Below are positions 1 to 64,000 of a DNA stretch of 64,000 bases, in pieces (within the stretch, counting starts at the first letter, position 1; the number at the start of each line of letters is the position of its first letter). The stretch comes from Rebecca billardiae RCC1528 (lineage: Eukaryota; Protista; Haptophyta), in the NCBI GenBank assembly GCA_965240325.2, contig OZ251242.1, positions 434,001 to 498,000 of the forward strand, read 5' to 3'. The notes under the pieces are model-generated. The model was not told the origin of the DNA. It saw only the letters and a list, made by a program, of their open reading frames with translations, and ran no database searches. The position numbers and the translations under genes were made by a program.

Positions 1-377
1 GCCGCGTCAGCCTTGGACCCCGCCGCCGACCTCTTGGGCTTCTTGCCCGCCTTCTTCGGCGGGGCGGGCGCGGCGGCGGGGGGCGCGGCCGAGCCGAGCT
101 CGCCGTACATCGCGTCGTCCGCCGCCACCTCGAGCGCCTCGTGCGCGTCGTCCGGCGCGACGCCGCCGCCGGCCGCGCCGCCGGCCGCGCCCGCGCCCTC
201 CTCCTCGTCCTCCACGGCGGCGGCGGGGAGCTCGGGCGGCGCGGGCGGCCGCGCGGAGTCGGTCGACTGCGCCAGCTCGTCCTCCACCACCTCGGCCGCC
301 TCGGCCGTCGCCTCGCCCGCCTCGATCGGCTCGGCGGGCAGCTCCTCCTCCTCGGGCACCTCGTCGTCGTCAGCCAT
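1..377 (-). CDS. Hypothetical acidic protein, N-terminal part (runs off the window)
   Basis: ATG at 377 opens MADDDEVPEEEELPAEPIEAGE...PKKAGKKPKRS with no stop before position 1. Codon usage is coding-like (GAG/GAC/AAG). Head-to-head with the gene at 548. Confidence 0.6.
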   Translation of the reverse strand, partial: MADDDEVPEEEELPAEPIEAGEATAEAAEVVEDELAQSTDSARPPAPPELPAAAVEDEEEGAGAAGGAAGGGVAPDDAHEALEVAADDAMYGELGSAAPPAAAPAPPKKAGKKPKRSAAGSKADA

Positions 378-547
378 GCCCACGCCCAGGCTGCACAACA
401 GGGGCTTGAAACCGCCCGGCGACAACTTCTAACGGCTTTGTCCGGTGAACTCCGGCCATTCGGCCACCTACCGGCTACCGGGTGCGGTCCGGTGACTTGA
501 GTAGTTGAGTGTGGCGTGGCCGCGTAAAGTACTGAGAGCGGAGCGCG

Positions 548-1696
548 ATGGAGTCCGCGCTCTCGGGCGCGGCGTCGACGGCAATAACGGCGGCGGTGTC
601 GAAGCGGTGCGCGGCGGAGCTCGGGTACGTGGACGACCCGTTCGCGCGCTGGTTCGACACCTCCGCCACGCGCTGCGCGCCCATCATCAACCGCGGCACC
701 TTCGTCCGCATCGCCGCCATCGACAGCATCTGCGACCAGTTTGCGCCGCGCCCGCCGCCGCCGCCGCCGCCGGACGCCGGCGCGAGCGGCGCGCCGGCGG
801 CGGACGCGGCGCCGAGCGGCGGCGCCGAGGAGGTGCGTCAGATCCTCTCGCTCGGCGCCGGCCTCGACACGCGCGCCTGGCGCCTCCGCCGCGCGCGCGC
901 GCCCATCGCGCGCTATATCGAGGTCGACCTTCCGTCCGTCGTGGCGCATCGGCGCGCGCTGTGCGAGCGCGCGCGGCGCGCGGCGGCGCGCGGCGAGGCG
1001 GGCGGCGTGGAGGGTGGCGAGGCGTCGGAGCCGGATCCCGCGCACGACCCCGCCGTGCCCTCGCCCGCCGACGCGCTCGTCGCCGCCGACCTCTCCGACC
1101 TCGGCGCGCTCCGCGCCGCGCTCGACGGCCTCCGCGCCTCGTCGGGTTCGTCAATCGGCTTCGACCCGGCGGCGCCCACGCTCGTGCTGATCGAGTGCGT
1201 GCTCGTGTACATGGCGCCCGAGTCCGGCAGTGCCCTGCTCGCCTTCCTCGCCTCGTACCTCCCGGACTCGGCGCTGGTCGCGTATGAGATGGTCCGGCCG
1301 GATGACGCGTTCGGGGCACAGATGGTGACGAACCTCCGGGCGCGCGGCGTGGGCATCCCGGGCGTGGTCGGCAGCGCGGACGAGGCGGCGCTGTGCGCGC
1401 GGCTCGGCGCGTGCGGCTGGGTCGGCGCCGAGGCGCTCGGCATGCGCGCGTGGTACGAGACCTGCCTGCCGCGCGCCGAGCGCGCGCGCGTCGAGGGGTT
1501 ACAGTGGCTTGACGAAATCGAGGAGTGGGCGCTGCTGCTGGCGCACTACGCGTTCGTGCTCGCGCGGAGCGAGCGCGCGCGCGGCTGGGCGGAGGCGCTC
1601 CGCTGGGCGAAGGCGCCGGAGGGCTCGGCGCAGGGCGCGGGCCCGCCGCGGGGGCTGCCGCCGCTGGGCGCGGCGGGCTCGCCCCCGCTGGCGTAG
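548..1696 (+). CDS. LCMT1: Leucine carboxyl methyltransferase (LCMT1/PPM1-like)
   Basis: Motifs SKRCAAELGYVDDPF, PIINRGTFVR, QILSLGAGLDT, PTLVLIECVLVYM, YEMVRPDDAFGAQM and LDEIEEWALLLAHY match the LCM family. Confidence 0.9.
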   Translation: MESALSGAASTAITAAVSKRCAAELGYVDDPFARWFDTSATRCAPIINRGTFVRIAAIDSICDQFAPRPPPPPPPDAGASGAPAADAAPSGGAEEVRQILSLGAGLDTRAWRLRRARAPIARYIEVDLPSVVAHRRALCERARRAAARGEAGGVEGGEASEPDPAHDPAVPSPADALVAADLSDLGALRAALDGLRASSGSSIGFDPAAPTLVLIECVLVYMAPESGSALLAFLASYLPDSALVAYEMVRPDDAFGAQMVTNLRARGVGIPGVVGSADEAALCARLGACGWVGAEALGMRAWYETCLPRAERARVEGLQWLDEIEEWALLLAHYAFVLARSERARGWAEALRWAKAPEGSAQGAGPPRGLPPLGAAGSPPLA

Positions 1697-1902
1697 TTAG
1701 AGTCTCCTGACTCGGACACGCGGCGCCGATACAGACCCGGCCCGGCTGCATTGGCTGCAGCACTGGCTGCTGCAGCTGCAGGAGTCGGCTGGCAGCTGGT
1801 GCTGCTGCTGCCCGAGTGCTGGCTGATCACGCGGATCACGGTACGCTGCCCCGGCGCCACCGCGAGTCACCGACGTCACTCTCAGTCTCAGCGGTCCCGG
1901 GT

Positions 1903-1934
1903 GAGTCTGAGTCTGAGTCTGAGTCTGAGTCTGA
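1903..1934. repeat. (GAGTCT)n hexamer microsatellite, about 5 units
   Basis: gagtctgagtctgagtctgagtctgagtctga read directly. Confidence 0.8.
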
Positions 1935-2371
1935 CCCCGGCGGCGGCAGACGGCCCGCGGACGTAGCCCCGCCGGACCGGACTGTCCGGAGCCGGAGGCC
2001 CTCGTCTGTGACTAGTGTGAGGTCCGACCGCGGACTAGTACCGCCGGCGCGAGTGAGTGAGAATCAGAGATGTTACGGTCAGCATTATGCACAGGCAGAT
2101 GAACCTAGCGGACCAGCTTGGGTCCGACCTCGCACTCGTTCAATGGTAGGAGCTGTGCAGCGCATGGCCGCATGCATGCACAGTTGCCACTGCGGCCACT
2201 GAACGGCCAACGGGGCCACTGAGAGACACACTCACTCCGAATCAGTCAACGGCAAGCCTGGTAAGCGCCGTTTCACAAACGACTGTTTCAGTCCGGTTTG
2301 CGGGCGCGCCGTTTTGCCGCCCCGACTTTTATTCGATCCGGCGGCCCTGGCCCGGCCGAGACCCCGACCGA

Positions 2372-5300
2372 GTGAGTGATGGCTGCGCGCCTGAGGCGCA
2401 TGCTGGGCGGGGCGGCCTCGCGCCACGCATGAGCGCGGAGTACGGCCCGTGGTACCCGCGGCGGTCTGACTTCACGCAGACGTTCGTCCGATCGCCCTTC
2501 GTCGGCGCCGACGGCCGCTCGCCCGGCTCTCGCAGTCCGGGCGCGCGCTCGAGATCGCGATCTCGCTCGCCGACGGCCGCCGCACCGCCGCCGCCGCCGC
2601 CGCCGCCGCCGATGACGGCACTGGCGACGATCGTGCCGGGCATGCCCGCGCGCATGGGCGTGGGCGCGAGTATGCCCGGCGCCTCGACCTCTCCGCGCTT
2701 CCGCCCGCGCCGCTGCTCCGCCCCGAGCGCCGCGGCCGCGCCACGCGCGCGCGGCCGCTCGGCCGGCGGCGGCAGCGGCGGCGGCGCGCTCACACCGACG
2801 CCGCCGTTCCGCCCGCGGCGCTTCTCGCACCTGAAGTACGCGACGTCGCCGATGGGCGAGCTGCCGTACCGCGGCTCGCTCTCGCCCGCCGCGCCGCGTG
2901 AGCTCTTGCGCGCTCTCGCCTCGCCGCCGCCGGCGCCGACGACGACGACGCCGACGCCGGCGACGCCGCGCTCTCGCGCGGCGGCGGTCGCCGCGGCGGT
3001 CGGCGCGGCCAACCGCGCGTCGGCGGCGCGCGCGTCGCAGGCGTGGCTGCGCGCGGAGCGGCTGCACGCCGCGGCGAGCGCGCTCGCGGCGCGCGCGCTC
3101 GCGCGCCGCACGCTGCGCGCGTGGCGCGCGGCCGCAGTCGACACGGCGCCGCGATGGTGGCTGGCGCGGCGGCGCGCGCTGCGCCGCTGGCGGCGGCGCG
3201 CCGCGCGCGCGCCGTCGGTCCGGCAGCTCGAGGCGCTGCACGCGGCGGCGCGCGCGCGCGCGCGCCGGGCGGCGCTGCGCGTGGCGCTGCGCCGCATGCG
3301 CGCGAGCGCGCGCCGCGCCGCGCGCGCGGCCGCGGCGGCGCGGCTGCCGCGCGCGCGCGCGCTGCGCGCGTGGGCGCCCGCGGCCGCGCGCGCGCGCGTG
3401 GCGCGCGCGCTCGCGGCGCGCGCGACGCGCCACGCGCGCGGGCGCGCGCTGTCGCGCGCGTGCGGACGCGTCGCCGCCGCGGCGATCGCGGGCTCGCGCC
3501 GCGCCGCGCGTGCCGCGCGGCCGGTGCCGCCCGCGCGCGCGACGCTGGCGGCGCGCGCGCTGCGCGCGTGGGCGCGGCGCGCGCGCGCCGCGGCCGCGCG
3601 CGCGCGCGCCGCGGCCGCGCACGCGCGGCGCACGGCCGCGGCGCGCTGGCGGCGCGCCGCCGGCATCGCCGCGGCGGCCGGCGCGGCCGAGCGCCGGGCG
3701 GCCGCCGCCTCGGGCCTGGGCCCGCGCGGCCGGCTCGTGAGCCGCTGGCGCGCCGCCGCCGCGCGCGCGCGCCGCGCCGAGCGCGCCGCGGCCGCGGCGG
3801 CGCGCGCGCGGCGCGCGGCGCGCGCGGCGCGCGCGCTCGGCGCGTGGCGCGCCGCGGCGGCGGCCGCGCGGCCCGGCGCAGCGGCCGCGGCGCGCGCGCC
3901 CTCCACCGCGGCGGCGCTTCGCTCGCGCGCGATCCGAGCGTGGGCGCGCGCCACGCGCGCGCGCCTCGCCGCGGCGCGCGCCCACCTCGCGCTGAGCGGC
4001 CGCGTGCGCGCGCGGCGCCGGCTGAGCGCGCTGCGCGCGCTGCGCGGCGCGGCGGGCGCGGCGGGCCGCGCGGCTGCGGCGGGCGCGCGGCTGCGCGGCC
4101 GCGCGGAGGCGGTGGCGCGCGGCCGCGCGCGGCGCGAGGCGTGGCTCGCGCTCGGCCGGGACCGCGCGCTCGCGCTCGCCGCCGAGACCGCCGCCGCGCA
4201 CGCGCGCACGCGCCGCCGGCGCGCGCTGCGCGCCGCCGCGGTTGCGTGGCGCGCGCGCGCCGCGCTCGCGGCCGCGGCGCGCGCCATGCTCGCGGCGGCG
4301 GCGGCGCGCGAGCGGCGGGCGCGCGGCGCGGCGGTGCAGGTGTGGCGCGCGGCGGCGGCGGTGGCGGCGCGCGCGTCGACGACGCTGCGCCGCCGCGCCG
4401 CCGCGCTGCTGCGCCGCCGCCTCCTCCGCCGCGCTGCCGCCGCCTTTGAGCGCGCCGCCAGCGGCGACGGCGCGGCGCGCGGCGCGGCGCGCGACGCGGC
4501 CGCGGCCGCGCTCGGCGCGCGCCGGCGCGCGGCGCGCGGCGCGGCGCTGCGCGCGTGGCGCGCGCGCGCGGAGGGCGCGCTCGCGCGGCGGTACGCGACG
4601 GAGGACGCCGCGGCCGAGCTCGCCGCCGCGCGCGCCTCGGCCGGCCTCGCGCGCTGGGCCGCGGCCGCGGCCGCGGCCGCGGCCGCGCGCGGCGCCGCCG
4701 CCGCCACCGACGCAGCGCTCGACGCGGCGGCGCGCGCGCACTGCGCCGCCGCGGCGCTGCGCGCGTGGCGGCCTGCGACGCGCGCGGCGGCGGCGCGGCG
4801 CGGCGCGGCGGCGCGCGCGGCGGCGCGCGCGCGCGCGGCCGACGCGCGCACGAGCTGGCGCCACTGGCGCCTTCGCGCCCTTGATGCCACCGGGCGCGCC
4901 GCCGCGCCGCGCGCCGCGGCCGCGGCGGCGGTGCGCGCGGTGCGCGCCGCGGCGCGCGGCGCGCGCCGCCGCGCGCGCGCCGCGGCGGCGGCGGCGCCGA
5001 CGCTGGAGAGCGCGCTGGCGCGCGGCGCGGTGGGCGTGTGGCGCGCGCGCGCCGCCGAGCGCGCGCACCGCGCCGCCGCGGCCGCGCGCACGCGCGCACG
5101 CCGCGCGCTGCGCGCGCTGCGCGCCACCGCGGCCGCGGCCGCGCGCGCCGCGGCCGCAGCCGCGCGGCCAGCGCCGCGCTCTGATGTGCGTGCGTGCGCG
5201 TGGCCGCGGTGGGTGCGCGCGGTGGGCGCGGCGGCGGCGCGCGCTGCGCGCGCGCGCGAGCGCGAGGCGCGCGCGCTCGGCGCGGCGGCGCGCCATTGGC

Positions 5301-7807
5301 GCGGGCTCGCCGCGCGCGAGCGCGCCGCGGCGCGCGCGCGGCGCGAGCTCAGGCGCGCATGCGCCGCGGCGCGCGCCGCGCTCGGCGACGCCGGCGACGG
5401 CGGCGGCGGCGGCGGTGGCGGGCCGCCGTTGGGTTCGGCGGCGGGTGGAGCGGAGCGCTCCTCGGCCTCGCGCGCGCTGGTGCCGCTCTCCCCCGCGCGC
5501 TCGCCGCGCCCACCCGACCCAGCGCCCGCCCGCCCGCCGCCGCCCGCGCCCGAAGCCGCCGTCGCCGCCGCAGCCGTGATCGCGACCGCGCGCCGGCGCG
5601 GCGCGCTCGCGCGCTGGGCGGCGACTGTGCTGCAGCGATGGGAGTGGGCGGGCGCGGCGGCGGCGGCGGCGGCGGCGCTCGGCGCGGCGGCGGCGCGCGG
5701 GCGTGCGCCGCGGCGGCTGCCGCTGCTCCACGCCTTCCGCCGCGCCGCGGAGGCCGCCGCGCTCTCGCGTGCCGGCGCGGCCGCGCGCGCGCGCGCCGAG
5801 CGCGCCGCGCCGCGCGCGGCCGCGCGCCGCGCGGCCGCGCGCTGGGCGGCGGCGCGCGGCGCGCGCCGCGCGCGCGCCGCCGCCACGGCGCGCGTGCGCG
5901 GCGCTCGGGCCGCGCGCGCACTCGAGCTGTGGGCCGAGCTGGCCGCGCGCACGGCCGACGCCGCGAACGCGCGCGCCGCGGCCGAATCGCACGCCGGCAT
6001 CGCGCGGCGCGCGCGCGCGCTGCGCGCGCTGCGGCAGCGCGTGTGGCGCGCCGCGTCGGCAGCGGCGCTGGCGGCGGCGGTCACGGCGTGCACGGCCGCG
6101 CGCGCGCGCGCGGCCTCCGCGGCGGCCTTCGCGAGCTGGCGCGCGGCGGCGGTGCCGACGGCGCGGCTGCGCACGGCGGTGCACGGCGCCTTCGGCGGCG
6201 GCGCGCTCGCGCTCGCCGCCCTCGCCGCGTTGCGCACGCTGCGCGCGCGCGGCGCGGCGCGCGCCGCGCGCGCGGCCGAGCGCGCAGCCACCGCCGCCGA
6301 GCGCGCCGCGCGCGCGCTGCGCGCGTGGCGTGAGTGGCGGCGTCGGCGCGCGGTGCTCGCGCGCGGCATCGCGGACGGCGGCGCGCCGGCGCAGCGCGCG
6401 CGCAAGCGCTTCGGCGCCGCCGGCGCGCTGCTCCGCGCGCACGCCGTCCGCCGCCTCCGCCGCCACGCCGCGCGCGCGCTGTGGGCGCGCGCCGCGCCGC
6501 GCCGCGCGCGCTGCCGGCGCGCCTTCGCGGCACTTGGCCGCGGCCGGCTCGCGCGCGCGACGCTCGCGACGGCGCAGCTGCTGGTGGCGGCGTCGCGCGG
6601 GCGCGCGGTGGTGCGCGCGTGGCACCACGTCGCGGCGAGCACCGCCGCCGAGCGCCGCCACTTCGCACGCCTCGCGCGACTGCGCGCCGCCACCCGAAAG
6701 CTCCTGACTGCAACTGCCAACGCACGACTCGGCGCCGCGTGCGCGGCGCGCGGCGCGCAGCGCGCGCGCGCGCGCGCGCTCGTGACGTGGGCTGAGCGCG
6801 CGCACCCGCCGGGCTCGGAGGGGAGCGTGCGCGCGGCGGCGAGCGCCTCGCTCGCCGTCTGGTGCGCCGCCTTCTCCGCGCGCCGCGCGCGCGGCGCCGC
6901 GCTCCGCCGCTGGCGCGCCACCATCGCCGCCGCGTGCGCGGCGGCCACGCACGCGCGCGCGGCCGCCGACGCAGCAGACGCGGCGGCGTGGGTGCTCGTC
7001 GCGCGCGCGCTGGCGCGGTGGCGCGCGGCGCTGCGCGGGTCGGGCGGCGGGCGCGCGGCGCGGCGGCGCGCCGCGCTCGCCGTGCGCGTGCGCCGCCCGC
7101 TCCGCGAATGGGCCCTCCAGTGCGCTCGCTCCGCCATTGCCGCCGGGTGCGCGGATCGCGCCGCGCGCGCGCGCGCGCTCGCGCGCTGGCGCGGCGCGGC
7201 GGACGCGCGCGAGCGCGCGTACGAGCAGCGCGCGGCGGCGGCGGTGGCGATCGACCGCGCGCTCGCGCTCGCCGAGGCGAGCGTCGCCACCGCGCTCGCG
7301 CGCGCCGCGCCGCCCGCACCGCCACGCTCGCTGCCTGCGCCCGCGCTGCGGCGCGCGCGCGCGCTTGCTGTGCGCGCGCGCGTCGTGCGCTCCTTCGAGC
7401 GCTGGTGGCACTACGCGGTGGCGGTGCGGCTGGCGGGCACGCTGCGGCTGATGGGGCCCGCGGATCTCGCCGCCGAGCCCGCGCCGCCCGCGCCCGGCGC
7501 CGCCGCGACGCTCGCGCCACCCGCGCCGCCCGCGGGCGGCGGCGGCGCCGGCGCCGCCGCCATCGCACGTGCACCTGAAGTGCTGCCGAGCACGGCGCCC
7601 ACGCCGGCGCGCGCCGCCGAGGCGCCGACGACGGGCGAGAGCGGCGTGCCGCGCGCGGTGGGCGTGACCTTCGCCGCCGTGGCCCCCGCCGAGGGCGGCC
7701 GCCGCGCGTCGCCGCCGCCGCGGCCGGGCCCCGGCGAGCGCATGCGCGCGCTCGCCGCGCGCGCGCGCGTCGCGCCGGCGCCGCAGTCCCAACGCGCGCG
7801 CGGCTGA
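2372..7807 (+). CDS. Sfi1-like centrin-binding repeat protein (Ala/Arg-rich); start uncertain
   Basis: Long stop-free frame with many recurring A/L-x-R-A-W-R motifs (RRALRRWRR, RALRAWA, AFASWR, RSFERWW). These resemble Sfi1 repeats. Confidence 0.6.
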   Translation: MSDGCAPEAHAGRGGLAPRMSAEYGPWYPRRSDFTQTFVRSPFVGADGRSPGSRSPGARSRSRSRSPTAAAPPPPPPPPPMTALATIVPGMPARMGVGASMPGASTSPRFRPRRCSAPSAAAAPRARGRSAGGGSGGGALTPTPPFRPRRFSHLKYATSPMGELPYRGSLSPAAPRELLRALASPPPAPTTTTPTPATPRSRAAAVAAAVGAANRASAARASQAWLRAERLHAAASALAARALARRTLRAWRAAAVDTAPRWWLARRRALRRWRRRAARAPSVRQLEALHAAARARARRAALRVALRRMRASARRAARAAAAARLPRARALRAWAPAAARARVARALAARATRHARGRALSRACGRVAAAAIAGSRRAARAARPVPPARATLAARALRAWARRARAAAARARAAAAHARRTAAARWRRAAGIAAAAGAAERRAAAASGLGPRGRLVSRWRAAAARARRAERAAAAAARARRAARAARALGAWRAAAAAARPGAAAAARAPSTAAALRSRAIRAWARATRARLAAARAHLALSGRVRARRRLSALRALRGAAGAAGRAAAAGARLRGRAEAVARGRARREAWLALGRDRALALAAETAAAHARTRRRRALRAAAVAWRARAALAAAARAMLAAAAARERRARGAAVQVWRAAAAVAARASTTLRRRAAALLRRRLLRRAAAAFERAASGDGAARGAARDAAAAALGARRRAARGAALRAWRARAEGALARRYATEDAAAELAAARASAGLARWAAAAAAAAAARGAAAATDAALDAAARAHCAAAALRAWRPATRAAAARRGAAARAAARARAADARTSWRHWRLRALDATGRAAAPRAAAAAAVRAVRAAARGARRRARAAAAAAPTLESALARGAVGVWRARAAERAHRAAAAARTRARRALRALRATAAAAARAAAAAARPAPRSDVRACAWPRWVRAVGAAAARAARAREREARALGAAARHWRGLAARERAAARARRELRRACAAARAALGDAGDGGGGGGGGPPLGSAAGGAERSSASRALVPLSPARSPRPPDPAPARPPPPAPEAAVAAAAVIATARRRGALARWAATVLQRWEWAGAAAAAAAALGAAAARGRAPRRLPLLHAFRRAAEAAALSRAGAAARARAERAAPRAAARRAAARWAAARGARRARAAATARVRGARAARALELWAELAARTADAANARAAAESHAGIARRARALRALRQRVWRAASAAALAAAVTACTAARARAASAAAFASWRAAAVPTARLRTAVHGAFGGGALALAALAALRTLRARGAARAARAAERAATAAERAARALRAWREWRRRRAVLARGIADGGAPAQRARKRFGAAGALLRAHAVRRLRRHAARALWARAAPRRARCRRAFAALGRGRLARATLATAQLLVAASRGRAVVRAWHHVAASTAAERRHFARLARLRAATRKLLTATANARLGAACAARGAQRARARALVTWAERAHPPGSEGSVRAAASASLAVWCAAFSARRARGAALRRWRATIAAACAAATHARAAADAADAAAWVLVARALARWRAALRGSGGGRAARRRAALAVRVRRPLREWALQCARSAIAAGCADRAARARALARWRGAADARERAYEQRAAAAVAIDRALALAEASVATALARAAPPAPPRSLPAPALRRARALAVRARVVRSFERWWHYAVAVRLAGTLRLMGPADLAAEPAPPAPGAAATLAPPAPPAGGGGAGAAAIARAPEVLPSTAPTPARAAEAPTTGESGVPRAVGVTFAAVAPAEGGRRASPPPRPGPGERMRALAARARVAPAPQSQRARG

Positions 7808-8040
7808 CGCGTGCGCCGAGATTGGATGCCGCGTGCAGCGCCGCGCGCGCGCACGCAAGCCGCGCGCTGCTTGCCGAGCCGACGGGGCGACGAGACGCGT
7901 TGCACCTGCAGCCGGCGCCATCGTTCTAGTGTCCGTCCAAGGGTGTGTCTGCAAGCAGGGGTCAGCACGCCAATTATTGTACCGCTGGAGGGTTCGAGAA
8001 CCTCAGAAAGGCGGTTCTCGATTCCGTATTCTGCAGAGCC

Positions 8041-9155
8041 AAGGGAGTCAAGGGTGCCCGCGCCCCAGTGGCGCGCTCAGCGGATGTTGGCACACAGATT
8101 TTTGCCCGACGCCTGCGGCGGGCGGCGGCGAGGGCGTGCTCCGCTGGCGGGGCGAGCGCACGGGGCACGGCGCTGCGGGCGCGGATGTGCCCGCGAAGCC
8201 GGCGCGTGCGGACGGGCTGTTGCGGGAGAGTATCTGGCGCCCTCCTGCGCCGCGCGTCTTGCGCAACGCCTCTTTCGCCTCGGCTCAGGGCAGCGCGCAC
8301 GCACGCGCCGCCTCAAGGCCAGCCTTGCCTGCGCCGCAGCCGACCGCGCGCGCGCCGTGCGCGGCGTGGTCGGGAAGGAGCGGGCGCTGCTGCCGGGCGA
8401 GATGGCGACACCATGCGCGCACGCCATGCCGCCCTGCGATGCCGCGACAGGGCACGGCAATAGATCTGCACAGCTGTTGACGAGTGCTGATCGCTTGTCA
8501 TGCCAAGCCAGACCTGAGCTCGAAGAAGATGATGAAAGAGCATCAGCGCGAGGAAAGCGTCGCTCCCAGCACTTCTGCATGACCACGCGGTGATGAACAT
8601 TCATGTAAGAGTAGCCCGCGTGCCCGTCTGGCACTGTTCTGGGTCTCAATGATCGTCCCGACATTCCGACAAGGGTCACGACCGCGAGGCCGTGCACAAC
8701 ATTTGTGACAAGTCAAAGAGGCATGCAAACAGACCGACGACGCGCTCGTCAAGGCGTGGCGGGACGGCATGGCGTGCGCGCATGATGTCGCCATCTCGCC
8801 CGGCAGTAGCGCCCGCTCCTTCCCGACCAATCCGCGCACGGCGCGCGCGCGGTCGGCTGCGGCGCAGGCAAGGCTGGCCTTGAGGCGGCGCGTGCGTGCG
8901 CGCTGCCCTGAGCCGAGGCGAAAGAGGCGTTGCGCAAGACGCGCGGCGCAGGAGGGCGCCAGATACTCTCCCGCAACAGCCCGTCCGCACGCGCCGGCTT
9001 CGCGGGCACATCCGCGCCCGCAGCGCCGTGCCCCGTGCGCTCGCCCCGCCAGCGGAGCACGCCCTCGCCGCCGCCCGCCGCAGGCGTCGGGCAAAAATCT
9101 GTGTGCCAACATCCGCTGAGCGCGCCACTGGGGCGCGGGCACCCTTGACTCCCTT
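8041..9155. mobile_element. Non-autonomous Mutator/foldback-like DNA transposon with ~390-bp terminal inverted repeats
   Basis: 8041-~8431 is the near-perfect reverse complement of ~8765-9155. Flanks are tgcagagcc (8032-8040) and ggcagagcc (9156-9164), an 8/9 match consistent with a 9-bp TSD. Confidence 0.8.
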
Positions 9156-9420
9156 GGCAGAGCCATCAGTTCGGAGATTCCCCTGGCTCGGGGAGCGCGG
9201 CCTAGAAATTGCCTCGCGCAGAGACGAGCTCGCTATTTGGTGTGGGCCAAAGGCTTGCATACCGTATGTATCTCGGGATGAGATTGGTGTCTCAGCTGCC
9301 CGGCATTTACCCGAGATCTCGGGCCCGTCCCCTGCGCCTCCGCTCGGGCAAAAGGTCAATTGACGGACGGCCTGGGGTGGCGGCGCGGGTCGTCACGCGC
9401 AACTGCACGGCGCGGACGCC

Positions 9421-10426
9421 ATGGCGCCCGACCCGGCAGTGATGCCATCGGCGCCAACATTGATCGTGGAGGGCGAGCCGGTCAAAGAGGACGCGGCCGA
9501 CGAGGGCAGCAAGCCCTCGTCGCCGCGCGAGCCGCAGAATTACGACCACGCGATTGCGGAGAAGGCCGCGCGCGCGATGCTGCACCGCGAGCGCCCGCGT
9601 GGCTTCTACTGGCCGGCGAAGAAGCTGCTCGAGTGGGGCGAGGTGCAGGTACGGCTGGGAGCGCCGCGCCGAGCTGCCCCCCTCGCGCTGCCTCCGCGCA
9701 GCCCGCCGGGACACGTCGGCCCGCGCTCACGCTGCGCGCACGCGTGCCGCGCGCGCGCGCGCGTCCTGCCGTGCTCGCGCGTGCCGCGCGCGACGCGCGC
9801 GCGATGCACAGATCGGGCGGCACGCGTCGTGGTCCGACCTCTTCTGGGACCTGATCTTCGTCGGCTCGGCCTTCAAGGTCGGCGACTTCTTCAAGACCAA
9901 CGTCGGCTCCCGCGCCGGCCCGCTCGTGCTCGTGGGCACCGGGCTCACCATCGTCAACTCCTGGTCGCACTTGCTACAATACCGGTGCCGGTTCGAGGCG
10001 AGCTCGCTGCTGCACAAGATCGTGGACGTGCTCGAGGGCCTCGCGGTCGCGGCGGCCGCGCACAACGTCGTCGAGGACGTCTCCGCCTTCGAGGCCTACC
10101 ACATGTACACCTTCCTAGTGCTCGTGCTGTGCGCGCGCGCCGTGCAGGGCGCGCGCCGGCTCGAGCTCGCCGTGCGCGAGCCGCCGGCGGAGGAGTACGG
10201 CTCGACGCGGTACGCGGCGCTGGACATGCTGGTGCGCACGCTGCTCGAGATGTCGCTGCTCTGCGTCGGCTTCTTCTTCAGCTCGCTCGAGGGCGTGATG
10301 GGCGTGCTGATCAGCGTGTGGCTTGTCCAGGTCACGCTCTTCACCGCACCCGCGCTGCTGGTGCGCCGCTGCGGCCCCAACCCTAACCCTAACCCACCCT
10401 AACCCTAACCCGCGCTGCTGGTGCGC

Positions 10427-10460
<34 letters not shown>

Positions 10461-12373
10461 GATGCTGCCGCTGCTGCTGATGTTGCTGCTGCTACTGCTG
10501 CTGCTGCTGCTGCTGCCGCCGCCGCTGCCGATACAGTACTGCTGCCGCCGCTGCTGCTGCCGCTGCTGCCGCTGCTGCCGCTGCTGCTGCTGATGCTGCC
10601 GCTGCTGCTGATGTTGCTGCTGCTGCTGCTGCGCACGCCGCCATAACGGGGGCTGCTGCGGTCGCGCCGTGCCACGCACCGCATGGGGCCCTTCCCCGCG
10701 CGCCCCGCACCGCCCGCCCTGCTGCTGCCTTCGCGCCGCGCCCCCCGCGGCGCGCTCCGCCTCACCGCGCGGCTGCCTCCCCACGCCGCGCGCCCTCCTG
10801 CCCGCCCGCCGTGCCCCACGCGCCTCCCCGCCAACCCCACCGCTACCCACCCGCCCTTCCGCGCACCGCCGCGCGCCCCCCCAACCGCCCGCCGCCCGCC
10901 GCCGCCTCGCAGGGTTGGTACCACAAGCGCCACCTCGTGCCGATCCACGTCGAGTACGCGGTGCGCCGGATGGGCGAGATGGTAATGCTGATGCTCGGCG
11001 AGGGCATGCTGTCCCTGGTGCTTTCAAACACGGCGGTGGACACGACGGACATGGCGGCGTGCTTCGAGGCGTGCTGGCTGAGCAAGGCGAAGGGCGCCGT
11101 CTCGTTCGTCTCGGGCTTCGTGCTCCTCACCTGCCTCATGTACCTGTACTACAGGTGTAACCGCTTCACCCGGCACCACCACGCGGTGCGCCGCTCCGCG
11201 TGGCGCGGCATCGCTTGGAACACGATGCACTGGCCGCTTTGTCTGTCTCTCATCACTACCGGCGTGTGCCTCAAGTCGATCCAGCCGTACGCCGCGCTGC
11301 CCGGCGTCAAGCGCGAGTACGTGTACGCGTTCGGCGTCGCGACGGCCTTCTCGATGCTGACAACCGCCGCGCAGCAGCTGATGCACCCGGGCCTGCAGGC
11401 GTTCGTGCACGCGCCCAAGCGGCAGGGCGTCCGCCTCGGCCTCTTCGCCCTCAAGCTCGGGCTCTCAGTAGCGCCCGCCGCGGTCGTCGGCTTCCCGGAA
11501 ACTACCGAGGGGTGGGTGTACACGCTGTACGCCATGCTGCTCGCCGTCTCGTCGATCGGCGTGCTGCTCCTCGAGAAGGGGAAGGAGATCGAGCGCGGGC
11601 TGTGGGCGTATGCAGACCACAAGCCCGGCCGCACGCCCGGTGATGAGATGTATCACGAGCGCGGCGGCAGCGTCACGCTGCCGCAGCGGAGCAGCAGACA
11701 CGGGAGCCAGCTCGGCGTGCTCACGCCCGACGCGCTGCTCGCTCTGCGCGCGAGCCAGAGCGCCGCGCACCTTGGGATCCACTCGATCGACGAGCTGCAG
11801 CTCGCGGAGGAGGCGGAGGCGGGCGGGAGCGACGGGGGCGCGGGCGAGGGCGAGGGCGAGGGCGAGGGCGGAGACAACCTACCTGTGCAGGACAGCGACG
11901 GCGCGCCGACCAGCTGCGCGCCCTCCGCCGTCGCCAGCCTCGGGCCGACCCCGCAAAAGGGGCGGAGCCGCGTGCCCACGCCCAAGCGGCCGACGCCGCA
12001 GAAGGGGCGCAGCCTCGGGCCCACGCCCAAGCACGCGCGCACGCCCGTGCCGCGCTCGCCGCGCCGGCAGAACTCCATCGGAGGCGCCGGCGGCATCGGC
12101 GCCATCGGCGGCGTAGGGCACGGCGCGTACGGCGCGGCGCGGCTGCCGCCCGCGCCCTACATCGGCTCGCGGCGGCACACCTGGGACGTGGCCGCGCTCA
12201 GCCTCGCCGCCGTCGCCGCCGCCGAGTCCGCGGCCGCCGAGTCTGACACCGCCTCGGACATCTCGTCCGACCTCTCCGTCGACCTGCCGCACCACATGTA
12301 CGAGCTGGGCGTGCGCGAGGACGAGTTCACGGAGGCGGAGGACGTCAACTCGGCGGTCGTGCTCACCGGCTAG
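9421..12373 (+). CDS. LtrA-like (low temperature requirement A) multi-pass membrane protein; exons 9421-9648, 9812-10360, 10913-12373
   Basis: Two phase-0 GT-AG introns join three ORF segments. Motifs SWSDLFWDLIFV and RRMGEMVMLMLGE resemble LtrA (WxELFFDLVFV, ERFGLFxIIVLGE). Many TM segments and a disordered C-tail. Confidence 0.75.
10376..10411 (+). repeat. Interstitial telomere-type (CCCTAA)n tract inside intron 2
   Basis: cccaaccctaaccctaacccaccctaaccctaaccc read directly. Confidence 0.85.
10424..10633. repeat. Imperfect (CTG)n/(CCG)n trinucleotide tract, intronic
   Basis: About 200 bp of gct/ctg repeats with ccg/gat interruptions. Confidence 0.9.
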
Positions 12374-14584
12374 CCTTGGCGGCGGGCCGGGTCCGTCCCT
12401 CGGCGCGGTCGGCGGTGCGGCGGTGAGCTGCGCTCCGCGCTCGCCACTGCTGCGCGCCTGGCCCCGGCGGCTGGCCGGGCCGGCGCGGTGCAGGCGGACC
12501 GCGACGAAATCTGTGATCTCGCGCTGACGGACGACCTCGTAATCCGCGCGGCCCCCACGGCGCACGAGCCGATGGCGATGCCGACTCTGGCGATGACGAT
12601 TGACGTCGATGACAGACTAATACTGCTAGTGCTACGCGCACGAACTAAAGTGACTGCTAAAGTCTCGAATCGTCCGCCGTAGCTAGGCGTACAGTCCGCC
12701 CACAGTGCGCTAACACGGGCCGAAAGTTGAATGAGAGGCGTCACGATGGCTGCCGACGCGCGCGCTGGCCGACCGTCCTCAAGAGGCCGTGATCGGCGGC
12801 GTAGACCGCGCGGCGGACCTCGCGAGAGAGCCTAGTCCTAGTCTTCAGCGGCGCTGATCAACGCCTTCCTCCTCCTTCGCCTCGAGAGCAGCTCCACATG
12901 ACACGCGCCGAGACGGCCGCAAAGCGACTCCGAAGCGACTCTGCGAGCGCGCCGCCGGCTGCTCTGAGCATGCGGAGATGGTCAGCTCTTTCGGGTGCGC
13001 GGCATGCGCGCTAGATTGCTGACTTTCATGGTACAGCTCGGCTGCTCGAAACGTGCACGTCTGCTCTCGCGTGCTGGCACGACTCACGCTCTCCAAACTG
13101 ACCGCTGCTCATGTCAGGGCATGCTGCCGCAAGCTCTCATCCTCAATCGCATCCCAGCGGCACCCGGGCACAGACGCAGGTGCACATCGACCTGGAGTGG
13201 CTGTCGTCGTCGCCACTACCTCTCGGCTGGCGCTCAGCACCAAGTTGCCGCGTAAATGAACGCGCGCGCGACGGCTTTCTGACCACGGCCCGTGTTGTGC
13301 AGGTCGTGGTCACACGTGAGCGCGGCGCTGCGGAGACGGGGCGGGGCCTCGCTTGTCCGTGACGCTGGCAGCGTGTCACGCGGGCCCACCGCCACGCCGC
13401 GCCGCAGGCCGCAACGCGCCGCGCCGTGCTGCGCTGCTCGCAAGTGCTGCCGTCAGCCAGGTCGGAGTTCGCGGTCGGTCGTCATGATGTCACGGACACG
13501 GTCAGCGGCTCCCGCCAGCCGTCGTCGCACCCGACGGCCCGAGCTCAGCTGAGAGTGAGGCGCGCGTCTACGAAGAGGCGATGCGCAACTACAGCATGCA
13601 AACAGCGTGGCGTGCCGCGCTCGCGGGCTCCCCAAGCCTGCCGACTCATCCGCCAGCCAGCCAGCCGCCGACACGACGCGACGAGCTGAGTGGCCGTGGT
13701 CCGTGGCCGGTGCCTTCGCCGCGCCGCGCGCGGGCACGCTGGAATCCATTCGGTCCGTCAGAGCCGATCATAGATCACGCGTATATTTTATTAGCAGCAG
13801 GCGAGCAGGCCGCTTGATACGACGCGTCTACTCCTCCTCCTTTACGCGCGCATATCAAGCTACGACCGGGCTATAGCCATAGGCCGCTACTCTGCTGCGA
13901 GTCTCAGCTGCGCTTACGCGGACACGGTGCGGTCAGCCGTCAGAGCGGACCGTCAGTAGCACACGGTCACGGGCGCGGTCGGGGCGCCGCAGCCAGCAGG
14001 CGACGTCGGCCGCGAAGTCAGCACAGTGATGGTGATGCGCCGAAAACGTGCAAGCGCGCCACGAGGAGACCCCAGACACATCACGTCAGCCACTCGTCGT
14101 GCGTCTTTCGTCGCCTGCTCCACCCAGCCCTCAAGTCAAGCTCAGGTGCCCCTGTGGCGGCAACCCGACCCCCTCATGCACTCCTCGGGAATCGGCAGCG
14201 CGCGCGTACGCGCGCAGATCATCTCTTTGGCCGTGAGCGCATGGAGGCCGAAAGATACGACTGGATGGCGAGAACGCGTGCTCTTGACACCTTTGATGCG
14301 CAACGCAGGGTGCTCGTGCATCAGCTACGCCCGGTAAGCCGCTCGCACGCCAGCTGGGATGCTCGGGCTCCTCGCACGGCCGGACTACTCGAGTGCCCGT
14401 CGTGTGCCGTATGCTCAGCAGCACAGCCGACGGGGCACACCTGATGCAGCGTATTCTGACACTGCGCGTGTAGTGAGCTCGTACGCCAGCCCACTGCCTG
14501 CGCAGCCCGCTTGATCCCGATGATCGAGCCAACACGTGGATCCCATGCGCCTGCGCGAGCGCGGCCGCGGCGCGCCCGCGAATG

Positions 14585-15290
14585 CAAGGGGGTGCAGCTC
14601 GTGAACAGTGGAACGCAGCTGTGATGCACTTGGCCATGCGTGTACACCGAACAATTTCAGCCACGTAACTTTCTGCGATGCCCTCCTAGACCCCGCTGTG
14701 AGCCGCCGTGTGGCGCGGCGCGCGCGAGGTGCGCGCGCAGGCTGCCGAGCGCCCGGCACGCGCACTCCGGTCAGAGGCGGACGGAGGCGGCCGCGATGGG
14801 AGGCATGACCCGCGAGCCCGAACGAGCGTGAGTGATGCAGAACTCAGCCGCCCCCCGTCTTGGCGCACGCCATGCGGCTGGCGTCTCTGCGCGCGCATGT
14901 TCGCGTGCGGATTTCAGATGTTCCTGCTCGCGAAGCGACCACGGGGAGCCCGCGAATTGAGGGGGGGTGCAGCTCGTCAACGGCGAAACGCAGCTGTGCT
15001 ACCTTTGATGATGCGTGTACACCGAACAATTTCAGCCACGTAACTTTCTGCGATTCCCTCCTAGACCCCCCTGTCAGCCGCGGTGTGGCGCGGCGCGCGG
15101 GAGGCGATGTCGCAGACTGCTGGCGCACCTGCACGCGCACTCTGGTCAAAGGCGGACGGAGGCGGCCGCAATGGGAGGCATGACCCGCGAGCCCGAACGA
15201 GCGCTGGTGATGCAGAACTCAGCCGCCCCCCGTCTTGGCGCACGCCATGCGGCTGGCGTCGCTGCGCGCGCGTGTTCGCGCGCGGATGGC
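14585..15290. repeat. Diverged tandem direct repeat, ~330-bp units with a ~375-bp period
   Basis: Shared blocks such as atgcgtgtacaccgaacaatttcagccacgtaactttctgcgat and gatgcagaactcagccgccccccgtcttggcgcacgccatgcggctggcgtc occur in both ~14585-14910 and ~14960-15290. Confidence 0.85.
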
Positions 15291-15706
15291 TGCGCCAGCG
15301 ATGGCGGCCGGCCGCCGCGAAAACGTCCCTGATCGCGGAATCGGCCGATTCTGCCAATTCAACTTTCGGTGGCGGTTAGCGCACGACTGTGCCGAGTCAC
15401 GCCCTCACGTCCACGACCACGACGACTTTAATAGTAGCCCGATTACGATGAGACCGGCGCCGTTAGTTTCTTAGTATTAATACATGCACTACCGCCAGAT
15501 AATTAATATATATATATTTAACGACGTGGCAGCATCGGACAAGCGTCAGGCTCAGAGTGCAACAGACACAAGTAGAATGCGTCCGCGCCCTTCCGTCCAG
15601 GTCAGACCGAGTGCGCCACCCGCAGGCCCGCAGCCCTGCCTGACCCCTACGGCCGGCTCTTGGAATCTGCCGAGGGACCTGCGTACACTGTGGGCGCTCA
15701 GCCTCA

Positions 15707-18120
15707 GAGGGACCTGCCAGCGTAACGCCGTAACTGCGTCGCAGACTGAGACTCGCAGCGTTCAAGAGTCACACACACTCAACTCTTGACTCTGCTTTTG
15801 CGGTTGTGCCTAGCTTGAGATCTACACTGACAATCGACAATGACAGATTTGACACCGCCCTTGGACAGACAGTCGTCGTCAGAAACTACTACTGAACCAA
15901 CGGTAAACGTCGCGCAATCGCGCATCCGCGGCCGCGCCCGGGCGGGCGCCCACGATGCCCGACGAGACGCGAACGAGAAGGCGACGTGCGAGGGCTGCCG
16001 CAACGAGTTCTGCGCGAAGAACCTGGCGAAGCACAGGCGGTCGTGCGCAGCCTACGAGGCGCAACTCTCGCGGCAGCAGCAAGCTTTCGCTGCGTTTCAC
16101 GGCTTCAAGCGCGGCGCGGTTGAGCTCGCGTCCGACCCCATCGAGGACGCGGACTCTGACGATGACGATGCAGGTGCTGCGGACGCAGCGCGCGCGGACC
16201 CGAGGCGCCGGCGCATCGACGAATCCGGCGACGTCCAGCTCGCCAGCTGGACGCCGCCAGAGCCGCGGGCGAGACAGCCCAGCTGGACGCCGCCAGGGCC
16301 GCGGGCGAGCGCAGCCGACGACTGCGCTGCTGCCGACGCACTGGATTTGACTCAAGCAGACAGCGACGGCAACGGTGATGACGCGTCACGCGCACTGCTG
16401 CCGCCCTCGAGCCACGGGTCGCTGCTCGTGCAGGTGGCGCGCACCGCGAGCAGATGAGCCGTCGACGCGTCCCTCGCTGAGCAAGAGGTGAACTCGCTGC
16501 TGCGGGAGCGCGATGCTGCCCCTCGCGCCTTTATCGAGCTCCTCCGTCAACTCGCTGGCGACCTGCGCCGAGGCGACGTGTCGCGCGTGATGCCCGCGCC
16601 GGCCGGCTCGCAGCAGCTGGGCGTGCCCGCTCTCGAGTTCCTGCGCGCCAACATATCCGACCTCGAGAACTGCACGCCGCAGCTGATTCGCGAGCACAAG
16701 GCGATCTCGCTGACGCTGCCCTCTGAGCTGCGGCTCGGCGCAGCTTTCCGCCGCGAGTTCCCGATGATCGAGTCGAAGCCCAAGCGGAGGAGGCGCGGCG
16801 CGCGATCAAGTTCGCGCTGAACGGCGTCGCCGAGATGGCGAAGCGCATCGCTGACAACTACGAGCTGCGCAGGTTTGGCAGCAGGGCAGCGCCGAGCAGC
16901 TGCTTGCGGCGATGGCGGGATGCCTCGACCTGCGCAAGATGGCCAGCTTGAGCGTCGAGGGCGAGCAGTACCGCGCTCATGCTGCTGGGCATCTGCGCAC
17001 CCTCGCCAGCTGGGCGCGCCCGTCTGCCGGAACGCCCTCCGGCTCCGCGCGTGGCGCGCGCACCGTCGCCGACTTTGTCGGCGCGCCCGACTCTGCTTCC
17101 CGGTGGCACGGCATCACGCTGCCGCGAGACGAGGTGGTCGGCGAGTTCAACGCGCTCTGCCGCTTGCTGATCGACGCGAGTGAGCTGCACCGCGCGCGGT
17201 GCCTCGGGGCGACCAGCTCGACCGTGCTCGCGCAGGATGCCTTCTCTCTGCCCCAAGTTCTACGAGTGCTGCCCCAGCTACCTCTACCTCTTCCAGCACT
17301 GCGCGCTCAAGGGCGCGTCTGAGGCGGTCGTCGAGGGCATAGGAGGCGTGTGGAACCGCTGCGCGACGCCGGGGCGCCACCTCTCGTTCAAGGCGGGCGT
17401 CGAGGGAGCAGTGGTCTGCTGGAACGCGCCCAAGCCGCACCTCGCCGAGTGCACCCCTTTCCTCGATCGCGCGCTGTCGATCCACTTCAAGCAGGGCGTG
17501 GCACTTCACGCACACCTCCGCGGCCACGCGGAACCGCGCCGAGCAGAGCACGTCGTGCAGAAGCACGGGCGCGGAGGGTCCAAGCTGCCCGCTGACATCT
17601 GGAAGGTGCACGGTGGCACGCGCGCGGCGCGCCCGCCGCCCAACACGGCGCCGGCGCGCGTCTGCTGACATCCCCCTGCACCGTGCTCACGCCTGCGCAG
17701 TGAGCGCCCTGCGCTTGTCGCTTGCGCCAATGTCGGCATCGAGGTCTACGTCACGCAGCCCCGCGCCCGCCCGCGCCCCTGCGGGCCGGCGCGCACGAAA
17801 ACAGCCATAACTCTTCACCATCAACTCGGATCGAGGTGCGGATTGAAGCATTTGCATCGTAAGGACCTCGCGCGTCTATTTTGCGTGTAGCGCGCGGCTC
17901 TGCGCGGCGCGCGCGCCTGCGGCGCGCGCGCCGCGCCGCTTCACCAGCAACGCAACTAGGCAGCTCACCAGACTGAGACAGTGCGTCGGCGCGCGCTGCG
18001 CGCGCGGCGCGCCGCGCGCGCGCGCGCTCAGACCGTCGTGCACTCAGACACTGACGTCACAGTAGACGACAATCTGTCACACTAGGGACCTTCCGTATCA
18101 GGAACCTGCGCAGGTCCCTC
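15707..18120 (+). mobile_element. Degenerate hAT-like DNA transposon
   Basis: 11-bp TIR gagggacctgc / gcaggtccctc with identical 5-bp flanks cctca (15702-15706, 18121-18125). Internal broken + strand ORFs include a C2HC finger (CEGCRNEFCAKNLAKHRRSC) and an LYLFQHCALKGASEAVVEGIG segment resembling a hAT C-terminal region. Confidence 0.6.
15840..17668 (+). pseudogene. Fragmented transposase-like coding relic
   Basis: Coding-like segments (15840-16457, 16488-16820, 16912-~17250, ~17250-17668) are separated by stops and frameshifts and lie inside the TIRs. Confidence 0.5.
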
Positions 18121-19130
18121 CCTCAGGGGCCTGCGTATGAAACTACGGACGTTACCGCGCCTTTTCCAAGAGCCGGCCCTACGGGTCCGGGAGCGGGGCC
18201 GGGATGGAGCACCGCCTCGGCCTGGGGCACGCGGCGGCGACGGCAGATGCCGCCGCGGCCGAGCGCCTTCCGGAGCACATATATATATATACTGATAGCT
18301 ACTAAGATTAGATTTAATAATATGTACGCACGGCGGTCCCGCAACGCCCAGCCCAGGGCTCCGTCAGAATTGTCAGGCTCCGGCGCCGATCACACCGGGT
18401 GACGACTGACGGCCCTGGTGTGGCATCACCGCGGACTGGGAGTGGGACTGCGAGTGCGGCGGCAGTAACGGCTGCTGCCACTGCCAGGCCCAGTGCCGTG
18501 GCTCCATCGGAGCCGGCGGGGTACGGCTCAGCCCGGGGGACGGGCACTGTCAAGAACCGCGTCGGTGCAGCTGCGATCGGGGACCCGACGGCCAGACCAG
18601 AGCTCAGGCCGGCGGGCAGGCGAGCCCGCGCACAGATCTGCTTGCCCCGCGGCGCCCGTACCCGCTTTGCAGACAGCTGCCATCGCTTGAGGGCTGAGGC
18701 CGCTGCGCTGAGGCGCAGGCGGTGCGTCGTCACCGCTGCCACCGCCGCGTCGGATGCCCCAGCGCCGCGGCGCGAAGGGCCGCCCGCACTCCTCGCCAGC
18801 AGAAGCTGCCCATGCCCACCATCGGCACCTGGGCGGCGGCTGCCACCCCAAGCTGCCGACAGCGGCTCGGTCAGCGCTGAGCTGCTCCGTGCGCCGCCGC
18901 GCCCACACACCACTGCACGACGCGGCGCCGCCACATCCGCCGCGCCGCCACGTCCGCCGCGCCGAGTGGCGAGCCCCCGCCGTCCCACCGCCGAGTGCCC
19001 ACGGCGAGCACCGCCACGCGGCGCACCCGCGCGCCGGCGCCTCGCCACGTGTGCCGCCCCGCTGCGCGCAAGCCGCGCTGCAGCCACGAGGGCGGCACTC
19101 CCTCGCGAGCACAGAGGCCGCGAGGGGCGG

Positions 19131-19632
19131 CTACTCCTCCAACACCGTGGCGTTGGTCACGTTGAGGAGTTCCTCGCCTTCTGCCTGCGGCATAAGCGGG
19201 TAGATGAGCGGGTTCACCTGCATCATGAAGGTGATCAGCCACCTGCACGAGCGCAGGCGCGCGCGCGCGAGGGCCGATGCACCGGGGCGCACGCGTGAGT
19301 GCCCGAATCTGACACGCATTCCGGCGACGAGGGCACGCGCGCGGCGGGGGGCGGGCCCGCCCGTGCACGTACATGAGCCATGTGCACACCACCGTCAGGA
19401 CAACCAGCGTCGCCGTCAGCCTGCGCGCGCGCGGGCGGCAACGAGGTGCGCATCAGATCAGCACATCATTCCTGCGCGCGCGGCCAGCGGCCGCCAAGAC
19501 TGGGTAGCCCGGTGGGGGCGCCGAGCCAACGCACCCCTTGTCCTTGTTCGAGGGCATCATGTAGGTGCCGACCAGCACCGCGAGGCCCAGCGCATAGAAA
19601 AGGATCGTTCCGCTCACGACGACACCCGGCAT
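19131..19632 (-). CDS. ATP6V0E: V-type proton ATPase V0 subunit e; exons 19632-19535, 19420-19373, 19242-19131
   Basis: Splicing two GT-AG introns gives MPGVVVSGTILFYALGLAVLVGTYMMPSNKDKGLTATLVVLTVVCTWLMWLITFMMQVNPLIYP..., with two TMs and the C-x-W-L-x-W...Q-x-N-P-L signature. Confidence 0.9.
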
Positions 19633-19828
19633 CTTGCCTCGCTCTGGGAGAGGTGCCCGACACCCCGATTGTCCCTGGCTGCTCGGCCCCGCAGCCTGCT
19701 GTGCTCATTCCCCCGAGCGGGCCCGGCCCGAGCTTACGAAGGTGGATCCGGACTGCTGATGATTGCACAGGACTCACTCGGAATCCGGTGTTCGAGACCC
19801 ACCGGACAGCCCGCCATCTCGCAAATCC

Positions 19829-20884
19829 ATGGGCGTCAACGACGCGGCGCATGCGGACGTGCAGTCCGAGGTGCTCCGGCTGCTGGGCAGCCGAGCATGG
19901 CAGAGCGCCAACCCAGGGACGAGGCGCGGGCTCCTTGCCCGTGCCAACATCATCCGTCGCGCGCCTGGCCTCCCAGAGCTCCGCTTGCTCCCGGCGAGCG
20001 AGCTCGGGCGACTCGGGCGCATCCCGCGTTGGACACGCCAGTCAGGCTGCCCGGCGATCACTGCGACAGACGCGCTGGGGCGGCACGGCGTGAACCCAGG
20101 CGGCGTACCGCGAGCAGCGCTCGTGTTTTGCAGCCATCGGTGGCTCACCCCGTCCGGCGAACCCCCGGATGCCGACGATCACAAGGGCACCAAGGCGAAG
20201 TCGCTCGCCGAGTGGGCGCGCTGGTTTTGCGCACGCTCGTGGGGCGCGTTCGGGCAGCTGCGGTACGAGGAGGTCTACTTCTTCATCGACCAGGCGTGCA
20301 TGCAACAGGACGACATGGCTCCCTTTGTCGCCGCCCTCCCGCTCTTCGTGAGCGCGTGCCGCACGATCGTCTGCTACGAGACGGACGACTTCGAACGGCG
20401 CGCGTGGTGCCGAGCCGAGCGCATGGTCGCCTACGCGCTCTGCGCGAACGGCGACTGCCCCTTCGTCGTCGGCGCAAACTTCTGTCACGAGGGCCAGCCC
20501 TTCGTCAAGGAGACCCGGACCGTGACCGACCCGCTCGATGGCGTGCTCACCGTCGAGTCTGATCTGCAGCACATCGCCGAGCTCGTCCACATCGCGCAGC
20601 GCTCGAGGGCGCTCTCTTTCGACACGGTCTTCTGCAATGTGTGCCTCTCGTCGCCCGGGCTCTTTGTGGCGTCTGTGCTCTCGCTAGGGCTGTTTCCAGC
20701 TTGGCGCGCGTCGTGCTGGGCGCGCACGCTCGAGGTTGGCACGAGCACCGTCAGGGCACGGCTCTGCGTCACCGAGGCTGCTGATGCGGCCATCACCGTG
20801 GGCGCGCATTCGCACGCGCCACGTGCCGTGCGCAGCCCGGTCCTCGCCGAGCGGCGCGCACCGTTGGCTGAAAACCGGCAATAG
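19829..20884 (+). CDS. HET-like (TIR-fold) domain protein with a C-terminal hydrophobic segment
   Basis: Ordered motifs FCSHRW, FFIDQACMQQ, AALPLFV and FERRAWCRAE are typical of HET-like domains. The gene appears intronless. Confidence 0.7.
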   Translation: MGVNDAAHADVQSEVLRLLGSRAWQSANPGTRRGLLARANIIRRAPGLPELRLLPASELGRLGRIPRWTRQSGCPAITATDALGRHGVNPGGVPRAALVFCSHRWLTPSGEPPDADDHKGTKAKSLAEWARWFCARSWGAFGQLRYEEVYFFIDQACMQQDDMAPFVAALPLFVSACRTIVCYETDDFERRAWCRAERMVAYALCANGDCPFVVGANFCHEGQPFVKETRTVTDPLDGVLTVESDLQHIAELVHIAQRSRALSFDTVFCNVCLSSPGLFVASVLSLGLFPAWRASCWARTLEVGTSTVRARLCVTEAADAAITVGAHSHAPRAVRSPVLAERRAPLAENRQ

Positions 20885-20894
20885 TATATATATA

Positions 20895-21118
20895 TGTTGA
20901 GCCTGAGCCTTCGTGCCGGTTCTTAACCACTCGGGCACGCAGCATTACTTTTACGGTCGAAGGGCGCCGTAAATTCGGTAAAAGCGTGCTTCGTGCCCCG
21001 ACTGTCCGGAGTCGTCGGGTCCCGGAGTAAGCCAACCGCCGGCTGTAGACAGAGTGTACAGTCCGACGGCACGACGATGAGGCGACGAACGGACGTGGCT
21101 GAAGGCTCAGGCTCAACA
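20895..21118. mobile_element. Small TG..CA element with 18-bp TIRs, flanked by TA (MITE-like or solo-LTR-like)
   Basis: tgttgagcctgagccttc ... gaaggctcaggctcaaca with TA on both sides. A related partial copy starts at 21331. Confidence 0.6.
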
Positions 21119-21576
21119 TAGCAGCGCGGCGGATCGAGATTCGAGGTTCCGAAACCCCGGTGTCAAAAGAGATTTCATATCATCCGCAAGAGGCGGACAA
21201 CCGCCCGAGCAGAGGCCGGGCGGAGGGAGTTCGAGGAGCCGGCTCCCCGGCGACCGGAACCCAGCTGAGGACACTGGACAACAGCTGGCAAAACAAGAAA
21301 CCCGGCCTGGGGAGGCCCGCGCCGCCAGTATGTTGAGCCGTGCGGCTGTAAGCCTTCGTGCCGGTTCTTAACCACTCGGGCACGAAGCACTACCGGCAGC
21401 GCGGTGGGCTGGCCGTGTGCGCGACCCACGCCCGCGCCGTGCGCTCGCAGCGCTGGGTGACCGCCGGGTCACAGCCGCTGCCGCTGCCAGCGCGCGCGCG
21501 AGCCGCGGCGGTCTCTCTCTGAGTCTGAGCGAGCAGCCGGCAAGCGCGCGCGCGCGCGCGCACGACGGCCCTCTCG

Positions 21577-22272
21577 TCAGTAGTCGTCGTCGTAGCCGGT
21601 GGGCAGGCTCAAGTCGAGCAGCTTTGCCATCTCGGGGTTGCCGCCCTCCGCGTCGGACGCGGCACCGCCGCCGAGCCCGTTGCCTCCCGCGCTGTCCAGC
21701 CCCGCCGCCTGCCGCACGGCGCGCGCGCGCTCGGTGCTGCCCGCCTGCTCGTAGAGCTGCGCGAGCCGGGCGAAGTACTCGCGCGCGAGCGGCGTGTGGA
21801 ACGACATGTACTGCCGCACGCTCATCAGCTCGTCGATGGCGCGCTTGGCCGACGGCCACAGCGCGGACATCTTGAGCGCGCTGCGGATCTCGGCCTCGTG
21901 CTCGGGCTCGAGCTCGCCGGCGAGCCGCCGTCGGCGCGACTCGAGCATCGCGCTCGTGTCCACGGCGTCGTCCGCGGCGGTGCGGGCGATCTCCTGCCGC
22001 CGTCCCCTCGCGGGCGTTGCGCTCGCGCTCGCGAGGTCGCCACCGCCGAGCGCGTTGAGCCGGTCGGCCGAGCGGCTCATGAGCGCGTCGAGCTGGCTGG
22101 CGGCGCTCGCGCTCGTCTGGTTGTCCCAGCCGATGTTGAGGATGTCCTCCGCCGAGCCCGCCATGCGAATGCACGCTGCGCGCCGGGGCACCGCGCTGCG
22201 CAGGCACGCCGCGCTCCGCGGTCCCGCCGTCGCCCCGGCGGCGAGGAGGCACAGCACGCCCGCGAACGCCAT
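21577..22272 (-). CDS. Hypothetical protein with a probable bipartite plastid-targeting presequence
   Basis: MAFAGVLCLLAAGATA signal-like segment, then an R/A/S-rich transit-like stretch ending CIRM, then a coding-like helical region. Confidence 0.65.
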   Translation of the reverse strand: MAFAGVLCLLAAGATAGPRSAACLRSAVPRRAACIRMAGSAEDILNIGWDNQTSASAASQLDALMSRSADRLNALGGGDLASASATPARGRRQEIARTAADDAVDTSAMLESRRRRLAGELEPEHEAEIRSALKMSALWPSAKRAIDELMSVRQYMSFHTPLAREYFARLAQLYEQAGSTERARAVRQAAGLDSAGGNGLGGGAASDAEGGNPEMAKLLDLSLPTGYDDDY

Positions 22273-22409
22273 CGTGACCTGCGGGTTTCTCGATTCCTCG
22301 CGCGCTTCTGAGGTTCCTCCGCCGCTCCGCTTTTCGGTTTGGGCCTTCATCACGGTGGCTGCCTGGTGAAGGGGACTGCCTGTTGCGCGGGCGCCCCAAC
22401 CTTGGGGCC

Positions 22410-25400
22410 ATGGCGCCCGCGGACGGCGAGCAGCGCACGGACGGCTCGGGCCGCGCGCGGCCGAGCGGCGGCGGCGGCCCGAGCGCCCCGCAGGCGCGCG
22501 TGCACCCCGCGCCGCCCGACTCGCCCGCGGACGAGCGCCCGCCCGCGCCGCTGGGCAGCTTTGAGAAGAGCTTCAGCGCGAGCAGCTCGCGGATTACGCG
22601 GCGCGGCAGCTCGAAGAAGCAGGCGCCGGTGGACGAGCGGCGCGCGCAGCAGCGGAGGTACGTGCTCTCCGCCGGCGTGTCCACGCGCAAGCGGCTGCTC
22701 CTCATCTCCGACCTCATCGGCGACGAGCTCAAGGTGGCGTGGGAGCTGTCGGTGATGGTCTCGACCGCGGCGCTCTTCTTCTACACGCCGCTGCGCGCGG
22801 CGGTGGAGCAGGACACGCTGGAGGGCGACTCGGCGCTGTGGCCCTTCTTCGCCCACGCCGCCATCGACCTCGTCGTCGAGGTGCTGCTGCTGCCCGCGCC
22901 CGACCTCGAGGCGGCGCCGCTGCGCGCCGACACGGTCGCTTCCAAGAAGGGCGACGACGTGGACGTGCCCGGACTGGTCGACCTGCGGCAGAGCCGCGAG
23001 TACCTCGCGACGCCGAGCTTCGTGATGGACGCGCTCGGCGTGCTCGCGCCCATCGTGGGCAACGTCGTCGTCGCCGCCACCGCCGCCTCCGCGCGCTCGA
23101 CCGCGTTCGTCGTCGGCGTGCACGTGCTGAGGTTCCTCGTCTTCTTGCGCGGGCCGCGCGTGAGCCGCGCGCACGACTTCACCGTGCGGTACACGGAGTT
23201 CCACGACCGGCAGGACTACACGCTCAAGTTCACGATCGTCGTGCTGCTGTACATGTGGTGCTCCCACTTCGCCGCGTGCATCTTCATCGCCGTGCAGGTC
23301 GGCGGGCGCGGCGACGAGCACGCGTCGGTGCGCTGCGCGCTCGGCGGCGTGCCGCTCGCCGAGGCGGGCGATTGCTACGTGGACTCGCTGTTCTGGGCGG
23401 TGAGCATCTTCACGATGTTCGGGTACCCCGCGTCGTACGAGCCGGTCTCGACCGGCGAGAAGGTCTTCAACATGGCGATGGTCACCGTCGGCGCGATGCT
23501 CAACGCGCTCATCTTCGGAACGATCGCAATGTACGTGCGGCAAGTGAGTCGGGACGCGGACCGGCGGCAGCTGGTGATGGATGATGTGAACGACTTCATC
23601 GCGGACAACGGCGAGCTGCTGCCGCTCGAGCTGCAGCAGACGCTGCGGTACCACACGTACTACAACCACCGCAACCGCCACCTCGGCTCCAACGCGATGC
23701 TCGAGCTCATGCCGGACTCGGTCCGCCAGGACGTCGCCTACGCGCTGCACCGGCAGTTGCTCGAGCAGGTGCCGCAGTTCCGCGCGCTCAAGCCGATCGT
23801 GATCGCGCAGATGGCGCTGGCGTTCGGCACGGCGAACTACATGCCGGGCGACTCGGTGCTCACGCAGGGCGAGAACCACGTCGACCCGCGCATGTACTTC
23901 ATCAAGGACGGCGTGTGCGCCGCCGTCAAGATGGTACCCCGCGTGGACGCGCTGCGGATGGACTCTGCGGTCGTCTCGTCTGAGATGGAAGCGTTTTCGA
24001 TCGGCGTCACGCGGATCCCGACGGCGGCGGCGGCGGCGAGGGCGCGCGGGCACGGCAGCGGGAGCAGCATCGGCGGCGGCGCGGGTGGCGGCGGCGGCGG
24101 CGGCATCCGCCTGCCCGGCCTCGGCTCGCGCCGCCCCTCGCACACGGGCGGCGTGCTCTCGCGCAAGGGCAGCGCTAACTCGATGGGCGGCGACGGCGGG
24201 CCGGGCGGCGGCGGCGGGCGCGCGCGCCGCTCGTCGATCTCGCACGACCCGGCGATGTTCACGCGCGTGATCCTCTCGTTCATGGGGCCGGGCGAGCACT
24301 TCGGCGAGATCGCCGTGCTCCTCGACGTGCCGCGCACCGTCACGGTCCAGGCCATGTCGCGCGCGGTGCTGCTGACACTCTCGCGCGCCGCCTTCCTCCG
24401 AGCTATGGACGAATGCCCGGAGGCGCTGCGTGAGATGATCGCGCTGACGCAGCGCCGGCTCAAGCCGCGGCAGCTGTGGAAGAAGAACGCGAACAAGGTG
24501 GCGCGCATCCAGCAGCTCACGCGCGGCATGCGCGCCTCGAAGGAGAGCCTGCCCGCCGCGCCCGGCGACAGCGCCGCATCGACGCCGCGCTCTAACGCGA
24601 GCGCGGCGAGCGCGCCGCCGCCGAGCGCGGGCGGCGCGCGGCTGCACACGACGACGCCGCGCGGAGTCTGCCCGGGCGCGGACGCGCCGTCCGCGGCGGG
24701 TGGCGGCGGCGGCGCGGCGAGGTGGGTCCGCTCGGTCGGCTCGCGCCTCGTCCAGTCCGCACCCGCCTCGCCGCCGGACACGACCGCGGCCGCGGCGCAC
24801 GGCGGCTCGGGGCCTGCGTCTGTGCGTGCGAGTGGCGCGTGTGTCGGCGGCCGCGGCGGCGGCGCGGCCGAGGGCGGCGCGGCGGCCGGCGGCGGCGGTG
24901 GCGCGCGGCTCGGCGGGCTCGGGCAGCTGCGCGTGCGCACCGACGGCGCGGCGTCGGACGTGGTGCTCCCCGTCGGCACGAGCGCAGCCGCCGACCTCGC
25001 CGCCGCCGCGGCCGCCGCCGCCGCCGCGGGCGGCGCGGCCGCGGCCGCGGACTCGGACGGGCTGTGCGGCGTGCCTGAGCACGCGCCCGTCGAGGGCGGC
25101 GGCGCGGCGGCGGCGCGCGGCGGCGGCGGTGGGTTCGCGCCGGAGGAGCTCGCCGCGTCGCTCGAGCGCGCGCGCAAGATGCTCGAGGACGGTCAGAAGC
25201 CCTTCGGCTCCGCCAGCCTCACCGCGTCGCCGCGCGGCGGCCGACCGACCGCGGTCGGGCTCCGAGTCCGGATCGGCCCGGAGGATGGCGACGGCAGCGA
25301 CGAGGGGCGGGAGGAGCTGATGCCCGCGGGCGCGATCGCGGTGGACTCGCCGCCGCAGTCGCCGCTGCACCTCGCCAGCCCGCCGCCGCTCTCGAGCACC

Positions 25401-26231
25401 AGCCGCGGTAGCCGCCCCTCGCGCCACAGCCGGCCGAGCCGCGGCTCCAGGCACTCGCCACCGCCGGTGTCGCCCTCGCACGGCATGCGAAACGGCTTCC
25501 CGGCGCCGCTGGCCGGCCGGCCGGCGGAGCTGTCGCTCTCGCGGCCGCTCAGCCGCACGGGCTCGTCGCGCTCGGTCTCGAGCGCCGCGGACGACGAGCT
25601 CCTCGAGCGCGAGCTCAACAGCGTGCGCAACACGCTCGCCGAGGTCAACCCGGAGATGCGCTCCGTGTTGCGGCGCAAGGCGCGTGAGCATGAGCAGGGC
25701 GCCGGGCCACTGTCGCCCTATTTGGGCCGGCGGCAGCAGAACAAGCAGAACCTGTTCCCGCCCGACCTGAGCCGCGCGTCGTCGCAGCCCTCGCCCGCCT
25801 CGCTCCACTCGGGCTTCGCCTCGCTGCCCGACGCCGCCGCCGCCGGCTCCGAGGCCCTCCTCGTCAAGCTGCTCAACGAGGTCGGCCGCCTGTCCGCGCA
25901 GCTCGCAGACGTCCAGGCGCACGTGCTGGGCGCGACGGGCGCGGCGCACCCGGCCGCGGCGGCGCGGCAGGGCGAGGGGCTCGCGCAGCACGACGCCCAG
26001 GCCGGCGCGGATGCCGACCCGTTTGCCGGCACGGCGTGGGGCAACGCGGCCACCGCGTGCAGCGCGCCGCCCTCGGCGCGCGGCGGCGAGGCTGGCGCGG
26101 ACGGCGCGGACGCACCGAGCGGCGGCGCGGACGCGGAGAGCGGCGGCGGCGGCAGCGACGCGAGCGGCAGCTCCGAGCCACCGCGCCGGCAGTCGCAGCG
26201 CTCGCAGGGCACGCGGCGGAGCGGCGGGTGA
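22410..26231 (+). CDS. CNBD-family (KCNH/HCN/CNG-like) six-TM cation channel with a long disordered C-terminus
   Basis: S1-S6 recognisable (S4 LRFLVFLRGPR; S5 HFAACIF; pore YVDSLFWAVSIFTMFGYP), followed by a C-linker and a CNBD with MYFI and GEHFGEIAVLLDVPRTVTV. Confidence 0.85.
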   Translation: MAPADGEQRTDGSGRARPSGGGGPSAPQARVHPAPPDSPADERPPAPLGSFEKSFSASSSRITRRGSSKKQAPVDERRAQQRRYVLSAGVSTRKRLLLISDLIGDELKVAWELSVMVSTAALFFYTPLRAAVEQDTLEGDSALWPFFAHAAIDLVVEVLLLPAPDLEAAPLRADTVASKKGDDVDVPGLVDLRQSREYLATPSFVMDALGVLAPIVGNVVVAATAASARSTAFVVGVHVLRFLVFLRGPRVSRAHDFTVRYTEFHDRQDYTLKFTIVVLLYMWCSHFAACIFIAVQVGGRGDEHASVRCALGGVPLAEAGDCYVDSLFWAVSIFTMFGYPASYEPVSTGEKVFNMAMVTVGAMLNALIFGTIAMYVRQVSRDADRRQLVMDDVNDFIADNGELLPLELQQTLRYHTYYNHRNRHLGSNAMLELMPDSVRQDVAYALHRQLLEQVPQFRALKPIVIAQMALAFGTANYMPGDSVLTQGENHVDPRMYFIKDGVCAAVKMVPRVDALRMDSAVVSSEMEAFSIGVTRIPTAAAAARARGHGSGSSIGGGAGGGGGGGIRLPGLGSRRPSHTGGVLSRKGSANSMGGDGGPGGGGGRARRSSISHDPAMFTRVILSFMGPGEHFGEIAVLLDVPRTVTVQAMSRAVLLTLSRAAFLRAMDECPEALREMIALTQRRLKPRQLWKKNANKVARIQQLTRGMRASKESLPAAPGDSAASTPRSNASAASAPPPSAGGARLHTTTPRGVCPGADAPSAAGGGGGAARWVRSVGSRLVQSAPASPPDTTAAAAHGGSGPASVRASGACVGGRGGGAAEGGAAAGGGGGARLGGLGQLRVRTDGAASDVVLPVGTSAAADLAAAAAAAAAAGGAAAAADSDGLCGVPEHAPVEGGGAAAARGGGGGFAPEELAASLERARKMLEDGQKPFGSASLTASPRGGRPTAVGLRVRIGPEDGDGSDEGREELMPAGAIAVDSPPQSPLHLASPPPLSSTSRGSRPSRHSRPSRGSRHSPPPVSPSHGMRNGFPAPLAGRPAELSLSRPLSRTGSSRSVSSAADDELLERELNSVRNTLAEVNPEMRSVLRRKAREHEQGAGPLSPYLGRRQQNKQNLFPPDLSRASSQPSPASLHSGFASLPDAAAAGSEALLVKLLNEVGRLSAQLADVQAHVLGATGAAHPAAAARQGEGLAQHDAQAGADADPFAGTAWGNAATACSAPPSARGGEAGADGADAPSGGADAESGGGGSDASGSSEPPRRQSQRSQGTRRSGG

Positions 26232-26436
26232 TTCGACTGCGGACTATAGCGCGCGCTATATATATATATACGCGCCTGCTAATTATTATTATTATATTAT
26301 TATTATTATTATTTAATATGTACAGTGATGTACACGCCCTTGACGCGGTCCGACTCCGAGCGGCCGAGCCGGCGCCGCCACAGTGAGCGACGGTCGTCAT
26401 CTGACGTTATGCTCACGCGCTGGTGTCTGGCATGAC

Positions 26437-27495
26437 TTACTCGGGCACCCAGTCAGCCACCCCGCAGACGTGCTTGACGATCTTGACATCTGCCTTGCCC
26501 GTGATGCTCGAGAGCCAAATGCGGTATGGGAGCGCAAAGATGACCGAGAGCTGAGCGAGGAGGAACCAGCCCGGCCTCGCGAAGAACGGGGTGCTCTCGC
26601 CCTGGCGGGTGGCAAGCGCACGGTCCGTGAAGCCCTCGAGTTCCACAACCGCGGTGAAGTTGTTACTTGAATCGCGCGAGTGGAGCTGCCTCCATGCGTG
26701 TTCGTGGCGGAGGTAGACCTCGTCGCCGACGACCGTCCTGGACAGATCCAACTTGGTCATGCGGTAGCGTTCGATGTCGCCCACTGGCGGCGACGCGTCC
26801 GACCAGCTGGCAAGCGGGACGACCACGTCTGCAGTATGGGTAACGACCGTATCAGAGGTCTGCGTACTGTTGCCGTTACTGTCGGTGCCGTAGTCTGTGG
26901 ATTCGTGCGAGCAAACCATGTGCCAGTGCACAACGACCGGCGTTTGCGTGCGCCATGAGTTGAGCAAGTCGTACACTTCTGACCCGCCCTTCATGGCGAG
27001 CAAGAACCTGAACGTGCTCGAGACGAGCCCCTCGAGTTGTAACAGCACCGCAGCAACGCAAAAGATGATGAGGAAGACATCGCACTGCCAGCACAAGGCG
27101 ATCAATATAAGCGAGATGATGAGGAAGGCGTGGGTGACGACGAGGCTGGGGTGCTTGTCGCGCTTGCAGCCAGCGACCAGACCGCTGTCCGGTAGCGGCT
27201 CGGCCTTCGGAGGTGGTAGCGCCGCCACCGTGGCCATCTTGCCGTCGTCAGGCTGCGCCTTCTGCGGCTGGGCGCCCGCGGCCAGAGGCTTGTACGTGAC
27301 GACCATCTCCTGCCCATCCTTCATCCCGGGCGGCACGCAGGCGCGCACGGACTGCCCGTCGGGCGTGACGGCCAAGAACGGCTCTTCGGCGGCCAGCCCC
27401 AGCGGGATGGCCACGGCCATGAACGCATCTGTGGGTGGAGCCTCAACATCCTTCACGCTGAGCTGCACACGGTCCGTCGACTCGGTGTTGCCCAT
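26437..27495 (-). CDS. TMEM151-like membrane protein
   Basis: Two N-terminal TMs, then HWHMVCSHE...VVTHTA...SWSDAS...TKL and a C-terminal WFLLAQLSVIFALPYRIW. The MGNTES start is a candidate myristoylation site. Confidence 0.65.
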   Translation of the reverse strand: MGNTESTDRVQLSVKDVEAPPTDAFMAVAIPLGLAAEEPFLAVTPDGQSVRACVPPGMKDGQEMVVTYKPLAAGAQPQKAQPDDGKMATVAALPPPKAEPLPDSGLVAGCKRDKHPSLVVTHAFLIISLILIALCWQCDVFLIIFCVAAVLLQLEGLVSSTFRFLLAMKGGSEVYDLLNSWRTQTPVVVHWHMVCSHESTDYGTDSNGNSTQTSDTVVTHTADVVVPLASWSDASPPVGDIERYRMTKLDLSRTVVGDEVYLRHEHAWRQLHSRDSSNNFTAVVELEGFTDRALATRQGESTPFFARPGWFLLAQLSVIFALPYRIWLSSITGKADVKIVKHVCGVADWVPE

Positions 27496-27613
27496 GCCGC
27501 GGGCTCTGATCCACAGCGGATGCACAGCAGCAAGCCGACGGGAAGGGTCAAGGGATGATACTGTACAGTATCAGCCCGAAGATCCCCTCCCCAGCGGTGG
27601 ACGGGGAGGGGAT

Positions 27614-27704
27614 CTGGAGGAGATCCGCCATCACTCCGCCAAGGCGTAGGCACTACTAGTAGTAGTGCCTACGCCTTGGCGGAGTGATGGCGGATCTCCT
27701 CCAG
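27614..27704. repeat. Perfect 44-bp inverted repeat with a 3-nt loop
   Basis: 27614-27657 is the exact reverse complement of 27661-27704. Confidence 0.95.
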
Positions 27705-29122
27705 CCGCACTAGGCAAGCCCTTGCCCCAACCAATGACAGAGACCCACCCGCCCCGGCTGGTGCGGAGATCATCGATGCCCTCTCCCGCTGTGCCGCTTT
27801 CGGCGCACGCTCTGCCGGTGCGGCGGGCGACGTGTGCGCACGCCGTGCAGCTCGCGGCGCGTGCGCGTTGGCTAGCTGGCGCACGTCTCCTGACGCACAA
27901 GTCGAATGACTGCAGCTGGGATGCCCTTTCTCGCCTCAAGGACGCGTGCGACGCCGGTCGCCGTGGCCGAGCGGCGTGGCCGTGCCGCCTGCACGCTGGG
28001 CGCCCGTGGGCGTGGCTTCGCCGCGCGCGCTGAGGCCGGCGAGCGTCGCGACCGACTTCTACGATGCGCGCGACGCGCCATATGCCCTCTTCCTTGCCTC
28101 CGACGCACGTCTTCTGCGGGCAAAGGCGATCGCCCACCCATGCGGCGGCGCAGCCGCCATCAGCCGCGCTTTGCCGTTGGACAGAGCGCGAAACATTTCG
28201 TTTTTGAAAAGCGCAGATCTGAACAGACCGGAAGGCGTGTGTCCAGCTTCCTTTGGTCCAGCTGGCGAGCGCAACGCCCCTGCTGCTGAGTCAGGATTTG
28301 GCGGGAAATAACTCGGAAAAGGAGAGAAATTCAAAACCCGCCGCGTGCGTCGCGTGCGCCGCCCGGCCGCCACAGCCATCCGCCGCGAGGCGCCAGTCGC
28401 GCCAGAGGCATACATAGAGCCTTTCTGCGCCGTCCTGCGCCGGGCGACGCGCGTCTGGCCATCTTCTCCGCGCCTTGAGCCCGCACGGACGTGTGCGCCG
28501 CGTCTCGCTTCAGCCGATGAGTGCTGTCGTCCCCGCAAAGTATGCGCGCGCTTAGCAGAGCGCAACCCGAGGCGCGCATCCCAGGAACGCGTGAGCCATG
28601 TTACAGTACGGTCGTAGGCGCGCGCCATGGTGCCCAGCCGCAGCCAGCGGCTTCCCGCGCGTGCGTGCCTCTCCGCTGCCTCGGCAGGCAAGGCGCCCAT
28701 ATCTCTGGCTGAATGTGGCGGCGGCGCAAGCTCGCGCTCGCGCGGGCCTGCAGCTGACCGTCGACGAGTGCTACGGCGCGAAGCGCTGCGCCACGCGCAA
28801 GCTGCAGTAGTTCACCGCTTCGCTACGGCCCGGGAGGGAGGTGGCGGCGGCGGCGTCGTCCTGCCGAGTCCGGGAGCGCCGCCCCAGCGTGCGCCACCGG
28901 GAGCGCCGCTCCAGCGTGCGCCACCGGAAACCCTCGTACTCGGCGCCGCGGCGGCTGCGCTCCGTCAGACTCCGCGTAGTCCGCGCCGCACCCGTAGCGG
29001 CGACCGCGGCACGCAATCGGACGAATGACCGCGATCGACAGAGCAGATCGATTGCGCTGCGCTAGGTCCCTGCCCGCCGCCGGGGCTCGCGGCCGACGCC
29101 CGGCGCGCCCTGGTGGCTTAGG

Positions 29123-30750
29123 CTAGCGACTCTGCGCGTGCGATGACGTGACTGCAGACTGTCGCCCAGGATCATCGCGAGGCCGCCTGTCGTCCGCGAG
29201 CGCGTCGACGAGCGCCGCGCACACCGCCGACGTGAGGAACGGGCTGAAGCCGTAGTGCGTGCAGTCGCACGGCTTGTCGTCCGCGCCCGCCTCGTGCAGC
29301 TCGCGCTCCGCCGGCTGCAGGAGCGCCAGCAGCGCGGTTTGATTCTTCTGAATATTATATTCATGATTGCCGCATCGTCCGCCGCTAGGTCGGTGCACGC
29401 CGGCGCGCTTCCCGCGGCGAGGCAGGCCCTCAGCCTCGCGCGGCGGCGCAGCTCAGCGGGGTACACGTGGCGCTCGCGGAACGCCTCGAACTCGCGCGCC
29501 TCGAGCCCCGCCTTGCACGTCCACGGCACCTTGAACCGATTGGCGCAGCCGCGGTGCACCGATGCGAAGCCGCCGTCGGCCGTGGGCGTGTGGGTGTCGG
29601 CAAAGACGACGCGCGACGTGAGGGTGCGCACGGCGCCGCGCAGCCAGCGCGACATCTGCGCGCCGCTCACGCGGTGCCGCAGCTGGGGCGCGAGCTCGGG
29701 GCAGCGGCAGCGGCGCGGCGCGAGCGCGCTGCCATCGCGCAGCAGCGCGGCGTCCGCCACATAGTCGCCAAAACGGGAAAGTGCTGCGCGAGCGGCGAGC
29801 GCACGACCGCTCGCCCTCCCGTGCGCCGCGCCCACGCGTCGAGCACCGGCGGCAGCCTCGTCAGGTCCGCCTTGTACGCCGGCGGCACGAGGTCCGCCCG
29901 CGCCGCGGCCTCGCGCAGCAGCGCGACCAGCGCCTCAGCGGGCGCGCCGCGCCGCGCCTGCCGGACCACCTCAGCCGCGCTGGGCTCACCTTTCCAGACC
30001 GCCACCGTGTAGTGCACGCCCGCGGGCTCGACGACGAGGACGGAGCAGTTGTGCGCGCGGCTGGCGAGGAGCTCCGTGTACCGCTGCAGCACCGTCCCGC
30101 CCCCGGCGCCCGCCCTGCTGCTCAGCTGGCTCTTCAGGATGATGCGCTCCAGCCGCGGCAGCGGTACCGGCCGCTGCTCGGCCGACGCCGCGCCGTTGGC
30201 CGCGTGGAACCGCGCGCGGACAACGAGGAGCATTTCGTGGAGGTTCTGGGTGACGCTGTCGCCTACGAAGCACAGTCCGGGCGCGCTCTTTGGCACGCGG
30301 ATCGGCTTGGCGCCGAGGAGACGCCGCCGCCGAAGCCGCCGCCGCCGCCGCGCGACGGCCGCCTTCTCAACCTCTCGGAACAGATCCGCGCACGGCCGCC
30401 CGTCGGCCGCGCCGCCCGGCCTGCGCGCGAGGAAGGGCGGCGCGCGATCGAAGGGGTAGCCGGTCTCGTCGAGCGGCGGCGGCTCGCGCACGTGCCCAAG
30501 GTGGGACGCGTCGATGTAGGACTGCCAGCCGTCGGCGGCGGCGGGCGCGCCGCCGCCGCGCGCCGCCAGCAGGCAGCCGAGCGCGCTCAGATTCAGGCCG
30601 GGCTGGACGAGCTGCGCGGCGAGCGCGTCCGAGGGCACGCATCGGCCGAGCGTGAAGGGCGTCTCGAGCGGCGGGCGCACGTGGCCCGCGCAGCACCCGT
30701 GGAGCAGCCAAGCCCACGAGGCGTGCGTGCGCGTCGGACGGCCGCCATCG
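29123..30750 (-). pseudogene. SGNH/PC-esterase (trichome-birefringence-like) gene with frameshifts
   Basis: LCFVGDSVTQN, RSPLAQHFP and CDCTHY motifs appear in the right order, but the path between them crosses frame changes (~29765, ~29350). No in-frame ATG was found. Confidence 0.55.
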
Positions 30751-30791
30751 CGGCGTCGGCCGCCGTTGGGTTCGCGCTCGCTGACTAATTC

Positions 30792-30885
30792 TATCTCGCC
30801 TGCCTGAGCTGTGTGCGTCTCTTATCTCGCCTGCCTGAGCTGTGTGCGTCTCTTATTCTTAGTAAACTGTATTCTTAGTAAACTG
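30792..30885. repeat. Two adjacent perfect tandem duplications (31 bp x2, then 16 bp x2)
   Basis: tatctcgcctgcctgagctgtgtgcgtctct twice, then tattcttagtaaactg twice. Confidence 0.9.
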
Positions 30886-31044
30886 TATGATTTAAAAAAG
30901 CAGGGCGGGCGCGGCCTAATCTAGCAGCTCAAAAAGTCCTCGCGCGGGTCTGGCGCAACAAAAAATTGGCCCGCGACTCGCTGGGCACGACCGGCGCACT
31001 CGGTGCATCCCGATGTCGGCGGCGCCCGCCACCCGCTGCGTGCG

Positions 31045-31839
31045 CTACCTCGTCAGGTTGCCGCGCTTCATCGCCACCGCCTGCGACTGCACGCCGCCGT
31101 ACCGCTTGCTCGAGCGCACCCAGCGCGTGTGCGCGTGCTGCCCAACGTCTTCGCTCGGCCGGCCAAACCTGCGGCGCCGGGGGGCAAGGGCGGACGCGCG
31201 CGTCACGCGCACGCGGCCACGCGCGCGCGCGCCGCCGGGCCCGCGGCACGCCCGCGCCGCGGCGGCGCACCGGTCGAACCAGTCGTCGAGCGTGCCGAGC
31301 CGCTCGCCCTCAACGTACGCGTGGTTGGGCATCGGCCCAAAGCTCGTCCACATGACCTGGTGCGTCTGCGTGCGCGGCGCCGAGGGCGGCGCGGTGAGGG
31401 CGGCGAGCTCGCTGCCCTCCGCGCCGACGGGCGCCGCCGGTGGCGGCGGCGGAGACGGCAGCTTGAGCGTGCCCGACAGCTCGAGCGGCACGCCCGGCGC
31501 GAGCGTCGGCTTTGGCAGCGGCGGCGCAAACCCGCCCTCGTAGCGCGCGCCGCGGCCTTTGGACGAGATGCGCGGCTTGAGGTTCTCGACGTACGTGTCG
31601 TACAGCTTGGGCCCGAGCAGCGACTCGATCTCGCCCGCGACGTGCGTCGACATCTCCTCGCGGCACTCGGGCTTGAGCGCGTTTGTCCGCGTGTACCAGC
31701 TGCCCGGGAAGTTGGCCTCGCTCTTGACCGTCCACTGCTTGATGGTCTGCCCGTGCACGGGGGGCGGGAACGAGGTGACCTTGCCCTTCCTCGGCGGGTG
31801 CGTGCGCATGAGCTCGTCGACCACTGGGCCGCGATACAT
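31045..31839 (-). CDS. Hypothetical protein; probable intron 31169-31270
   Basis: High-complexity frame MYRGPVVDELMRTHPPRKGK... An internal GTGCGC...CGCAG segment looks like the other introns in the window. Confidence 0.6.
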   Translation of the reverse strand: MYRGPVVDELMRTHPPRKGKVTSFPPPVHGQTIKQWTVKSEANFPGSWYTRTNALKPECREEMSTHVAGEIESLLGPKLYDTYVENLKPRISSKGRGARYEGGFAPPLPKPTLAPGVPLELSGTLKLPSPPPPPAAPVGAEGSELAALTAPPSAPRTQTHQVMWTSFGPMPNHAYVEGERLGTLDDWFDRCAAAARACRGPGGARARGRVRVTRASALAPRRRRFGRPSEDVGQHAHTRWVRSSKRYGGVQSQAVAMKRGNLTR

Positions 31840-32137
31840 GCCTGCTGAGGCGCGCGGTGCGTGTGGGCCACGATGGCGGCGCGACCCCACGCGCAAGCTC
31901 ACGCCCGCCGCCCGGTGGGAGTAACGTCGTGGAGATGCCTCAGCGGATGACCGGCAAACCGCCATCTTTCTTCCTACTTGTACAAGCGAGCGGACTAGGC
32001 GATGAATAGCGGACGCACGGATGGAACATGAAACATCCGCTCGCGAAGTCACAGACGGTGTGCCAGCCGCGCACGCGCACGTGCCAGACAGGCTCCGGCC
32101 GACGGGTGTCAGCGGACGAGATCGGACCGGCGAACGC

Positions 32138-33515
32138 ATGCAGTGCCGCTACGCTCTGCTCGCGTGCGCGCTCGTCGCGCTCGGGGCGCCGGGCGCGTCC
32201 GCCCGCGCGCCGCTCGTCGCGGCTCGGCATGCGTCCCTCTCGCAGCCCGCCCTCCGGCCGCCCGCACACCGCCGCCAGCAGCAGCTCGCGCCGCGCGCGA
32301 GCTCGCACATGGTGCTGCGCGGCGGCTCGGCGCTGCTGCAGCTGGCCTCTGTGCAGAAGGTGCTCGAGCTGGGCTCGATCGCCGTGTTCGGCGCGTACCT
32401 GCGCTCGCGGCTCGACGCGTCCGCGCTCACCACGCTCCTCCTCAAGGCGCTCGTCCCCGCCGTCATCCTCTCCTCGCTCGCGTCTCTCTCCGTCTCGCCC
32501 GAGCTGATGGGCTATGTGGGCGGCGGCGCGCTGCTGCTGCTGCTGCAGTTCTTCGCGGGGCACGCGTCGGCGCTGGCGATCCTCGGCGGCAAGCCGGAGC
32601 GCGCGACGCTGCGCCGCTCCGCCGCGCTCCAGGTCGGCACGATGGCGCCCGTCCTCTCCGTCTTTGCCTTCATCCGCGAGGTGAGCGCGCGGCCTCGCGC
32701 GCGACGCAGCGCGCGTGTGTCGCAGCGCTCGCCGCCGTGCCAACCGCGCCCCTCGCGCGCGCGCGCGCTCCCCCCGCGGCGTGCAGTTCGTCGGCGCGGA
32801 GAGCACGGGCTACGCCGCGCTCGTCGACCTGCCCTCGAAGGCGTACATGCTGCTGCTGATGCCGCTGTGGCTCAAGTTCCGTGGCGACGCGGCGGGGAAG
32901 GGCGCGCCCGCGGGCGACGCGGGCGCGCCGAAGGGGCTGAAGGCGCGCGTGGAGGGCGTGCTCAAGGAGCTGAGCGACCCGTTCAACGCGGCGATCCTGC
33001 TCGGCCTCCTCCTCGCCGCCACCGGCACGCCCGTCGCCGCGCTCGGGCCGGTCGGCGCCGCAGTGAAGGCGCTGTCGAGCGCGCAGACGCCAGTCCTGTT
33101 CCTGCTGATCGGGATGAAGTTCAAGGTGTCCGGCGGCACGCCGGCGTTCTGCCTCTCGCTGCTGCTCGCGCGGCACGGGATCGTCGCGCTGGGCACGGCG
33201 GCCTTCCTCAAGCTCGCCGCGATCACCGACCCGGGCACGCGCCTCGCCGCCGTGCTCTCCTCGCAGGCCGCCACCTCGATCGTGGGCTACGGCCAGATCG
33301 ACCGTGTCGCCAAGGCGAACCCGAAGCTCGGGTACGACACGGGCATCGCGTTCGACGTGGTGGGCATCTCGTACCCGCTCACGATCATGCTGAACACCGC
33401 CGCGTGCATCGCCGGCGCCGCGTACGTCGACCGGCTGCCCGTGCTCGGCGCCGCGCTGCTCGCCCTCGCCGCCGCCGTGTACGCGGCGTGCAAGGACAAG
33501 ATCGACGCGCTGTAG
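32138..33515 (+). CDS. AEC/Mem_trans-like multi-pass transporter with N-terminal presequence; exons 32138-32680, 32787-33515
   Basis: Signal peptide, about 10 TM segments, and LLLKALVPAVILSSL, DPFNAAILLG and AQTPVLFLLIG motifs. A phase-0 GT-AG intron joins the two ORFs. Confidence 0.7.
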
Positions 33516-34838
33516 TGAGCCGGAGCGCGGGCCCCAGGGAGCTCACAGCCGCGCATCAGCCCGTCAGTCAGCGGGCGGCAGTGCGAGCGTCACCACGGAC
33601 ACGGGCTTGCGGGCGCCCGTGGGTGTATCGGATCGCCCGGTCGTTGCGGCCACGCGATCGGACTACTACACTGGACAGCGCAGACGACTACTCAACGATG
33701 ACGACGTGATTGATCCAGCCTCCAGGCTGCGCGCCGTTTCCGCGGGCCTCATCATCCGGGCGTCCGCCGGCGGTTCACTGGTTGACCTAAGTACGGCGCG
33801 TCACAGTAGCCTCAGCCGGCGTGACGATGGCGTGATAGATGACTCGCGTCGATGATGATGATCACGGCCGAGTGTCAGCAACGCCGTCGCGGTAATATAG
33901 TATTATTGATATGATATATTATTTAATTATGTCGCGTGATCTGATCGGCGCTGCGCTAGTGCCTAGAGAGTAGAGTAGTGTGACACACTGACACTCGAGT
34001 GACAGGATCACAGGTGCTCCGGGGACGCGGACCGCGCCACGCGTGCACGCCCGACGGGCCGACGTCACGTCTCACCGCCTCACGAGTCACACGCCGGGCC
34101 GCGGTCACTACGCCGCCGGGTCAGTCAGGGTTGAGGGTACGTGCCGCCACGCGCGAGTAGTGAACTTGACGTCGTGGTCAGTCGTGCCCGTCCGGCTGCG
34201 TCATATCGATTATATCCATTACCCGGAATACTGCTTACTAAGTCAACTCGCCACTCCGACTCGGACGGTGCCGCGCCCGGCCGGAGACGCGCGAATCCGT
34301 GAAATTACTAATAATACTAATTACTATCCCGATGCATGTGACAACGCCCGAACGGGCGCCGCCAGCCCCGAGCGGTCAGTGAGCACTGGTGGCGGTGCCC
34401 GAGGCCGAGAGGCGAGGTCGCAGAGAAGCGAGAGGGCGCCCGAGACTGGCAGCGGCCGGGCCTCGCGACGGTCGCGCGGACCCTGCAGACAGCAGAGCCG
34501 CCGGGCCCGACGGACCGCCGGCCCGCGGGCGGAGGCCCGGCCTCCCCCGTCCCCCGGGCCGGCCGGACGGGGCCGTGTCGTACTCGGCGCGGGCGACGCC
34601 TGACCGGCGCGTGGCGGAGCGCTGGCCAGTTCACCGTAAGAGTGCGCGCGGCCTGCAGGCACGGCCCGCCGCGCCTTCGGCCGCGCTGACCGCGCGCGGC
34701 CGGGTGGCGGCGCACCACACTCGGTCTCACAGCCACAGGGTCGGTCGCATTCTGCCTCCGGCCGGAGTCCGGCGACGACATTAGACGTGACTCATCACTC
34801 AACTCTCAAGGCTAGTTCGCCTCCGCAGAGTGCGTGCG

Positions 34839-35929
34839 TCATGGGTGCGCCGCGGCGGCGGCGGCGGCGGGCTCGGGCGTCTGGCCCTCCGGGGGTGGCG
34901 CGTCGCCGTCGGCGCCCGCGCTGCCCTCCGCCTCGCCGTCGTACACCAGCCCGCCCTCCGTCTGCCCCCTCCAAGCGCGGCGACGCGCCTCGCGGTTGGC
35001 AAAGTACCACTCGACGTGGTCGGCGCCAGCGGGCGGCACCGCGGTGCGCGTCGCCTCGAAGGTGCCCGAGTTGTGCGGCGAGACGATGACGACGCCGTCG
35101 TGCGTCTGCATCCAGATCCCCTCCATCCGCTCCCCGTCCGCCGAGACCACCGCCGAGCACAGGTTCACCCACCGCCCCGAGTGTGACTCGTCCGAGCACA
35201 CCTCGTTGAACACGACCATGTTGCGCGTGCACTTGGCGAGGATGCGCATGCGCCACGGGCCCGCGACGTCGCCGATGACCCAGTCGCAGCGCGCGGCGTC
35301 GCGCGGCGCGAGCGCCTCGTTGAAGCCCTGCATCGCGTAGTGCGCGTGCAGCGGCAGGCCGATGTCCGCCTCCGCCGCGTCATCGTCCTCGTCCTCGGGC
35401 CAGATGCGCGAGCTCGGGAAGTCGCACAGCTGCGGCGGCGCGCGGCGCGCGCGCGGTGGCGGTCGGGCGTCCGGGGCGCGCGTGGGGCGCGGCGCGCGAG
35501 GGCGCGGGCGCGCCGCATCGCCGCGCCGCGCACCTGCATGTCGTACGAGTACCGCTCGCCCGACGCGTACCGGCCGAGCACCGACCAGAAGCCGGTGAGG
35601 CTGAGCCTTCGCAGCTTGCGCAGCCGCGCGCGCGCGGGGTGGAGCGCGGAGCCGTCGGCGGCGTGCTCGGGGTCGAAGAGCTCGGCGTGCACCATCGCGG
35701 ACCAGATCGCGTCGGTGGACTCCACCAGCTGCAGGCACCGCCGGCACGTCTGCGAGAAGGCGAGCGCGGCGAGCGCGCCGCGGCGCGAGTGGTGGTCGTC
35801 GGCCGCCTGCGTGAGCTGCAGCAGGATGTGCACGACGAGGTGGTCGGGCAGGTCGAGGAGCAGGCTGAGCGCACGCGCGCGCGGCGCCGACGCCGCGCCG
35901 CGCGGCTGCGCGGCATGCCGGCTGGCCAT
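34839..35929 (-). CDS. F-box-like protein; exons 35929-35534, 35429-34839
   Basis: LLDLPDHLVVHIL...FSQTCRR...DAIW is an F-box pattern. A GT-AG intron joins it to a beta-rich C-terminal frame. Confidence 0.7.
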
Positions 35930-36085
35930 GGCGCGCGCCCGAGTTGAGGCAGCCCGGATCTTGCGGCGCCGCGCTCGGCGGAGTTGGGGCAATGGGCAAT
36001 GGCCACTGAACGAGTAATGGGGCTCGTTAGAAATCCCGGGCTCCCTGCCTCCCTCCAAGGGGCTTTACAAAAAACGGCCCGCCAT

Positions 36086-37070
36086 AAGCCCATTTCACGT
36101 AACCAACCTCCAATAGCTGGCGGGAGTCTGAACTACAAACAATTCTGTCCGAGCCGAGAGGAGTTTGGGGAGAGGGCCGGGGCGGTGAGCCGCGTTGCCA
36201 GCCGCTCGGTGGCGCCGCCGCCGAGGTCGTCTCCGCGTCACACATCGACGTGCGTCGGTGTGATGTGTCTCATCGGGCGTGTGTGAGTACTTGCAGGGGC
36301 CCTGCATTCCTTTAAGGCTCGGCATCGCACTCCTCCGAGTGTGCACGCTCGTCAACGCCGTGCCGTGCGACTGCTGCGCGTGTGGGCTTACACGCCGGCA
36401 ATGTAGGCGAGACGAGCGGGGCTGAGCGCCAAGAGATGGGCGCTTCCACGCGGGAGTAGTCTGGTGCGAGGCCCCCGATCCCTCGCGCATCGGCTCGAAG
36501 CGCGCCTGAAGCACTGGGCACTCTCCTGCACAGTCTTGTCTCCCCCATCCCAAGCTGAGCTAAAACACCTCAGAACGACGTGTTTCTGCGATTTGGACGA
36601 TGGTGTGGCCATCGCGTGGGCAGCGGACAGACTCGCTACTTCAGCTCCAGGCGCGGTTCGAGCCGATGCGCGAGGGATCGGGGGCCTCGCACCAGACTAC
36701 TCCCGCGTGGAAGCGCCCATCTCTTGGCGCTCAGCCCCGCTCGTCTCGCCTACATTGCCGGCGTGTAAGCCCACACGCGCAGCAGTCGCACGGCACGGCG
36801 TTGACGAGCGTGCACACTCGGAGGAGTGCGATGCCGAGCCTTAAAGGAATGCAGGGCCCCTGCAAGTACTCACACACGCCCGATGAGACACATCACACCG
36901 ACGCACGTCGATGTGTGACGCGGAGACGACCTCGGCGGCGGCGCCACCGAGCGGCTGGCAACGCGGCTCACCGCCCCGGCCCTCCCCCCAAACTCCTCTC
37001 GGCTCGGACAGAATTGTTTGTAGTTCAGACTCCCGCCAGCTATTGGAGGTTGGTTACGTGAAATGGGCTT
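36086..37070. mobile_element. Non-autonomous foldback-type DNA transposon: ~425-bp inverted arms, ~130-bp spacer
   Basis: ~36084-36512 is the near-perfect reverse complement of ~36644-37072. The ends ataagcccatttcac / gtgaaatgggcttat allow a TA or AT TSD. Confidence 0.85.
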
Positions 37071-37536
37071 ATACCACCTCCAGACCTCTAGATCCTGTCC
37101 CGACTCCCAATACCTTTGAGGTCGGATGGGTCGGTTGCTACGTTTTCGCCAAATCCCAACCTCCCGAGCGACCGGGTAACATTACCCCTGCTTCATCTGC
37201 GCGCCGCTTCGCGGGCGCCGCGGCGGGCCAATAATTAGCGCCTGGGGAGTGGGGACTAATACTGGTATACTGGTACAGTGGTACTTATGATATGCTCTGC
37301 TGTATTTACCACCTTGCAGTATCATTCGTATCCAAATATGGGCCAACAACATGTCCCTACCCACACAGTATTAAACATCTGCGCGGGCTTCTCAGCTCTT
37401 TCGCTCGGCGCGACGACGGTTTCGGCCCTCTTCGACCGCACTAGAGTGAGTCGGCAAACACTCTCGGCGGCAGCACCGGCTCCTCCTGGCGCGGTTCCTT
37501 CGTCGCCTCCACCTCTACAACATCGCGTTGAGCCCG

Positions 37537-38643
37537 ATGTCGTCGTCAGGCCGCGTGCTCGCCGTCCTCGCCGTGCTGCCGCTCGCCGCAGCCTTCGGCT
37601 CGTTTGATCGCCAGGAGCCGGCGTGCCCTGCGACGGATGAGCTCGTCCCGTCGGCAAAGGCGCGGATGCGTGCCATCCTGCAGGCCGCCGAGCCGGGCGG
37701 CGACCCGGCAGGGCTCTCGTACATCAACGCGGAGGACTACACGCAGGTGCGCGCGTCTGCCGTGCGGTGCGCACGGCGACGGGTGCGGCCACTGGCTCGA
37801 CGAGCAGCGCGCGCGCGCGCGCCGACCTCGCCCTGCCCCTTGCCTACGCTCACGCCCTCCTGCGGCAACGACCCATCGCCCGAACCCCCGTACGATTGCG
37901 CTCCGGCCTCGCAGCACAACGTGCTCGTGCCCGACGGCTTCGCGGGCTTCGCGAGCTTCCTCGGCCAGCTGACGACGCCCGTGTCGGTGACGCCGGTCCG
38001 GCAGATCCGCGACCGCGACCTCGTGGCGACGCACAACGTGTGGGACTTTGGCGGCCCGGCGATCGGCTTTGACATCCTCCGCTTCGAGTGCGGGCTCGCC
38101 GTCGAGCACTGGGACAACCTGCAGGGATACACGGGCGAGATCCCGACCAACCCGTCGGGGAACTCGATGGTCGACGGCCCCGTCGCGCCCATCCCCGCGA
38201 CGCCCGAGCGCGTGGCGCGCAACAAGGCCATCGTGGTCGACATGGTGACGCGCGTGCTCATGAACGGCGACGCGAGCGCGATCGAGGAGCACGTGGGCGA
38301 GACGTACACGCAGCACAACCCGGACATCCCCGACGGCAAGGAGGGCCTGCTCGCGGCGATCGGCGCGCTCGCGGAGGCCGGCGTCGTGCTGCGCTACACC
38401 AAGCTGCACGCCATCCTCGGCGAGGGCAACTTTGTGCTCACCGTCTCCGAGGGCCTGTACGGCCCGGCGCCCGGCACGCGGCACGGCTTCTACGACCTCT
38501 TCCGGCTCGAAGGCGACAAGGTGGTCGAGCACTGGGACACGATCCAGCCGATCCCGCCCGCCGAGGAGCACGCCCACGACAACGGCCACTTCGGCACCTT
38601 CCCTGACTACACGAACCCCGAGCAGTTTGCGATGACGTCCTAG
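37537..38643 (+). CDS. Secreted tandem SnoaL/NTF2-like protein; intron 37747-37914
   Basis: Signal peptide plus two domains, each with YTQHN and D-x-x-R-x-E-x-x-x-x-VEHWD. The intron splits the first YTQ|HN. Confidence 0.85.
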   Translation: MSSSGRVLAVLAVLPLAAAFGSFDRQEPACPATDELVPSAKARMRAILQAAEPGGDPAGLSYINAEDYTQVRASAVRCARRRVRPLARRAARARAPTSPCPLPTLTPSCGNDPSPEPPYDCAPASQHNVLVPDGFAGFASFLGQLTTPVSVTPVRQIRDRDLVATHNVWDFGGPAIGFDILRFECGLAVEHWDNLQGYTGEIPTNPSGNSMVDGPVAPIPATPERVARNKAIVVDMVTRVLMNGDASAIEEHVGETYTQHNPDIPDGKEGLLAAIGALAEAGVVLRYTKLHAILGEGNFVLTVSEGLYGPAPGTRHGFYDLFRLEGDKVVEHWDTIQPIPPAEEHAHDNGHFGTFPDYTNPEQFAMTS

Positions 38644-39049
38644 TCGTAGCCGCACGTACGAGTGGATCGTACGACCCGCCTCGCTCATCTCTCCGCCAGT
38701 TACTCACCCGGTCGGCACTCGCGGACGGCGCTGACTGTGGCCACCATGGACTGCAGCTGGCCGCGGACGCGGCCATCGACGGGCAGGCTCAACGGGCTGC
38801 CAGCTGATGACGAGGCGTGTCGAACGTGGAGGTGCAGGCCTGACTGAGGGCTTCTGCGGCTTGGTCTTCTCACGCGGCACGAGGCCGTGCCGCGTGCGTG
38901 CGCCCGGGCTGCAGAGCCTGTAGATATCTTCTGCTGATAAGAAGCTTGAATACTCTTGATGCGGACTTTACCTACTGGGTGGGTAAAAGCTTGAATACAA
39001 TTCGGGACGCCGCGACCGGCCACGCGGCACCCGGTCCTGCCTCGTAGCC

Positions 39050-40331
39050 ATGGCTGCTGCGTCCGACGCCGCGCCTGCGGCCGACGCCGCGGCGCCCGCC
39101 GCCGCCGAGGCGCCGGTGTCGTCCCCGGGCTCCGTGACGGGCCCGCTGACGGGCGAGAAGCTCGACAAGGAGATCAAGCGGCAGATCGAGTACTACTTCT
39201 CCACCAAGAACTACGCGCGCGACAAGTTCATGAAGGAGAAGGCGGCGCTCGACCCCGACGGGTACATCACGCTCGAGTGCCTGTGCACGTTCCCGAACAT
39301 GAAGAAGATGCTCCCGTCGCAGGACGTCGCGGTGGTCGCCGCCGCCCTCGCCGGCTCGGTCACCGTGCAGCTCTCGGACGACAAGCTCAAGGCGCGCCGC
39401 AACCCCGAGTCGCTCAAGGCGACGATCGGCGGCCGCACCTTCTACACGCGCAGCGAGCTCGTCGAGTACATCCGCGGCGTGATGAGGCGCGGGCAGCAGG
39501 CGGTGCGCGCGCCGCCGCCGCCGCGCCGCCTTCGCCCGAGCGCCGCGTCGGCCCGCGCGCCCGCCCGCCACGCCGACCGCGCGCTCGCTCGCGCGCGCGC
39601 GCCGCGCCGCGCAGGCGCTCGTGCCGGACGACGAGCAGTTTGTGCGCGCGCTGTTCGAGAAGCACGAGCGCGCGGCGGAGAAGGCGGGCCCGGGCGTCGC
39701 GTCGATCAAGGTGGGCCGGCCGAAGGACTTCCCGGACTCGCAGTGCTTCGTGCTCGTGCGCGCCGACGGCAGCGAGGAGGACTTCTCCTATCTCAAGTGC
39801 GTCGCGGCAGTGTTTGGCGAGGAGGCGGAGGACGCGCCCGGCTCGCGCGGCAAGCGCACGCGCAGCGGCGGCGGCGGCGGCGAGGGCTCGGCCGAGCCCG
39901 CGGCGAAGCGCGGCCCCGGCGCGGAGCCGCCGGCCAAGCGCGCCTTCGAGTACACCTCCGGGCTCGTCCTGGTGATCGAGGGCGCGTCGCTCGAGCCGAG
40001 CCAGGCCAAGGAGGTGCGCGACGCGCTCGGCGCGTACGGCGCGTGCAAGTTCGTCGAGATCGTGGACGAGCAGCCGCTGATGTACGCGCGGTTCGCGGAG
40101 GCCGAGGCGGTGGCCAAGGCGGCCGCCGAGCTCAAGGAGTGGGACGGCACGCCCGTCACCACCTCCGTGCTCGAGGGCGACGAGGAGAAGGAGTACTATG
40201 CCAAGATCCAGGCAAAGTCGGCCGAGCGCTCAAAGGGCGGCGGCGGCGGCGGGCGCGGCGGCGGGCGCGGCGGGCGCGGCGGGCGCGGCGGGCGCGGCGG
40301 GCGCGGGCGCGGCTACCGCGGCAAGCGCTAG
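39050..40331 (+). CDS. La-motif protein with DUF3223 (DCL) domain, xRRM-like domain and RGG tail; intron ~39503-39614
   Basis: La motif (RQIEYYFSTKNYARDKF...TFPNMKK); DCL motifs (LFEKHERAAEKAGPGVASIKV, SQCFVLVRADGSEEDFSYLKC); LEGDEEKEYYAKI helix as in La RRM2/xRRM; terminal (RGG)n. Confidence 0.85.
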
Positions 40332-41278
40332 CACGCCCCGCCGCGCTCCCGGACCGACGGCTTGTCCGGCGGAGCGGCGCGGGAGTGCAGCCGCCTGAGC
40401 CCGGCGGCGCAGAGCCCTGGCGAGTCAGTGGCCCGGACGAGACCGACTGTGCACGGCCGTAGGCTACGCGGCGTAGGATTCGATTCACGATTGCGATCTC
40501 GGATTTGCCGTCAAGGCCGGCGGCGGCAGGCGGCACGCGGCCCCGGTTCCGCCTCTCTCTCTCCGTCTCTCTCTCTCTAGCGACCAGCTACGGCACCGTG
40601 GATATGATCCGACTAGTGTCAGAGTCAGTTATCTGTTAAACTTATGCCGCCGTTAATTTATTTAATTTTAAATTCAAAAAGTAATTATAATAATTATTAT
40701 TTGATTCTAATCGACGCCCACCGGCGGGATCGTCGGGGCGATGCGCGGCTGCTCGGGCGGCATCTGTCCGCCGCCGCAAGCGGGTCCGATCCGCGCCGCC
40801 GCCGCGCTGCCAGGGCAGCGGCGGGGCGACGCGGAGGACTCGGCGGGCGCGGCCGTTTAGTGGACCGTGCGCCCGCCGCACCGCTTGCGCGTGATCGGAT
40901 GGGCCCTGAGTTCGCAGGCACGCGGCCCGACCGCCCGATGCCGGGGCCTCGGGCGCGAGTGCGCCGTTCGCAGGCCCACGCGGGCCCGAGTCGGGAGCGC
41001 GGGCGAAGAACGGGAGCGAGGCCGATGAGCTGCGCGCGCGTCCGACGACGTCGAGGCGGGGCGCGGCGATATGATGAGGTGTACACTACTGTGATGCAGG
41101 GTGCTGCGGCGGAGAGGACGGGTGAGGAGCAGGAAGAGGGCTGAGCGCGGAGGAGACGGTGCGACGAGGCAGGCACGACGGGTGCGTGGTGGTACGTGTA
41201 CAGAGACGAGGACTGCGAGGATGACGCCGGCCAGCCGAGCGGCCGCCGGTGTCGGTGCATGCGCCGAGCGGGCGGCGC

Positions 41279-41584
41279 TCACGCGCCCGGCTGGTGCTCG
41301 TCCGCTTTCGGCTGGCCCGCGTCGCCCGCGGCGCTGACGCCAACGCCCTGCGCGGCGGCGATGAGGCTCTGCGCGTACTGCCGCGCGAGCTCCTCCTTGC
41401 GCTCCTCGCGATCGTCCTCCGAGAGGCGGATCGGCGGCAGCCGGCCCCCGCTGCCCGCCGTCGTGGCCGCGGCCGTGCTGAACGTCGAGAGCGCGGCGAC
41501 GGCGGCGGGAGCGTGCGCGGGGAGCGCGAGAGCGGCCGGGACCTTGCCGCCGACCCGAGCGAAGCGCGCGCACACGGAGAGCAT
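41279..41584 (-). CDS. Small hypothetical protein, possibly mitochondrion-targeted; 3' end unresolved
   Basis: MLSVCARFARVGG...STFSTAA presequence-like start, then a charged helix. The apparent stop overlaps a GTGAGC donor-like site. Confidence 0.45.
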   Translation of the reverse strand: MLSVCARFARVGGKVPAALALPAHAPAAVAALSTFSTAAATTAGSGGRLPPIRLSEDDREERKEELARQYAQSLIAAAQGVGVSAAGDAGQPKADEHQPGA

Positions 41585-41960
41585 CGTCGAGAGCGAGGCG
41601 GGCGGAAGGCGGCGGGCGCTGCGCGAACTCTCACGCGACTCGGAAGCTCGAGGGGGCGGCGGCTGTCTCGAAGCCGACGACCAGTGCGCACGCGCGAGGA
41701 AGCGGCCGGCCTGAACAGTCACGGTCGCAGCGCCGAACGGGCATTATGGGGTTGTTTGAAAAGGAGCTGGTCGTATTCCGCAAGTCTGAAGTGATTGGAA
41801 CCGACGCGAGGTCTGGGCCAATTTGCGACCGTCCGGGACGGCGATTTTGGAGGCTGAAATATGCGCTCGCACGCTCGACTTTGGATCAAACGTGCGCATC
41901 GGCTTGAACATTGATTCTATCAATACCCATCACTCCAGTCACGTCTTCGTGCCGCGCACG

Positions 41961-43763
41961 ATGGCGGCCGCCGACGCGTGGGCGCTCTTCGGGGGTGAGG
42001 ACGAGGCCGACGGGCCCGCCCCCGCGGCGCCGGTCGCGCGCGGCGTGCGCGCGGCGGAGCACGCGCACTTTGCGCCCGCGCGCGGCCTCTGGCCCGACCC
42101 GCCGTGGCCCGCGCCGCGCGCGCGCACGGCGCTCGGCGGCGCGCTGCGCGCGCGCGGCGCGCGCGCGTGCGCCGAGCTGCGCGCGCACGAGCCGTACGGC
42201 CGCGCGGCCGCGCGCCAGGCCGCGGCGATGATCGAGCAGTTCGGCGACGCCGGCGCCGACCCGGCCGCGCTGGCGCGCGCCGCCGCCGCCGCGCGCGCGT
42301 GCCTCGACCTCGCGCGCGCGCAGCTCGAGGAGGGCGCGCGCGCGTGGGGCGGCGCGTGCTGGGCGCGCGCCGCGCAGCTCGCGCTCGGCGTGCAGCTCGT
42401 CGCCGCGCTGGACGCGCCGGCGGCGGCGGAGGCGACGCCACCCGGCGCCGCCGTGCAGCCTCTCGCGCGGCTCGCGCTCTGGCTGCTCAGCGCCGCCGTG
42501 CACGCGGGCGCCGACGCCGACGGCGCGCGCGGCGGCGGCGGCGCCAGCGGCGCCGGCGGCGACGGCTCGTGGTGCGGCGCCCTGGTGCGCGAGGCGGAGG
42601 CGCGGGTGAGCCGCGAGTGCGCGCTGCTCGGCGCGCCGTACGCCGGGCCCACGTACGCCGGCGGCGTGTGGGGCGCCGCGCCGCTCGTGCGCCGCGCCGC
42701 GCCGCCCGCCCCGCCGCCGCCGCCGCGGCCGCCGCCGCGCGCGGCCGCGGCCGCGCTTGTCATCCCAGTCGGGCGCGCGCCTCCGGCGGCGGCGCTCGCG
42801 CTGCGGCGCGGCGACGCGCTGGGCGGGGTGCGCGTGCCGCGCGCGCGCGCGGCCGAGCTCGGCGCCGCCGCCTTCTACACCGCGCACGTCGCGAAGCGCG
42901 CGCCCGTCGTCCTCGAGGGCCTGCTGGCGGCCGAGGCCGGGGCCGGGGCCGAGGCGGAGGCGGCGGCGGCGGCGGAAGCGGAGGGCGCGGCGGCGGCGGA
43001 GGGCGGCGGCGACGGCGACGACGACGGCGCGTGGGCGCTCGGCCGGCTCGCCGACCTGGGCTGGCTCGCGCGCGAGCACGGGGAGCGGACGGTGCCCGTC
43101 AACCTGGGCTGCCCGATGATCGACGGCGGCGACGAGCGCGCCGCCGCGTACGCGGGCGAGTGCGCGCTGCCGCTGCGCGAGCTCGTCAGCTCTTACCTCG
43201 CGCCCTCGCTCGCGACGCAGGCCGAGGCAGACGCGGCCGCGGCGGCGGCGATGGCGGGCGGCGCGGGCGGCGCGGACTGCGGGGCGGCGGCGGACGAGGA
43301 GGTGCACTGCCGCGTGGCGTACATGTCGCAGCACGCGCTCTTCCACCACGCGCCCGCGCTGCAGCGCCTCATCTCCGTGCCGCCGCACGCGCTCGGCCGC
43401 GCGCTCGCGCCGGTGAACGCGTGGGTGGGCACGCGCGGCACGGTGACCGCGCTGCACGCCGACGCGCCGGACAACCTGCTCGCGCAGGCGGCGGGGTACA
43501 AGTACGTGCGGCTGTACGAGGGCGCGCCCGACGCGCCCGAGCTGTACCCCGCCGACCCGCTGCGCGCCGGCTCCGCCGCAGACGAGTACGCGCGCTCCGC
43601 CGTGCGCGTCGAGGCGCCCGCGCGCGAGCACGCCGACTTCGACGCGCGCGCGCGCTTTGCGCACGCGGTGCTCGGGCCGGGCGACGTGCTCTTCATCCCG
43701 GGGCGGCGGTGGCACTACGTGCGCAGCCTGAGCACCAGCGTCTCGGTCAACTTCTGGATGTAG
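41961..43763 (+). CDS. JmjC/cupin-8 hydroxylase, JMJD5(KDM8)-like
   Basis: YMSQHALF, VNAWVGTRGTVTALHAD (HxD), NLLAQAAGYKYVRLY and GDVLFIPGRRWHYVRSLSTSVSVNFW. Confidence 0.85.
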   Translation: MAAADAWALFGGEDEADGPAPAAPVARGVRAAEHAHFAPARGLWPDPPWPAPRARTALGGALRARGARACAELRAHEPYGRAAARQAAAMIEQFGDAGADPAALARAAAAARACLDLARAQLEEGARAWGGACWARAAQLALGVQLVAALDAPAAAEATPPGAAVQPLARLALWLLSAAVHAGADADGARGGGGASGAGGDGSWCGALVREAEARVSRECALLGAPYAGPTYAGGVWGAAPLVRRAAPPAPPPPPRPPPRAAAAALVIPVGRAPPAAALALRRGDALGGVRVPRARAAELGAAAFYTAHVAKRAPVVLEGLLAAEAGAGAEAEAAAAAEAEGAAAAEGGGDGDDDGAWALGRLADLGWLAREHGERTVPVNLGCPMIDGGDERAAAYAGECALPLRELVSSYLAPSLATQAEADAAAAAAMAGGAGGADCGAAADEEVHCRVAYMSQHALFHHAPALQRLISVPPHALGRALAPVNAWVGTRGTVTALHADAPDNLLAQAAGYKYVRLYEGAPDAPELYPADPLRAGSAADEYARSAVRVEAPAREHADFDARARFAHAVLGPGDVLFIPGRRWHYVRSLSTSVSVNFWM

Positions 43764-43903
43764 GCGCGCGCGACGAGCAGGGGCGGCGCGCGCGCGTCGA
43801 GAGAAGTCCGGCCGTCGCCCTCGGGGCCTGTTGGCTGTTGGATCAAACTCAAAGGAATTATTTAGGAATGATGATGAAGGGTGGGCGTCCCAGTCTGAGC
43901 ATA

Positions 43904-44154
43904 GAGCAGGCTGTTGTGTCGTCGGTGTCTGCGGAGCGGGTGCTCGGCGCGGCGGGGCGGCGCGGCGGGGCGCAGGGGCCGAGGCCCGCACCGCCCGACG
44001 CGCTGCGCACGCGCCTCCTCGCCGCGCTGCTGCTGCGCAACGGCACTCGGCGGCACGCTGACGCCGACGCGGCGGCGGCAGCGGCGCCGCTGCGGCCGCG
44101 GCCGAGCCGCCCGCCAAGACGCCAGTGATGGCGGCCGAGCGGCGCGCGCGGCTG
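43904..44154 (+). repeat. Direct repeat copy 1 (~240 bp), upstream of the RCC1 gene
   Basis: Aligns with 46125-46359, e.g. cgcccgacgcgctgcgcacgcgcctcctcgccgcgctgctgctgcgcaacggcac. Confidence 0.85.
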
Positions 44155-44374
44155 TCACCAGCGCGGCGGCGGCGGTTGGCTTGCGGCGAGGGTGGCCGGC
44201 GGGGGTGGCGAAGCCACAGCCGCCGGCGACAGCGTCGATCCGGCGACAGACCTAGGCGGGGCCGGACCGCTCTGTGACACTGACAGTCCGGGCAGCTCAG
44301 GCAACGGACATGGACAGCGCGCGGCGACAAGCGCTCCGCCGCGCCGACACTCGCCCGTGCTCGTGGCGGGAGCG

Positions 44375-45919
44375 ATGGGCAGCACGGCACAGGCGCACGC
44401 GCGTCGTCTCGCGCTCGACGACGTGCCGCGCGAGGTGCTCGACCGCATCACCGTGCTCCTACCGCCGCGCGACCTCGCCAGCCTGAACGCCACCGCGCGC
44501 CTCTTCCACGCCGCGCCGCGTGGCGGGTGCTCGGCGGTCGAGCGCGCGCTGCGCGAGCGCGCGTGCGCGCGCGGGCACGATCGCGCGCTGCCGGCGACGC
44601 TGCCCTCCGACGTGCGCACGTGGACGGAGGAGCTGTTGATGCGCGAGCGCGTGCTCGAGCTCGGGAGCGCGCATGCGTCTCCGGTCTCGGCAGGCAACGG
44701 CTTCAGCGCGTTTGTGAACGCGGAGGGCGGGCTGCACACGTGCGGCGAGGAGCCGGTGCGGGACGAGGACACCTTGCAGCCGACGGACGAGTATCGAGCG
44801 CATATGGCTGCCGGTTGCTTGGGCGTGCCGCCAGTGCGTGTCCCCACGCGCGTCGCCTCCCTCAGCACGGTGCGCGTGTGCGCTGTGGCCGCCGGCTACG
44901 ACCACCTGCTCGCGCTGAGCGAGGCCGGCGCCGTGTACGGCTGCGGCGAGAACGGCTGGGGCCAGCTGGGGCTGGGGCACAGGGAGGAGCAACGCGCGTT
45001 CGCTCTCGTCAGGCTACCCGCAAGCGAGCCCGTCGTGTGCATCGCGGCAGGCAGCGCGCACAGCCTCGCGCTTACGGCTGCGGGCTGCGCGTACAGCTGG
45101 GGCGCCAACTGGTTCGGCCAGCTCGGCCACGGCGACAAGAAGCATCGGTGGGAGCCGACGCGCATCGAGGCGCTGGACGGCGTGCGTGTGGGCGGGATGG
45201 CCGTGGGCGGTGCCCACGCGCTGCTTCTCGATGTGCACGGCGCCGTCTACTCGTGCGGCAATGGCCACGATGGCCAGCTCGGCCACGGCGACGAGCAGGG
45301 TCAGCACACGCCGAGGCGCATCGAGGCGCTCGCGGGCGTGCGCGCCGTGCACGTGAGCGCGGGCGATGCCCACAGCCTGGTGGTGGACAGCGAGGGGGCG
45401 GTGTACTCGTTTGGATATGGTGGGTATGGCGAGCTCGGGCACGGAGACACGCGCGATGAGCTCGCGCCGAGGCGGCTTGACGCCCTAGCGGGTGTGCGCA
45501 TCGTGCGCGCGTGTGCGGGCGGCGACGGCAGCGCGGTGCTGGGCGCGGACGGCAGCGTGCACACGTTTGGGAGCAACAGTTTCGGCCAGCTCGGGCTGGG
45601 GCACGGAGGCGCGGCCGTCGCGGCTCCCACGCGTGTGACTGCCCTCGCGCACGCGCGCGCGGTGCACTGTGCCATGCGCTTCGCCCACTCGCTGTTTGTG
45701 AGTGCGGACGGCCGCGTGTACTCGTGCGGCAAGCGGTGCACTGTGCCATGCGCTTCGCCCACTCGCTGTTTGTGAGTGCCGGACGGCCGCGTGTACTCGT
45801 GCGGCAAGCGGTCGGCCGCGCTCGGCCTCGGCATGAGCGAGGCCGAGCAAGACGAGCCCACCCAGCGGGTTGCCACGCCCACGTGCATCGGGACGGCGTG
45901 GTGTGCCCGAGTCTGCTGA
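44375..45919 (+). CDS. F-box-like + RCC1-repeat protein, interrupted near the 3' end by a tandem duplication with an in-frame TGA (45773-45775)
   Basis: LDDVPREVLDRI N-terminus and multiple AAG-x-x-HSL...YSWG-x-N-x-x-GQLGHG repeats. The same frame resumes after the TGA and ends at 45919. Confidence 0.75.
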
Positions 45920-46124
45920 TGCGCGCCTCTGCCGACGCTCCGCTGCTCCGTTGCAGCCGTGGGCGGCGGTGACAGCGGACGCAGCAGCCGGGCGCAGGGC
46001 CGCCGCCGGCCCACGGTGCCGCCGCCCAGGCTGGCTGGCGCCTGGCGGTCGGACCGCCAGCAGCGCATCGCCTGGTTACTCGAGTGTGCACTGCTCGTCA
46101 CCGGCCGCGTCGCCGGCGTCCCAG

Positions 46125-46359
46125 GAGCAGGCCGTCGTGTCGGTGTATGCGGAGCGGGTGCTCACCGCGGCGGGGCGCGGCGGCGGGACGCGGGGGCCGA
46201 GGCCCGCGCCGCCCGACGCGCTGCGCACGCGCCTCCTCGCCGCGCTGCTGCTGCGCAACGGCACGGCGGCACGCGGCGGCGGCAAGCGGCGCCGCTGCGT
46301 CCGCGGCCGAGCCGCCCGCCGAGACGCCCGTGATGGCGGCCGAGCGGTGCGCGCGGCTG
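46125..46359 (+). repeat. Direct repeat copy 2, downstream of the RCC1 gene
   Basis: Aligns with 43904-44154. Confidence 0.85.
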
Positions 46360-46374
46360 GGCCGGTGGCAAAAG

Positions 46375-46448
46375 TATCGGGTGAGAGGATCGAACTCCCG
46401 ACCCTCTGCGTGTTAAGCAGATGTCATAACCAGCTAGACCAACCCGAC
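46375..46448 (-). tRNA. tRNA-Val(AAC)
   Basis: Acceptor GTCGGGT/ACCCGAT, anticodon arm TCTGC-TTAACAC-GCAGA, GTTCGA T-loop, and a downstream T run. Confidence 0.95.
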
Positions 46449-46731
46449 ACGGGTGCAAATATGACGAATAATTTGGGTTTGGTAGGCTGGTGTTTGTAAC
46501 AGCGCGCCACGGGGCGGCGCGACGAGTCATTCCCGCGCAGGATCTGCGGGGAGATCTGCGTCACTGGCTCAGGCGCGCAAGTGACGGCGGCGGCGGCTTG
46601 GCTGACACGATCCACCGGTGACCAGAGAGGCCATTCGGGCGCCACAACGCGAGACGCGGCCACAACGCGAGACGCGATGCGCGCCGCGCGCGCATCCCGG
46701 CAAGACAAAAAAGAACGGCGATTGTAAAAAG

Positions 46732-46804
46732 TATCGGGTGAGAGGCTCGAACTCCCGACCCTCTGCGTGTGAAGCAGATGTCATACCGACTAGACCAACC
46801 CGAC
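46732..46804 (-). tRNA. tRNA-Val(CAC)
   Basis: Same cloverleaf with anticodon loop TTCACAC and a downstream T5 terminator. Confidence 0.95.
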
Positions 46805-48357
46805 ACAACTGTGATGTTTGCGTATAATTTGGCTATAATAGGCTGGTGTTTGTAACAGCACTGGCCCGGGCCAAAGGACTGCCTTGACGAAGCAGAGCTG
46901 ACGATACTGACTATGAGCGACTTGCCCGCACTATTCGCCATGCGGGTAGCTCCCCCAAACGACGAAACTTCAAACCGCGATGGCGGACGGCGGTGCGCCA
47001 GCCCTCCTTGACCGACTCGGCGCTGCCTCGCCGCTGGCTTCGAGGCATGGGGCGCGCACGTGCGCGCTGTGTGGGGCGACGATGAGGATGGAGTGTGTCG
47101 TCTGGCCGTACGGTGCGACCGTGCTCACGCCAGCTGCCGCGGCGCGTTCGTGCAGCCGGCCGCGGCAGGTCATGTGTGCGAGCTATCTCGGCGACGGATG
47201 CGAGGGCCGCGCCGGTGGGTACATTCGCGAGAGCGTGAGCGATGGGTGCCAGTGGATTGCTCGGACGGGCAGTTCGCGCATCAGGACACCACGTCCCGTC
47301 CAGTCCAAGCCACGGGGCTCGTCACTGCCCCGGCAGGAGCCGCCCTTGGCGCAGCTGATGCAAGGCCAGCTCGCAAGCTTGCATTCAACCGCGAGGTGGC
47401 CAAAGGCGGTGGGCCCGGAAGCCAGGCGACGTGCGCCCTCGTCCCGGACAGGTGTGCTGAAATGCTCGTCGTAACGCCATGGCGCCTTGCTGCTGGCACG
47501 GCGATAAACAAGGGCGTGTTGAGACTGATGTGCCGACACGAGCACGCAAGCCAGGCCGCGGTGCCGAATGATGATTCGGATGATGCGGACAGAAGCACGT
47601 GGTCCGATGCGTAAGGCAGCACTACCTCGTCGGGAGCCAGAGCGGGGCGTTCCGGCGCCATCACTCTACCTGCTGACTATACTACTGCTATCTACTGCTG
47701 AGCCGGTCTGATCAAGTCAGCTGCGTCTCTGAGTGCTGACCGTCGCCGTCGGATGCTCCGAGGCGGTCTCACCGTACGGTCCGCCGGATCCGGCGCGTCG
47801 GACTGGCGGAGTCAGACGCCTCAGACGGCAGTCTGCACGCGCGCGGCCCCGCACGGCTCGGCATCTGACACCGCGTAGTGCGGCCCGCCGGGCCCGCCGT
47901 CCGGCCGTCGTCCGCGTCGCCGCGTCCGCGCCAGTCCCGCCGGGTCCGCCCGGGCGACACTCGGCGTGCCTGCGCGTGAGACCGCCCATCCGATCGGTCA
48001 AGCGGTCCGACTGCCAGTGTGAGTGACGACGCGCAGCAGCAGCCAGTGATGAGTGAGCAGAGCAGCCTGCCAGTGCCTGAGCCGGCCGAGTTATATTATA
48101 TTCGATCATCATCACTCATATCATCGACTGTCTATCGCGTGCGGACAGCACGGTGTCCGTGTCACTCTGAGTGCACGGTCCTCGGACCAGTCCGCGGATC
48201 CATCCGCGCCCAAGGCAGAGCGTATCGATATGGCCATCCGTCGCACCTGTCTGTCCCGGTCCGATCGACATCGTCGTCACTGACGTTGACTATACACTCA
48301 CTCACTCACAGCCACAGCGCCGCCTCTCGGATCGTGCACTGTCAGCTGAACTGCTGC

Positions 48358-51300
48358 TCAGTCTGAGTCGCCGACCGACGCCCGCGAGAACGCTGCACTC
48401 GACGTGCGATCCCTCTTCATCGCCGAGGACCTCCTGTTATTGCCGCCGTCGTCGTTGGACACTGCGCTCGACGTGCGATCCCTCCTCATCGCCGAGGACC
48501 TCCTGTTGCCGCCGTCGTCGTTGGACACCGACGACGAGCTCCGGCCGCGGCGCAGCCGGCCGCTGACGCGAGCCTCGCCCTGCCCGTCGCGCGGGTCGTC
48601 GTCCTCCTCCTCGTCGCGCGCCGCCGCCTTGGCCGCCGCCGCCGCCGCCGCCTCCGCGCTCAGCCTGCGCTCGACGTCGCTCGCCGTGGCACCGCTCGGC
48701 TTGCGGAAGGTGACCTCGTACAGCCGCTCGACCACGCGCGCGCCCTCGTCGTGCTCGCGCAGCAGCTCGCTCAGCTGCGGGGGGGGCGCGGCGAGGCGGA
48801 GGAGGAGGGGGCGTGAGGAGGAGGAGGGGGGGGGGGGCGGCGAGCGCGCGAGGCGCGCGGCGGCGGACGCGATCGGCATCAGCCCAACTCGAGAGGCCAG
48901 CGAGGGGGGGCGCGCGATCGGCGCGCGCGCGCGCGAGGGCTCGAGGGTACGCACCCGCTTCTGCACCGCCGCCACCTCCTTCGCGGCGAACTCGGCCGCG
49001 TCCTCCGCCCACGCGCCCAGCGCGGGCTGCACGACGCGCACGGCGTGCGCGTGCCAGCCATAGTGCGCGCGCGCGTACTCCCATAGCGCGGGCCACAGCC
49101 CGGGGCGCTCGTCGGCGAGGACGGCGCCGCGCTCGCGCTCGAGCCGGAGCGCGTCGTCGACCACCGCGCGGAGCGCGCCCACCGCGCTCGCCTCCGTCGC
49201 CACCCACGCCTCCGCGCCGCGTATCTTCTTGAGCAGGCCGTCGCGCGCGCCGATCGCCGCGGCCGCGCGCTGCAGCCGCGTGCTCTCGACGTCGAGCGCC
49301 GCGGCGGCGAGCTGCTCGTCGGAGGCGTGCGCGGCGCCCGAGCCGCGGCGCGCGCCGCGCGCCGCGAGCAGCGTCTGCAGCACCGGCGCGTCCGCCGCCT
49401 CCTCGCGCGCCGCGTCGTCGAGCGGCGTGTGCCCGAAGCGGTCCTCGGCGTTGAGGTCGACGCCGGGGACGGCGATTAAAAAGTGGCACGCGCTCACGTG
49501 CAGGCACGAGGTCGCGAGGTGGAGCGCGGTGCGCCCGTTGGGGTCGGCGGCGTTGACGGCGCAGCGCACGCGGATCAGCCGGCCGAGCTGCGCGACGTCG
49601 TCCGCCGCCGCCGCGGCGCACAGCTGCCGCGCCGCGTCGAAGCGGCCGAGCCGGCCGCCGCGCGCAAGCAGCAGCGCGGCGGTGCCGTCCTGCGCCGCTC
49701 CGAGCGCGTCCTGCAGCGGCGTCGCGCCCGCGCGGTCGGCGGCGTTCGCGTCGGCCTTGTGCTCGAGGAGCAGCCGGACGGCGGGCTCGCGCCCCGCCGC
49801 GGCGGCGAGGTGCAGCGCCGTGCGCTGCTCCGCGTTGGGCGCGTTCACGTCGCCGCCGTACCGCGCGAGCCGGCGGAGCGTGCGCAGCCCGTCGGGCGCG
49901 GCCGCGGCGGCGCACAGCGCCTCCGCCTGCGATCGCGAGCCGTGCGCGCCGCCGTGCCGCGCGAGCAGCTTGGCGGCGGCGCCGTGCTCGGACGCGAGCG
50001 CGTCGGCGAGCGGCGTCGCACCGCGCGCGTCCTGCGCGTTCACGCTCGCCTTCGCCGCGAGCAGCAGCTCGATCACGCGCGCGCTGCCGCCGCTCGCGGC
50101 AAGATGCAGCGCGGTGCGGCCATCAAAGTCGGCGTAGTCGACGTCGGCCTGCGACTGGTGAAGCAGCCGCGCGACCTTCTCGAGCTCGCCCTTGGCGCAC
50201 GCGGAGCAGAGCCGCGCGTGGTACAGCTCGCGCCGCTTGCGCTTCGCCACCGTCACCACGTTCTGCACCGAGCGCATGTCCACGCTGCGGATCGTCTCGA
50301 CCTGCGAGCGCGCGTCGGTCTCGCGTGAGACAGCGCTGGAGAGTCCGTCGGAGCGCGCCGAGCGGCCCGCGCTGCTCCCGGCATAGTCGGACGGCGCGTC
50401 GGAGCGCGCGCCCGAGCGGCCCGACATGCCCGAGCGCGCCGAGCGCGCGGTCGCGACGCCGTCGTACTGCCGCACCGCGTTGTCCATCAGCGCGTCCTCC
50501 TGCGAGGGGAAGAGCTTGAGCAACTCGCGGTAACGCTCGCGCGTGAGTGAGAACACGAGTGCGTGCGAGCCTTTGCCCACGCGCGCGCTCGAGATGTACC
50601 GGATGCCGAAGACGAACTGCACGTCGCCGACCGTCTCGCCCGGCCCGATCGTCTCGTACGCGTCCGCCGCGTCGTTGAGCGCGCCGCCCTCCTCCTCCGC
50701 GCCACCGTACGCCTCGACGGTGCCGTGCGCAACGAAGAGCAGCTCCTTGCACGCCTCGGCCACGCGGAAGATGACCGTCTCCGCCTCGATCTCGCGCTCG
50801 CGCAGCATGGAGGAGAGGCGGTTGAGGAAGCCGTCGGAGCAGCCGCGGAGGAGCGGCGCGCCGCCGACGAGCGCGCGGTTCGTGTGCGCCGCCACCTCCA
50901 TCTGCAGCCCGCTCGGCAGCCCCGCGTAGATCTCTTCGTTGGTCACGTTTGAGAGGGAGGCGGACTGAAGTCGCTTGATGAAGAACTTGCGCAGCCGCAC
51001 CTTGAGCTCGGCGGGCACGTCGATGTGCCGGATGTACGAGTCGGCGAGCTCGAGCCGCGCGCGCTTGCCCACGAGCTCGTCGTCCAGCTTCATCACCACG
51101 CCCGAGATGCCGCCCACCGTCCACGCGTACACCGTCATGTTGAGCGCCATCATCACCAGGTAGAAAATGAACTCGCCGTAGTTGGTCGGCAGCTGCGCGG
51201 TGCCGAGCGTGGTGATCATCGACACGACGAAGAAGAAGGAGACGATGTAGTGGTCAAACATCTCCGCCTCGGGCGAGGTGTAGTGCACCTCGTGCCCGCC

Positions 51301-54300
51301 GACCGCCTTGTTCTGCAGGCCGGCGTGGCGGCGCGCGCGGCGCGGTGAGCGGCGCGCGGCGGTACGCGGTACGCGACGCGGTACGCGGTACGCGGCGCGC
51401 GCACCTGCACGAGGTAGTCGTCGGCCCACGTGCGCTGCGTGAGCGTGTGCGCGAGCTCCGAGTAGCCCAGCACGTTCCACACGCAGCTGCACACGTGTAT
51501 CGTCAGCAGCAGCCCCGAGATGAACTTGAGCAGCCCGGCGCGCAGGTCGTCGTCGCTGCGCGCCGCGTCCCACGCGCGATACGCCTTCCATGCGTGCCGG
51601 CAGTACACGAGGCGGAGGAGGCGCAGCCCGACGACGACGGCGTGGTCGGCGCGCAGCGCGAGCGCGAGCATGTCGAGCGGCCACGACGCGAGCGCGTCCA
51701 GCGCAAAGTCGGTGTACAGGTACCGCCGCCGCACCTCGGCCGGGTCGAAGACCTCGCGCGAGTTCTCGTTGACGTGCGTGACGTGAAGCATGAGCAGCAC
51801 GCGCAGCACGTATGCCACGTCGAAGGCGAGGTTGATGTCGGTGAGCCAGTGCATCCGCGCGGTGTGCTCGAGGAACGAGAGCTGCAGCGGGATCACCGCA
51901 AAGTCGAACCCCACCTGGAAGAGGAACCAGCGGTGGCACGCGCCGTACAGCGCGGAGTGGAGCGAAACGACGTACCAAGGCTTCTCGCCCGCGATGTAGT
52001 CGCGCGCGCCGCCGCGCAGCCCGAGCGCTGCGAGCACGCCGCCCGGCGCGCCGAGCTCGGCCGCGCCGTCGGCGAACGCGCCGCCCGCGCCCGCGCGCCC
52101 GCCCTTGCGCCGGCGCAGCTCCGCCGCCGCCTCGCGCAGCGTGTTGGCCAGCCCCTGCCACGTCAAAAAGTCGTCCACCTCCTTGAGCATCGACGCGGCG
52201 GCGGCGGCGGCGGCGGCGGCCTCGGCGCTCGCGCCGCCGCCGGCGGCGGCGGCGCCGCCGGCGCCGCCGCCCGGCGCGCCGAGCGCGGCCGCGCCGCCGA
52301 GGAGGCCGGCGCCGCCGTCGGGCGCCGGGTCGACGGACACGCCGAGGTGCGCCGCCGCCCACGCGCGCACGTGCGCCGCGCGCGTGCCCGGCGGCAGCAC
52401 GACGACCGTCTCGATGAGCGCGAGCAGCTCGGCGGCGTGCACCTCCGCCGAGCCGTCCAGCCGCCGCTTGCCGATGCGCTGCACGATCGCGTCGGCGATC
52501 GCGTCGTACGCCGCCGTCGAGTTGAGCGCCGACTGCACCGCCTCGGCGTGCCGCGCGGCGCCCGCGGCCGCGCGCACGTGCTCCGCGCCGGCGTCAACGT
52601 CCGCGTCCGCGTCGGCGCGCGCGGCCGAGCCCGCGGCGCGCGCGCCCGCGCCCGGGCTGCCGCCGCGCGGCAACCCGCCGAGGGCCAGCCGGAGCTCAGG
52701 GACCGCGGCGGGCGCGCCCGCGCGCGACGAGCCGTCCTCGCCCGCGGCGGCGCCCTCAGCGCCCTCGCCCGAGCCGCCGCCGCCGTCGTCGTCCGCCTCC
52801 TCGGACGAGAGCAGGATCCACGAGGTGACGCCGACGACGAACTGGACCTCGGTCATCTGCTTGAGGCCGCGGCGGCGCGGCGGCGCGGCCGCCGAGCCGT
52901 CGGCCCACGCGTCGCGGCCGTGCTGCGCGCGCGCGCCGCCGCCGGGCGAGGCGGGCGGCGAGGACGAGGCGGGCGAGGAGACGCCGCCGGCCGCGCCCGC
53001 GGGCGCGTCCGTGCTCGGCGGCGGCGGCGCGGGCGCGACCGCGCCGTCCATCGCGGGCGGCATCGCCGGCGCGGGCGGCCCGGCCCCGGCCGCGCCCTCC
53101 TCCTCGAAGCCGCCGCGCCGCGCAGGGGACGACGGCGGCTCTCCGAACGGCGCCGCGCGCTCGTCGTGCGGCGCGGCGCGCTCGTCGTCGGGCGGCGGCG
53201 CGCTCGGGGCGAACGCGCGCGACGCCTCGAGCAGGTGCGAGACGAGGGAGCGGATCTCGGCCGAGTCCATCTCGCCGAGCGAGCCTGCGCGCGGAGCGGC
53301 GCGACCGCGCGCGGGCGGGGAGGGCGCGGGTCGGGGCGTGCCCTGATGAGCGCCTCTCTCGCGCGCTGTCTCGCGCGCGCGCGAGTGGCGCGCACCCTGC
53401 AGCTCGCGCACGTCGCGCAGGCGGACGGTGCCGCACTGCTTGCGGTCGAAGACGCGGAAGAGCGAGGTGATGACGGAGAGCGCGTCCTCCAGCGCCTCGG
53501 AGAGCGGCGTGCTGCGGGGCGTCGCCGTCGAGCGCGCCGTGCCGCCGCCGCCGCCGCCGCCGCCGCCGTCCGCGCAAACGGCCGGCGCGGGCGCGGGGCG
53601 CGCCGACGCGAGCGGCGACGACGGCGCGGACGGCGAGTGCGGAGGGCTGTCGCCGGGCGCGGAGTGCTGCCTGTGCGGCATCGGCGGCCCGTGCGCGCAC
53701 GCGGGCAGGCTCAGCTGCTTGTGCGGCATCGGCGGCCCCGCGGCCGCCAAAAGCGCCCGCCGACGGATCGAGTCGCCGCCGCCGGCGGCGCCGCCGAGCG
53801 TCTGCCGCAGCGGGTGGCCGCGCGTCGCGCGCCCGGCGGCGCTGGTGCTGTCGTCGTCAGAGCCGGACGCGCCGCTGACGCCGCGCGCCGAGCGGCGCGC
53901 GAAGCCCAGCATCGACGCGCGCCGCGCCTTGCGGCTGCTGTCGTCGGCCGCGCCGCCGCCCTGCAGCACCGTCGGTGCAGTCTGCCGCAGCGGGTGCGCG
54001 CGGCCGCGCGCGCCGCCGGCGACACTGTCCTCGTCGGAGCCGTCCGCGAGCGGGTTGCTGCCGCTGCGGTGGCGCGCGTCGCCGGGCTGCGCCTTCTTGA
54101 GCGTCTGCGAGGTGCGCAGCCCGCGCGTCACGCGCTGGATCGCCGACGCCGGCGACGAGCGGCCGCTGTCCTGCGCCGAATCGAGCGCGCCGCCGCTCGC
54201 CGAGCGCGGCCGCGCGCCGCGCGCCGCGTGCCGCGCGCTCAGGATCGACAGCAGGCGCCTCGAGCAGAAGAGCACGACGTGGCCGAGGTCAGAGAGGAAG

Positions 54301-57300
54301 ACCGGCTCGAGCTCGCCGTCGTCCGAGTCGGCCGCCTCGCTCACTCGCCGCTGCGCGCGCCCGCCCTCCAGCGCGAACGCCGACAGGTCCTGCGAGCCCG
54401 CGCGGCGCGAGCGCGCCTCGTCGACCGCGTGCGCGTGCCGCGAGAGCTGCAGCAGCGAGACGCCCGAGCCGCGGTGCGGGATCGCGGCGCGGACGGAGCC
54501 GACGCGCTTGAAGCTGCCCTTCCCGCCGCCGGGGCTGCGCAGCGCGCCGTCCTCCGCCACGTGCACGCCGAGCTCCATCATCGGCGGCGGGACGGCGCGC
54601 GCCGGGTGTGCCGCCGCCGCGGCCGCCGCCGAGCCGCGCGCCGCCGCCGCCGCCGCCGCGGCCGCCGCCGAGCGCCGCTCCATCTCGTCCGCCTCGGCGA
54701 GCTCGGGCAGCGCGGACGCGGGCTCGCTCGCGGGCGCGCCCGCGCCGAGCAGGCTGTGCAGCTCGGCGTACACCTCGCGCAGCACCTCCTCCGCCTCCTC
54801 CACCGTCAGCTGCAGCTCGCCAACGAGCACGGCGCCGAGCGCGCCGTGTTCCTCGAACCGACGCACGGCGCCGGGCAGGTGCGCGCGCGCGCTCGGCGAG
54901 AGGCGCGCGCCGAACGCGGCGCGGAGCATGCGCAGCCCGGCCTCGGCCTTGGGCAGCTGCAGCACCAGCTTGATGAAGCGCGCGCGGTCGGCCGTGCCGC
55001 CGTCCGCCCTGGCGGGCGGCGCGTCCCGGCGGCCGAGCCACGGCGCCGCGGCGGCGGCGGCGGCGGCGGCGGCGGCGTCCGAGCCGTCGGAGGAGCACGA
55101 CTCGGCGTCGGACGGGTCCGAGTCAGTGTCCGCGTCCTCGCCGTCCTCCACGCCGTACTCGCTGATCCAGATGTCCGCGTGCCACGCCAGCGTGCGGAAG
55201 AGCGCGCGCTGGTGACGCGTGAGCTCGGCCATTCGGCGCGCGAGCTTGGCGAGCGACGTCTCGACCGCGTGCGACTTGCGCAGCAGGCCGTCGTGGTCGG
55301 CCTTGCGCGTGCGCGCGCGCTCGTTGATCTTGCGGTTGAGCGCGTACATGTCGACCGACTCCGCCCGCGCCGCGCGCAGCAGCGCCTCGCACTCCGCGTA
55401 CGTGCGCGCGCCGTCGCCCGCGCCGCGCGCGAGCTCCGCCGCGGGCGGCAGCCGCGCGCCGCAGTGCAGCGCGAGCACGGACGCAATCTCGGCGTGGCGG
55501 CCGAGCGCGTCCATGAGCGGCGGCCGGCCCCAGCGGTCGGCGAGGTTGACGTCGGCCATCGCGGCGACGAGCAGGTACGCGCTCGAGATCGAGCCCGCCT
55601 GCACCGCCGCGTGCAGCGCCGTGCGCTTGTCCACGTCGGCGTCGTCGACCGGGGCGCCCATGTCTAGCAGGAAGCGCAGCTTGTCCGCGTCGCCCGCGGC
55701 CGCGGCGGCGCGCAGCCGCGCGCCCATCGCGGCCTCGTCGAGGCGGGGCGAGCTGCGCGCGATCTGGCGCGCGACGAGCACGTGCTCGTGCTCGATCGCC
55801 TCGTCGAGCGGCGCGCGCCCCCACCGGTCCTCCGCGTTCACGTCCGCGAGGTTGGCGAGCAAGTACTCGACGATGCGCGTCGAGCCGTCGGCCGCGGCGA
55901 CGTGCAGCGCGGTGCGCAGGTCGTAGTTGGCGGCGTTGATGTCGACGCCGTGCGCGACGAGCATCGCCATGTGCGCGAGGTCGCCCTTCGTCGCCGCCGC
56001 GAGCATCCGCTCCGCCGGCCGCTCGAGCTGCAGCACCGAGCCCGCCTTCGCGAGCTCGTCCGCCACGGCCGGGTGGCGCGTCTCGACGGCGTTTTGGATT
56101 GGCGTCGCGCCGAACCGGTCGCGCGCCGACGCGTCCGCGCCGAGCTCGCACAGCAGCCGGACGACGGCGAGGTTGCCCTGGATCGCGGCGAGGTGGAGCG
56201 TGGTGCGCTGGTCGTACGTGCCCACGCCCAGGTCGAAGCCGCGCGCCACGAGCGAGCGCACCGTCTCCGTGTCGCCCTGCCACACCGCAAGCTGCATCTG
56301 CGCGAGCTGCTCCTCGTTTTTTTCGACGATCGCGACGCGGATCGTCTCGCGGAGCGCCTCGTGCTCTTTCGCCTCGTCCTCCGAGAGCGCGTTGAGGTCG
56401 ACGCCCACCGCGCCGCCCGCGAGCTGCGCGCCCGAGCGGTCGAGCCCGTACCGCTTCAGCAGGTTCGTCAGGATGTGCTCCGCGTGCTCCGGGTACGAGC
56501 CGATCAGCTCCTCGTACGGCGCGGCGCCGAGCACGGCGAGCGTCACCTCGCCGTCGGGCGTCGCCGCGACCGTGTACGGCTGCGGCACGCCGGCGACGAA
56601 GGCGACCTCGCCGACGATCTGGCCCGGGCCGAGGTCGGAGCGCACGGTCGAGATGTGCACGTCGCCCTTCTTCACGTGCAGCGCGCCGCCCAGGCACCAC
56701 GGCAGCTCGGTGCTGCCGTCGCCGCGCTTGAAGAGGATCTCGCGCGGCATCATGTACCGCACGCGCAGCGAGAGCGCCAGCTGGTTGAGGAACTGCGGCG
56801 TGCAGCCGAAGAAGAGCGGCGTGGCGCCGAGCTCGCACGCGTACTGCTCGACGGCGACCTCGGTCTTGAGCGAGAGCGGGATCTGCGCGAAGATCCGCTC
56901 CGTCGCCGCCGCGCTCTTGCTCCGCTGGAACTCGTAGTGCGAGCGGATGCGCGCGCCGAGGTGCGGCGGCAGCTTGCGCTCCGTCACGTAGTCGTCGACC
57001 GCCTTGAGCAGCTGGTTGGCGTACACGGTGGACTCGTCGGTGCGCACGAGGTAGTGGAAGAGCGTGCCGAGCACGAACGCGTAGAACACGATCTGCACGA
57101 GCGCCACCACGATCGCGAAGATGATCTCCGACTGCACGGTGATCACGAGCGTGCCGTACCCGAGCGCTGCGGCGGGCGGCGGGCGGGGCGCGCGCGCGCG
57201 CGCGCGCGGGCGGCGGTGGCGAGGCGCGGCGGCGGTGGGCACGGAGGCGAGGCGGTGCGGCGCGGCGCGCCGGCGCCGCCGCCGCCGACGGCGCGCGGGA

Positions 57301-58264
57301 CCGGCCGCCGCGCACCCGTCATCCCCGCCCACGCCATGTACAGCCCCATCAAGTAGTTGTGCCAGCCGGTCGCGAGCGGAGAGCGCAGCTCGAGCTCGGG
57401 GTTGCCCGTGAGCAGCGCAAACTGCGCGTTCCAGTGCGGCAGCTCGAGCGGCTCGGCCGCCCACTTCTCGCCCAGCGCCCACCACACGCACGCCGCCCAG
57501 TGCGGCACGGAGACGAGCACGAGCGCGAACTTGTACACCGCGAGGAACGAGACGTTCGTGCTGAGGTCGTTGTTGATCTGCTCGACATAGTTGATGAGCT
57601 CGCGCACGCGCAGGATGCGGAAGCCCTGGAGCAGCTGGAAGAGCACCACCGCGTCGTGCAGCAGCGCGAGCGCGCGGCCCATGTGCAGCGCGGCGATGAT
57701 CACCAGGTCGCGGAACGCGTGCGCGATCGTGTACGGGATCACCTGCGGCTTGCCCGCCGGCGCCTCGGCCTCCGACTTGGCGCGGCCCGCGCCCTCGCGC
57801 CGCGCCTGCACGAGCGAGCCGATCACCCAGCCGAGCTCGAACAGGTCGGTGAGCACGTCGAGCGCGATGATCGCCGGCTCCGCCAGCGTGATGCGCGGCA
57901 GCGCCAGCCGCAACGGGATCGCGAGGTTCTCGTACGTGAGCACGGGCAGCCGCGCAATCTTGGCGTACTTCTTCAGCCGCTCGGAGCGCTCGCGCGCGGC
58001 GATCTCGGCCTCGAGCCGGCGGCGCGCCTCCTGCGCGGCTGCGTCGTTGCCCACGAGCACCGTGCGCCACTTGACGCGCGCCGCCTTGCCGTGGCCGTGG
58101 TGGCCGTGGTGCCGCGCGCCGCCGCCGCCCGTCCGCAGAATCCCCCGCCGCGCGTGCGCCGGCTTCGCCGCCGCGCCGGGCTCCGCCGCGCCGGGCTCGC
58201 CCTCCGCGGGCACGACCTGCTCGGCGCCGAGCCCGAGCTTGCGCCCCCAGCCGCCGAGCGGCAT
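48358..58264 (-). CDS. Tandem two-module Shaker-like K+ channel [6TM-CNBD-ankyrin]x2; introns 57167-57315, 53285-53395, 51313-51404, 48775-48954
   Basis: Four GT-AG introns give one frame of about 3100 aa. Module 1 has pore MTALGYG, CNBD GEVAFVAGVPQPYTV and ankyrins. Module 2 has S1-S6, pore MITTLGTA, a CNBD and ankyrins (DFDGRTALHLAA). Confidence 0.85.
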
Positions 58265-58686
58265 CGTCTGGCGAGTGCGCGCGGTGTTGACGCGTGCAGC
58301 GCGGCTTGGCGTCCGCGCGTGGCCGGCCGGGTCACAGCCACTGTTCGTGCGACGGAATGACGAGGTTGGGCTCGGGTCGAAGCGGTCACAACGATGGTAT
58401 CGTCAAAGAACTCCGCGCTATGGGGATATATATGATCTGCTCCTATTGTAGTCAGCCGGGGGAGTAGGCGCTGCTTAAAAAGCGCGCTGGCTCTCGGTCG
58501 TGATTGGAGGAGCTAGCCACCTAGCCGGTGCATGTAACGAAATCCCTTTATTATCGTGAAGGATCTCCACCGTGCAGAGATGTCCAAGGCGGACTTCATT
58601 AGCCCAAGACCGCCCAGTCGCTGGCGTACCTGGTTGAGTACGTTAATGAATAAAGCCAGTTGGGTACGCCTTGTCGTACTGGCGCC

Positions 58687-59507
58687 ATGGGCGTCAGCCC
58701 GACCGCCGACGGGCCGGGCGGAGGCTCGCGCTCCGCCGCGGAGATCACCGTCGCGTGCATTCGCATCGCCTCGTCGCTCGCGTCCGGCAACTTCTCGGTC
58801 GGCTGGTTCCTCTCGACCGCGTACACGGTCATCTTCCTCTTCCGGCTCGGCTTCCCGCGCGTGCTCGTCGACACGCTCACGATGAAGGTGCACATCCCGT
58901 TCGCGACGCTCTTCGTGCTCTGCTGCGCGTGGAACATGTACCACACGCCCAACCAGGGCAGGCTCTACCGCCGGCTGCACATTATCGTCGGCTGGGTCGC
59001 GATGGTGACGGGCGCGTGCCACGTCCTCTCGGGCGTGGCGTACTTCTTGCAGGGCTCGAGCAAGCTGCCGCTCAGCATGGCGACGCTCATGTGCACGATC
59101 GCGATGATGCAGCTGTGCCTGCAGGCGCTCGGCCTCTAGTGCGTCCGCCGAGCGCGCGCGCGCCCGGCCCGCCGTACGCCCGCTGCCCGCTGCCCGCCTG
59201 CTCGCCGCGTGGCCGCCGCGCCGGCGCGGTCGCGCCTCACTCGAGCGTGGCGCGCCGCCGCGCGCCCGCTGCCCCCGCCCACCCCCGCGGCTCGCGTCCC
59301 CACCCGTCGCCGCCGCCAGCTACATCCGTGTGAACACGTGGGTGCACATGCACATGTCCATGTGCGCCGCCCGCCGCTCGCGCCCCGCGCCTGCTCAGCT
59401 CGCGCGGAGGCATGATGCGCCCTCGCGGCAGCGCGTGTGCGGCGCGGCGTCCGCCTGCCGCTCACGGCGCTCCGGCGCTCGGCGTTCGCGCGCGCTGCCT
59501 TGTCCGC

Positions 59508-59542
<35 letters not shown>

Positions 59543-60450
59543 TGCGCAGGATGACCTACATGTACTACACGTCCGGGGTGCTCATCGCAAGTGCGCGCTG
59601 CGCGCCGCTGCCGCCGCGCACGCAGCGCCGCACCGCTCGCCGGTCCATGGACTTGGCCGGCACGCCGCGCGCCCTCCCGGCTCGGCCGGCCGGCCGGCTG
59701 GGCCACCGCGGTTGCGCGAGCGAGAGGCGCTGTGCGCGGCTGGCTGGGGGCAGTGCCAGCCCTGGCGAGAGCGCGCGTGCCCGCCGGGCGCGGCGCCCAC
59801 CGGCGGGCGCTTCGCACCGCGCGTCCACAGCCTCCGCGCCCAAAAGCTCACGCCCGCGTCCGCCCCGATGCGACTCCCGCTGCCCACCGCCCCGCCCCGC
59901 CCGCGTGCCCGCCGCGCACGCTCGGGCTCTGCTGCCGCGCGCGCGCGCGCGCTGCTGCGCAGTCAACGTGCGCGCGCGTCGCGTGCGCGCGCGTCGCGCG
60001 GCTGCTGCGCCGATCGCACGCCCGACTGACCGCCGCCGGACCGTACGCGCCCACCCCGCACCTCGCGCGCTGCCGCCGGCGCCGCGCCCCGCGCCGCCCG
60101 GCCCTGTCTGGCCCGCGCCCGCCATCATTCGCCCGCAGTGGGTCCCCAAGATGCTGTCCGGCGAGCTGCTCGACGACTCGATCCAGACCGACTGGACGTG
60201 CTTTGCGATGATCTGCGGTCTGGCGCTCGGGCACAGGGCGATCGAGCACGCCAAGCGGACGATGGACCTGCACAACGACGCGCACCTGCTGCGATGCCCG
60301 CGCGGGTGGGACGCCGAGCAGTCGTGGCCGCGCGCGTCAGCGCACGCAGCGATGGACCCGAGCGCCGACCCCGCGACGACAGCGCTCTTGATGGCGTCGT
60401 ACGGCAGTCCGTCGCAGCAGCGGCACCACGGTCCGCCGCATCCCCGATGA
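58687..60450 (+). CDS. His-containing multi-pass membrane protein (DUF2306/cytochrome b561-like); exons 58687-59138, 59320-59361, 59550-59590, 59963-59967, 60139-60450
   Basis: KVHIPF, RRLHIIVGWV and HMSMM motifs among TMs. Phase-consistent GTGCG/CAG introns, and the first apparent stop is split by a donor (TA|GT). Confidence 0.65.
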
Positions 60451-60601
60451 TGACGACGATCACGATGACGACGACTCCTGGGATGACTCGGATGTACCGC
60501 CGCCACTCGGCCGGGCGCGCCACGCCGCCACGCGGCGCCTAAATAACGTGGCGCACGTTGACGTCTCAGCTATTCGCGACGATCATTTAGTTTTTAAATT
60601 C

Positions 60602-60603
<2 letters not shown>

Positions 60604-60654
<51 letters not shown>
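60604..60654. repeat. (TTA)n microsatellite
   Basis: About 16 tta units read directly. Confidence 0.95.
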
Positions 60655-60660
<6 letters not shown>

Positions 60661-60936
60661 ACCGCGCAGCGCGGCCCGGGGCCGGGCGCGCGCCGCCGCA
60701 GCCTCAGCCGCCCTCATCAGTTTCCGCGCGACGACGGCGACATCAGCGCCTCGCGCAGCATCGCCGCGTCCGGAATCCGACCCGGCGGCGGACCGACGAG
60801 CAGCGCCAATGATCTTGCGCGCAATCTGATCGTGTACTACTCATCACTGTGACGAATGTGACGAAAACTACGGACGGCGCGCCCGCCGACGCGCATGCGC
60901 CGCGCCGGCTGGCACAGCGCATGCGGCCGCCCCTCG

Positions 60937-61440
60937 CTAGCGAGCGGCGTCACCCTCGCCGTCCGCTGCGACGGGCCGCGCGCGGATGATCCGGATCGGC
61001 TCGATCGGCCGGTCGTTTGCGTCCGTCCGCGCCGCGCCGATGCGCTTCACCGTCTCCATGCCGTCGCACACGCGCCCAAAGATCGTGTGCTTGCCGTCCA
61101 GCGAGGGCTGCGGCGCGAGCGTGACGAAGAACTGGCTGCCGTTCGTGTTCGGTCCGCTATTCGCCATCGAGAGGATCCCCGCGCCCGTGTGCTTCAGCTC
61201 GCGCGTCAGCTCGTCGCCAAACTGGCCGCCGTAGATGCTCTCGCCGCCGCGGCCCGTGCCGGTCGGGTCGCCGCCCTGGATGACAAAGTCGCGCACGATG
61301 CGGTGGAACGTCACGCCGTCGTAGTAGCCGTTCCGAGCGAGCTCGTGGAAGTTCTTCGCCGTGCGCGGCGTGTGGCGGTCGTAGAGCTCCACGGTGAACG
61401 CGCCGTACGTCGTGGTGACCTCGACGCGTGGCGACGCCAT
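60937..61440 (-). CDS. PPIL1: Cyclophilin-type peptidyl-prolyl isomerase, PPIL1-like
   Basis: FHRIVRDFVIQGGDPTGTGRGGESIYG, LKHTGAGILSMANSGPNTNGSQFFVTL and LDGKHTIFGRV. Confidence 0.9.
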   Translation of the reverse strand: MASPRVEVTTTYGAFTVELYDRHTPRTAKNFHELARNGYYDGVTFHRIVRDFVIQGGDPTGTGRGGESIYGGQFGDELTRELKHTGAGILSMANSGPNTNGSQFFVTLAPQPSLDGKHTIFGRVCDGMETVKRIGAARTDANDRPIEPIRIIRARPVAADGEGDAAR

Positions 61441-61541
61441 CGTCCCCGCGTGAGGCGACGACGGGCCGACGAAGACTTCCTTCTCTTTGGCCGGACGAAA
61501 GCCCGAGGCCGAGCGTCGGCCGGCTCGATCCCTCGCGCACG

Positions 61542-62109
61542 ATGGCGCGCGCGCCGCCGCCCTTGCCGTCGATGGTGCCCATCGTCACGGGCGGCGCGGA
61601 GGAGGCGCAGCGCGAGCGCGCGCCGGGCGTGCAGCCCGTGTGCGTGCTGCTCGTCACCGGCGGCAGCCGCGGCGCCGAGCTCGCCTTCTGCCACCCGCCG
61701 CGCGCGCCGCCGGCCGCGCACGAGGCGGCGGCGGCGGCGGGCGGCGGCGGCGGCGCGCCGATCGCGGGGTTCGACGAGCTGTCGGAGGACGTGCTCACCA
61801 CCGTGCTCGCGCCCAAGTCCACCCTCCGCGACCGCCCCATCGACCTGCGCATCGGCCCGATTCGCTTCATCGGCTTTGCGTCGAGCCTGGCGGACAGCGC
61901 GCAGCGCGACGGCGGCGGCGGCGGCGGCGGCGCGGAGGGGCTGCCGCCGCTGCGCTCGCGCGCGCCGTCGAAGGAGGAGCTCGCGCCAGGCGCGGTCGTC
62001 GCGCCCTCCCCGCGCGGCGGCGGCGGCGGCGGCGGCGCGGCGGGCGGCGCGGCGGGCGGCGCGGCGGGGGGCGGCGTCGACGAGCGAGCGTGCAGCGGCG
62101 CGGCGGCGT

Positions 62110-62161
<52 letters not shown>

Positions 62162-63209
62162 GACGCCGATGGCGGGCGCGTCCACGTCCGCGTCCGCGCG
62201 TGACGACGAGCCGCAGCTGTGCGTGTGCACCGTCGCGTTCGTCCTCGAGACGCGCGCGGGAGCGGACGAGCCGCTCCGTCGCGCGTGCGCGCGCGCGGCC
62301 GAGCAGCTGTCACGAGCGGTCGCCTATGAGCAGAGGACGGCGGTGGCGGCGGACGGGGAGGTCGGGCCCGGGTGCTTCGCGTCGGTGCTGACGGCGCCGC
62401 CGGGCGCGCACGCCGCGCTCGCCAGCGCCGCCGCGAGCGCGGGCTCCTTCGGCGCGGCGCCACCGCTGGACGGCTGGCTGCCGCTGTCGCGCCGCGTACT
62501 TGTGCCGAGCGCGGACCTAGGCGGCGCGCCGGGCGGCGGCGGCGGCGGCGTGCTCGACGGCGGCGGCATGCCGCCGCTCACGCCGCTTGCGAGCATGGGC
62601 AGCGGGCTCGGCGCGGCGCGCGACCCGCAGCGCAGTGGCGCGCTGGCCGCCGCGGCGGCAGCCTATGCGCACGGCGGGCTTGGCGGCGCGCTGCCTGCGC
62701 GCGGCGGCGCGCACGGTGGTTGCGGCGGCGGCGGCGGCGCGAGCGGCGGCGGCGGCGGCGGCGGGCGCTACCTCGAGCTCGAGCTGAGGCGGCTGCGCGC
62801 GGCGCGCGCGCGGCACGCCGCGGGCATGTCCGCGCTCGCGCACGCCGCCGGCGCCGACGGCGCGGCGGGCGGCGGTGTGGGCGGCGCGGGGAGCAGCCCG
62901 GTGGGGGCGGCGGGCGCGGCGGCGGCGTTGGGCGCGGCGGCGGGCGCGGCGGCGGCGGCGGGCGCGGCGTTGGGCGCGGCGGCGGCGTTGGGCGCGGCGG
63001 CGGGCGCGGCGGCGGGCGCGGCGGCGGGCGCGGATGCGCGGCAGACGCCGCACGCGCCGCACGCCGTGGCGCGCGCCGAGGCGGCGCGCCCCGACGCCGC
63101 GCTCAGCCTGGGCGCGGAGCGCGGCGGCGCGCTCGACGGGGCGAGCGGCGGCGGCGGCGGCGCGTGCGGCGCGGCCGAGGGCGGCGGTGGTGGCGCGCGC
63201 GCCGCTCAG

Positions 63210-63241
<32 letters not shown>

Positions 63242-64000
63242 GGCGGCGGGCTCGGCCGGCGCGGGGTGCCACGCCGCGCCGAGCGCGCGCGCGGCTCTCC
63301 GGCAGCTGGCGCTCGCGGAAGCGCTCTCGCCGCCGCCGCCGCCGCCGCCGGCCGCCGCGGCGGCGGCGGCGGCGGCGCACGCGAACGGCGCCGCAGGCGG
63401 CGCGGCCGCGGGCGGCGGCGGCGGCGGCGCGCCGAGCGCGCTGCCGCCGCCCGCCACGCCGGGCGGCGGCGCGGCGGGCGCGTGCGCGGCGTGCTGCGCG
63501 TGCGCGCAGCACGCGCACGCGGCGGGCGCGCCGGACGCGCTCGCCTCCGCGCTTGCGCCGTGGGCGGGCGGCATCGACCACTGTCTTCTCGTCGCGCTGG
63601 CGGTGTTGCGCGGCGCGCCCGCAACGAGAGTCTGGCTGAACGAGCGCGTGTCGATCTGGCTGCTTCCGCCGCACGCGGGGGCGTTCCGCGCGCCGCCCAC
63701 GGACCCGCGGCTGGCGGTGCCGCAGCAGCAGCCGCGAGGGCAGCCGCCGCAGCCGTCGACGCCGGGGATGGCGCCGCGCGGGGCCGCGGGCGCGGGCGCG
63801 CGCTCGCGCGCCGGCTCCGACGCCGCCACGCCGCCGCCGCCCGCGCGCCGCGCGCCCGCCGCCGCCGCCGCCGCGCGCTGGAGTGCCGAGGCGGAGGCGG
63901 CGGCGGCGGCGGCCGAAGCGCTCGGCATGCTCGAGCGCGCGCCGCCGCGCGCCGAGGGCGGCGCCGCCGCCGCCGGCGCGCCGCCCGGCGGCGCGCGCGC
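61542..64000 (+). CDS. NPRL3: GATOR1 subunit NPRL3/Npr3-like, N-terminal part (runs off the window)
   Basis: Frame absent from the ORF track, apparently because it has no stop before the window end. PVCVLLVTGGSRGAELAFCHP, SEDVLTTVLAPKSTLRDRPIDLRIGPIRFIG and LSRAVAYEQR match the NPRL3 N-terminal longin region. Confidence 0.75.

Follow-up and report, generated by a model that had tools for sequence, protein, structure and literature searches.

A probable two-module CNBD-clade channel gene with unequal pores in a haptophyte-type alga

Can a single algal gene encode two complete channel modules, and what kind of channel would its product form? The question is raised by a minus-strand locus (58264-48358) in a 64,000-nucleotide stretch of DNA, hereafter the window, from a haptophyte-type, very GC-rich alga; DNA around the gene is 75-80% GC. 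The initial annotation saw one spliced frame carrying two full channel-CNBD-ankyrin modules. This view is borne out by Pfam matches to cNMP_binding and ankyrin that each occur twice, by colinear homologues and by GC3. The locus is a single gene of the form [6TM-pore-CNBD-ankyrin] x 2, with a coding linker of ~1,150 residues between the modules. On present comparisons it is one intact protein-coding gene of four exons and ~3,184 codons in a two-module CNBD-clade channel family. We consider it probable that its product is a two-repeat CNBD-clade channel of a conserved algal family, and its assembly, stoichiometry, selectivity and gating are inferred.

Exons, introns and domains

Exon 1 (57316-58264, minus strand like all features below) starts at the ATG at 58264. 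From the N-terminus it runs through S1-S5 of module 1 and pore helix 1 as far as the first residue of the filter (..GMT). Its GC1/2/3 is 0.73/0.48/0.98, and it aligns with the N-terminal part of homologues P0001-P0006, with a conserved KWRTVLVG in the N-terminus. The voltage-sensor-like S1-S5 is divergent, with an S4-like segment FQLLQGFRILRVRELINYV at 57640-57584. Pfam found no match on exon 1, the voltage sensor of module 1 being too divergent for detection, and among solved structures only its S4-S5 region matches, with GORK at a marginal E of 0.003. Intron 1 (57167-57315; 149 nt, GTGCGC...CAG, phase 1) cuts filter 1 as T|ALGYG. The frame shifts across it, codon-position GC is flat (0.92/0.94/0.92), and intronless paralogues read LT-MGYG unbroken at the same point. 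Its splice sites confirm the earlier proposal that a K+-type pore 1, TALGYG, is built across an intron.

Exon 2a (53396-57166) has a GC3 of 0.97 and is colinear with the homologues up to exon-2 residue ~1000. It encodes filter 1, with (A)LGYG at 57164-57153, followed by S6, the C-linker, CNBD-homology domain 1 (Pfam stretch 56759-56502; cassette GEVAFVAGVPQPYTVAA at 56612-56562) and ankyrin repeats 1 (~56297-55455). A conserved post-ankyrin region, a low-complexity spacer and the start of an EF-hand-like domain complete the exon. The best solved-structure match of module 1 is SKOR (E 3.4e-19). PQPYTV, called SKOR-like from the outset, is identical in that alignment: it pairs residue for residue with the phosphate-binding cassette of SKOR and has Gln where cyclic-nucleotide binders carry Arg.

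Intron 2 (53285-53395; 111 nt, in frame, GTGCGCG...GCGCAG) follows ..VRELQG, and the spliced product reads ..VRELQGSLGEMDSAEIRSLV.. across it. Its position is the sole GC3 dip of the long exon (0.73-0.83). The insertion is missing from all homologues and from 10 of 12 paralogues, and in paralogue L028 stop codons follow an identical donor at the matching point. Thus, the exon structure first proposed stands in its two introns (1 and 3 here), whereas its unbroken long exon contains this third one, so that the protein is ~3,184 aa instead of 3,221 aa. Further in-frame introns may be present in the low-complexity linker.

Exon 2b (51405-53284) carries the remainder of the EF-hand-like domain, a degenerate second EF-hand relic and S1-S5 of module 2. 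The voltage sensor is recognized by Pfam as Ion_trans (51920-51420), with S4 at 51638-51570, and matches those of KCNH5, HCN1 and KAT1 among solved structures. Intron 3 (51313-51404; 92 nt, GTGCGC...CAG, phase 0), identified by a frame change and splice sites, lies between S5 and pore helix 2. Exon 3 (48358-51312; GC3 0.955), colinear with the second module of the homologues, encodes pore helix 2, filter 2, S6, the C-linker, CNBD-homology domain 2 (50796-50521; cassette 50640-50584) and ankyrin repeats 2 (~50229-49348). Between the latter two lies a conserved Ser/Arg motif, GVATARSARSGMSGRS, at 50460-50413. Next come a helical tail and a C-terminus of low complexity, in which SNDDGGN occurs twice, and then the stop codon at 48360-48358. 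Solved-structure matches of exon 3 include hERG, SthK and SKOR (~1e-13) as well as the ankyrin regions of SKOR, GORK and AKT1. Ank families reach an E of 1e-33 in each module, and the two modules are ~25% identical. In the database, Pfam and solved-structure searches, each exon was queried separately.

Both CNBDs had been described as lacking the phosphate-binding Arg. This holds at the canonical positions, but CNBD2 has an Arg one residue earlier that is conserved family-wide, as G[IL]R[HY]. Such a residue beside the canonical cassette position would leave some chance of ligand binding by CNBD2.

Unequal pores and a proposed assembly

The suggested search for the double architecture in other algae returned ten homologues of 2,500-2,990 aa that are colinear over the linker as well as both modules; their sources are Diacronema, a pelagophyte, Rhodelphis and Tetraselmis. 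The window gene's own 72-Mb genome holds 42 two-module loci, counted wherever a module-1-type match lies upstream of a module-2-type match on the same strand. At many of these a single open frame of 2,000-3,300 aa covers both modules, and some are intronless single ORFs. L011, an intronless paralogue on contig 13, and L012 stay in the same frame between S5 of module 1 and pore 2; between these two loci, indels defeat ungapped identity comparison.

Filter 1 is [ML]GYG-like in 9 of the 10 own-genome paralogues where it is seen, and in most homologues. Filter 2 of the window gene reads TTLGTAQLPTN, with TTLGTA at 51213-51196, and a GYG is found in pore 2 of none of 20 paralogues and none of 11 homologues. 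Instead, G-x-x-Q-x-P-x-N recurs in 15 of the 20 paralogues. Unequal pores are thus, across the members compared, a conserved trait of the two-module family. The sequence that led pore 2 to be called degenerate is as reported, but decay is contradicted by a family-wide motif of its own, T-x-L-G-x-x-Q-x-P-x-N, because of which we regard pore 2 as specialized. The non-glycine last filter position in module 2 may not fit the canonical K+ filter conformation.

In a tree of the modules, all first modules group apart from the second modules with 100/100 support, and each half repeats the branching order of the other. The tree holds no plant Shaker or oomycete tandem sequences, and the two modules serve as reciprocal outgroups. 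The split points to one old duplication as the source of modules 1 and 2. When residues 1-340 of exon 3 were used in a word search for single-module relatives, two tandem-channel fragments were the only matches; ankyrin proteins dominated the word-based searches.

How might such a chain assemble? Each would contribute two non-identical plant-Shaker-type units (S1-S6, C-linker, CNBD-homology domain, ankyrin repeats), connected by a long cytosolic linker with an EF-hand-derived domain. The most economical assembly is likely a 2+2 pseudo-tetramer, in which two chains would pair as those of two-pore channels do; TPC architecture provides the precedent for a dimer of two-module chains (PMC13114498). 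Two GYG and two non-GYG strands in fixed alternation would then line the pore. The dimer would be a cation channel, probably K+-conducting, of a selectivity that is not predictable. Each S4 has only two or three regularly spaced arginines, and voltage dependence is therefore expected to be weak or modulatory. The CNBD-homology domains are probably not cyclic-nucleotide binders; with the ankyrin repeats they would form a docking platform and gating ring, as those of SKOR, GORK and AKT1 do. Further precedents for the dimer are GORK tetramers, which drop from C4 to C2 symmetry, and AKT1:AtKC1 heteromers, which are 2:2.

Alternatively, the tandem protein is real but the pore is formed by module 1 of four chains, leaving module 2 as a non-conducting sensor or scaffold, or as a separate pore. 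This reading accommodates the lack of GYG in pore 2 of any member seen, and silent Shaker-type subunits such as AtKC1 are known. Nonetheless, module 2 retains a complete conserved pore helix, a filter-like loop, S6 and the family-wide motif, which is hard to explain if module 2 lines nothing. A tetramer would also mean eight pore domains per complex. To our knowledge, characterized channels of two-domain chains, namely TPC (PMC13114498) and K2P, all assemble as dimers, which argues further against a pore built from module 1 alone. We therefore regard that arrangement as unlikely and retain the 2+2 pseudo-tetramer.

The linker and the continuity of the reading frame

The linker was previously proposed to hold an EF-hand-like motif and, possibly, to confer Ca2+ regulation. 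The first helix-loop-helix of the EF-hand-like domain lies at 53504-53397, with the motif FRVFDRKQCGTVRLRDV at 53459-53409. After intron 2, family alignments place LGEMDSAEIRSLVSHLLEASRAF, a variable spacer and then MTEVQFVVGVTSWILL at 52856-52809. At 52484-52404 follows a further EF-hand relic, VQRIGKRRLDGSAEVHAAELL, which is degenerate and has a loop of the wrong length. Pfam EF-hand_9, EF-hand_6 and EF-hand_8 match the window segment at E 0.009-0.15, under their cut-offs. Across the window gene and nine paralogues, EF-hand families are the top sub-threshold match for 8 of 10 segment copies, with all scores below the gathering threshold (<=20.5 bits vs 25 for plain EF-hand models). The pelagophyte member is clearer: its homologous segment lies inside its best EF-hand_6 stretch (family E 1.8e-8 over the whole protein), and a canonical DKDGDGEIPYDE loop lies nearby. 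EF-hand descent of the linker motif is thus likely, and by these alignments the motif appears to be a conserved EF-hand relic.

Regulation of the window gene's product by Ca2+ through this domain, as in plant TPC1, would draw on that homology to a Pfam-recognized EF-hand with a canonical loop close by, on the recurrent EF-hand matches among the segment copies, and on the near-canonical loops kept by paralogues L010 (D-S-N-S-S-G) and L011 (D-A-D-D-S-G). However, an EF-hand places oxygen ligands at loop positions 1, 3, 5 and 12, whereas in the window gene's loop, D-R-K-Q-C-G-T-V-R-L-R-D, positions 3 and 5 are occupied by Lys and Cys. With the faulty second loop and the uniformly sub-threshold Pfam scores also against it, Ca2+ regulation of this gene product is unlikely. 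The relic in the window gene probably has a structural role instead of sensing calcium.

The linker is also where two adjacent same-strand genes could, in principle, share an open frame by chance, as stops are rare at 75-80% GC. Long chance ORFs are indeed frequent here: the opposite strand of the region holds one of 1,440 aa, and the linker's reverse frame 0 is stop-free. The linker nonetheless has GC3 >=0.91 in the coding frame only. In that one frame GC3 runs at 0.91-1.00 from 57166 to 51405 and is 0.97 across the 1,146 linker codons, with no codon periodicity in the gene's flanks or introns. Blocks of the linker are conserved between the window gene and its homologues, and the order and spacing of the modules are repeated at 42 loci of the same genome. 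Among the homologues are MMETSP transcripts with complete ORFs (P0003, P0080) and contigs that barely exceed their ORFs. These single-transcript orthologues contradict separate transcripts for the two modules, and two adjacent genes that share a frame by chance are very improbable.

Equally improbable is a decaying, non-functional paralogue of a large family: some matches among the 42 family copies are short or contain stop codons, and the linker and C-terminus of the window gene are long and low-complexity, but the 3,220 codons of the three exons first proposed include no stop, a GC3 of 0.955-0.98 marks a codon bias no weaker than that of any exon, the motifs are all intact and the splice sites are canonical.

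Relation to known channels

The closest architectural counterparts come from a 2020 sequence survey in Scientific Reports, which described two-repeat tandem CNBD channels in dinoflagellates and oomycetes, SAR lineages only (PMC7576140). That survey presumed a dimeric pseudo-tetramer and offered no functional characterization (PMC7576140). As in the window gene, each polypeptide has two 6TM-CNBD repeats, and these fall into separate clades, implying co-evolution and specialization (PMC7576140). The survey channels, however, have TVGYG or close variants in both repeats, compared with TALGYG and TTLGTA here, and their description makes no mention of ankyrin (PMC7576140); the window gene has ankyrin repeats in each module and an EF-hand relic in the linker. 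The present family also differs in distribution: its members come from haptophyte-type algae, from a pelagophyte, and from Rhodelphis and Tetraselmis. The claim that this is not a characterized class is therefore best divided: two-repeat CNBD channels were reported from sequence in 2020 (PMC7576140), while the ankyrin-bearing, asymmetric-filter family appears undescribed and is set apart from the 2020 channels by their description. Our literature search found no description of an ankyrin-bearing tandem Shaker-like family.

Plant Shaker channels such as SKOR, GORK and AKT1 share S1-S6, a TxGYG filter, the C-linker, ankyrin repeats and a CNBD-homology domain in which the phosphate-binding Arg is absent. 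They are tetramers of single-module chains, whereas two diverged modules are fused here. Module 1 has the TxGYG filter and module 2 does not; module 2 is about equally close to KCNH, SthK and SKOR. No KHA domain was identified in the window gene. The 2:2 AKT1-AtKC1 heteromer and the C2 GORK tetramer offer a parallel, with two conducting-type and two modulatory-type subunits, or two conformers, in a dimer of dimers. There the stoichiometry arises from assembly of separate gene products, whereas fusion would hard-wire it here.

TPC1 likewise has two Shaker-like 6TM domains per chain, a homodimeric pseudo-tetramer and non-equivalent filters I and II, and in plants its inter-domain linker carries EF-hands (PMC13114498). 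TPCs are without CNBD and ankyrin domains, however, and sequence kinship is not detectable; the resemblance is convergent in design. A TPC relative was considered and rejected: no TPC chain was among the solved-structure matches of the four module pieces, and these matches are all CNBD-clade. CNGK (tetraKCNG) channels of animals and choanoflagellates also concatenate CNBD-channel repeats in a fixed subunit order. These have four repeats, no ankyrins and functional cyclic-nucleotide sites, whereas the window gene encodes just two repeats from its ATG to its stop codon.

We know of no characterized two-repeat CNBD channel. More tentatively, and with some doubt, the family may represent an uncharacterized algal channel class: an obligate dimer of two K+-type and two other-motif strands, with selectivity or gating unlike that of four-fold channels. 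Its linker would be an evolutionary plug-in site for sensors, with EF-hands in all members and near-canonical ones in some. Fusion of two diverged subunits fixes an order and stoichiometry that are otherwise engineered with concatemers. The retention of GYG and non-GYG strands across distant algal lineages provides a natural experiment on the number of canonical strands that a K+ filter requires. The family occurs widely among marine algae and is uncharacterized. With 42 loci in a genome of 72 Mb it is also large, whereas land plants have few Shaker genes; Arabidopsis has nine.

Gene structure and coding evidence

At the ~70-82% GC of the gene region (58264-48358, minus strand), frames of >1,000 codons are open on both strands, so an open frame by itself is no proof of coding here. 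The channel sequence is spread over three minus-strand frames, separated by two short introns with a common GTGCGC donor and CAG acceptor. The first intron (57315-57167, minus, phase 1) joins ..GMT to ALGYG.., so that splicing assembles the filter TALGYG of pore 1, as stated in the initial annotation. The second (51404-51313, minus, phase 0) joins ..DYLVQ to NKAVGG... Codon-position composition settles that the three exons and the linker are coding. GC3 is 0.98, 0.97 and 0.955 in the exons as initially drawn and 0.97 over the 1,146 codons of the linker, in a single frame only; codon periodicity is absent from the 5′ flank, the 3′ flank and the introns. The exons were searched separately. Elsewhere in the window, 4001-8000 and 62001-64000 reach 84-90% GC, well over the window average.

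The long exon has a lone GC3 dip (0.73-0.83 at 53429-53260), at which lies a 111-nt insertion that lacks a counterpart in all homologues and has GTGCGCG at one end and GCGCAG at the other. At this site ..LQG-x-LGE.. runs uninterrupted in 10 of 12 paralogues. The two nearest paralogues are likewise interrupted here by an insertion, and read-through in one of them, the paralogous locus L028, meets stop codons. Together, the dip, the absence from homologues and most paralogues, and the L028 stops identify 53395-53285 (minus) as a third intron; its removal leaves a protein of ~3,184 residues.

An expanded family of two-module channels

When exon 2 was used to search for homologues, with scoring on its residues 1-600, the full-length proteins recovered were 2,516-2,899 aa long, several of them on contigs hardly longer than the ORF itself. 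Among them are two Diacronema lutheri proteins, at 62% and 52% identity, models from Rhodelphis marinus and Tetraselmis striata, and a complete MMETSP transcript ORF (P0003); the cluster P0009, from Pelagophyceae sp. CCMP2097, contains a 2,987-aa MMETSP transcript ORF. In BLAST, each full-length homologue aligns colinearly to all three exons, exon 1, exon 2 (which spans module 1, the linker and the module 2 sensor) and exon 3, and conserved blocks inside the linker are common to the window gene and its homologues. This colinearity, with a complete transcript ORF among the homologues, and the linker GC3 establish one chain with two specialised modules. The same double architecture, sought in other algae, is present in D. 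lutheri, Pelagophyceae sp. CCMP2097 and T. striata. In all 10 homologues compared, module 1 of the window gene matched their first module best and module 2 their second, and in a maximum-likelihood tree the first and second modules separated with 100/100 support, the branching order inside one half mirroring that in the other. These patterns indicate that the fusion is old and that its halves co-evolved.

The family is expanded in the Rebecca billardiae genome (72 Mb, 41 contigs). When all six frames of the assembly were searched with module 2, 42 strong module-2-type matches emerged, every one with a weaker module-1-type match upstream on the same strand; the modules lie 5-8 kb apart in 39 loci and 24-40 kb apart in three. 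In many loci both matches fall within one open frame of 2,000-3,300 aa, and several paralogues, such as loci L011 and L012, are intronless single ORFs of ~2,650-2,690 aa. One wide-spaced locus (contig 8, 1595904-1555060; L029-L033) is a single open frame of 13,615 codons, with GC3 of 0.86-0.96 except in the last 115 codons. The stretch between its two channel modules holds 38 NCRFL (LOV) signatures, arranged in alternating units, and RGS-like units as well. Further wide-spaced loci, with 24-36 kb between modules, lie at 1488203-1525204 on contig 8 and 3524657-3549405 on contig 3. Pfam found neither a LOV nor an RGS domain in the window gene, which is a plain member of the family that includes these giant LOV-array channels.

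The filter asymmetry is conserved. Among 20 fetched loci, pore 1 is [ML]GYG in nine of the ten where it is visible; pore 2 has GYG in none of the 20 and G-x-x-Q-x-P-x-N in 15, and foreign homologues have the same pattern. Pore 2, initially described as degenerate, is therefore a distinct conserved motif and no product of decay. Filter 2 retains the lower T-x-G part but its upper Y-G part is substituted, and the ion selectivity of the window channel cannot be predicted.

Cytosolic domains and the linker motif

Pfam matched cNMP_binding and several ankyrin families twice each across the gene, and Ion_trans for module 2; exon 1 matched no Pfam family. From filter to CNBD, the nearest solved structure to module 1 is SKOR (E 3.4e-19), and the alignment of its cassette GEVAFVAGVPQPYTVAA with SKOR GEISILCNIPQPYTVRV in the solved-structure search bears out the SKOR-like assignment. 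The module 1 voltage sensor has GORK as its sole solved match, over S4-S5 only (E 0.003). For module 2, hERG, SthK and SKOR match roughly equally from pore helix to CNBD (near 1e-13), and its voltage sensor matches KCNH5, HCN1 and KAT1. In family alignments, the S4 of either module bears two or three arginines at regular spacing. The solved matches to the ankyrin regions are SKOR, GORK and AKT1. In type, the cytosolic domains are those of plant Shaker channels.

Both CNBDs were initially thought to lack the phosphate-binding Arg. This holds for module 1, where Gln occupies the place of the Arg of cyclic-nucleotide binders, the canonical position in the HCN and PKA cassettes. CNBD2 (50584-50640, minus) qualifies the claim: it has no Arg at the canonical position itself, but one that is conserved throughout the family, in G[IL]R[HY], lies a single residue ahead of it. 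Immediately past CNBD2 comes a Ser/Arg-rich motif, G-x-A-T-A-R-S-x-R-S-x-x-S (50413-50460, minus), which is conserved among members as varied as the haptophyte-type ones, Rhodelphis and Tetraselmis and is a candidate site of phosphorylation. A helical, coiled-coil-like stretch comes after each ankyrin block. Past ankyrin block 1, ~400 residues (~54100-55400, minus; exon 2 residues ~590-1000) are kept among haptophyte-type homologues and match no Pfam family. The low-complexity C-terminal tail (48439-48525, minus) carries the direct peptide repeat ..SSAVSNDDGGN.RRSSAM.RDRTSS.. twice.

The linker motif FRVFDRKQCGTVRLRDV lies within a block kept in every homologue. The homologous residues of the pelagophyte protein fall under the best EF-hand_6 stretch, and a canonical DKDGDGEIPYDE loop, further along, aligned with the degenerate VQRIGKRRLDGSAEVHAAELL of the window. 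When the isolated linker segment was scanned against Pfam in the window copy and nine paralogues (n=10), EF-hand families were the top matches, all sub-threshold, in eight of the ten (best E 3.6e-4). The conserved block, the EF-hand_6 coverage and these matches argue that the motif is EF-hand-derived. The initial annotation's EF-hand-like reading thus stands as ancestry, but the Ca2+ regulation that it thought possible is unlikely to extend to this copy, whose loop has Lys at ligand position 3 and Cys at position 5. Paralogous loci L010 and L011 retain D-x-N-x-S and D-x-D-x-S. Judged by these residues, calcium sensing is plausible for some family members and unlikely for the window copy.

Precedents and assembly

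Two-repeat tandem CNBD and Kv-like channels were reported as the first of their kind in dinoflagellates, oomycetes and a chlorarachniophyte, with none found in other SAR groups (Pozdnyakov et al. 2020, PMC7576140). Their repeats fall in separate clades, their filters are TVGYG-like and ankyrins go unmentioned (PMC7576140). Our literature search found no further work on such channels and did not turn up an account of any tandem Shaker-like family with ankyrins. The variant therefore appears new and the tandem CNBD design is already known, which narrows the initial view of an uncharacterised class.

Two-pore channels (TPCs) likewise have two Shaker-like domains per chain and form homodimers with pseudo-tetrameric symmetry, and plant TPC1 has EF-hands in its linker (PMC13114498). 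By analogy, the window protein would form a homodimer with its modules alternating round one pore. Such an arrangement would fit the dimer-of-dimers behaviour described for GORK and the 2:2 heteromers described for AKT1:AtKC1.
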